In this document: piece after piece, positions 1-24,674 of the stretch
Position numbering within the stretch: the first letter of the stretch is position 1
Layout of the letters: every line of letters begins with the position of its first letter
NCBI GenBank assembly: GCA_937930465.1
Contig: CALGKV010000079.1
Coordinates: forward strand, 1-24,674
Source of the DNA: Methanosuratincolales archaeon
GTDB lineage: Archaea > Thermoproteota > Methanomethylicia > Methanomethylicales > Methanomethylicaceae
DNA: 24,674 nt
Direction: 5' to 3'
Translations under genes and position numbers: made by a program
The notes under the pieces: model-generated
What the model saw: only the letters and a program-made list of their open reading frames with translations
The model's database searches: none
What the model was told of the DNA's origin: nothing

Positions 1-1
1 A

Positions 2-457
2 GAGATAAGGATCCCGGATCCGGGATCTTCGGTGCTTGTCACGGTCGGGAACGGCGGCAAGAAGACGGTGATCATCCCGTTCATTTGGGCATTGAAGAAG
101 GACGGGTTCAAGATATACGCGACCGAGAAGACCTCGAAGGCACTGGAGGAGGCCAACTTGAAGGACGTCGTGACCCTCAACAAGATAAGGGAGGCCGAGA
201 AGAAGCCGAACATCTCGGATGAGATAGCCTCCGGGAACGTCGACCTGGTGATCAACATCCCGGTCGAGGAGTCGAAGGAGGAGATGGAGGACGAGTACCT
301 CATCAGGAGGATGGCAGTCGAGTTCAATGTCCCGGTCATGACGACGCTGGAGCTCGTGGCAGCATTGGTCGCCGTGATCAAGTACAGGAACGCAAACCCG
401 CTGACCGTGAAATCCCTCAACGAGTACATGGAGGCACTCCCCTGGAAGAGATGGTAG
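2..457 (+). CDS. carB: Carbamoyl-phosphate synthase large subunit, C-terminal MGS-like domain (5'-partial, begins before window)
   Basis: Frame open from base 2 (EIRIPDPGSSVLVTV...). Contains GFKIYATEKT, VDLVINIP and YLIRRMAVEFNVPVMTT, typical of the CarB MGS-like domain. Confidence 0.85.
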   Translation, partial: EIRIPDPGSSVLVTVGNGGKKTVIIPFIWALKKDGFKIYATEKTSKALEEANLKDVVTLNKIREAEKKPNISDEIASGNVDLVINIPVEESKEEMEDEYLIRRMAVEFNVPVMTTLELVAALVAVIKYRNANPLTVKSLNEYMEALPWKRW

Positions 458-472
458 GCGCCAGTTCTCGAC

Positions 473-478
473 TTTTTT
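473..478 (+). terminator. Oligo-T tract after carB, putative archaeal terminator
   Basis: TTTTTT 15 nt after the carB stop. Confidence 0.45.
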
Positions 479-510
479 CCCTCACCGTTCCGATAAGAAC
501 AGCGGGAGGG

Positions 511-519
511 GTTTTATAC
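511..519 (+). promoter_or_regulatory. Putative TATA box for a leaderless transcript starting near ATG 541
   Basis: GTTTTATAC ending ~22 nt before ATG 541, the usual archaeal TATA-to-TSS spacing. Confidence 0.5.
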
Positions 520-540
520 TTGGATGGAGAATCCTTCCAT

Positions 541-1215
541 ATGGGGCGCTTTATCGGGATGCCAGGGGATCAATCCAAAGGGGTCGAGGCGGCAGCACTC
601 TTCTCCGGAAAGGATTCTCTGTTCGCAGTCTTGCAGGCTGAAAGGATGGGTCTCCGTGTAAACCGGCTCATATCCATGGTCACGACATTCGGGCAGCCCT
701 CGCCCCACATCGAAAACATTAGTGCCATGGAGAGGGCGGCGGAGATAATGCGCAAGAGGCTAACTATTGTCGACCTCCGGGAGGGGGAGAGGAGCCTAGT
801 GAGTACCCTAAGGGGTTCTGGCGCTGGCGCACTAGTTGCTGGCGATGTCTTTGTGGAAGATCATGTAGAATGGCTTGAGAGGGTCTGCAAGGTAACTGGA
901 ATGGCGCTCGTCGAGCCGCTTTATGGCAGGAGGACGGAGGACATCCTGAGGGAGATGCTCAGCCAAGGGTTCGTGGTGATGCTAGTCGGTGTTGACACCA
1001 GGCTCCTTAGCGAGGAGTGGCTGGGGTTCACGCTGTCTGAGGAAAACCTCGAAGACTTCCTCGCTGGGATTGGGAGTGCAGACCCCCTCGGCGAGAACGG
1101 CGAGTACCACACGCTGGTCCTCGACTGCCCCCTCTACTCCAGGCGACTCGAGGTGCGCTCATCTGTAAAGATCCAATCGGGGAATCTGAAGTATTTGAAA
1201 GTTGAGGTCGCTTGA
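541..1215 (+). CDS. Diphthine-ammonia ligase (Dph6)-like / DUF71 PP-loop ATP-binding protein, 224 aa
   Basis: Motifs LFSGKDS (PP-loop variant), GDVFVEDHVEW, PLYG and DPLGENGEYHTLVLDCPLY. Start moved from 451 to ATG 541 on TATA spacing and family length; ATG 559 is an alternative. Confidence 0.8.
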   Translation: MGRFIGMPGDQSKGVEAAALFSGKDSLFAVLQAERMGLRVNRLISMVTTFGQPSPHIENISAMERAAEIMRKRLTIVDLREGERSLVSTLRGSGAGALVAGDVFVEDHVEWLERVCKVTGMALVEPLYGRRTEDILREMLSQGFVVMLVGVDTRLLSEEWLGFTLSEENLEDFLAGIGSADPLGENGEYHTLVLDCPLYSRRLEVRSSVKIQSGNLKYLKVEVA

Positions 1216-1403
1216 TCGGTAATGGATTCAGCGATAGGAAAATCACATAACGCAGGTAGATCCGGCGGCTTCTGAACCAGATTCCCCCGAAAGATTAGTG
1301 AGCCGAGGGTTATTGCCGAGAGCAGCAAATGAATCAATTGGAACTGTTGACGGTTTCCTGTGCGATGAAAATTCCAAGTGGCAAGAGGTCAAGCAGAATT
1401 GCC

Positions 1404-1417
1404 CAAAAAGCTTAATA
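1404..1417 (+). promoter_or_regulatory. Putative BRE+TATA promoter of the tkt-aro-phe-tyr operon
   Basis: CAAAAAG-CTTAATA resembles a purine-rich BRE plus TATA, predicting a TSS near 1440 and a ~210 nt 5' leader. Confidence 0.5.
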
Positions 1418-1457
1418 CGCTTGGCCACAGTGATAACCTTACAAAACGGTGGTTAAA

Positions 1458-1481
1458 GTGAGCCAATTCCAATATCTATAA
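1458..1481 (+). CDS. Candidate leader peptide MSQFQYL (uORF)
   Basis: GTG AGC CAA TTC CAA TAT CTA TAA, preceded by GGTGG (1448-1452) at 5 nt spacing. Confidence 0.3.
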   Translation: MSQFQYL

Positions 1482-1549
1482 CACGACTGGTCCCTTCTTG
1501 TTTAGACCAGTCGGTGCTCTCAGGCTCTGAGAGACTGAGTCCGGTTTTT
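1482..1549 (+). promoter_or_regulatory. Structured leader: alternative hairpins followed by T5
   Basis: Perfect 9-bp stem 1484-1492/1505-1513, perfect 7-bp stem 1517-1523/1527-1533, alternative pairing 1505-1511/1534-1541, and TTTTT at 1545-1549. Confidence 0.45.
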
Positions 1550-1650
1550 GGTATAGACGGAGTAAAGACGAAGGGCTCGGAAAAGACATTTGCACACAAG
1601 CAACACGCGGACACTGCGCCAGTGCGCCCTGATCTTGAGGTGCTTCATGT

Positions 1651-2508
1651 ATGAGCGGCACGGTCGAGCTGGCAGACCTAAAGCACTCTACCGACGTCCA
1701 GAAGGTGAAAGAGAGGATAAGGCAAGTCCAGCGCTCGCTCGTCGAGATGACCTCGTCTATGGGGGTGCACATCGGCTCCTCGCTCTCGTGCCTTGAGATC
1801 ATAGCTACGCTATACTTCCTGAAGATGCGGCACGCTCCGCATAGGCCACAGTGGCGGGAAAGGGACAAATTCATACTCAGCAAGGGGCACGCCGCGCCGG
1901 TGCTCTATGCTGTATTGGCAGAGGCGGGCTACTTCCCGAAGGAGGAGCTCCGAACCCTAAAGCGAATCAACTCCCGGCTGCAGGGCCACCCAGACCTGAG
2001 GACGCCAGGAGTTGACGCCCCATCAGGCTCGCTGGGTCAGGGGATCTCGATAGGCATCGGCATGGCTATGGCGGCGAAGATGCGCGGGAGCAGGAGCAGG
2101 GTCTACGTTCTTGTCGGCGATGGCGAGTGCGATGAGGGTCAGGTCTGGGAGTCGCTCATGACGGCAGCGCACCTCAGGCTGGACAACCTAGTCCTAATAA
2201 TAGACAGGAATGGCTGGCAGCTTGACGACAGGACGGAGGAGGTGAAGAGGAAGGTGCCGCTAAGGAGCAAGCTTGAGAGCTTCGGGTGGGAGACATACTC
2301 GATAAACGGGCACGACGTGGAGAAGATAGTCGAGGTCCTGGACGCCGCGGAGAGGGCGGAGCAGCCCGTGGCAATAATCGCCCACACAAAGAAGGGGAAG
2401 GGGATCTCTTTCCTAGAGGACTCGAACAAGGGGCACAAGCTGAAGCTGAGCGAGGACGAGTACCTGGCAGCGATCAAGGAGCTGGAGATGAGGGCAAAGT
2501 GCGCGTAG
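1651..2508 (+). CDS. tkt: Transketolase, N-terminal (TPP-binding) subunit
   Basis: HIGSSLS, DKFILSKGHAAP, LQGHPD, GSLGQG and the TPP motif GDGECDEGQVWE...IDRN. SD GAGGTG at 1637-1642. Confidence 0.95.
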   Translation: MSGTVELADLKHSTDVQKVKERIRQVQRSLVEMTSSMGVHIGSSLSCLEIIATLYFLKMRHAPHRPQWRERDKFILSKGHAAPVLYAVLAEAGYFPKEELRTLKRINSRLQGHPDLRTPGVDAPSGSLGQGISIGIGMAMAAKMRGSRSRVYVLVGDGECDEGQVWESLMTAAHLRLDNLVLIIDRNGWQLDDRTEEVKRKVPLRSKLESFGWETYSINGHDVEKIVEVLDAAERAEQPVAIIAHTKKGKGISFLEDSNKGHKLKLSEDEYLAAIKELEMRAKCA

Positions 2509-3410
2509 CGTTTGGGGAGGGGCTGCTCGAGCTGGGCAGCGAGAACGAGGACCTGGTGGTGCTGACGGCTGATGTCGCAAGGCCCACCCATGTAATAGGC
2601 TTCGGCGAGCGCTTCCCACACAGGTTCCTGGACGTCGGGATCGCGGAGCAGGACATGGTTGACATTGCTGCGGGGCTGGCCCTCAGCGAGAAGGTGCCCG
2701 TTGCAGTGGCGTTCGCTCCGTTCATGATGAGGGCATGGGAGCAGGTCAGGAGCACTATCGCAAGGTGCAGCCTGAACGTGAAGCTAGTGGGCACCCATGC
2801 CGGGCTTTCGGCGTCGGACGAGGGGGCGTCGCACCAGTCGCTAGAGGATGTTGCGCTGATGCGGGTGCTCCCCAACATGACCGTGGTCGTGCCAGGCGAT
2901 AGGGAGGAAGTCAAGGAGGCCACGCGTGCGATCGTCGAGAGCAAGGGGCCTGCCTACATGAGGATAGGCAGGGACGAGGATGCAAATTTCCTTCATGAAG
3001 GGTTCAGGCTAGGGAGGGCTACCGTGCTAAGAGATGGCTGCGACGTTGCCGTATTCTCCAACGGCTACATCACGTCGGAGGTGCTGGCTGCAGCTGAGGG
3101 GGCGCCCGTTGACGCAATGGTGGTCCATGTTCCGACTGTGAAGCCGCTGGACTCGGACACGGTAATCTCTGCTGTTAGGAGGACCGGGGCTGCCGTATGT
3201 GTGGAAGAGCACAGCATAATCGGGGGACTGGGCAGTGCCGTCTCGGAGCTGGTCTCCACAGAGTATCCGGTACACATAAGGAGGATGGGCGTCAGCGACA
3301 CTTTCGGCGAGTCCGGCACCTACAGGGAACTCCTGGATAAGCACCGCCTCAGCGCACCACACATCAGGGAGGCGATGGTAGAGGCAGCAAAAAGGAGGGG
3401 CAAGAGATGA
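2499..3410 (+). CDS. tkt: Transketolase, C-terminal subunit, 303 aa
   Basis: RVAFGEGL, DVGIAEQDMV, GTHAGLSASDEGASHQSLED, PAYMRIGR, VEEHSIIGGLGS. Start placed at GTG 2499, overlapping the upstream stop; the ORF-track 2286 start is a shadow extension. Confidence 0.93.
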   Translation: MRVAFGEGLLELGSENEDLVVLTADVARPTHVIGFGERFPHRFLDVGIAEQDMVDIAAGLALSEKVPVAVAFAPFMMRAWEQVRSTIARCSLNVKLVGTHAGLSASDEGASHQSLEDVALMRVLPNMTVVVPGDREEVKEATRAIVESKGPAYMRIGRDEDANFLHEGFRLGRATVLRDGCDVAVFSNGYITSEVLAAAEGAPVDAMVVHVPTVKPLDSDTVISAVRRTGAAVCVEEHSIIGGLGSAVSELVSTEYPVHIRRMGVSDTFGESGTYRELLDKHRLSAPHIREAMVEAAKRRGKR

Positions 3411-4387
3411 TCATTTTGCTTGAATTGGAATCAAAGCAACTGGAGGAAGCGCTCAGGGGAAGGTTTCGGAAGGTGAGGTACGGGGGAAAGGTAGCCTATG
3501 TCGCAACCCGGCAGGTCCCGGCAGAGATCCTAGACAGGCTGCACGGGGCAAGGATCGTTGACACAGGTAAACCGTACCAGCTGGCGAGCAGGGTCCTCCT
3601 GGAAGACGGCTCAAGGGTCAGGATAGGGGACGTGGAGTTCGGGGGCAAGGAGATCCAAGTCTGTGCTGGCCCTTGCGCTATCGAGAGCAGATCCCAGCTG
3701 CTGGAGGCGGCCCAGGCAGTAAAGGGCGCAGGGGCTTCGGTGCTCCGGGGAGGGGCGTTCAAGCCCAGGACTTCGCCGTACTCCTTCCAGGGCCTCGGAG
3801 AGGAGGGGTTGAGGCTTTTGAGGGAGGTGGCGGACGAGGTCGGCATGCCTGTTGTCACAGAGGCAACGACCCCAGAGCAGGTCCCTCTTGTTTCGGAGCA
3901 CTCTGACGCCATACAGATCGGGGCGAGGAACATGCAGAACTTCGAGCTCCTCAAGGCTGCGGGCAGATCCGGGAAACCCGTTCTGCTGAAGAGGGGGGCG
4001 TCCTCTACGATTGAGGAGTGGATCCTCGCAGCCGAGTACATACTTCTCGAAGGCAACTGGAACGTGATCCTTTGCGAGAGGGGGATCAAAAGCTTCGACA
4101 GCTCGACAAGGAATGTTCTGGACGTTGCAGCGATTGCGCTAGCGAAGGGGCTCACGCACCTGCCCGTCATCGCCGACCCGAGTCACGCAACAGGGAGGAG
4201 GGATCTGATCGCACCGGCTGCTATGGCTGCAGTTGCCGCAGGCGCGGACGGGCTCATCGTAGAGGTCCATCCCCGACCGGATGAGGCCCTTAGCGATGGG
4301 CCGCAGTCCCTCGATCCGAGTGGGTTCAGGAAGATGATGTCCGAGGTCGCCAAGGTCGCGAAGGCAACTGGAAGGGGTCTGGGTTGA
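3407..4387 (+). CDS. aroF: Type I-beta DAHP (DAH7P) synthase with short N-terminal ACT/ferredoxin-like extension
   Basis: AGPCAIES, RGGAFKPRTSPYSFQG, QIGARNMQN, LKRG, CERG, DPSH, EVHP. Confidence 0.95.
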   Translation: MIILLELESKQLEEALRGRFRKVRYGGKVAYVATRQVPAEILDRLHGARIVDTGKPYQLASRVLLEDGSRVRIGDVEFGGKEIQVCAGPCAIESRSQLLEAAQAVKGAGASVLRGGAFKPRTSPYSFQGLGEEGLRLLREVADEVGMPVVTEATTPEQVPLVSEHSDAIQIGARNMQNFELLKAAGRSGKPVLLKRGASSTIEEWILAAEYILLEGNWNVILCERGIKSFDSSTRNVLDVAAIALAKGLTHLPVIADPSHATGRRDLIAPAAMAAVAAGADGLIVEVHPRPDEALSDGPQSLDPSGFRKMMSEVAKVAKATGRGLG

Positions 4388-5472
4388 GGAAGATCGCAGT
4401 AAGTTGTGGGTGCCTCGAATACCCAGTCCTGATCGGTGCAGGGCTTCTTGGCACGGTCGGTGGAGCAGCCAAGGGACTCGCAGGGGACGGGAAGGTGGTG
4501 ATCATCACAGTACCTCCGGTCAGGGAGCTTTACCTTGAGAGCGTGGCAAGCAGCATGGACATTGAAGGGATCGAGCCTGTTGTCATAACCGTCCCGGACG
4601 GTGAGGAAGCCAAGACTCCCGAGACTTACCTATATGTTGTGGGCAGGATGCTGGACGCAGGGGCGGGCAGGGACTCGCTGGTCCTTTCCCTTGGAGGGGG
4701 GTGTGCAGGGGACCTCGCGGGGTTCGTAGCCTCGACATACATGCGCGGGGTCTCACTGGCGCACATCCCGACCACACTTCTAGCGCAGGTGGACAGCAGC
4801 ATAGGCGGCAAGAGCGCACTGAACCACCCAAGGGCTAAGAATCTAATAGGGAGCTTCCACCAGCCGAAGCTCGTCATCTCAGACACCCGGGTGCTCGCTA
4901 CATTGCCGACAAAAGAGCTGCGCTGCGGTCTAGCAGAGGTACTCAAGTACGGAGCCATACTTGACGGCGGACTCTTCCGGATTATCGAGCAGAGAGCTGG
5001 CGACATGCTGGCGCTAGAAGAAGGCGTGCTTGAGGATGTGATATGCAGATCGGCGGAGATCAAAGCCAGGGTCGTTTCGCTGGACGAAAAGGACAGGGGC
5101 GAGAGGATGCTGCTCAACTTCGGGCACACCGTTGGGCATGCCATAGAGGCGGCGACCTGCTACCGAAATTACAGCCACGGGGAGGCGGTAGCAATAGGGA
5201 TGTTGGCAGAGGCTAGGATCGCTGCGCAGCTCGGAATGATAAGCGATGGAACCGTGGACAGGATTGAGGCACTTGCCTCGCGGCTGGGGCTCCCGACGAG
5301 GGTCAAGGGTGTAACGGCGGAGGGGCTGATCGGGATCATGAAAGGCGACAAGAAAGCGGAGAGAGGAGAGATTAGGTTCGCGCTCCCGGACGCGATCGGT
5401 TCAGGCGCGGTGGTCGAGGTCAAGGACAGGGCATTGATAGAAGAGGCGATCAAGGGGGTGCTCGGCGATTAG
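4384..5472 (+). CDS. aroB: 3-dehydroquinate synthase
   Basis: GGGCAGDLAGF, PTTLLAQVDSSIGGK, KNLIG, AEVLKY, LNFGHTVGHAIE, HGEAVAIG. TTG start overlaps the aroF stop (TTGA). Confidence 0.96.
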   Translation: MRKIAVSCGCLEYPVLIGAGLLGTVGGAAKGLAGDGKVVIITVPPVRELYLESVASSMDIEGIEPVVITVPDGEEAKTPETYLYVVGRMLDAGAGRDSLVLSLGGGCAGDLAGFVASTYMRGVSLAHIPTTLLAQVDSSIGGKSALNHPRAKNLIGSFHQPKLVISDTRVLATLPTKELRCGLAEVLKYGAILDGGLFRIIEQRAGDMLALEEGVLEDVICRSAEIKARVVSLDEKDRGERMLLNFGHTVGHAIEAATCYRNYSHGEAVAIGMLAEARIAAQLGMISDGTVDRIEALASRLGLPTRVKGVTAEGLIGIMKGDKKAERGEIRFALPDAIGSGAVVEVKDRALIEEAIKGVLGD

Positions 5473-6154
5473 CGGCAGACCCTACAGGATATGCGCATCT
5501 GTGGTGGGCAAGGACGAGACGGAGATCGCAAGGGCAGCCCTGTCAGCCGAGGAGCTTGGCGCAGACCTCGTGGAGCTGAGGCTCGACACAGTTGAGGGGC
5601 TTGACCGAGAGAAGGTCAGGTCGGTTTTCAGGCTTGCTGCTGGCGTAGGCTTGCCAAAGATTGCGACGGTGATGCCTAGGAGCATATTTGGTGGCTTTGA
5701 AGGAAGCGCCGAGGAGCTCGGAGAGCTGCTACTCGAGGCTTCCAACCGTGCCGAATACGTCGACGTTGGGATTGAGTTGCTTGAAGGGCACGAAGGGATT
5801 TTAGAAAAGCTCTCGCAAAGGGCGAAAGTTGTGCTTTCCTGGCATGCAGACCGATTGCTATCGATCGATGAGATGAGGAGCTTCGTAAGGTCTTGGCGCA
5901 GGTGCAGCGTCTACAAGATTGCAATGCCCGCCAAGAGTGCCAGTGATAACTTGGTGGCTTTGCAAGGGTGCCTGGCTCTGGAGGGATTCAGGAGGGTCGT
6001 CTTCTGCTACGGCAGAGAAGGCATTCCTTCGAGGGTGATCTCTCCGGTCTTCGGATCGGAGTGGGCTTATGCCGCGCTCCGGAAGGGGCAGGAAACGGCG
6101 CCTGGGCAGATCGACATCGATATCCTCAGACGGATCAGGGGGGCGTTCGCTTGA
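5468..6154 (+). CDS. aroD: Type I 3-dehydroquinate dehydratase (start uncertain: ATT 5468 proposed, GTG 5501 is the first canonical codon)
   Basis: RICASV N-terminal strand, VELRLD, YVDV, SWH, YKIA (Schiff-base Lys), SRV, APGQ. Confidence 0.9.
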   Translation: MSGRPYRICASVVGKDETEIARAALSAEELGADLVELRLDTVEGLDREKVRSVFRLAAGVGLPKIATVMPRSIFGGFEGSAEELGELLLEASNRAEYVDVGIELLEGHEGILEKLSQRAKVVLSWHADRLLSIDEMRSFVRSWRRCSVYKIAMPAKSASDNLVALQGCLALEGFRRVVFCYGREGIPSRVISPVFGSEWAYAALRKGQETAPGQIDIDILRRIRGAFA

Positions 6155-7005
6155 CGACTAGCAGAACAAGGCTCTTCTGCCTGCTGGGGGATCCGGTCGA
6201 TCATTCGATCAGCCCACAGATCTTCACCAGGGCATTCGAGGCTTGCGGGATGGATGCGGCATATTTGGCTTTCAGAGTCCCTGGCAGTTCACTAGGCAAG
6301 GCGATCGCAGGCCTGAGGGCGCTCGGCGTGGCTGGGTGCAACGTGACGGTCCCGCACAAGATAGCAGTGATGAGCCATCTCGACTCATTGGACAGGGCAG
6401 CAATGGAGATCGGCGCGGCGAACGTGATCAAGATGGAAAATGGCATGGCTGTTGGCTACAATACGGACGGCGATGGGGCATTGATGGCTCTCAGAAGGAG
6501 CGATCTCTCGGGCAAGGTTGTTGCCTTGGTGGGCTACGGCGGCGCAGCCAGGGGGGTCGCCTATGCCATTGCATCATCAAAGGATCCGGGGGAGGTGGTG
6601 ATTTCAGGGAGGGATCGCGCGAAGGCAGAGTCGCTCGCCCAGCGGCTGGCGTCCCTCTTCGCGGTCAAGAGCAGATCCGTTAGCATTGAAGGGCTCAAGG
6701 AAGCCGCCCCAGATGTTCTGGTGAACGCGACCCCTCTTGGGATGAAGCCTTGGGTTGACAAATCCCCTGTGGATGCTGATGTCCTGCGCGCAGGGATGGT
6801 CGTGTTCGACCTTGTATACAACCCGACCGAAACCAGGCTGATCAAGGAGGCCAGGGCAATTGGCTGCACGACCATCGGGGGGTTGGACATGCTGGTAGGG
6901 CAGGCAGCTGCAGCTTTCGAGATCTGGACTGGAGAGAGGGCACCGTTGGAGGAGATGGAGAAGGCAGCATCGGAAGCCGTTGCAAAGGGGGGTGCAGGCG
7001 AATGA
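6151..7005 (+). CDS. aroE: Shikimate dehydrogenase, 284 aa
   Basis: LGDPVDHSISP, NVTVPHK, YNTDG, VNATPLGM, DLVYNP, GLDMLVGQA. TTG 6151 overlaps the aroD stop. Confidence 0.96.
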   Translation: MTTSRTRLFCLLGDPVDHSISPQIFTRAFEACGMDAAYLAFRVPGSSLGKAIAGLRALGVAGCNVTVPHKIAVMSHLDSLDRAAMEIGAANVIKMENGMAVGYNTDGDGALMALRRSDLSGKVVALVGYGGAARGVAYAIASSKDPGEVVISGRDRAKAESLAQRLASLFAVKSRSVSIEGLKEAAPDVLVNATPLGMKPWVDKSPVDADVLRAGMVVFDLVYNPTETRLIKEARAIGCTTIGGLDMLVGQAAAAFEIWTGERAPLEEMEKAASEAVAKGGAGE

Positions 7006-7868
7006 GGGGGACAGGCACGTCCTACGGCGCAGCAACAATAGTCAACGCGATGCCATCCGGTTTCGGCGGGGCGATCGGGGTCTGGCTCAAGGCAGTCGCT
7101 GAGGTGGAGATCACTGAAGACCCTGCGGTCGAGGCTGTTGCGGCAGACCAGGAGGTCGAGGATCTCTCTCTGATTTCCGAGTCATTCAAGGCTGTTACAT
7201 GTAGGTACGGGCTCGGCTGCGGGGCTAGGATCACCGTTCGCAGCGAGATACCCCCTGCAAGGGGGATGAAGAGCTCGAGCGCAGTATCGAATGCAGTAGT
7301 TCTGGCTACGCTGGACGCGCTCGGCATAGATTGCGGGGCGATGGAGGCTGTCCAGATGGGCGTGCAGGCCTCAATGAGGGCAGGCGTGACCGCCACTGGC
7401 GCGTTCGATGACTCCTGCGCAAGCCTCTTTGGCGGCGTGTTCTTAACAGACAACGCGGGGATGAAGGTCCTCAGGAGCTGGGATGCCGAGGAGCTGACAG
7501 CGCTATTCCTGGTCCCCGAGGAGAGGAGGTATTCGGGGAAGGTCGACTCGGAGCTTCTCCGGAGCTATGCGCGGGTGTCACTCATGGCTTTCAACGAGGC
7601 GATCGAGGGGAGAATCTGGCAGGCAATGCTCATCAATGGGATGGCAATGGCCCACGTCTTCGGGTTCGACGCCGGACCGATCCTGGAGGCGGTAAGGGAG
7701 GGGGCGGTATCGGCAGGCCTTTGCGGCAAGGGCCCGGCCATATGCGCGGTGACCAGGCCGGAATACGAGGGAGGGATCCTTGACTGCTGGAGGGGCAGAG
7801 GCTGCAAAACTATCAGGACCAAGATCAGGGGCTGCGCCGTATGCGGGGTGGACGAGCTTGGCAGGTAG
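7002..7868 (+). CDS. aroK: Archaeal (GHMP-family) shikimate kinase
   Basis: YGAATIVNA, SEIPPARGMKSSSA, TGAFDDSCAS, LCGKGPA. Confidence 0.93.
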   Translation: MRGTGTSYGAATIVNAMPSGFGGAIGVWLKAVAEVEITEDPAVEAVAADQEVEDLSLISESFKAVTCRYGLGCGARITVRSEIPPARGMKSSSAVSNAVVLATLDALGIDCGAMEAVQMGVQASMRAGVTATGAFDDSCASLFGGVFLTDNAGMKVLRSWDAEELTALFLVPEERRYSGKVDSELLRSYARVSLMAFNEAIEGRIWQAMLINGMAMAHVFGFDAGPILEAVREGAVSAGLCGKGPAICAVTRPEYEGGILDCWRGRGCKTIRTKIRGCAVCGVDELGR

Positions 7869-9156
7869 CAGGGCATTCGCGGTCGTGAGGGAGAGCGTGA
7901 TCGATGGGGCTGTCAGGGCACCCCCTTCAAAGAGTTTCACACAGAGGGCGGTGGCGTGCGCATTGATATCGGAGGGCAGGACCGAAATTTTGGGCCCTTC
8001 TACCTCGGACGACGGCAGGGTGGCAGCCAGGATCGCAAAAAGCTTGGGAGCGAGGATCAAGACAGGAAATGGGGGGTGGCTAGTGGATCCCCCGTCCAGA
8101 CCCGAGGCCCCTGAAGAGGTAGTAGACTGCGGCGGGTCGGCGACCTCAATGAGGATCTTCACCGCGATCGCGGCGCTTTCGGAGGGGGCGACCGTACTCA
8201 CAGGGGACGAGTCCCTCAGGAGGCGCCCTGTCGGCGAGCTTTTGGAGGCGATGAATGCGCTAGGCGCGAGGTGCTTCTCGACCAAGCACAACGGCCTACC
8301 TCCCGTAGTAGTGGAGGGGGGAGGGTTCAGGGGAGGAGATGTGTCGATCCGCGGGGACGTGAGCTCGCAGTACATCTCAGCGCTGATAGTTGCCTGCACA
8401 AGGGGGGATTCAGGGACCTCGATACAGGTGATCGGGAACCTGGAATCGTCAGACTATGTCAGGATGAGCATAGACGTCCTGAGGCAGTTCGGAGGGGCAG
8501 CTTTCCCAGACTTTGACGCCAAGAGATTCATAATCCCTGGAAGGCAGTCACTCAAGGGTTGCAGATTCGTCGTCGAGGGGGACTACTCCTCTGCTGCGTT
8601 CATAATCGCGGCTGGTGCGCTTGCAGGAAACGCCTCTGTCACCGGGCTCAACCCTAGAACGTCCCAGGGGGACCGGAGGCTGCTGGAAATAATCGGCAGG
8701 ATGGGCGGCACCGTGTCGGTCGAGGGCGGCGCCGTCACTTCGCTCCGCGATAGGCTCAGGGGGATCGAGGTAGACTGCTCGGAGGTGCCAGACCTAGTGC
8801 CGGTTCTGGGAGTGCTGGCCACTCAGGCAGAGGGGGTAACAGTTCTAAGGAAGACCGGCCGGCTCAGGATAAAGGAGAGCGACAGGGTGGAGGGCCTGGT
8901 GAGTATGATAAACAAGTTTGGGGGGATAGCCCGAGTAGATGGGCAGGACATCATAATAAAAGGCCCTACGCGCATGAACGGCACAGAGATCGATCCTAAG
9001 GGGGACCACAGGCTAGCAATGGCCGCTGCTGTAGCGGGGCTCATCGCAAAGGGCGAGACTGTGATCCATAATGCTGGGTGCGTTTCGAAGAGCTACCCCA
9101 GTTTCTTCTCGGATCTGAAAAGCCTAGGGGCGGGCGTAGAGGTGAGGATCGGATGA
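7858..9156 (+). CDS. aroA: 3-phosphoshikimate 1-carboxyvinyltransferase (EPSP synthase), 432 aa
   Basis: PPSKS, LRRRP, SSQYISAL, DYSSA, PDLVP, RIKESDR, DHRLAMA, KSYPSF. TTG 7858 has SD GGGGTG 7 nt upstream. Confidence 0.96.
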   Translation: MAGSRAFAVVRESVIDGAVRAPPSKSFTQRAVACALISEGRTEILGPSTSDDGRVAARIAKSLGARIKTGNGGWLVDPPSRPEAPEEVVDCGGSATSMRIFTAIAALSEGATVLTGDESLRRRPVGELLEAMNALGARCFSTKHNGLPPVVVEGGGFRGGDVSIRGDVSSQYISALIVACTRGDSGTSIQVIGNLESSDYVRMSIDVLRQFGGAAFPDFDAKRFIIPGRQSLKGCRFVVEGDYSSAAFIIAAGALAGNASVTGLNPRTSQGDRRLLEIIGRMGGTVSVEGGAVTSLRDRLRGIEVDCSEVPDLVPVLGVLATQAEGVTVLRKTGRLRIKESDRVEGLVSMINKFGGIARVDGQDIIIKGPTRMNGTEIDPKGDHRLAMAAAVAGLIAKGETVIHNAGCVSKSYPSFFSDLKSLGAGVEVRIG

Positions 9157-10256
9157 GCTTTGGGTTCGGCAAGGAATTCAGGGTGACGGTCTTCGGGGAG
9201 TCCCACGGCACTTGTGTCGGGGCGGTCGTCGAGGGATGCCCTGCAGGGCTCCCTTTGGAAGAGGGGGACATACAGCGCGAGCTCGACAGGCGCAAGCCAG
9301 GCGGGCGGCACTCGAGTGCAAGGGGCGAGCCGGACAGGATCAGGCTGATCAGCGGCATATGCGGCGGCAGGACCAATGGCGGCCCGATCACGATGCTGGT
9401 GGAGAACGAAGATGTGGACTCTTCGTGGTACGAAGAGAACAGGCACCTCCCGAGACCGGGCCACTCGGACTTCCCAGCATATGTGAAGTACGGCGGCATG
9501 AACGACTACAGGGGAGGCGGGTTTTTCTCAGGAAGGATGACCGCGCCCCTTGTCATGGGAGGGGCGGTGGCGAAGAGGCTGCTCTCAACTTTAGGAGTCA
9601 AGGTCATCGGCCACATCGTGCAGATCGGGAGGATCAGGCTATTGGAGCAGGTGAGCGACCAGGCAATAGAGGCTGCAACTTTGAGAGGCGCAATATGCGC
9701 GGACACGGGAACCGCAAGGGAATTTGAGGGCGAGATCGACAGGGTTGCCAAGGAAGGCGATTCGGTCGGCGGGGTTGTCGAATGCAGGGTACTCAACTTG
9801 CCAACGGGAGTCGGGGAGCCCTTCTTCGATTCGGTTGAGAGCACCATAGCGCACGGGGTCTTCAGTATCCCCGGGGTAAAGGGGGTGGAGTTTGGAGCAG
9901 GGTTCGGCTTCGCATCGATGAGGGGATCAGAGGCAAACGATACCATCGTCGCCAGGGACGGCAAGTTTGAGACGGAGACGAACAGGTCTGGCGGGGTGCA
10001 GGGGGGTCTAACCACGGGTATGCCGCTCTTGTTCAGGGTCGCCGTGAAGCCAACGCCTTCAATAAGGAAGGAGCAGAGGACAGTCGACATGAGGACGATG
10101 CAGGAGGCGACCATAAAAGTAGGCGGCAGGCACGACCCGTGCATAGCGGTGAGGGCTGTCCCGGTGGTCGAGGCGGTCGCCGCGGTCTGCATTGCGGACC
10201 TGATGGCAAGGGACGGAAAGATACCGAGGAGGATTGGTGGTAAGATTGGGAATTGA
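9153..10256 (+). CDS. aroC: Chorismate synthase, 367 aa
   Basis: FGESHG, RRKPG, RPGHSD, GGVQGG, RHDPC. ATG 9153 has SD GAGGTGA and an ATGA overlap with aroA. Confidence 0.97.
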   Translation: MSFGFGKEFRVTVFGESHGTCVGAVVEGCPAGLPLEEGDIQRELDRRKPGGRHSSARGEPDRIRLISGICGGRTNGGPITMLVENEDVDSSWYEENRHLPRPGHSDFPAYVKYGGMNDYRGGGFFSGRMTAPLVMGGAVAKRLLSTLGVKVIGHIVQIGRIRLLEQVSDQAIEAATLRGAICADTGTAREFEGEIDRVAKEGDSVGGVVECRVLNLPTGVGEPFFDSVESTIAHGVFSIPGVKGVEFGAGFGFASMRGSEANDTIVARDGKFETETNRSGGVQGGLTTGMPLLFRVAVKPTPSIRKEQRTVDMRTMQEATIKVGGRHDPCIAVRAVPVVEAVAAVCIADLMARDGKIPRRIGGKIGN

Positions 10257-11304
10257 GGAGATCAGGAAAGAGATAGACAAGATAGACGAGGAGATAGTGA
10301 GACTGCTGAACGAGAGGGTGGCGGCGTGCAAGAAGGCAGGCGTAGCCAAGGGAGGGATCGATATATTTGACGTGGACCGCGAAAGGAGGGTCTTGGAGAG
10401 AGTCGCATCCAGATCCGAGGAGGCCCCTATTGAGGGGGTACGTGCGGTCTACAGGGAAGTCATCTCGATGTGCCGCAGGGTCCAGAGGCCGATCACAGTC
10501 GCTTTCTTGGGGCCTGAGGGAAGCTTCTCCCACGAGGTGGCTTCTAAGCACTTCGGAACATCCTCGAAGCTTCTGCCGAGCAGAAGGATAAGGAACATCT
10601 TCACAGAAGTCGATCTTGGGGGGGCGGACTTAGGGGTTGTGCCATTCGAGAACTCGATCGAGGGCGCTGTCAATGACACCTTGGACTGCTTCGTCGAGTA
10701 CCCGGTCTCGATAGTCGGCGAGGCCCTCTTCAGGATCAACCAGAACCTGATCGTGGACCCAGAGGTGACCGCGCTCAGCCAGATAGAGAGGGTCTATTCT
10801 CACCCTCAAGCGCTTGCCCAGTGCGACGGCTACATCACGAAGCACCTTAACGACAAGGAGATCGTCGTCACCGAGTCGACAGCCAGGGCCGTGGAGCACA
10901 TCCTGAGGGACCCGAAGGGGGCAGCCATCGGCAGCAAGGTGGCTGCAGAGCTCAACGATCTGAAGATCTTCGAGGCAGGTATCGAGGACTCGCCAAACAA
11001 CTACACAAGGTTCGTCGTGATAAAGAAGGGGGGTGTTGCCGAGGGAGGGAACAAGACATCGCTGATACTCTCAATAGATCACGTCCCCGGATCTCTGGCT
11101 GCGGTGCTTAACTGCTTTGCTAAGAACGGAATCAATGTGACCATGATACTCTCGAGGCCGCTCTACATGAAGCCATGGGAGTACCTCTTCTTCATTGATT
11201 TTGAAGGGAATCTAGGTGATGAGAAATGCAGGAATGCAATGGAGGAACTAAAGAAGAAGACGAGGTTCCTGAGGATACTAGGAAGTTACTCAGAGTTGCT
11301 GTGA
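10234..11304 (+). CDS. pheA: Chorismate mutase / prephenate dehydratase with ACT domain
   Basis: AroQ-type N-terminus (IRKEIDKIDEEIVRLLNER), LGPEGSFSH, PFENSIEG, SHPQALAQC, NYTRF, C-terminal ACT domain. Start could be TTG 10234, GTG 10237 or TTG 10246. Confidence 0.95.
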   Translation: MVVRLGIEEIRKEIDKIDEEIVRLLNERVAACKKAGVAKGGIDIFDVDRERRVLERVASRSEEAPIEGVRAVYREVISMCRRVQRPITVAFLGPEGSFSHEVASKHFGTSSKLLPSRRIRNIFTEVDLGGADLGVVPFENSIEGAVNDTLDCFVEYPVSIVGEALFRINQNLIVDPEVTALSQIERVYSHPQALAQCDGYITKHLNDKEIVVTESTARAVEHILRDPKGAAIGSKVAAELNDLKIFEAGIEDSPNNYTRFVVIKKGGVAEGGNKTSLILSIDHVPGSLAAVLNCFAKNGINVTMILSRPLYMKPWEYLFFIDFEGNLGDEKCRNAMEELKKKTRFLRILGSYSELL

Positions 11305-12017
11305 TTGGGACCGGGAAGATGGGGAGGTGCCTCTCCACACTGCTCAGGGATCAAGCCGATGTAACGCTGCACAGCAGGGATCTCAGGAAGGGAAGGGCGA
11401 TAGCCAAGAGGGTCGGGGTGTGCAGTTCAGAAATCAAAGCGATCTCGGAGAGCGACGTGGTGATAGCCACGATGCCGACCGGGGCAATCCCAGGATTCCT
11501 AGAGGAGTCTGCAGGAAGCATGCGCCCCGGCGCAGCCTTCGTAGATGTCTCGTCCGTTAAATGTGGAGTGGTAGAGGAGGTCCTAAAGAGGCTGCCGGAA
11601 TGGGTCGGGTACGTCAGCATCCATCCGCTCTTCACCTCGCCCAAGGTGAAGGAAAAGGACGTGGCATTCATCCCAGTCAGGGGCACGGCGAACGTTTATA
11701 GGTTCTTGGAAACCCTCTCGAGGTCAGGGATGCGCCTATTCGAGACTTCCTCCGAAGAGCACGATCGTGCCACAGCCATAACGCAGGTGCTCCACCACTT
11801 TGCGCTGCTCACGATGGATAAGGTGCTCCAAAGGCACATGAGTTCCTCGGAAAAATTCACGACTCACAGCCTTAGGAAGACGCTGGCAGTGATGAGGCTG
11901 GTCAAGGGCAACCGCGACACAGCGGTAATGATCCAAAGGCTGAACAAATTCGGGAAGAGCATCAGAATGGAGTACATAAAGGAAGCCGAGGCGCTGGACC
12001 GAGAGTTGTCAGATTGA
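11226..12017 (+). CDS. tyrA: Prephenate/arogenate dehydrogenase (TyrA family)
   Basis: Rossmann motif RVAVIGTGKMG, DVSSVK, HPLF, EEHDR, QVLHHF. Start uncertain (ATG 11226 vs GTG 11301). Confidence 0.88.
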   Translation: MQECNGGTKEEDEVPEDTRKLLRVAVIGTGKMGRCLSTLLRDQADVTLHSRDLRKGRAIAKRVGVCSSEIKAISESDVVIATMPTGAIPGFLEESAGSMRPGAAFVDVSSVKCGVVEEVLKRLPEWVGYVSIHPLFTSPKVKEKDVAFIPVRGTANVYRFLETLSRSGMRLFETSSEEHDRATAITQVLHHFALLTMDKVLQRHMSSSEKFTTHSLRKTLAVMRLVKGNRDTAVMIQRLNKFGKSIRMEYIKEAEALDRELSD

Positions 12018-12050
12018 TTGCATAAGACCATGCGGTTCCCTAATCGACGA

Positions 12051-12067
12051 TTTTTTGCCCCTTTTTT
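12051..12067 (+). terminator. Tandem oligo-T tracts ending the aromatic operon
   Basis: TTTTTT at 12051-12056 and 12062-12067, 33-50 nt after the tyrA stop. Confidence 0.6.
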
Positions 12068-12144
12068 CTCAGCCAAAATGGCGAGATCAGATCAGTGGCA
12101 AAGAAAAATTAGGGAAGGGGCACCTTCTATAGTGGAGTGGTAAT

Positions 12145-13869
12145 ATGGACGCCCTGCTTGGCTTCACTCTGTCACTTTTGGCGGCCGCAATCGTCGCGCT
12201 GGCATTGAAACGGGCGAATGTTTCACCAGTCGCAGGGTATATTCTCGCAGGGTTGCTCATCGGGCCCGTCTTCAGGGTGGTGGATCCTTCTTCAGAATAC
12301 ATTGCTATCGCGAGCAACATCGGAATAGCGCTCATCTCATTCGAGATTGGCCTGACCGCAAAACTAGGGTTCCTGAGGCGCCACACTCAAGAGGTAGGCA
12401 TGACGGCGCTGATTGAGTTCCTTGCAATAACGTTCCTCGCAGCAGTTATAGGGATCACACTGGGGCTCCCCATAATCATTAGCGTAATCCTCGGACTGAT
12501 GGCGCTCAACACCAGCACAGCCATAGCTTTCAAGCTTGTGGAGTCGACCAAGAAGTTATCCGGGCGAGACTCGTTGCAAATACTAGGTACAGGCACTATA
12601 GAAGACATAATCGTAATGACTGGCATATCGCTCATCCCCGCCTTTGCACAACTAGGGCGCCTGGAGATAGAAAGCGTCTTTTACCAAATCTCCTTCGTGA
12701 TCATCACTGTCCTCGTGACTCTAGTCGTGAGCCTGCAGGTCCTGCCCAAGATATTCGCTTTCATATCAAAGGGCAACGACCAAGAGATCACGGTGCTGCT
12801 GCTCCTTGCAACAGCAATCGGATTTGGTTGGCTAGGCAGCTACATGGGGATCTCCTTCGCCTTGGGCGCTTTCATAGCGGGGCTCGTGATCTCTTCGATT
12901 GATTTGCCTAGTGAAGTGATGAATAGGATGATCTCACTCAGGGACCTCTTTGCAATACTGTTCTTCATATCTGTGGGACTATCAATACCAGTGATAGAGA
13001 GCCTCGCAGGCGTGGCATATGCAATAGCCATCGCGGCTGCTGTCATTTGCCTGAAGTTCGTATCTTTCACGTCAGCAGCCTGGTTGAGCGGGAGAAGGCT
13101 AGAAAAAGCGATCAGGATGGGGTTCTACATGATCCCAATCAGCGAGTTCGCGCTCATAGTTGCGAGCGAAGGCTACAGGTATGGTTTCATTGGCAGTGAC
13201 TTTTTCATGGCATCCGCATTTGCAGTCATCATATCCGTTGTTGCTGCATCGAAGCTTGTTCAAAAGGATGAGGAATACGCAAACAAGGTCGCCTCGTTTG
13301 CCCCCCCCAGGGTGAGAAATGGCGTCGAGACACTCGCTATTCAGATGCTAAGATTTTTGAACAGGATTGTGCTGAGGGCAGGGGAAGAAAGGGTTCACCT
13401 GATCGGAATCGGGAGCAAGATAGCAGTAATAATCGTCATTACATCGATTGGGGCCTTGGCTATTCAGCTCTTGAATGAGTTGCCCCTGATATCCGAGTTT
13501 ATTATGATTCTACAGGTCCTAGTCGCTTCGGTTGTATCGATGACAATAGCAGTTGAAATCTTTAGGCTCGCTCGCAGCATCCACATGATGACGGAACGTG
13601 TGCTGCAAAAGAGGGGGGAGGAGGCAAGCAAGGTCCTAAGGGTGTTCAGGAATGTTGTCTATCTAGTCACCTTGCTACTCTTAGCCATGATAGTAATCCT
13701 CAGCTCAGCAGCGATAGTCAGAAGGCTGTTGCAAGATTTGGGCTCGTTTACAGCCAACACACTTTCCTTTGCCATCATATTCTCATTGGCTCTAATAGCT
13801 TTCTACTTCTCCTACAGCAAGGTAAGGAAGATGCTTGAAACATTGGAAGGAATAATCGACAGGATTTAG
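12145..13869 (+). CDS. CPA2-family cation:proton antiporter (KefB-like) with extra C-terminal membrane segment
   Basis: Hydrophobic N-terminal ~370 aa with GYILAGLLIGP, SFEIGL, IED, ALGAFIAG, LRDLFAILFFISVG and ISEFALIVA, followed by ~4 more hydrophobic helices. Confidence 0.85.
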   Translation: MDALLGFTLSLLAAAIVALALKRANVSPVAGYILAGLLIGPVFRVVDPSSEYIAIASNIGIALISFEIGLTAKLGFLRRHTQEVGMTALIEFLAITFLAAVIGITLGLPIIISVILGLMALNTSTAIAFKLVESTKKLSGRDSLQILGTGTIEDIIVMTGISLIPAFAQLGRLEIESVFYQISFVIITVLVTLVVSLQVLPKIFAFISKGNDQEITVLLLLATAIGFGWLGSYMGISFALGAFIAGLVISSIDLPSEVMNRMISLRDLFAILFFISVGLSIPVIESLAGVAYAIAIAAAVICLKFVSFTSAAWLSGRRLEKAIRMGFYMIPISEFALIVASEGYRYGFIGSDFFMASAFAVIISVVAASKLVQKDEEYANKVASFAPPRVRNGVETLAIQMLRFLNRIVLRAGEERVHLIGIGSKIAVIIVITSIGALAIQLLNELPLISEFIMILQVLVASVVSMTIAVEIFRLARSIHMMTERVLQKRGEEASKVLRVFRNVVYLVTLLLLAMIVILSSAAIVRRLLQDLGSFTANTLSFAIIFSLALIAFYFSYSKVRKMLETLEGIIDRI

Positions 13870-13879
13870 GAATGCGTTT

Positions 13880-15505
13880 TCATGTAGGAAGATCGGCGAA
13901 GATTTTCCTAAACTGTTTTTTGGCGAGGCTGAAAAAAACCGAAGAAGCGATCATCCCGAAAGCCAAAGACATGGCAAGCGATGGATAGAGCCCGTAGCCG
14001 ATGCCCATGAATATGAACAACAGAACAGGAGATGCCGTAGCAATTCCCGCCGCGCCAAGCACCAGCATCGAAATGAGAATGCCCGTACCTGTGATGTAGC
14101 TGCTCTGGGGCTTCTCAGTTAGATCCGGGTATTTCGAGCCAAAATAGAGACCTATGCTTACAGAAATGCATGCCATGGCAACACTTATAACAAGCAAGCT
14201 TGTGGCGGCGTTTGATCCGAAATTGAACGCAAGAGAGAAGACCCCCGAATAGCCCAAGGCCAAGATCAGCGAAAGGGAGACCGGCAAAATGGCTTTTGCC
14301 CTGAAGTACGACACGGGATCAACCGGCGAAGCGAATATGCGCCACAAAGCCTTGCCCTCCTGCCCTATCGACATGGCTGATAAGAAGAGCCCGAAGATGC
14401 CAGTGCCAATGAGTGAGAACATACCGGCATAGCCGTACAATTCGTAGCGATCCATAGGCCCAGTTGTGAGGAGCAATGGAATCACCATTATGAGAGGGAT
14501 CGACCAGAACCTCACCATTTCCTTCCTTCTTGACAGCGACCTCAAGTCCTTGGATACTACTGCCAGTTCAGCCTGGGTGAAAAAAATGCTGCCAAGACCG
14601 ATCCCAAACCCAGAGCCCGCGCGTGGCTTTGCTTCGGAACGGGGCATCTTTATCGTGACGGGCACAGGAACCCAATATCTCGACCTCACGGCAACAGCGC
14701 CTAGCATCATTGCAGCACCAAAGAGCAGCGTTATCGCAAAGAAAAAAACTGCGGATGATAAATTGCCTGCCGACGTTTCCGCGACGACTATCGAGGGCCA
14801 AATCAATGGCACGAAGCATAGCCCCTGGATCCTCGGTGCGATGGTCTCGAGAACCCTGAAAAATAAGCCCGGATTGAAAAATATCTGCGAGATGGCAAGG
14901 ACGATCACAATCAGCACGGCCCTTGATAAGATGGCAGCCCTCCCGCTCCTCTTTGAGAACGTCGAGGAGATACGATTCACGACAGATTTGATCATTTCCG
15001 AGATGAAGCCCCCAACTGTCGCGCAGAAAAGTGCCAACAACGAGGAGAGCGCCCAGGCACCGATCAATTCAAACCTGGCTGCCAAGGCCAGGGAGATGCC
15101 TAGCACGGCGGCAACTATGTAGCTGTAAGAGAGGACTGTCGAGAGGGAGGACGCGATGACATAGTCGAAGGAGGAGATGGGCATGTAGTTCACCATTTCG
15201 CTCGAGGCGTACTGCGCGTTGTCTCCTATGACGAAGAACAACCCGTAGAGCACCACGAACGAAAGCGCGATCAGCGGCACCGAGGAGAGCAGCTGCAGCG
15301 AAATTGCCCGCAAATATGTGATTTCGGATCCTGGAACGGCACCAAGAAAGGCATAGAGAGCGGAGGAGGCGGCAACAAAAACGAGTACGGAAAGTTGGAT
15401 CAGCCGATCCGGTTTCGAAAACCAGCCCCTCGAGATTTCGCCCCGGGTCCTTATCTGGGAAAGGAGTAAAATCAGCAGGAGAGCCCTTACCCTGGACGCC
15501 CTCAT
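13880..15505 (-). CDS. ABC exporter / ABC-2-type multi-pass permease
   Basis: 541 aa, many TM segments with an internal two-fold pattern; ATGA overlap with the ABC ATPase. Confidence 0.8.
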   Translation of the reverse strand: MRASRVRALLLILLLSQIRTRGEISRGWFSKPDRLIQLSVLVFVAASSALYAFLGAVPGSEITYLRAISLQLLSSVPLIALSFVVLYGLFFVIGDNAQYASSEMVNYMPISSFDYVIASSLSTVLSYSYIVAAVLGISLALAARFELIGAWALSSLLALFCATVGGFISEMIKSVVNRISSTFSKRSGRAAILSRAVLIVIVLAISQIFFNPGLFFRVLETIAPRIQGLCFVPLIWPSIVVAETSAGNLSSAVFFFAITLLFGAAMMLGAVAVRSRYWVPVPVTIKMPRSEAKPRAGSGFGIGLGSIFFTQAELAVVSKDLRSLSRRKEMVRFWSIPLIMVIPLLLTTGPMDRYELYGYAGMFSLIGTGIFGLFLSAMSIGQEGKALWRIFASPVDPVSYFRAKAILPVSLSLILALGYSGVFSLAFNFGSNAATSLLVISVAMACISVSIGLYFGSKYPDLTEKPQSSYITGTGILISMLVLGAAGIATASPVLLFIFMGIGYGLYPSLAMSLAFGMIASSVFFSLAKKQFRKIFADLPT

Positions 15506-16269
15506 CTGCTTAGCTCCTCCACAACCGATCGGACATCAAACCCTCCAGTTAGCATGAAGAAGATATCCTCGAGGCTGGATCCTTTCATGCCTGCCCTCGC
15601 CTTCAGCTCATCCATGGTACCCTCTGAGACAAGCGAACCTCGGTAAAGTATTGCGATCCTATTGCATATGGCTTGCGCAATCTCCAAGACATGAGTGCTG
15701 AATATAGTTGTCACCCCCTCCCTGCTCAGCCTATTCAATAGGTCTTTGACGATCTTGGCAGATCGGGGATCCAACCCGTTGAGCGGCTCGTCCATTATTA
15801 GAAGCCGGGGCCTGTGGAGCAGGGATCCGATTATCGCCACCTTCTGGCGCATCCCTTGGGAGTACCCGCTGAGCATCTCGTCCTCCCTGCCCGAGAGGTC
15901 GAAAGCATCTAGAAAATGCCCTATCCTGTCCCTTTTTCCTTCCTTGTCTAGCCCGTACAGGTCAGACACGAACTCGAGGTACTCCCGTGCGGTCAAGAAA
16001 TCATACAGGCGCGGGTTCTCGGGCACATATCCTATAATGCGCCTGACATCTAGTGGCCTTTCATAAGGTCGAAGACCGAAGATCGAGATCTCCCCGCCAT
16101 CCGGTCGGATCAGCCCCACTATAATCTTCATGAGGGTGCTCTTCCCCGATCCATTCGGTCCCAGCAGACCGTAAACCTGGCCCTCCTCAATTTTGATGGA
16201 TAGGTTGCTTATTGCCTTGACTGGCCCAAAATTTTTTGTTAATGAGGAAGCGTTGACTGCAACTTTCAT
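15502..16269 (-). CDS. ABC transporter ATP-binding protein
   Basis: Walker A GPNGSGKST, signature YSQGMRQK, Walker B LIMDEP, H-loop STH. Confidence 0.95.
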   Translation of the reverse strand: MKVAVNASSLTKNFGPVKAISNLSIKIEEGQVYGLLGPNGSGKSTLMKIIVGLIRPDGGEISIFGLRPYERPLDVRRIIGYVPENPRLYDFLTAREYLEFVSDLYGLDKEGKRDRIGHFLDAFDLSGREDEMLSGYSQGMRQKVAIIGSLLHRPRLLIMDEPLNGLDPRSAKIVKDLLNRLSREGVTTIFSTHVLEIAQAICNRIAILYRGSLVSEGTMDELKARAGMKGSSLEDIFFMLTGGFDVRSVVEELSR

Positions 16270-16680
16270 TGGACAAGTTCTCCGTTAATCTAAAAATTAA
16301 AGTTCTTGATATAAAATCTTTTTTATTTAAAAAGGAGCTATGGCTTCTTATTACCAAAAGCTTTCTTAAGGAACTCATTAAGTCACTTCAAATTTTCCGC
16401 TTCTAGTTGAACCACCCAAGACCGACAAATATTAGAGCGGTTTTTATAATTTAGCTCGAATATTTGATGCACCTTACTTAATTTAATAAACTAGCAGCGT
16501 CGGCATTTTGAATGGGAAAAAAACTTTCCTTGAACGGGATAACCATAGGTAGACCTATCCTTGAATGCCAATGCCGTAGATTTTTGTATGGCAGCATCTA
16601 TTTTTGTGCAAAAACTGTATCAAGTTGAGCAGCAAAAAACTCAATATCAGAACGCAACGCTACAGGAAAACAAAGCGGGA

Positions 16681-17538
16681 CTAACGAAGGCTTTTCCTGC
16701 GTGCAAAGATCGAGAACGCGAAAGCGCATAGTGCAAGGATTAGGACTGACAACATCAGCGATTCCAAGTAAGGAGGCGCTGGACCCTGCCCTAAAGTCAT
16801 CTTCGCAGAGTAGACCTCGAACTCGCAGTACCCCTTGTAAGCCTCCGTGAAGATCTCGATGTGCTTTAGCTTCACGTGGTCCAGCTTGTAAAAGTCCATC
16901 ATCTGCTGGATGTAGGGGATGAGGTTTATCGAATAGTGCTTGTACTCGCCAGGCTCCAGGTTGTCCTCGAGCTTGAACTGCGCCACCGAGTCGTTCCGCC
17001 ACTCGAAGTAGCTCACCCTGTTGGCATAGACCCTGTCGCCGTAGTAGCTGAAGAACTGGAGCTCGGTCTGGTAGCACTTCACCTGGTAGTCAACCTCTGG
17101 CTCAATGCTTTCGAAGAAGAGCACGATCGCCACGTTGGTGGAAGAGTTGCCAGGGTCGTAGGGCTCGTACCGGACAAGCTTCAGGTCTATATCAAGGACT
17201 AAATCCCAGGTCGGGAGCCCCCTTTTGACCTCGAACTCGTCGTCGAGCAGTGAGTACCTCAGCCCCCAGTAGTGGGGCATGAGCCCCCTCGAGAGCTTCG
17301 ACAGCCCCCAGGAACCCGAGGTGTCGTTTATCCACATGACGAACTTCCCGCCGGGCTCGGGGAGGTAAGTAGAATTGCCCACTGCGTTGCCGTTGAAGCC
17401 TCCCCAGACCTCATAGCAGACATTCCCGTCATCCAGCTCGAAGACGGTAGAGTTTTCGCATGAGACTGAAAAGGACATTACGCCTATCAGAAAAAAGAGG
17501 CATGGTATTGCAAGCATCTTAATTCCCACGGCGTTCAA
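16681..17538 (-). CDS. Secreted, C-terminally membrane-anchored protein with GH12 (clan GH-C)-like motifs
   Basis: N-terminal hydrophobic signal, C-terminal TM plus RRKSLR tail, five N-X-S/T sequons, motifs NVAIVLFF...QTELQFF and LKHIEIFTE. SD GGAGGT upstream of the TTG. Confidence 0.6.
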   Translation of the reverse strand: MNAVGIKMLAIPCLFFLIGVMSFSVSCENSTVFELDDGNVCYEVWGGFNGNAVGNSTYLPEPGGKFVMWINDTSGSWGLSKLSRGLMPHYWGLRYSLLDDEFEVKRGLPTWDLVLDIDLKLVRYEPYDPGNSSTNVAIVLFFESIEPEVDYQVKCYQTELQFFSYYGDRVYANRVSYFEWRNDSVAQFKLEDNLEPGEYKHYSINLIPYIQQMMDFYKLDHVKLKHIEIFTEAYKGYCEFEVYSAKMTLGQGPAPPYLESLMLSVLILALCAFAFSIFARRKSLR

Positions 17539-17798
17539 TCACTTATGACCTCCCTTATCCAATAGAGCGTTGTTGCATCCCGGTCATAGGACAATATTTG
17601 TCTGCGCCCACTCTCGCATTCCCTCTTATGGATGTGCACCTAATAATCATGGGCTTCATAATTAAATGGTTTTTAATATTATTAAATCAATACATTTGAC
17701 TAAATTTTATCAAAAAAATACCTATGCCTTCGTAAATTCAACAATAGCTTATTTTGGCTGATTGGTTTATAATAAATTTTGTTTCAAGTGCAATTTTA

Positions 17799-17845
17799 AT
17801 GTCGGACCCGCTGGGATTCGAACCCAGGACCTGTGGCTCCGATGG
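17799..17845 (-). repeat. Degenerate copy of the 3' half of tRNA-Arg(TCG), att-like direct repeat
   Basis: 17799-17842 matches 20505-20548 at 41/44 nt (43/47 out to 17845/20551), from the anticodon loop through the CCA end. Confidence 0.9.
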
Positions 17846-18043
17846 ATTTTTGGGGAAACCCATCAAAAACCATCAGTTTGATTATGAGCTGGGGCGGCAC
17901 GGTACAGCTCAGCTGCCTCAAGGAGCCTCTTGTATAGAGGCTTGGGGATCGACCGGACTTGAACCTTGGCTTGTGCATGGACAAAGGCATGTTCCAGCTA
18001 TCGGAAATGCTTTGCGGGAATCAAATCGTAGGGAGTACGAGAT

Positions 18044-18601
18044 TCAGCCCCATGAGGCTATTATCTCGTCCACGCCTTTGATTTCTGCATTGTATGCGTC
18101 CGCGAGGTACTTCAGTCCAGCCAAATGGTCCTCCTCAGTGAAAGCCTCAACAGCGTCCCTAGCGACAACGATCCCGTAACCCCTGAAGAAGGCGTCCGCA
18201 GCGGTGTGCCTTATGCACATGTGAGTGTGGAGCCCGCAGAGAACTACTGTCCTGACGCCCCTGCCGCCGTAGAGGCTCCTGAAGAGGGGATCAAGTCCAG
18301 TCTCGAAGAACCCGCTGTAGGTCCTTTTCTCCACAACGAAATCGCCCTCTGCAGGGCCCAGCTCCGGTATCACCCTGGCTCCTTCCGTGCCCTTGATGGC
18401 ATGACGCCCCCACCTTTTGACGACCTCCGGGTCGTGTGGGTAGTGTGCGTCGTTGCTGAAGACCACGGGGATGTCTCGGGCTCGTGCTGCCTCTACAAGT
18501 CTCTTCACATTGGGGACTATCTTCGAAGCCCGGTCGCACTTCAGGCTCCCGTGCACAAAGTCGTTCAGCATGTCTATCACTATTACGGCAGGGTTTTCCA
18601 T
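18044..18601 (-). CDS. Isochorismatase-family cysteine hydrolase (nicotinamidase/PncA-like), 185 aa
   Basis: Catalytic D (VIDMLNDF), K (EKRTYSGF) and C (GLHTHMCIRHT), plus metal-site-like NDAH...RHA. Start ATG 18601 or TTG 18613. Confidence 0.9.
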   Translation of the reverse strand: MENPAVIVIDMLNDFVHGSLKCDRASKIVPNVKRLVEAARARDIPVVFSNDAHYPHDPEVVKRWGRHAIKGTEGARVIPELGPAEGDFVVEKRTYSGFFETGLDPLFRSLYGGRGVRTVVLCGLHTHMCIRHTAADAFFRGYGIVVARDAVEAFTEEDHLAGLKYLADAYNAEIKGVDEIIASWG

Positions 18602-18780
18602 GTGGTTCGTCAAAAATAGTCATCCGATATTATTTTCCGGAACCGCCTTAAATAGGTTCGGTCAGGGGATTGACCTGCCCAGGGCTCCCGGGCGAGGGTT
18701 GAAACGTTTCCTGCCCTTGACCATGCCCAAATATGGGCATTACTACATCGCATTATTAGATAATGTGCATATAGCATGCG

Positions 18781-19572
18781 TCACTTCGCCCTTACCTCGA
18801 AGGTGCACCTTTGGTCGCCCTTTGCTATGCACTCCACCTCGTCGACCTGGAAGGGTTTTCCGAATAGCTCGGGGAAAACGCCTGCGACAATCCCCCTCAA
18901 CAGTGCAGCGGATGGGTGGCCCGTTCCCTTCGCGCCTTCGCATTCGAATGAGCCGTAGACCGCGATCTTCCCGCCCGAGTCGCCAATATGGATCACCTCG
19001 ACCCTTCCGAAACCCGCCCACTGGAACATGGCGGTGCTGACTTTCCGGTAGACCTCAACGGGGTCCTTGAGCCCGACCGCTTCCGCTGCTGCCCTGTGGA
19101 GCCTCCCGAAGCCCCTGCCCAGCTCTAGCCCCTGGTAGTAGAGGAAGGCGACGGCGCCGGTCCCGAACTGGGCTTTCACTTCGTCTATCAGCCTCCTATA
19201 GGCAGCCGCCCTCAGGATTATCGCCCTGTCGCCACCGGCGGTTATCGGGTGCGAGAGGTTGTCGATTATGAGCCCGTCGGCTATTGGCTCGATCACCTCG
19301 GCGTGGCGGGCCATCCCGGTCGACTCTAGCTCCTTCGCCATGTCGCCGATCCCAACGTCGGAGTTGGTCATGTCGAGGAATGTCAGAACGGGGAACGCGT
19401 CGGTCAGCGCCGAAGGGGATGACGCGAAGTAAAGCGGCAGCGCCCCGTGTTTAGCTGCAATCCCTGTCAATGCTGGCAGCGCTCCCGGGTCATTCTTCAT
19501 CACGAATCTGAGCCCGGCGAGCTTCCTGCCCGGGAGTACGAGTACCCTGGAAAGGTCGAATTCGTGGTGCAT
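18781..19572 (-). CDS. ACT-like + V4R domain protein
   Basis: N-terminal KNDPGAL ACT-like segment; C-terminal GFGRVEV, SFECEG, LRGIVAG and EVECIAKGDQRCTF typical of V4R. Confidence 0.85.
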   Translation of the reverse strand: MHHEFDLSRVLVLPGRKLAGLRFVMKNDPGALPALTGIAAKHGALPLYFASSPSALTDAFPVLTFLDMTNSDVGIGDMAKELESTGMARHAEVIEPIADGLIIDNLSHPITAGGDRAIILRAAAYRRLIDEVKAQFGTGAVAFLYYQGLELGRGFGRLHRAAAEAVGLKDPVEVYRKVSTAMFQWAGFGRVEVIHIGDSGGKIAVYGSFECEGAKGTGHPSAALLRGIVAGVFPELFGKPFQVDEVECIAKGDQRCTFEVRAK

Positions 19573-19594
19573 AGGACAATTTATGCGGCTCCTG

Positions 19595-19602
19595 ATTTAA
19601 AG
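19595..19602 (-). promoter_or_regulatory. Putative TATA box for leaderless V4R gene
   Basis: CTTTAAAT on the minus strand ~23 nt upstream of ATG 19572. Confidence 0.5.
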
Positions 19603-19711
19603 TCTTAATGACAAACAGGCTATGGAAGGCAGCTTACGATGCGGAACCGCTTGAGCTAAAGCATCCCAGCGGGAATTTTCCTGCCGCTGGCGGGGGAGAG
19701 TGAAAGGGTAA

Positions 19712-19831
19712 TGGGATGGAGAGAGGAGGCCCTCGCTCGCGTACTGCGGCGAGGAGCTCTTCAACGGGAAGGTGAGGTGCAAGTACCGCGGGTGCAGGGC
19801 AGCAGGGGAATGCGAGGAAGGGAAGGGCTGA
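19712..19831 (+). pseudogene. Start-less Cys-rich coding-like fragment (YCGEELFNGKVRCKYRGCRAAGEC)
   Basis: Host-like codons and four Cys, but an in-frame TAA at 19709 and no start codon; ATGs at 19711 and 19716 are out of frame. Confidence 0.3.
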
Positions 19832-20053
19832 TCCCGACCTCAGGGACTTTGGGGTTAGAAGCATCGCCTTCCACAATGTGCGCCACAACGACACACGCGC
19901 CGGGGGCCCCGAGCGCAGCGGAAAACGTAGCGGCATATATGGGGAAATTTGCGCAAGGAGCCCCTAGGAATAATTGCGGAAAACTCACTGAAAAGCTTGG
20001 TGTTTCGATTGGGACTCGGATCTACAGTCACGGAAGCGGAACTAAAAAGGAGA

Positions 20054-20375
20054 ATGCCAAGGAAGGAGAGGCTGATCCTGATTCATCAGGTCGCAGACCA
20101 TGACCGGGGTGGGCTCCAAGCTGAGGGGGCAAGCGGAAATGAGCATAATAGAGTGGGAGAACGTCCAGCTCGACCGCCCTTACCTAGGGCTCTTGGACGA
20201 TGACCTTGACGAGATGAGTGGGTGGATCAGGACCCTTAGGAAGAGGGAGACGTGGGCGCTGATCACGGCACTGGTGGTGCTGCCCGAGGTCGGCACGGGC
20301 TGGTACAGCTTCACGCCGCAGGAATGCTGCCTTACGCAGACTAAATGTTGCATTTTCGACTTGCCTGAGCTTTGA
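20054..20375 (+). pseudogene. Fragmented coding-like region, product unknown
   Basis: Two overlapping frames (MPRKERLILIHQV... and MSIIEWENVQLDRP...WYSFTPQE) with host-like codon usage that degrades near 20325. Confidence 0.3.
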
Positions 20376-20505
20376 ACCCGCCCTGCAGAACTTGAGCCTC
20401 TCGATTGGTAACATATCAGATTCAGACCGAACGGTACCGCACTTTCGCACCAGTTGAAAAAGCGCGTTTTTGGTCAAGCTTTTTTGGCTCCCAAAAAAAG
20501 TTTGA

Positions 20506-20584
20506 TGGCGGGCCCGCTGGGATTCGAACCCAGGTCCTGTGGCTCCGAAGGCCACCGCCATGATCCGGACTAGGCCACGGGCCC
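20506..20584 (-). tRNA. tRNA-Arg, anticodon TCG, intron-less, CCA encoded
   Basis: GGGCCCG/CGGGCCC acceptor stem, GCCT/TGGC D-arm, GTGGC-CTTCGGA-GCCAC anticodon arm, CTGGG-TTCGAAT-CCCAG T-arm, 3' GCCA. Confidence 0.97.
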
Positions 20585-20608
20585 CCTTAAGGGTTTGACC
20601 TGGGATGG

Positions 20609-20615
20609 AATTAAG
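20609..20615 (-). promoter_or_regulatory. Putative TATA box of the tRNA gene
   Basis: CTTAATT 25-31 nt upstream of the tRNA 5' end. Confidence 0.5.
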
Positions 20616-21267
20616 GGTTACGGACTCCAAAGATTCTGCAGAATGCCAAGATAAGGTTGCATTCAGAGCATGCCATAATTCCGCCTGGATGGAATGGAAG
20701 CCTAGGGCAACCACTTGACTGTGACACGGGCGACTTCAGGATCTGGCTGAAAATCAAAGATGGTTTCTTTGCCAGGATTGACTGCAAAATATTATTGGCT
20801 GACCAATCATCAAATAGCAATTCTTTATTTTCCCAGGAGTTTCAATTCTGCACTAACCGCGAGATCCGCCATTTTGGTAAGAGCAATACTTATTGCGCTC
20901 GAGAAGGCCTGGCAATCTTTACCCTGAAAAGGAGCGGCCAGGCTGCGCCCGATATGCTTACTATGAGCATGTACAGGCATAGCGCATTTTGGTAGTCCTA
21001 CAAAACTCCGTGGAAGCTAATGAGCTCAATGTGTCAGACATCGCTTCTTCGTCCACTCCCCTCTTACTTTATTGGACGGTCTTTCCCGCACTGCACATTT
21101 CCAAGCCTGAATTTCAACTTCCAGAGGGAACCTATAGACCGTTTTTCGGCGCGCAGCAAAAACCCTACTGAAGAGGACATTAAGGGGGCGAGCAATAAAA
21201 TATTGCAACGTTGAATAGGATTGATCATGTATTTTTTGGCGACCCTGGGTTTTGGCTTAGAACAAAA

Positions 21268-21274
21268 TTTAATA
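21268..21274 (+). promoter_or_regulatory. Putative TATA box of eIF1A
   Basis: TTTAATA preceded by the A-rich GAACAAAA; SD-like AAGGTG lies just before ATG 21311. Confidence 0.55.
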
Positions 21275-21310
21275 TTGACTGCCTCCTCTCTGATCAAAGA
21301 AGGTGCATTA

Positions 21311-21610
21311 ATGTCAGATAGAGAAGCCCCCTCGCGCAGCCTCATGTTGCCCTCGGAGGGGGAACTGGTGGGGGTCGTTATCCAGCTGCTGGGTTTCGAC
21401 AGGGTTAAGGTAAAGTGTTCAGACGGAAAGACTAGGATCTGCAGGATCCCAGGAAAGATGAAGAAGAAGATATGGCTCAGGCTCAACGATGTGGTGCTGG
21501 TCGCCCCTTGGGACTTCCAGTCGGACCAGAAGGGGGACATAGTGTGGAGATACGACCGCGGGGATATGAGGGAACTCAAGGCTAAGGGATACCTAGACAT
21601 GCTCGTCTAA
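21311..21610 (+). CDS. eif1A: Archaeal translation initiation factor 1A, 99 aa
   Basis: LGFDRVKVKCSDGKTRICRIPGKMKKKIWLRLNDVVLVAPWDFQ...KGDIVWRY. Start moved from 21221 to ATG 21311. Confidence 0.97.
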   Translation: MSDREAPSRSLMLPSEGELVGVVIQLLGFDRVKVKCSDGKTRICRIPGKMKKKIWLRLNDVVLVAPWDFQSDQKGDIVWRYDRGDMRELKAKGYLDMLV

Positions 21611-21682
21611 GAAGCCCCCATCCTTTAGAAAGCCTTTTATCATTATCGGAATCAAGTATTTAATGGTTTTTAGGCGATATTT

Positions 21683-22465
21683 TTGGGCGAGGATTACGAA
21701 GCACTTGCAAGGAAGGAGGAGCTCAGGGTAGATCGGATCAGGTCAAAGAGGACGAAGGATGAGGACCTTTTCAAGACAGTCGAGGAGGTCTTCGACGTAA
21801 AGACCGTAATGGTCCTGTACCAGATGATAAATAACGGTCCGATTGACAGGGTCTTCGGCGCCGTCAAGGCAGGAAAGGAGTCTAGGGTCTACTGGGCGAA
21901 GGGCAAGTCAGGCGAAGACCTCGCTGTTAAGATATACCTGACCTCGTCGATGGAGTTCAAGAAGTCCATAAGGCAGTACATACAAGGCGACCCAAGGTTC
22001 AAGGACAGCAGGGACTACCGGAGGCTGATCTACACCTGGGCCCAGAAGGAGTTCAAGAACCTGTCCCAAGCTCACGGTGCCGGAGTGCGGGTGCCAAAGC
22101 CCATCCACGTCTCTCAGAACATTCTCGTGATGGAATTCATCGGAATTGACGGTGAGCCTGCGCCGTTGCTGAAGAGCCTCGGTGATGACGAAATAAACGC
22201 GCAGGTATACGAGGATGTCATGGGGATGCTCGACAGGCTTTACAGGGACGCCGGGCTTGTGCACGCGGACCTCAGCGAGTACAACATTATGTTACACCAA
22301 GGGAAAGTGTACTTCATTGACATGGGGCAGGCGGTCATGAGGGCACACCCCATGGCAGAAGACTTCTTGACGAGGGACGTTGGAAATCTTATAAGATTCT
22401 TTGAGAAGAAGGGTCTGAACCCACCTGACCCAGGGAGTGTCATAAAATGGCTGAAGCGGCAATGA
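21683..22465 (+). CDS. rio1: RIO1-family serine/threonine kinase
   Basis: GKESRVY, AVKIY, WAQKEFKNL, LVMEFIG, HADLSEYNI, FIDMGQAV. Confidence 0.95.
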   Translation: MGEDYEALARKEELRVDRIRSKRTKDEDLFKTVEEVFDVKTVMVLYQMINNGPIDRVFGAVKAGKESRVYWAKGKSGEDLAVKIYLTSSMEFKKSIRQYIQGDPRFKDSRDYRRLIYTWAQKEFKNLSQAHGAGVRVPKPIHVSQNILVMEFIGIDGEPAPLLKSLGDDEINAQVYEDVMGMLDRLYRDAGLVHADLSEYNIMLHQGKVYFIDMGQAVMRAHPMAEDFLTRDVGNLIRFFEKKGLNPPDPGSVIKWLKRQ

Positions 22466-23118
22466 GCAGGATATACATGAAGATACCTGTCGATAGGACA
22501 GGGGTCCTCATAGGTGAGAGCGGCGGTACGAAGGGCGAGATTGAGAAGGGCACTGGCACGAAGATCACCGTGGACGGAAAGAGCGGAGAGGTAGTGATAG
22601 AGACAGGGACCAGCAAGGGCGACCCCTCAGGGATCCTCAAGGCAAGGGACATAATAACTGCCATCGGAAGGGGCTTCAGCCCGCAAAGGGCATTCAGGCT
22701 CTTCACAGACGGGCAGATGGTTGAAGTTGTGGATCTTAAGGAGGCCCTCGGGGACTCAAGAAACCAGCTCCTAAGGGTGAAGGGGCGGATCATAGGAGAG
22801 AACGGCAAGACAAGGAGGATAATCGAGAAGCTCACTGGGACCGCGGTCTCAGTCTACGGACACACAGTCTCGATAATCGGGGAGTATGACGAGATACTCG
22901 TGGCGAAGGAAGCGATAGCCATGCTAGTGAAGGGTGCGATGCATGGTGCGGTCTATAAGTACCTGAACAGCGCACACCTAGAGCTCAAGAAGAAGAGGCT
23001 CTCGCTCTGGGAGAAGAGACCTGAGCTCAAGGAGGAGCTGAAGGAGGAGGTCGCGGATGTGGACGGGACGGAGGGAGGAGCCAAAGGAGGGGAATATGAA
23101 GAACAAGAGGGAGGTTAA
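22462..23118 (+). CDS. dim2: KH-domain RNA-processing protein (Dim2/Pno1 homologue), 218 aa
   Basis: RTGVLIGESGGTK, AIGRGFSPQRA, KGRIIGENGKTRRIIE, GAMHGAVYKYL. ATGA overlap with rio1. Confidence 0.92.
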   Translation: MSRIYMKIPVDRTGVLIGESGGTKGEIEKGTGTKITVDGKSGEVVIETGTSKGDPSGILKARDIITAIGRGFSPQRAFRLFTDGQMVEVVDLKEALGDSRNQLLRVKGRIIGENGKTRRIIEKLTGTAVSVYGHTVSIIGEYDEILVAKEAIAMLVKGAMHGAVYKYLNSAHLELKKKRLSLWEKRPELKEELKEEVADVDGTEGGAKGGEYEEQEGG

Positions 23119-23121
23119 GGG

Positions 23122-24666
23122 GTGTCCAGGGAGAAGTTCCAGTCAATATCTGCGGCCGATTTCTTCTACAGGAATAGGGAGATAGCTGGATTCGACAACC
23201 CCGTAAGGGCGACCTACACAATAATCAGGGAGCTGGTCGAGAACGCGCTTGACGCATGCGAGCAGTACAGCATCCCGCCTGAGGTGAGGACCAAGCTGAT
23301 CGACGAAGGCAACTCCATATACCGGATAAGGGTTGAGGACAACGGGATCGGAGTCCCATACGACCAGATCCCTTATGCCTTCGGGCAGATCCTCTTCGGA
23401 TCTAAGTACATGCTCAGGCAGAGCAGGGGCATCTTTGGGCTAGGGGGGAAGATGGCTGTCCTTTACGGTCAGATAACAGCACACAGCTCGGTGAAGGTCC
23501 TGTCCAGCACAGGGGGATTTGAAAAGTACCTCTACGAGCTCAACATAAACGTCCAAGAGAACAAGCCCATCATAAGGAGGAAAGAAGTGACCCCCAACCC
23601 CGGCAGGTGGCGCGGGACAATAATAGAGTTCAGCTTCGAGGGGGACTATGTCAGGGCCAAGCCGAAGGTCGTCGAGTACTTCCGGCAGACTTCGATCCTA
23701 CTTCCCTACGCGAACATACTTTACATAGACCCGGACGGCGCGCTCTACAGGTTCGACAAGATAACGGAGGAGATGCCAAAGCCCGCTGAGACGGTCAAGC
23801 CACATCCATACGGGGTAGACCTAGAGATCGTCCACAGGATGATAAATGCGACTAGGAGCAGCACGATGGTCGACTTCCTAGTGAACAACTTCCACAGGGT
23901 GGGCGTGGCCACGGCGATGAACTTCCTCAAGGAGGCGAAGATTAGCCAGAACGCCAACCCCAGGACGCTCGACTCCAAGGAGCTCTTAAGGCTAGTCAAC
24001 AAGATGAAGGAGTATGATGGCTTCCAGCCCCCGGATGCGCAGTGCCTCTCACCGATTGGCGAGGAGCTCCTGAAGAAGGGCATAATCAGGGAGTTCAGGC
24101 CCGAATACGTGGCGGTCACCCAGAGAGGGGCATCGGCCTACGCAGGGTATCCTTTCATAGTCGAGGCGGCGATCGCCTACGGCGGGGATATCCCAATAAC
24201 CCCGCAGGACGAGATGCTCGTCTTCAGGTTCGCAAACAAGATCCCGCTCCTGTATGACCTCCACAGCGACGTTACGATGAAGGTCATTAAGAAGATAAAC
24301 TGGCAGAGGTACAGGCTGGACCTCAGCTCTATGCCCTTGGCATTCTTCGTCCACATATGCGCCACGAAGGTCCCCTACAAGACGGTGGGGAAGGAGTACA
24401 TAGCGGACAGACCGGAGGTCGAGTACGAGATCGAGTGGGCGCTCAAGACTTGCGCCAGGGACGTCCGGAACCACTTGGCGAAGAAGGAGAAGGCAAACAT
24501 CGTGCAGAGGAGGCTATCCGTCTTCGAGAGGTACCTGCCGATGATCGCGCAGTTCTCGACTGATCTGGTGGGGAATGGGAAGCCCCCGGACTACGAGAAG
24601 GTGCTGAGGAGAGTGCAGGCACATGCTAAGGAAGTCGAACAGAGAAGTCTTGTCGAAGCTGAGTGA
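23122..24666 (+). CDS. top6B: DNA topoisomerase VI subunit B
   Basis: GHKL motifs ELVENALDA, VEDNGIG, LFGSKY and SRGIFGLGGK; KPHPYG; RFANKIPLLYD; KVPYKTVGKEYIA. Confidence 0.98.
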   Translation: MSREKFQSISAADFFYRNREIAGFDNPVRATYTIIRELVENALDACEQYSIPPEVRTKLIDEGNSIYRIRVEDNGIGVPYDQIPYAFGQILFGSKYMLRQSRGIFGLGGKMAVLYGQITAHSSVKVLSSTGGFEKYLYELNINVQENKPIIRRKEVTPNPGRWRGTIIEFSFEGDYVRAKPKVVEYFRQTSILLPYANILYIDPDGALYRFDKITEEMPKPAETVKPHPYGVDLEIVHRMINATRSSTMVDFLVNNFHRVGVATAMNFLKEAKISQNANPRTLDSKELLRLVNKMKEYDGFQPPDAQCLSPIGEELLKKGIIREFRPEYVAVTQRGASAYAGYPFIVEAAIAYGGDIPITPQDEMLVFRFANKIPLLYDLHSDVTMKVIKKINWQRYRLDLSSMPLAFFVHICATKVPYKTVGKEYIADRPEVEYEIEWALKTCARDVRNHLAKKEKANIVQRRLSVFERYLPMIAQFSTDLVGNGKPPDYEKVLRRVQAHAKEVEQRSLVEAE

Positions 24667-24674
24667 GCTCGGGA
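24623..24674 (+). CDS. top6A: Probable 5' end of DNA topoisomerase VI subunit A (3'-partial)
   Basis: ATG 24623 opens MLRKSNREVLSKLSELG to the window edge, overlapping top6B by 44 nt; top6A normally follows top6B. Confidence 0.6.
   Translation, partial: MLRKSNREVLSKLSELG

Follow-up and report, generated by a model that had tools for sequence, protein, structure and literature searches.

The leader of the aromatic amino-acid operon of a Methanosuratincolales archaeon may be organised as an amino-acid-sensing switch, in which a ribosome waiting for phenylalanine or tyrosine would slip one base backwards out of a seven-codon reading frame and continue, in the -1 frame, as far as the start of the first gene, tktN, to whose translation the shift would be coupled. 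From its sequence organisation we give this -1 frameshift reading roughly even odds (about 0.5), while it is very probable, more broadly, that the leader contains some sort of translated, codon-specific sensor. The DNA analysed, hereafter the window, is a stretch of 24,674 nucleotides (contig CALGKV010000079.1, assembly GCA_937930465.1, forward strand). That its operon closes in pheA and tyrA had been proposed in an earlier reading from the sequence alone (the sequence-only reading), and Pfam matches bear this out, giving the order tktN-tktC-DAHPS-aroB-aroD-aroE-aroK-aroA-aroC-pheA(CM-PDT-ACT)-tyrA, with a transketolase split into tktN and tktC and a shikimate kinase of the GHMP type. The features on which the argument turns are as follows.

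1399 to 1417, forward strand: BRE/TATA-like promoter block TTGCCCAAAAAGCTTAATA, conserved in most of 20 leaders at a fixed distance, about 40 nt, ahead of the GTG.
1448 to 1452, forward strand: Shine-Dalgarno-like (SD) GGTGG, separated from the GTG by 5 nt and from the first P-site CAA by 11 nt.
1453 to 1457, forward strand: TTAAA spacer between GGTGG and GTG.
1458 to 1481, forward strand: zero-frame mini-ORF GTG AGC CAA TTC CAA TAT CTA TAA, encoding MSQFQYL.
1463 to 1469, forward strand: heptamer 1, C-CAA-UUC, proposed shift site, at which the P site would hold Gln-tRNA and the A site the Phe codon; -1 reading CCA AUU.
1469 to 1475, forward strand: heptamer 2, C-CAA-UAU, proposed shift site of the same kind, its A-site codon being that for Tyr; -1 reading CCA AUA.
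1457 to 1654, forward strand: -1 frame ORF (EPIPISITRLV...), closed upstream by TAA at 1454-1456 and ending in TGA at 1652-1654, which overlaps the tktN ATG.
1484 to 1513, forward strand: hairpin 1, stem CGACTGGTC (1484-1492) with GACCAGTCG (1505-1513), 9 bp and a 12-nt loop, candidate frameshift stimulator.
1517 to 1533, forward strand: hairpin 2, CTCTCAG-gct-CTGAGAG, genus-specific.
1545 to 1549, forward strand: T5 tract (GTT TTT) inside the -1 ORF, possibly an oligo-T termination signal for untranslated transcripts.
1637 to 1642, forward strand: SD of tktN itself, GAGGTG.
1651 to 1654, forward strand: ATGA overlap of the tktN start with the -1 ORF stop.
1651 to 12017, forward strand: the operon from tktN through aroC to pheA (10234-11304) and tyrA (11226-12017), by Pfam.

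The SD motif, its five-nucleotide spacing, the GTG-to-TAA frame and the hairpin 3' of it had all been described in the sequence-only reading, and direct inspection of the sequence agrees. Transcription is predicted to start near 1436-1441, from the usual archaeal spacing between TATA box and start site, which would give a 5' UTR of about 17-22 nt. An Rfam scan of positions 1216-1650 at E <= 1, T-box RF00230 included, returned nothing in the leader, nor did a scan for sigma-70 promoters and intrinsic terminators.

Conservation of the mini-ORF in relatives had been proposed as a check, together with the caveat that so short a frame could arise by chance. The SD and mini-ORF are kept upstream of tktN in 20 distinct Methanomethylicaceae leaders, at a distance of 75-193 nt, and the caveat thereby falls. 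In a DNA search of relatives, the approximately 42 nt holding SD and mini-ORF were about 90% identical across genera, with flanks that could not be aligned, and the core is identical at the nucleotide level, synonymous sites included. Scanning 185,579 species for the pattern yielded 21 stretches: 18 in Methanomethylicia-type MAGs, two bacterial matches without a nearby stop, and one truncated match labelled 'Desulfurococcales' that carries the cassette. This last lies at a contig end (L022, positions 100-200) and reads GGTGG followed by GTG ATC CAA TAC CAA TTC TAA (MIQYQF). The cassette is also present in the complete genomes of M. petrocarbonis LWZ-6 and M. verstraetei LCB70 of Methanosuratincola, both of which we take to be cultured. 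GGTGG and its spacing are invariant in all family members. Seven codons are found in 19 of the 20 leaders, and the stop, be it TAA, TAG or TGA, is never lost; codon 2 is AGC or ATC and codon 7 is CTA, CTC, CTT, CGT or ATT. In one genus the peptide is MSQYQFI, Phe and Tyr having changed places, and the swap is always concerted: the underlying exchanges of ATT and ATA are synonymous in the -1 frame and leave frame 0 with one Phe and one Tyr codon. These patterns support the mini-ORF as a real, conserved, SD-led feature in which the Phe and Tyr codons matter, its translation being predicted.

Overlooked in the sequence-only picture of the leader was a second, start-less reading frame that leads from the mini-ORF to tktN. 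Three-frame translation finds the -1 frame open from the mini-ORF to a stop overlapping or abutting the tktN start in all 20 leaders, with 2-6 stops in each of frames 0 and +1; against shuffled sequences this openness has P = 0.05-0.35 per leader and a summed log10 P of -18. In 14 of the 20 the stop lies at +1 of the tktN start (ATGA, GTGA or TTGA). Leader lengths within the genus (169, 169, 169, 169, 193 and 157) differ by multiples of three; the leader of 193 nt, from a Methanosuratincola sp. (L004, positions 940-1160), carries a 24-nt tandem duplication relative to those of 169 nt, with the -1 frame intact. The window's -1 ORF has 65 codons and its first canonical start, GTG at 1514, is not conserved; a conserved canonical start for this frame was not found in the 20 leaders, four of which (L006, L010, L011 and L014) have none whatever. 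Species with TktN proteins that are 95% identical share hardly any of the peptide encoded by the 3' half, and selection therefore acts on the openness of the frame and not on its product. Since the frame is closed upstream and is without a conserved canonical start, ribosomes would have to enter it non-canonically, inside the invariant core, which makes recoding and translational coupling the likely mechanism.

Relatives further afield show what such a frame can encode. Among other Methanomethylicia families and Bathyarchaeia-like genomes the -1 frame runs into a domain of about 95 residues, either free-standing or fused in frame to TktN. In the fusions (L060, L061, L062, L034, L105 and L136-L156) the N-terminal domain takes up about 100-130 residues and lacks a canonical start of its own; gene callers shorten these proteins, as in P0001, which is called at 270 aa where the open frame spans 343 aa. 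The domain aligns well (alignment A3) with the signature STLKFNAKxLKxLxLI, and its AlphaFold model (pLDDT 94) is a MarR/ArsR-like winged helix (wHTH) with MarR, SmtB and RosR as best Foldseek matches, a result that applies to the -1 ORF of these distant lineages and not to the window's 65-codon leader ORF. No solved structure exists for the family, which has 506 database relatives at E <= 1e-6, proteins of Thermococcales and Thermoplasmata among them, often called from internal or spurious starts.

Fifty distinct cassettes share one arrangement: an SD-like motif and an ATG or GTG, in the distant lineages too, then a few codons, then C-CAA followed by the sensor codon, with the wHTH ORF beginning exactly there in the -1 frame. 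The heptamers are single, tandem or 24-45 nt apart (as in L152, CGC CAA TAC ... CGC CAA TTT). The base before CAA is always C while the residue that it helps to encode varies (S, R, N, H, F, I, C or L), and Gln is always CAA, a minor codon in the window's genome (21% of Gln), as are CCA and ATT; ATC, which accounts for 46% of Ile codons in this genome, never occurs in the -1 frame of a cassette. Main-frame codons that lie after the first heptamer and ahead of the mini-ORF stop, some 400 in all, include no stop, and the pattern I-[RS]-[LI]-[ST] is conserved straight after the heptamer. Stops immediately 5' of CCA in L061/L085 and in L095 mean that entry must be at the heptamer itself. Canonical in-frame starts may occur further downstream in some lineages (e.g. 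TTG in L087).

Entry at this point might instead be by non-canonical initiation or re-initiation, with the -1 ORF starting at the near-cognate AUU (1466) or AUA (1472, or 1478 as AUAA over the stop). The SD-led mini-ORF would then be a uORF that competes with this start or delivers ribosomes to it, and its Phe and Tyr codons would tune the number of ribosomes that arrive there. Almost every aromatic cassette does have AUU or AUA here, and the codon that the mini-ORF stop overlaps is AUA, or in L012 and L065 UUG (as NUGA). We nonetheless consider this reading unlikely: the overlapping codon is UUA or CUA in several lineages, the ProRS-linked cassette (L099) reads C-CAA-CCA, its -1 frame offering ACC but neither AUU nor AUA, and the gap from SD to AUU or AUA is 13-19 nt. 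It also leaves the invariant C-CAA unexplained, and in lineages with long uORFs the main frame is open and conserved in its amino acids well before the uORF stop.

Within Methanosuratincola, a single-protein search found no close homologue of the free-standing wHTH, and a profile search yielded nothing closer than a distant subfamily, ahead of a sulfhydrogenase-like operon and without an amino-acid connection; the wHTH of G247 is absent from the relatives of G247. The window's family has lost the wHTH and retained frame continuity to the ATGA overlap. The distant member in the window's own genome (L130, positions 440-830, contig C24) precedes a sulfhydrogenase-like [NiFe] hydrogenase operon and is overlapped by an SD-led 9-codon ORF (MSKGVRLFC), relative to which it sits in the +1 frame; CUU-UUC, which recalls the CUU-U shift site of prfB, lies there within a conserved element, AAAGGTGT...CCTTTTC. 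This member may simply start at an in-frame GTG.

In the -1 shift reading, the codon facing the empty A site names the amino acid in short supply, and it can be compared with the genes that the cassettes adjoin. Tyr codons stand before a wHTH gene followed after 4 nt by TyrRS (L087, MESQYAYL...) and beside a divergent TyrRS (L095, MLNQYAYL...); a Phe codon (L075, MSRQF...FQY...) accompanies a divergent PheRS alpha subunit (PheS); and the sole cassette with C-CAA-CCA, a Pro codon, heads a wHTH that overlaps ProRS by ATGA. ADH synthase and dehydroquinate synthase II form the non-homologous archaeal entry to the aromatic pathway, and the cassette adjoining ADH synthase and dehydroquinate synthase II (DHQS-II) carries both Phe and Tyr (L152, ...RQY...RQF...). 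Two further Tyr cassettes neighbour a PaaK-like aryl-CoA ligase (L141, ..SQY..) and a beta-eliminating lyase that, judged by eye, has the look of a tyrosine phenol-lyase or tryptophanase (L065, MPRQY), and every TktN fusion carries Phe and/or Tyr in its cassette. The A-site codon hence matches the regulated supply for TyrRS twice, PheS, ProRS and two kinds of aro operon, as a hungry codon of the prfB sort would, in lineages that are related, such that cassette counts overstate their independence. Many free-standing wHTH copies have neighbours without an evident amino-acid link (histidine kinases, unknown proteins). In one Bathyarchaeia-like family (f69; L138, L143 and L145-L147) a Phe-type cassette, MSHQFD(C/Y), heads a free-standing wHTH; next, in the same orientation, comes the gene of a conserved protein of about 360 aa that matches nothing in Pfam or NCBIfam, and a DadD-like deaminase often lies divergently upstream.

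An invariant nucleotide core that extends to synonymous sites, near a DNA-binding domain encoded just downstream in other lineages, might be expected of an operator, the CCAATW repeats binding a protein on DNA or RNA (the wHTH itself, for instance) and the reading frames being incidental. This we regard as highly improbable. There is one exact copy per genome, near-matches are no commoner than in a reversed control, and Methanosuratincola, which has only the distant wHTH subfamily at the hydrogenase operon, lacks a close homologue to bind them; moreover, the arrangement of heptamers is variable, and maintenance of the stop, the SD and start, the open -1 frame and the Pro variant beside ProRS would go unexplained. 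The comparison with the reversed control was made for CCAATWCCAATW in five genomes.

Downstream of the mini-ORF, structure is kept where the -1 shift reading would place a stimulator. The core of hairpin 1 begins three bases after the mini-ORF stop, can be extended to 1481-1515 and lies inside the -1 ORF; in a within-genus alignment of seven species, compensatory changes occur at five of its nine pairs, with 98-100% of cells paired. Hairpins at this place have z <= -1.4 in 16 of 19 leaders, built from at least six unrelated stem sequences, and are weak or absent in the other three (L010, L016 and L040); the hairpin starts 4-9 nt past the last heptamer, with a spacer of 4-8 nt in most leaders. 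The leader folded as a whole gives z = -0.8, by which only local hairpins matter, and RNAalifold found no consensus across genera because loop lengths differ between them; support for the hairpins is accordingly taken from per-sequence z-scores and the within-genus alignment. Hairpin 2, with 90% of cells paired and two compensatory pairs in Methanosuratincola, was not found in other genera.

It is on these structures that classical leader-peptide attenuation, as suggested by the sequence-only reading, would depend, the position of the ribosome choosing between an antiterminator (A:B) and a terminator (B:C followed by T5). End-product codons in a short SD-led ORF, a conserved hairpin abutting its stop and a T5 tract at 1545-1549 of the window are what such a leader would offer, and yet we find the reading improbable, for several reasons. 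The alternative B:C 'terminator' helix has 71% of cells paired, and six of its seven pairs depart by unpaired cells only, changes that break the helix without compensation; no second, mutually exclusive helix is therefore maintained, and A:B alone is supported. The T5 tract occurs in four of seven Methanosuratincola leaders, is missing from L002, L006, L007 and the other genera, and lies inside a frame that is kept open, so that there is no conserved U-tract; archaeal intrinsic termination, in any case, needs no hairpins. Attenuation further offers no account of the start-less -1 ORF that is open to tktN in 20 of 20 leaders, nor any reason for the invariant C-CAA. What is supported of the earlier proposal is a conserved, SD-led mini-ORF whose Phe and Tyr codons matter, with sensor codons that match the neighbouring gene in relatives; transcription attenuation in the bacterial style is not supported.

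The -1 shift reading can be set out as a sequence of steps. Ribosomes would load at GGTGG and GTG and read Met-Ser-Gln. With ample Phe-tRNA and Tyr-tRNA they would complete MSQFQYL and terminate at 1479-1481; were Phe-tRNA scarce, the ribosome would wait with CAA and its Gln-tRNA in the P site while UUC stood in an empty A site, and were Tyr-tRNA scarce the same wait would occur two codons on, with UAU in the A site. Favoured by a hairpin that begins 5-8 nt further on and by the SD 11 nt upstream, the P-site tRNA would then slip one base back onto C-CA, bringing an Ile codon (AUU or AUA) into the A site and committing the ribosome to the -1 frame. The shifted ribosome would read the whole leader and stop on the ATGA overlap, coupling translation of tktN to the shift, with shielding of the nascent transcript from premature termination (e.g. 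at the T5 tract) probably a further effect, and the aro-pheA-tyrA operon would be raised whenever Phe or Tyr ran short. Frame continuity has been kept as far as the ATGA even though the wHTH has been lost, from which we infer that the arrival of the shifted ribosome at the tktN start is itself the output; the -1 slip, the response to tRNA charging and the action by coupling we infer likewise.

So read, the -1 shift accounts for the SD and start, the C-CAA, the ATT/ATA exchanges, the point of entry, the hairpin, the nearby zero-frame stop and the match between codon and gene. Slippage in the P site beside a vacant A site, under limitation for aminoacyl-tRNA, is an accepted route of -1 shifting (PMC8211752), and the leader shares two hallmarks of programmed -1 sites, an overlapping start-less -1 ORF and a downstream structure at a fitting distance. 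Against it, C-CAA-UUC and C-CAA-UAU are not slippery heptamers of the canonical X-XXY-YYZ form: once slipped to -1, Gln-tRNA(UUG) would keep pairing only at positions 1 and 3, with a central U:C mismatch, and the A-site tRNA could not re-pair.

The logic of the leader resembles that of prfB, antizyme, pheL/trpL and T-boxes, and it has the defining features of none of them. With prfB, the gene for bacterial release factor 2, which uses a +1 shift, it would share a short, SD-assisted zero-frame ORF with a nearby stop, and a shift prompted by slow A-site decoding when the reading factor is scarce, whose product relieves the scarcity; the differences are that the proposed shift is -1, occurs at a sense hungry codon (Phe, Tyr or Pro) instead of UGA and from C-CAA instead of CUU-U in the P site, that the system is archaeal, and that its output would be either a wHTH regulator or a leader ORF to which an operon is coupled. 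The leaders of pheL-pheA and trpL likewise place a mini-ORF with end-product codons before a biosynthetic operon and sense tRNA charging by ribosome pausing, as is proposed here; unlike them, this leader has no conserved mutually exclusive helices, has single codons in place of runs, overlaps a -1 ORF and probably acts on translation. In Firmicutes T-boxes, too, a 'specifier' codon of the leader corresponds to the amino acid that the regulated tRNA ligase attaches or the regulated biosynthetic operon makes; a T-box, however, is a structured RNA that binds uncharged tRNA, whereas here the ribosome would do the reading, and the leader has no Rfam match.

The only proven programmed -1 frameshift in archaea is that of fucA1 in Saccharolobus solfataricus (PMC8211752, PMC1616953). 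Like fucA1 and dnaX-type sites, the leader combines an overlap of 0 and -1 ORFs with a stem-loop 5-9 nt downstream and an SD-like element upstream; it departs from them in a heptamer that is not X-XXY-YYZ, in its proposed dependence on amino acids and in a site only 2-4 codons from the start. A further comparison is with Tar (TK0271), the Thermococcales activator of aromatic amino-acid genes, whose DNA binding is unaffected by Trp, Tyr or Phe; how their lack is sensed was left open, and most Crenarchaeota are without both Tar and TrpY (PMC6737238). Tar resembles the wHTH in being a small HTH regulator encoded by the first gene of an aro operon, before the transketolase, and differs in that the window's own family has lost the wHTH. 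Proteins of T. gammatolerans, T. litoralis and P. abyssi, species listed as having Tar homologues (PMC6737238), belong to the wHTH family, with no T. kodakarensis protein among those retrieved.

Beyond this one operon, the cassettes could tentatively be gathered into a widespread archaeal 'specifier-codon frameshift switch', a generalisation that we put slightly short of even odds, in which small MarR-like regulators need a -1 shift at C-CAA-XXX, where XXX encodes the amino acid that the adjoining tRNA ligase or biosynthetic operon handles, and which in Methanomethylicaceae would act directly on the aro-pheA-tyrA operon. The cassette family occurs in Thermoproteota, homologous proteins are known from Thermococcales and Thermoplasmata, and gene callers systematically mis-start or miss the regulator family and the TktN N-terminal domain in many archaeal genomes. 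The cassette makes testable and precise predictions, namely junction peptides and the effects of single-codon changes. To our knowledge archaea have no established sensor of tRNA charging that acts in cis, and the evidence presented here suggests a previously undescribed archaeal way of sensing amino-acid shortage. If true, it would stand beside T-boxes and attenuators as their ribosome-based counterpart, and could answer how archaea such as Thermococcus sense a lack of Phe, Tyr or Trp.

Follow-up and report, generated by a model that had tools for sequence, protein, structure and literature searches.

The window, by which we mean the whole stretch of 24,674 nucleotides analysed here, belongs to the genome bin of an uncultured archaeon (1.0 Mb, 74% complete, 54% GC) and contains an aro/phe/tyr operon of 11 genes. 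Pfam matches identify them as the genes for the two parts (N and C) of a split transketolase, the first of which is called tkt below, followed by DAHP synthase, aroB, aroD, aroE, a GHMP-type shikimate kinase, aroA, aroC, pheA (CM-PDT-ACT) and tyrA. TrpA was not found in the five host-family genomes in which it was sought, so that Phe and Tyr are the end products of the operon. At its 3' end the operon is closed by a T6 + T6 terminator (12051-12067), and at its 5' end it is preceded by a gap of 435 nt that houses the leader described here (Table 1).

The region 1150-1720 had no match in Rfam, with gathering as well as permissive thresholds and up to E 10, and the fold of the 435-nt gap was of unremarkable stability on both strands (z -1.0 and -0.3). 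Screening the host genome, at its 74% completeness, for a TATA element followed by an SD and a short ORF retrieved the aro leader ORF as the sole find. A pattern scan of the genome contigs gave one match, attributed to chance, and the invariant sequence of the short ORF had potential pairing partners elsewhere in the genome at chance level alone. A scan of metagenomes also returned mostly chance matches, from which 5 true loci were retained; an exact-protein look-up of L156 gave no match.

Table 1. Coordinates of the leader elements and of the operon within the window.
Feature	Position	Strand	Remarks
Promoter	1399-1418	+	TTGCCCA motif, then BRE/TATA (CCAAAAAGCTTAATAC)
Shine-Dalgarno (SD)	1448-1452	+	GGTGG; invariant in all genome matches
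Frame-0 short ORF (uORF)	1458-1481	+	GTG AGC CAA TTC CAA TAT CTA TAA, MSQFQYL and stop
-1-frame ORF	1460-1654	+	EPIPISITRLVPSCLDQSVLSG...; frame relative to GTG 1458
Candidate -1 shift sites	1463-1475	+	C-CAA-UUC (1463-1469) and C-CAA-UAU (1469-1475); putative function
Hairpin A:B	1484-1513	+	9-bp stem, 12-nt pyrimidine-rich loop; covariation; proposed frameshift stimulator
Hairpin 2	1517-1533	+	7-bp stem, 3-nt loop; genus-specific
Segment C	1534-1541	+	GACTG-A-GTC, near copy of A; alternative partner of B
T5 tract	1545-1549	+	possible weak archaeal U-tract terminator; GTT TTT (Val-Phe) in the -1 frame
tkt ribosome-binding region	1637-1653	+	GAGGTG, then ATG at 1651
aro/phe/tyr operon	1651-12017	+	11 genes; Pfam matches

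The promoter is kept in both position and sequence across at least six genera of the host family, and TTGCCCA/TATA-like counterparts are present in two further lineages. From the usual archaeal spacing between TATA and start, transcription is predicted to begin near 1440. The leader alignment contains no conserved TATA-like element between the T5 tract and tkt, which makes an independent sRNA in this region unlikely. Downstream of the promoter, the SD is separated by 5 nt from the GTG start of a seven-codon ORF and by 10 nt from the first C-CAA site within it. A preliminary description of this DNA had pointed to a uORF with a Phe codon; this uORF is indeed present, SD-led and with one Phe and one Tyr codon ahead of a Phe/Tyr operon, as are all the other sequence elements listed there, at the positions given for them.

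The distribution of the short ORF follows that of the operon. Of 62 genomes of the class, 19 contain it, each in a single copy, and these are exactly the carriers of the split transketolase, and the 13 members of the host family that do not have it are missing the transketolase too. In the operon-carrying family genomes, the SD GGTGG, the GTG start and a stop at codon 8 are kept without exception (19/19), and the ORF is nearly invariant in nucleotides across the family leaders. The stop at codon 8 is found in every leader while its type varies between TAA, TAG and TGA, the codon that creates it always having the form xUA or xUG followed by a purine. The single Phe codon (1467-1469) and the single Tyr codon are separated by a Gln codon, and their conservation is explained equally well by the Ile codons that the same nucleotides form in the -1 frame.

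In the window the -1 ORF spans 64 codons (38-72 in the set of leaders), and none of the 22 orthologous leaders interrupts it: their total of stops is 2 in the -1 frame, both terminal, against 72 in frame 0 and 74 in the +1 frame. Its TGA (1652-1654) overlaps the tkt start as ATGA, and an NTGA overlap of this kind occurs in 16-17 of the 22 leaders. Length differences between leaders, including indels, mostly preserve the frame, so that 19 of 22 are in one phase. Single substitutions, too, are compatible with coding in both frames. What looks like a Phe/Tyr swap in the short ORF of the family member G023 leaves Ile unchanged in the -1 frame (ATT/ATA), and a TCT/TCG difference is also synonymous there.

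At its 5' end the -1 ORF lacks a start codon. In the host genus a TAA (1454-1456) shuts it off two codons ahead of the first Pro, and the upstream closure lies 0-2 codons away in 10 sequences; 23 of 27 sequences are without a canonical start upstream. The first canonical in-frame start within it is GTG 1514, and four leaders have no in-frame start anywhere within the ORF. Between the EPIPIS motif and the first canonical in-frame start there is 1 stop in the -1 frame, against 46 and 34 in the other frames. The encoded peptide evolves almost freely beyond about 27 residues in the host family. As it is so nearly unconstrained, any function should reside in the act of translation and not in the product.

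One family member, G010, differs in an instructive way: its -1 ORF has an in-frame ATG that overlaps the stop of the upstream gene, and both the hairpin and the promoter are lost. This genome offers a natural control, in which the -1 ORF gained a normal start and the hairpin and promoter decayed. Taken together, the comparison of leaders demonstrates, at the level of sequence, that two frames are selected, that the -1 frame has no start and overlaps tkt, and that the placement of a hairpin is conserved. Simultaneous selection on two frames is a signature of recoding.

The short ORF is followed by two hairpins. In the first, segments A (GACTGGTC, 1485-1492) and B (GACCAGTC, 1505-1512) form, with one additional pair, a perfect 9-bp stem (1484-1492 with 1505-1513), which is 98.6% paired in the genus alignment and has changes on both sides at 5 of its 9 pairs. 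The presence of G-U pairs indicates that the structure forms in the + strand RNA. In the second, CTCTCAG (1517-1523) pairs perfectly with CTGAGAG (1527-1533); this stem is 91% paired in the same alignment, 2 of its 7 pairs have changed on both sides, and in G007 the double changes are synonymous in the -1 frame too. At 37 C the energies are -15.0 kcal/mol for A:B, -9.1 for hairpin 2 and -24.1 for both together, and the unconstrained MFE structure contains both. Thus, on this comparative evidence, A:B and hairpin 2 are genuine, selected structures of the + strand RNA, which agrees with the preliminary description in so far as it took both hairpins to be real. By eye, the pyrimidine-rich loop of A:B might pair with a purine-rich tract at 1558-1590.

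The position of hairpin A:B is tied to the SD-led uORF. The stem begins 8 nt past the Tyr codon, with the uORF stop 2 nt upstream of the hairpin, and in 20 of 22 family leaders a spacer of 6-8 nt separates codon 6 from the stem. Hairpins at least as stable as -10 kcal/mol that start 0-2 nt past the stop are found in 18 of 23 leaders, compared with 9% of random genomic 45-mers. Other genera have hairpins of wholly different sequence at the same position. The hairpin is missing in three members of the family (G010, G023 and G050), and no strong hairpin follows the shift site in other families with the same two-frame layout.

The -1 frame would be joined to the short ORF at two candidate shift sites, which read CCA-AUU and CCA-AUA (Pro-Ile) in the -1 frame. 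Their nucleotides are invariant in spite of a codon choice at odds with the rest of the genome: CAA (22%), TAT (29%) and CCA (21%) are all in the minority there, and ATC, which the genome prefers for Ile, is never used at the sites. Neither site is a classical X-XXY-YYZ heptamer: after a slip, tRNA-Gln would re-pair with CCA at positions 1 and 3 only. Published stimulators of -1 frameshifting stand 5-9 nt from the site (PMC8211752), a range into which the spacing in the 20 family leaders falls. We propose that the region 1448-1654 may be a programmed -1 frameshift (recoding) cassette heading the Phe/Tyr operon, a reading to which we give a probability of about one half.

From these elements we infer the slip itself, a stimulatory role of the hairpin and the sensing of amino acids, and the cassette could operate as follows. 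Ribosomes would initiate at the SD-led GTG 1458, and the majority would read MSQFQYL and stop at the UAA directly before A:B, leaving the leader bare. Some would slip by -1 while the P-site tRNA-Gln sits on CAA and the A site awaits Phe (UUC) or Tyr (UAU), and would join the -1 frame at CCA-AUU or CCA-AUA. Slippage would be promoted by hairpin A:B, 8 nt past the Tyr codon, and by the helix between SD and anti-SD, 10 nt before the first site. The slipped ribosomes would then read through all 64 codons of the leader, unfolding the two hairpins and masking the T5 tract, and would end at the ATGA overlap, giving coupled translation and probably protected transcription of the operon. The coupling would not be strictly required, as tkt has its own SD.

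Since the codons that would be slow in the A site specify the end products of the operon, the shift should become more frequent, and the operon more active, when charged tRNA-Phe or tRNA-Tyr runs short. Slippage of a single P-site tRNA next to a vacant A site, when aminoacyl-tRNA is limiting, has been described (PMC8211752), and sensing of Phe and Tyr would be a natural consequence of it. Tentatively, and with less assurance than for recoding as such, we suggest that the cassette could be a natural hungry-codon sensor, in which low levels of charged tRNA-Phe or tRNA-Tyr would let peptidyl-tRNA-Gln slip by -1, the long frame being made only then. A single Phe and a single Tyr codon are few for a starvation sensor.

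The same layout exists in at least seven other archaeal lineages (G031/G028, G057, G324, G312, G247 and the metagenomic loci L185 and L186). In each, frame 0 starts at an SD-led ATG or GTG and has C-CAA-UUY or C-CAA-UAY once or twice among its first codons, and the long -1 ORF begins with (x)PIPI(S) or a close variant and is closed just upstream; in G028, a TAG stands immediately 5' of the first Pro codon. The frame-0 ORFs read MESQYQF... in G031 and MNSQYQF... in G028, MHQYLWKTSQRQFNSRQ and stop in G057, MVSQFQYAKTSWNAS and stop in G324, MKHQYSSQVT and stop in G312, and MPRQY and stop in G247. L185 has an in-frame ATG before PIPIS, which is possibly upstream of the transcript start. The G247 cassette precedes a beta-eliminating lyase, to which a simple starvation logic fits less well.

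A phylum-wide pattern search identified a distant genome where CCAATTCCAATA reads Pro-Ile-Pro-Ile and stands at the beginning of a long ORF, whose product joins a winged-helix-like domain to transketolase-N. In five lineages (G031/G028, G057, G324, G312 and L186) the -1 ORF likewise comprises a winged-helix-like domain and transketolase, and frameshifting would be the sole route to the domain-fused enzyme there. In the host family, the domain was lost and translating through to tkt was retained. Public annotations of the transketolase fusions have inconsistent starts, placed in the promoter or inside the first helix.

Among the alternatives, the best supported one holds that the -1 ORF is translated without frameshifting, either from a near-cognate start (AUU 1466 or AUA 1472) or by termination-reinitiation at a stop overlap (AUA-A, UUG-A). 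On this view the short ORF would act as a competing uORF with a regulatory role, and the hairpin would hold or slow ribosomes at its stop. Several features of the wider data set fit such a scheme: a GUG or UUG of the -1 frame overlaps the frame-0 stop of G312 and G247 (GUGA/UUGA), as a UUG does in G019 (UUGA), and in the paralogous genes for a stand-alone winged-helix protein the long frame has a GTG of its own within the uORF, which means that occlusion by a uORF without recoding exists in this gene family. The preliminary description had, moreover, suspected an ATT start for aroD of the same window. However, the SD lies 13-19 nt from AUU/AUA, too distant for initiation there, and a canonical start at the stop overlap occurs in 1 of 23 family leaders, the others having AUA, UUA or CUA. 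The frame-0 stop of G031, G028, G057 and G324 is found 10-18 codons downstream and has no start near it, and a product of reinitiation there would be deprived of its conserved N-terminus and of some of the first helix. We thus rank near-cognate initiation or reinitiation below frameshifting, as a rather unlikely origin of the -1 product.

A second alternative is that the hairpins are elements of mRNA stability, processing or protein binding, unrelated to decoding, the two ORFs being handled independently. A hairpin whose sequence varies between genera at a constant position would be in keeping with such a role, as would the existence of two-frame families without hairpin. This reading appears improbable, given that the hairpin keeps a fixed place in 20 of 22 leaders, 0-2 nt from the stop and 6-8 nt from where the shift would occur, and that its loss in G010 coincides precisely with the gain of a normal start by the -1 ORF.

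The preliminary description had favoured a third reading, a ribosome-mediated attenuator. In that model, A is masked when a ribosome stands at the uORF stop, and B then pairs with C and, together with hairpin 2, terminates transcription before T5, whereas a ribosome stalled at the Phe codon keeps A:B and allows readthrough. The pairings do exist in the window: B:C comprises 7 bp with A1538 bulged, is followed by CGG and TTTTT, with 4 nt from the end of the stem to the T tract, and adds about -5.7 kcal/mol to hairpin 2 when A is masked; C is, besides, a near copy of A. B:C plus hairpin 2 amounts to -14.8 kcal/mol at 37 C, compared with -24.1 for A:B plus hairpin 2. The direct stacking of B:C on the 7-bp stem that had been described is not found, C1512-G1516 being unpaired between the two. 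With A masked, the MFE adopts a register other than that of the described B:C, and an alternative register overlaps B by 3 nt only.

Covariation had been expected of the two mutually exclusive pairings, and A:B covaries while B:C does not: in the genus alignment B:C is 73% paired, 6 of its 7 pairs deviate by breaking alone, and no convincing compensation is seen. Segment C mutates uncompensated in 3 of 5 close relatives, the complementarity is mostly lost in the divergent genus members G001 and G004, and the leaders of other genera contain no equivalent. The terminator part fares no better, with T5 in 4 of 22 leaders, no T4 whatsoever in 6 of 22, and no terminator-like site found by a terminator scan of the leader. 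Archaeal termination uses U tracts of 4-7 residues and aCPSF1 and does not require a hairpin (PMC8716108). Runs of T5 or longer are enriched after long ORFs in the host genome (20% versus 1.6%), where they mark transcript ends, so the tract may still serve as a weak stop here. The untranslated region that an attenuator needs is in fact an open, evidently translated -1 frame coupled to tkt. The B:C/T5 attenuator thus fails for the absence of covariation in orthologues, an outcome that the preliminary description had itself named as refuting, and we consider it very improbable.

We also considered a sequestration of the tkt SD as in ermC. In 22 leaders, the SD and start of tkt were predicted to be equally accessible with and without masking of the uORF and arm A, and a translational attenuator of the ermC/cat type is unsupported by this result; the distance from the tkt SD to the hairpin is 78-193 nt. 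Overall, the conserved hairpins lie inside a frame that ribosomes can apparently enter only through a -1 slip at a Phe or Tyr codon, and this points to a frameshift-based amino-acid sensor and not to a bacterial-style terminator switch.

To our knowledge, ribosome-based amino-acid sensing is established in bacteria only. Tar and TrpY, the regulators known for such operons, are largely missing from the Crenarchaeota/Thermoproteota, and for crenarchaeal aro operons a third regulator or mechanism has been proposed (PMC6737238); if our proposal is true, the cassette would be a candidate for it. It would also be the first natural starvation-induced frameshifting used for regulation: on hungry-codon shifting that yields starvation-specific trans-frame products, a review from 2016 (PMC5009743) has it that "no examples are known". 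Finally, it would represent conserved -1 recoding in archaeal cellular genes, in several Methanomethylicia families and in other Thermoproteota. The two-frame layout is conserved and readily recognised, and a practical consequence of it is the inconsistent annotation of starts of transketolase-fusion genes in related archaea.

The arrangement can be compared with several known systems. With E. coli dnaX and the orfA-orfB pairs of the IS3 family it shares a frame-0 ORF, a startless -1 ORF and a frame-0 stop soon after the site. In work of 1994 attributed to Larsen and colleagues, an SD-like element reportedly stands about 10 nt upstream of the dnaX-type shift site, as the SD does here. A stem-loop 5-9 nt past the shift site, following the spacer rule (PMC8211752), is another common trait. 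It differs from dnaX and IS3 in that the site is C-CAA-UWY, without an X-XXY-YYZ heptamer, in that the shift would take place only 2-5 codons past initiation, so that the initiation SD would double as stimulator, and in that the product in the host family is a poorly conserved leader peptide and not a second enzyme.

In the ermC leader, a ketolide-induced frame change lets ribosomes read into the spacer, which opens the mRNA and turns the gene on (PMC5009743). The signal there is a drug-bound ribosome, whereas here, in an archaeon, it would be the charging of tRNA-Phe and tRNA-Tyr; the shifted frame of our leader is, in addition, open up to the ATGA overlap with the next gene, and no downstream SD sequestration is predicted. 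With the enterobacterial pheL and trpL, the leader has in common an SD-led ORF with codons for the end products, a hairpin by the stop and the ribosome as sensor. Unlike these, it has neither conserved alternative hairpins nor a conserved hairpin-plus-U terminator, it contains one Phe and one Tyr codon instead of codon runs, and the leader downstream is translated. Frameshifting in pheL is considered incidental (PMC3082878, PMC5009743).

In prfB (RF2) and antizyme, the rate of shifting is set by the speed at which the A site is filled, so that the shift is sensor and effector at once, as proposed here. Both shift by +1 and sense release factor or polyamines, whereas the shift considered here would be -1 and respond to aminoacyl-tRNA. 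The closest archaeal precedent is fucA1 of Saccharolobus solfataricus, a -1 shift with a putative stem-loop and the sole demonstrated cellular case in archaea (PMC8211752). There, a classical A-AAA-AAT lies inside a single enzyme gene of one species group, whereas the arrangement described here is kept over several families and is located at the 5' end of an operon.

The promoter of the cassette is adjoined by a TTGCCCA motif, which is kept throughout the window's family (Methanomethylicaceae) and in two other lineages having the same cassette, with TTGTCCA and CTGCCCA as variants (upstream regions including loci L158, L159 and L185). The motif may be a transcription-factor site, bound perhaps by the winged-helix protein itself.

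Coordinates of the features discussed (window positions, forward strand, unless a locus is named)
Feature	Coordinates	Remarks
TTGCCCA motif	1399-1405	adjoins the BRE/TATA box on its upstream side
Loop of hairpin A:B	1493-1504	pyrimidine-rich
Purine-rich stretches	1558-1590	65-85 nt downstream of the loop
aroD junction	5454-5503	candidate non-canonical ATT start
Two T6 runs	12051-12067	34-50 nt past the tyrA stop
Region with the cassette of genome G247	L184 6265-8083	minus strand
Region with the uORF of a winged-helix paralogue	L176 around 1380-1500	SD-led

The loop of hairpin A:B, the proposed frameshift stimulator, reads CCUUCUUG... and is complementary to the purine-rich stretches downstream, also in related leaders; this complementarity could reflect a long-range pseudoknot or a mere effect of composition. 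The leader of G006 (L030) contains a 24-nt tandem duplication that keeps the -1 frame and adds 8 codons, STENTTDK being present twice. In G010 (L018), the short ORF is intact despite the loss of both promoter and hairpin; some 110 nt before the cassette, an ATG for the -1 frame overlaps the stop of the upstream gene (TAATG).

In the sister lineages where the winged-helix-like domain is fused to transketolase, public gene calls (P0001-P0003) place the start in the promoter region or within the N-terminal domain, inside its first helix, which suggests that gene callers mis-handle the missing start. At the aroD junction of the window, an ATT start was proposed from sequence.

Outside the family, the cassette is found in G247, a complete 1.8-Mb genome, with MPRQY and a stop codon in frame 0 and a winged-helix ORF in the -1 frame, overlapping a downstream Beta_elim_lyase gene (tyrosine phenol-lyase/tryptophanase family). 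The context is once more that of aromatic amino acids, yet the enzyme is of the catabolic type.

At the end of the window's operon, the T6 runs, where no obvious hairpin was found, are a putative terminator typical of archaeal operons. Tryptophan synthase alpha (PF00290) was not found in five genomes (G000, G002, G005, G018 and G012; four of them 95-97% complete), and the family may combine tryptophan auxotrophy with its own synthesis of phenylalanine and tyrosine.

Stand-alone winged-helix paralogues in the window's family and in family f6 (L170-L181) also have an SD-led uORF, whose product fits the pattern M..KGV(C/Y/H)LF(K/E).. and ends at a stop codon. Their long ORF is in frame +1, and passage from the uORF into it would take place at a conserved CUU-UUC-A. 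An in-frame GTG is also present in this long frame, so that recoding is not strictly required there. The CUU-UUC-A itself resembles the CUU-U +1 site of RF2, the A-site codon being one for Phe.

Follow-up and report, generated by a model that had tools for sequence, protein, structure and literature searches.

The trp, phe, his, and leu attenuators of bacteria have a short leader ORF with codons for the operon's amino acids directly before hairpins, and the signal sensed is the occupancy of these codons by the ribosome. We know of no leader-peptide attenuation established in archaea, and little is known about how their individual operons sense the supply of amino acids. In the sensor frameshifts of RF2 (prfB, +1), Ty1, and antizyme, a short frame-0 ORF ends early and is combined with a stimulator, which can resemble a Shine-Dalgarno (SD) sequence. 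Classical −1 frameshifting of the dnaX type is stimulated by an upstream SD and a downstream hairpin. The dnaX cassette of bacteria and fucA1 of Saccharolobus solfataricus have overlapping 0 and −1 frames, with the SD about 10 nt upstream and the hairpin 5–8 nt downstream. The fucA1 shift was the one cellular −1 frameshift in a 2021 review of archaeal recoding, and its purpose is unknown (PMC8211752). Leftward frameshifting at hungry codons in starved Escherichia coli (Gallant et al., reviewed in PMC5009743) consists of a −1 slip of peptidyl-tRNA when the A-site aminoacyl-tRNA is lacking. It was an error in laboratory constructs, and the same 2016 review knew of no hungry-codon frameshifting giving starvation-specific trans-frame proteins (PMC5009743).

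The leader described here precedes the aromatic amino acid (aro) operon of a Methanosuratincolales archaeon and was analyzed within a 24,674-nt stretch of DNA (contig CALGKV010000079.1 of assembly GCA_937930465.1), hereafter the window. It shares with the bacterial attenuators the short ORF with codons for the operon's amino acids directly before hairpins, and ribosome occupancy of these codons is likewise the proposed signal. It differs from them in having one Phe and one Tyr codon without runs and in lacking both a conserved terminator/antiterminator pair and a hairpin-adjacent U-tract; moreover, past the peptide the leader is itself an open reading frame. An early-ending frame-0 ORF and a putative SD-like stimulator are shared with RF2, Ty1, and antizyme, but the shift would be −1 instead of +1, the host is an archaeon, and the slowly decoded codon is a sense one, for the amino acids that the pathway produces (Phe/Tyr). 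In addition, the shifted ORF in the archaeon's own family is a spacer handing ribosomes on and not the body of a protein. The overlapping frames and the positions of SD and hairpin correspond to those of dnaX and fucA1, whereas there is no X-XXY-YYZ heptamer, and the proposed event is one slippage in the P site while the A site is empty; the leader's proposed role is regulatory sensing of amino acids, unlike the fixed product ratio of dnaX. Compared with the starvation error of E. coli, the same −1 slip would here be a conserved, built-in control element.

Comparison of the leader sequences suggests that it acts as a translational recoding switch of the aro operon, in which a −1 shift at a hungry Phe or Tyr codon brings ribosomes to the first gene, tktN. 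We estimate the probability of this reading at about 55%. A hungry-codon frameshift switch for Phe/Tyr looks like a control principle not described before, and full-text literature searches found no description of such a leader element.

The aro operon and its conserved leader

The window contains a complete Phe/Tyr biosynthesis operon extending from a split transketolase to prephenate dehydrogenase (Table 1). According to Pfam matches, its genes encode, in order, transketolase N and C subunits, DAHP synthase, DHQ synthase, DHQ dehydratase, shikimate dehydrogenase, GHMP-type (archaeal) shikimate kinase, EPSP synthase, chorismate synthase, chorismate mutase-prephenate dehydratase, and prephenate dehydrogenase. 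Anthranilate synthase was found neither in G000 nor in two complete genomes of the genus, in agreement with a sensor having Phe and Tyr codons only. The assembly itself comprises 1.0 Mb and is 74% complete.

Table 1. Positions of the aro operon, its leader, and the leader elements within the window
Feature	Position	Strand	Remarks
Diphthamide-synthase-like ORF, upstream neighbor	end 1215		followed by a 435-nt gap holding the leader
Archaeal promoter-like element TTGCCCAAAAAGCTTAATAC	1399–1418	+	kept in nearly all orthologs
TATA-like TTAATA	1412–1417	+	within the promoter-like element
Leader SD, GGTGG(T)	1448–1453	+	4 nt to start codon, 10 nt to first C-CAA
TAA closing the −1 frame	1454–1456		just before the leader ORF, in this genus
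Open −1 frame	1457–1654	+	65 sense codons + TGA (1652–1654); TGA overlaps tktN ATG (ATGA)
Leader ORF, GTG AGC CAA TTC CAA TAT CTA TAA	1458–1481	+	MSQFQYL + stop; frame 0; in 19/19 orthologs
Proposed shift sites C-CAA-TTC and C-CAA-TAT, in tandem	1463–1469; 1469–1475	+	Gln codon in P site, Phe/Tyr codon in A site
Phe codon of leader ORF	1467–1469		
Stop codon TAA of leader ORF	1479–1481		
Hairpin P1 (A:B)	1484–1513	+	9 bp (1484–1492 with 1505–1513), 12-nt pyrimidine-rich loop; starts 8 nt past Tyr codon
Segment A, GACTGGTC	1485–1492		
Segment B, GACCAGTC	1505–1512		
Hairpin P2, CTCTCAG/CTGAGAG	1517–1523/1527–1533	+	3-nt loop; genus-specific
Segment C, ACTGAGTC	1534–1541	+	B:C not conserved
T5 run	1545–1549	+	not conserved
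tktN SD, GAGGTG	1637–1642	+	read from sequence
tktN (transketolase N subunit)	1651–2508	+	first operon gene; Pfam
aro operon	1651–12017	+	Pfam matches

The leader was found before tktN in every genome of the family with a detected tktN ortholog. The objects for comparison were 19 family leaders with tktN downstream, after removal of duplicates, and five leaders from four other families: L033 and L034 (family f5), L035 (f6), L044 (f50), and L045 (f48). A pattern scan of species-representative genomes gave matches to Methanomethylicia alone, among them Ca. Methanosuratincola and Ca. Methanomethylicus. No Rfam family matched in the window at the gathering score, and none was found in positions 1150–1750 up to E = 10.

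The promoter-like box TTGCCCAAAA..TTTAATAC, the GGTGG sequence, and an ORF of the form GTG AGC CAA TTC CAA TAT CTN stop were near-invariant in the family leaders, and GGTGG was identical in all 19. A related TTGTCCA...TTTAT box was present in families f5 and f6. From the usual distance between TATA element and transcript start, transcription is predicted to begin near position 1440. GGAGG or GGGGG elements resembling the tktN SD of the window preceded tktN in the orthologs.

Overlapping reading frames and the proposed Phe/Tyr shift sites

The leader ORF with its Phe and Tyr codons before a Phe/Tyr operon was conserved in all 19 family leaders, and its variation was of the kind expected for coding sequence. 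Start codons differed only between ATG and GTG (the other families use ATG), the stop codon varied among TAA, TAG, and TGA, and codon 7 was CTA, CTC, CTT, CGT, or ATT, the Leu changes being synonymous. The order of Phe and Tyr was swapped in some lineages; thus, in L015 the peptide is MSQYQFI, with TAC...TTT in place of TTC...TAT. Judging from these differences in start, stop, and synonymous positions, the ORF looks translated.

Read in the −1 frame, the two proposed shift sites give CCA ATT CCA ATA. The motif C-CAA-T[AT][CT] occurred in every leader lineage compared (f1, f5, f6, f48, and f50). The codon before CAA differed (AGC, TTC, TAC, CAC, or CGC) yet ended with C in all lineages, and the codon after CAA was always Phe or Tyr with a pyrimidine in the third position. 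The pyrimidine after T[AT] is invariant even though it starts different codons of the −1 frame, and it keeps Phe/Tyr in frame 0. The distance from SD to CCAA, as read from the sequences, was 10–11 nt in all five families despite different intervening codons and SD-to-start distances. Frame 0 stops 2–4 codons past the A-site codon of the shift site in the own family and within 13 codons in the other families.

Of the two Gln codons, CAA is the less used (23%), and the genome has a gene for tRNA-Gln(UUG). The sites read C-CAA-UUC and C-CAA-UAU and thus do not have the form of a canonical X-XXY-YYZ slippery heptamer. A tRNA-Gln(UUG) slipped to CCA would re-pair in the P site only, with two of three base pairs and a C-U mismatch in the middle. 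Within long ORFs of the genome, NNC-CAA-Phe/Tyr was observed 23 times against 25.6 expected; the motif is not avoided in genes, and by itself it is therefore not strongly shift-prone.

The −1 frame was open in all 19 family leaders, although the stretch separating the leader stop from tktN shows little conservation and differs in length. Summed over these leaders, frame 0 had 43 stop codons and frame +1 had 45; frame −1 had 2, both terminal and immediately before the tktN ATG. The −1 ORF terminated close to the tktN start, from 5 nt ahead of it to 20 nt past it and mostly as ATGA. The spacing of leader start and tktN start was 99–217 nt and equaled 1 modulo 3 in 16 of the 19 leaders, and the single indel among five close species was 24 nt long. 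With each of 14 lineages represented once, 415 codons of the −1 frame preceded any ATG, GTG, or TTG, and none of them was a stop (P ~6e-10 at the stop frequency of 4.97% found in the other frames). Substitutions in the five close species fell on the three positions of the −1-frame codons in the proportion 24/33/31; the absence of a third-position excess indicates selection on the translatability of this frame and not on its peptide.

Entry into the −1 frame was considered separately. A conserved start codon is missing from the −1 ORF: in the window the earliest canonical one is GTG 1514, four family leaders have no ATG, GTG, or TTG in this frame, and in the rest the first such codon is variably placed. 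On the upstream side, the frame is closed by the TAA just before the leader ORF in this genus, and in L033 a TAG shuts it immediately before the first CCA. Entry must therefore be at the CCAAT sites.

Comparison of the leaders thus establishes the two-frame architecture, the C-CAA-Phe/Tyr sites, P1, and their spacing; slippage, its increase in starvation, and the control of operon output are what we infer from them. Ribosomes would initiate at GTG 1458, directed by the leader SD. With plentiful Phe-tRNA and Tyr-tRNA they would read MSQFQYL and stop at TAA 1479, before P1. If the A site stays empty at the Phe codon (1467) or the Tyr codon (1473), the peptidyl-tRNA-Gln would slip one base back from CAA to CCA, the A-site codon would become AUU or AUA (Ile), and the ribosome would go on in the −1 frame. 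With the SD lying some 10 nt upstream and P1 5–8 nt downstream of the Tyr site, both occupy the positions of −1 stimulators. The shifted ribosome would translate the 65-codon spacer ORF across P1, P2, and T5, stop at the TGA on the tktN ATG, and pass to tktN by termination-reinitiation, and it would probably also maintain transcription coupling over the leader. Scarcity of charged Phe-tRNA or Tyr-tRNA would thereby increase expression of the pathway, a direction that fits a biosynthetic operon. Of the features of a −1 cassette, the leader has overlapping ORFs without a conserved downstream start, the spacing of P1 (within the family), and the spacing of the SD, which would act as a stimulator. 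Against this reading we count the non-canonical site, the motif not being avoided in genes, the leaders with a weak or missing P1, and the fact that tktN has its own SD and ATG.

The same two frames could be used without any frameshift. In that case, the leader ORF would be an ordinary regulatory uORF, and the −1 ORF, coupled to tktN, would be translated by reinitiation or from an AUU/AUA start. Archaea are known to use termination-reinitiation where genes overlap, and the ATT/ATA Ile codons, the candidate non-canonical starts, are invariant in the −1 frame. Some lineages have a canonical start near the uORF stop: GTG overlapping it in L045 (GTGA), TTGA in L012, and TTG about 21 nt further on in L033–L035; reinitiation could feed the long ORF in L045 and L033–L035, which also speaks against the frameshift. 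However, a start of this kind is missing from the −1 ORF of four family leaders and has no fixed place in the others. Constraints of frame 0 and of re-pairing, and not those of the −1 frame, explain the C ahead of CAA and the pyrimidine that follows T[AT]. Moreover, under reinitiation, stalling at Phe/Tyr codons would make expression fall in starvation, opposite to what a biosynthetic operon needs. We consider translation without a shift unlikely.

Another explanation is that the block from the SD to CCAATTCCAATAT serves mainly as a binding site for a DNA-binding repressor or an RNA-binding protein, its coding features being secondary. Synonymous sites of codons 2–6 were invariant in 18 of 19 orthologs, though TktN is only about 70% identical, and near-total conservation of leader nucleotides, including GTGAG and the SD flank, could reflect a bound protein or RNA and counts against the frameshift. 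CCAAT forms a direct repeat, and a second conserved box, TTG[CT]CCA, lies beside the TATA element in three families. One candidate repressor would be a protein related to the HTH-like domain that other families carry fused to TktN; this domain gave weak HTH matches. On the other hand, neither CCAATNCCAAT nor the promoter box was found elsewhere in the 1.0-Mb assembly except as chance matches inside genes; the motif is unique there, and so no regulon is visible. A binding site also leaves unexplained the open −1 frame, the variation of start and stop codons, and the Phe/Tyr swap, whereas the frameshift model leaves hardly any invariant base in the CCAAT repeat block without a reason. As the main function, binding appears quite unlikely; it could coexist with frameshifting.

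Hairpins behind the leader ORF

The original prediction interpreted this region as an attenuator, with mutually exclusive helices followed by a U-tract. A ribosome at the leader stop would cover segment A, so that B:C and T5 terminate transcription, and stalling at the Phe codon would permit A:B and read-through. All of its elements are present in the window: segments A, B, and C, the perfect 9-bp stem, the CTCTCAG/CTGAGAG stem, T5, the uORF stop, and the Phe codon lie where they had been placed (Table 1). The minimum-free-energy fold of the 82-nt segment contained A:B and P2 side by side (−28.9 kcal/mol, z = −1.38), which by shuffling alone is not unusual. When the uORF was blocked to +36, the expected B:C-extended hairpin did form, but it was weaker by about 7 kcal/mol (−19.4 vs −26.6).

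Of the two competing helices, A:B was the one conserved. P1 followed the leader stop directly in 16 of the 19 orthologs, 5–8 nt past the Tyr codon, with different arm sequences and retained complementarity: CGACTGGTC/GACCAGTCG in the window, GGACCGGCT/AGCCGGTCC in L006, and AACCAACTACC/GGTAGTTGGTT in L013. The arms had changed in a compensatory manner in L006 and L007, and in ten non-Methanosuratincola leaders 88% of the cells were paired compared to 25%–50% with slid partners. In three of the 19 family orthologs P1 was weak or absent. P2 also showed compensatory changes (A-U to G-C in L003; two pairs altered on both sides in L007) and was absent from L006 and from other genera. A pseudoknot between the P1 loop and the purine-rich downstream tract was also considered and rejected, as the pairing was no better than in shuffled sequences (fractions 0.44–0.85).

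The B:C helix, for which covariation had also been expected, was not maintained. It comprised 5–6 bp in three close species, was weaker in two, and was lacking from L006, L007, and every other genus. In L006 and L007 the arms of P1 changed and segment C did not follow, and in L002 B:C was weakened by uncompensated changes. The proposed intrinsic terminator did not hold either: T5 begins 3 nt after the stem and was found in 4 of the 19 leaders, while six leaders had no T run of at least 4, and a bacterial promoter and terminator scan of the leader scored nothing.

Archaeal RNA polymerase terminates at oligo-T and does not need a hairpin; T5 could serve as such an oligo-T terminator in four close species. 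In some species it may add a risk of oligo-T termination for untranslated leaders; in the −1 frame it is read as GTT TTT (Val-Phe). Conservation of the leader ORF with its Phe/Tyr codons together with the A:B hairpin makes it plausible that a ribosome on this ORF senses charged tRNA. The terminator/antiterminator switch itself is not supported, as B:C does not covary with B and T5 is rare. Furthermore, all of positions 1482–1563 lies inside the conserved open −1 frame reaching the tktN start, for which the attenuator model gives no explanation, as is also the case for the ATGA end and the C-CAA constraint. Ribosome-mediated attenuation is thus highly improbable.

Proposed shift sites in other families and in the hisZ gene

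The five leaders of other families share the design of an SD, an ATG or GTG, 1–3 codons, and C-CAA-TAC or C-CAA-TTC, the site being doubled in four of the five. No hairpin equivalent to P1 was seen in the leaders of these four families. In f5, f6, f48, and f50, the −1 frame runs into a domain of about 100 residues fused to TktN (HTH-like-TktN), with weak winged-helix (HTH) matches, and a frameshift there would lead directly into the fusion. Inspection by eye found no ATG, GTG, or TTG close behind the shift site in L033–L035 and L044; L045 has a codon of this type eight codons downstream. Public gene calls cut the HTH-like-TktN fusions to 270–281 aa, and a protein search for full-length fusions yielded two truncated gene calls and nothing else. 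In L040–L043 and L046–L053, no CCAAT[AT][CT] site was found before tktN; L040 has an in-frame ATG just upstream of the conserved TktN N-terminus.

A comparable arrangement with the opposite direction of shift was found at hisZ, which heads the his cluster on another contig (C32) of the same assembly. At 29 of 30 family loci, the 5′ end of hisZ comprises an SD, a start codon (ATG, GTG, or TTG), and x-AGG-AGG-AAT-TTA-[GC]TT-CA[CT] in frame 0, and this short ORF ends 0–22 codons past the His codon CA[CT]. The conserved N-terminus of HisZ (FTRFQTPKGFRD) and the remaining ~375 codons are in the +1 frame, which in most genomes is closed by a TAG just upstream. As in the RF2/Ty1 pattern, NUU stands before a codon that is decoded slowly, and an internal AGGAGG resembling an SD lies upstream. 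The resemblance to RF2 (AGGAGG, 6 nt, [GC]UU-CAY) is close, with a His codon in place of the stop or rare codon.

The hisZ arrangement supports a general strategy in these archaea. Hungry-codon frameshift switches may operate on amino acid operons of Methanomethylicia and some other Thermoproteota, with −1 at C-CAA-Phe/Tyr in aro and +1 at NUU-His in hisZ, a tentative proposal to which we give slightly less than even odds. If it is correct, pathway expression would be set directly by charging of the cognate tRNA, through recoding, as an archaeal functional counterpart of bacterial attenuation based on a different physical principle. Hungry-codon frameshifting would also gain its first natural role in regulation; for aro, the shift would be a second entry beside the single documented cellular −1 frameshift of archaea, and the truncated or misplaced tktN and hisZ starts in gene calls of these lineages would be explained. 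The frameshift model is directly testable, as the predicted trans-frame tryptic peptides are specific, and M. petrocarbonis LWZ-6 (Methanosuratincola) is in pure culture (PMC12244365).

Generic genome screens for a short ORF followed by a start-less long frame in a shifted register were too noisy to be used without comparative data; a stricter version recovered the aro leader and missed the his site. Two leaders of leuA/cimA-type genes in the same genome looked ordinary, and argG is located inside a gene cluster.

Possible recoding at the start of hisZ, and the his promoter

At the 5' end of hisZ, which opens the his cluster, the arrangement of reading frames suggests that expression depends on a +1 frameshift. 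Frame 0 contains a short ORF (M-E-R-R-N-L-V-H..., including the codons AGG AGG AAT TTA GTT CAC), and the conserved N-terminus of HisZ, FTRFQTPKGFRD, is encoded in the +1 frame, which in most genomes is shut by a TAG just upstream. This layout is kept in 29 of the 30 family loci and is like that of RF2, the slow codon in hisZ being the His codon. In most family genomes, a pair of direct repeats, GTGGGAA(A), closely precedes the TATA-like element in the his promoter and might be where a his regulator binds.

Coordinates of the features in the window and on contig C32, which carries the his cluster in the source assembly
Feature	Location	Strand	Remark
hisZ 5' end	C32, ~8868-8930		outside the window; loci L057-L086
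GTGGGAA(A), two direct repeats	C32, ~8790-8830		loci L057-L086
Box TTGCCCAAAA	window 1399-1409		same position in orthologs
P1 loop	window 1493-1504		CCUUCUUGUUUA
Leader 3' of the TTTTT run	window 1550-1600		purine-rich
tRNA-Arg(TCG) gene	window 20506-20584	-	ordinary

The aro promoter box and the TktN fusion

The TTGCCCAAAA box directly precedes the TATA-like element of the aro operon, is conserved in three families (as TTGTCCA in f5 and f6), and might serve as the operator of a transcription factor whose control would add to that of the leader. Outside the family of the source organism, the transketolase N subunit, TktN, of loci L033, L034, L035, L044, and L045 (f5, f6, f50, and f48) carries an extra N-terminal domain of ~100 residues with weak matches to the winged-helix families HTH_45 and HVO_A0114 (E ~0.1). 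The joining of a DNA-binding domain to a transketolase subunit is unusual, and the target of this putative domain might be the conserved promoter-side TTG[CT]CCA box. By inspection rather than a scripted scan, no ATG, GTG, or TTG was seen near the 3' side of the proposed -1 frameshift site in L033-L035 and L044; in L033-L035, the leader stop is followed after ~21 nt by a TTG, the first canonical start beyond this site, and in L045 a GTG comes 8 codons after the site.

Leader composition and other genes

The loop of P1, the hairpin behind the leader ORF, is rich in pyrimidines, and the leader beyond the TTTTT run is purine-rich in all close species. This asymmetry is conserved; complementarity between the loop and the purine tract was no better than that of shuffled sequence.

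Anthranilate synthase (PF00425) was not found in genomes G000 (the source assembly), G002, and G005, including two complete Methanosuratincola genomes, and Methanosuratincola may not synthesize tryptophan from chorismate.
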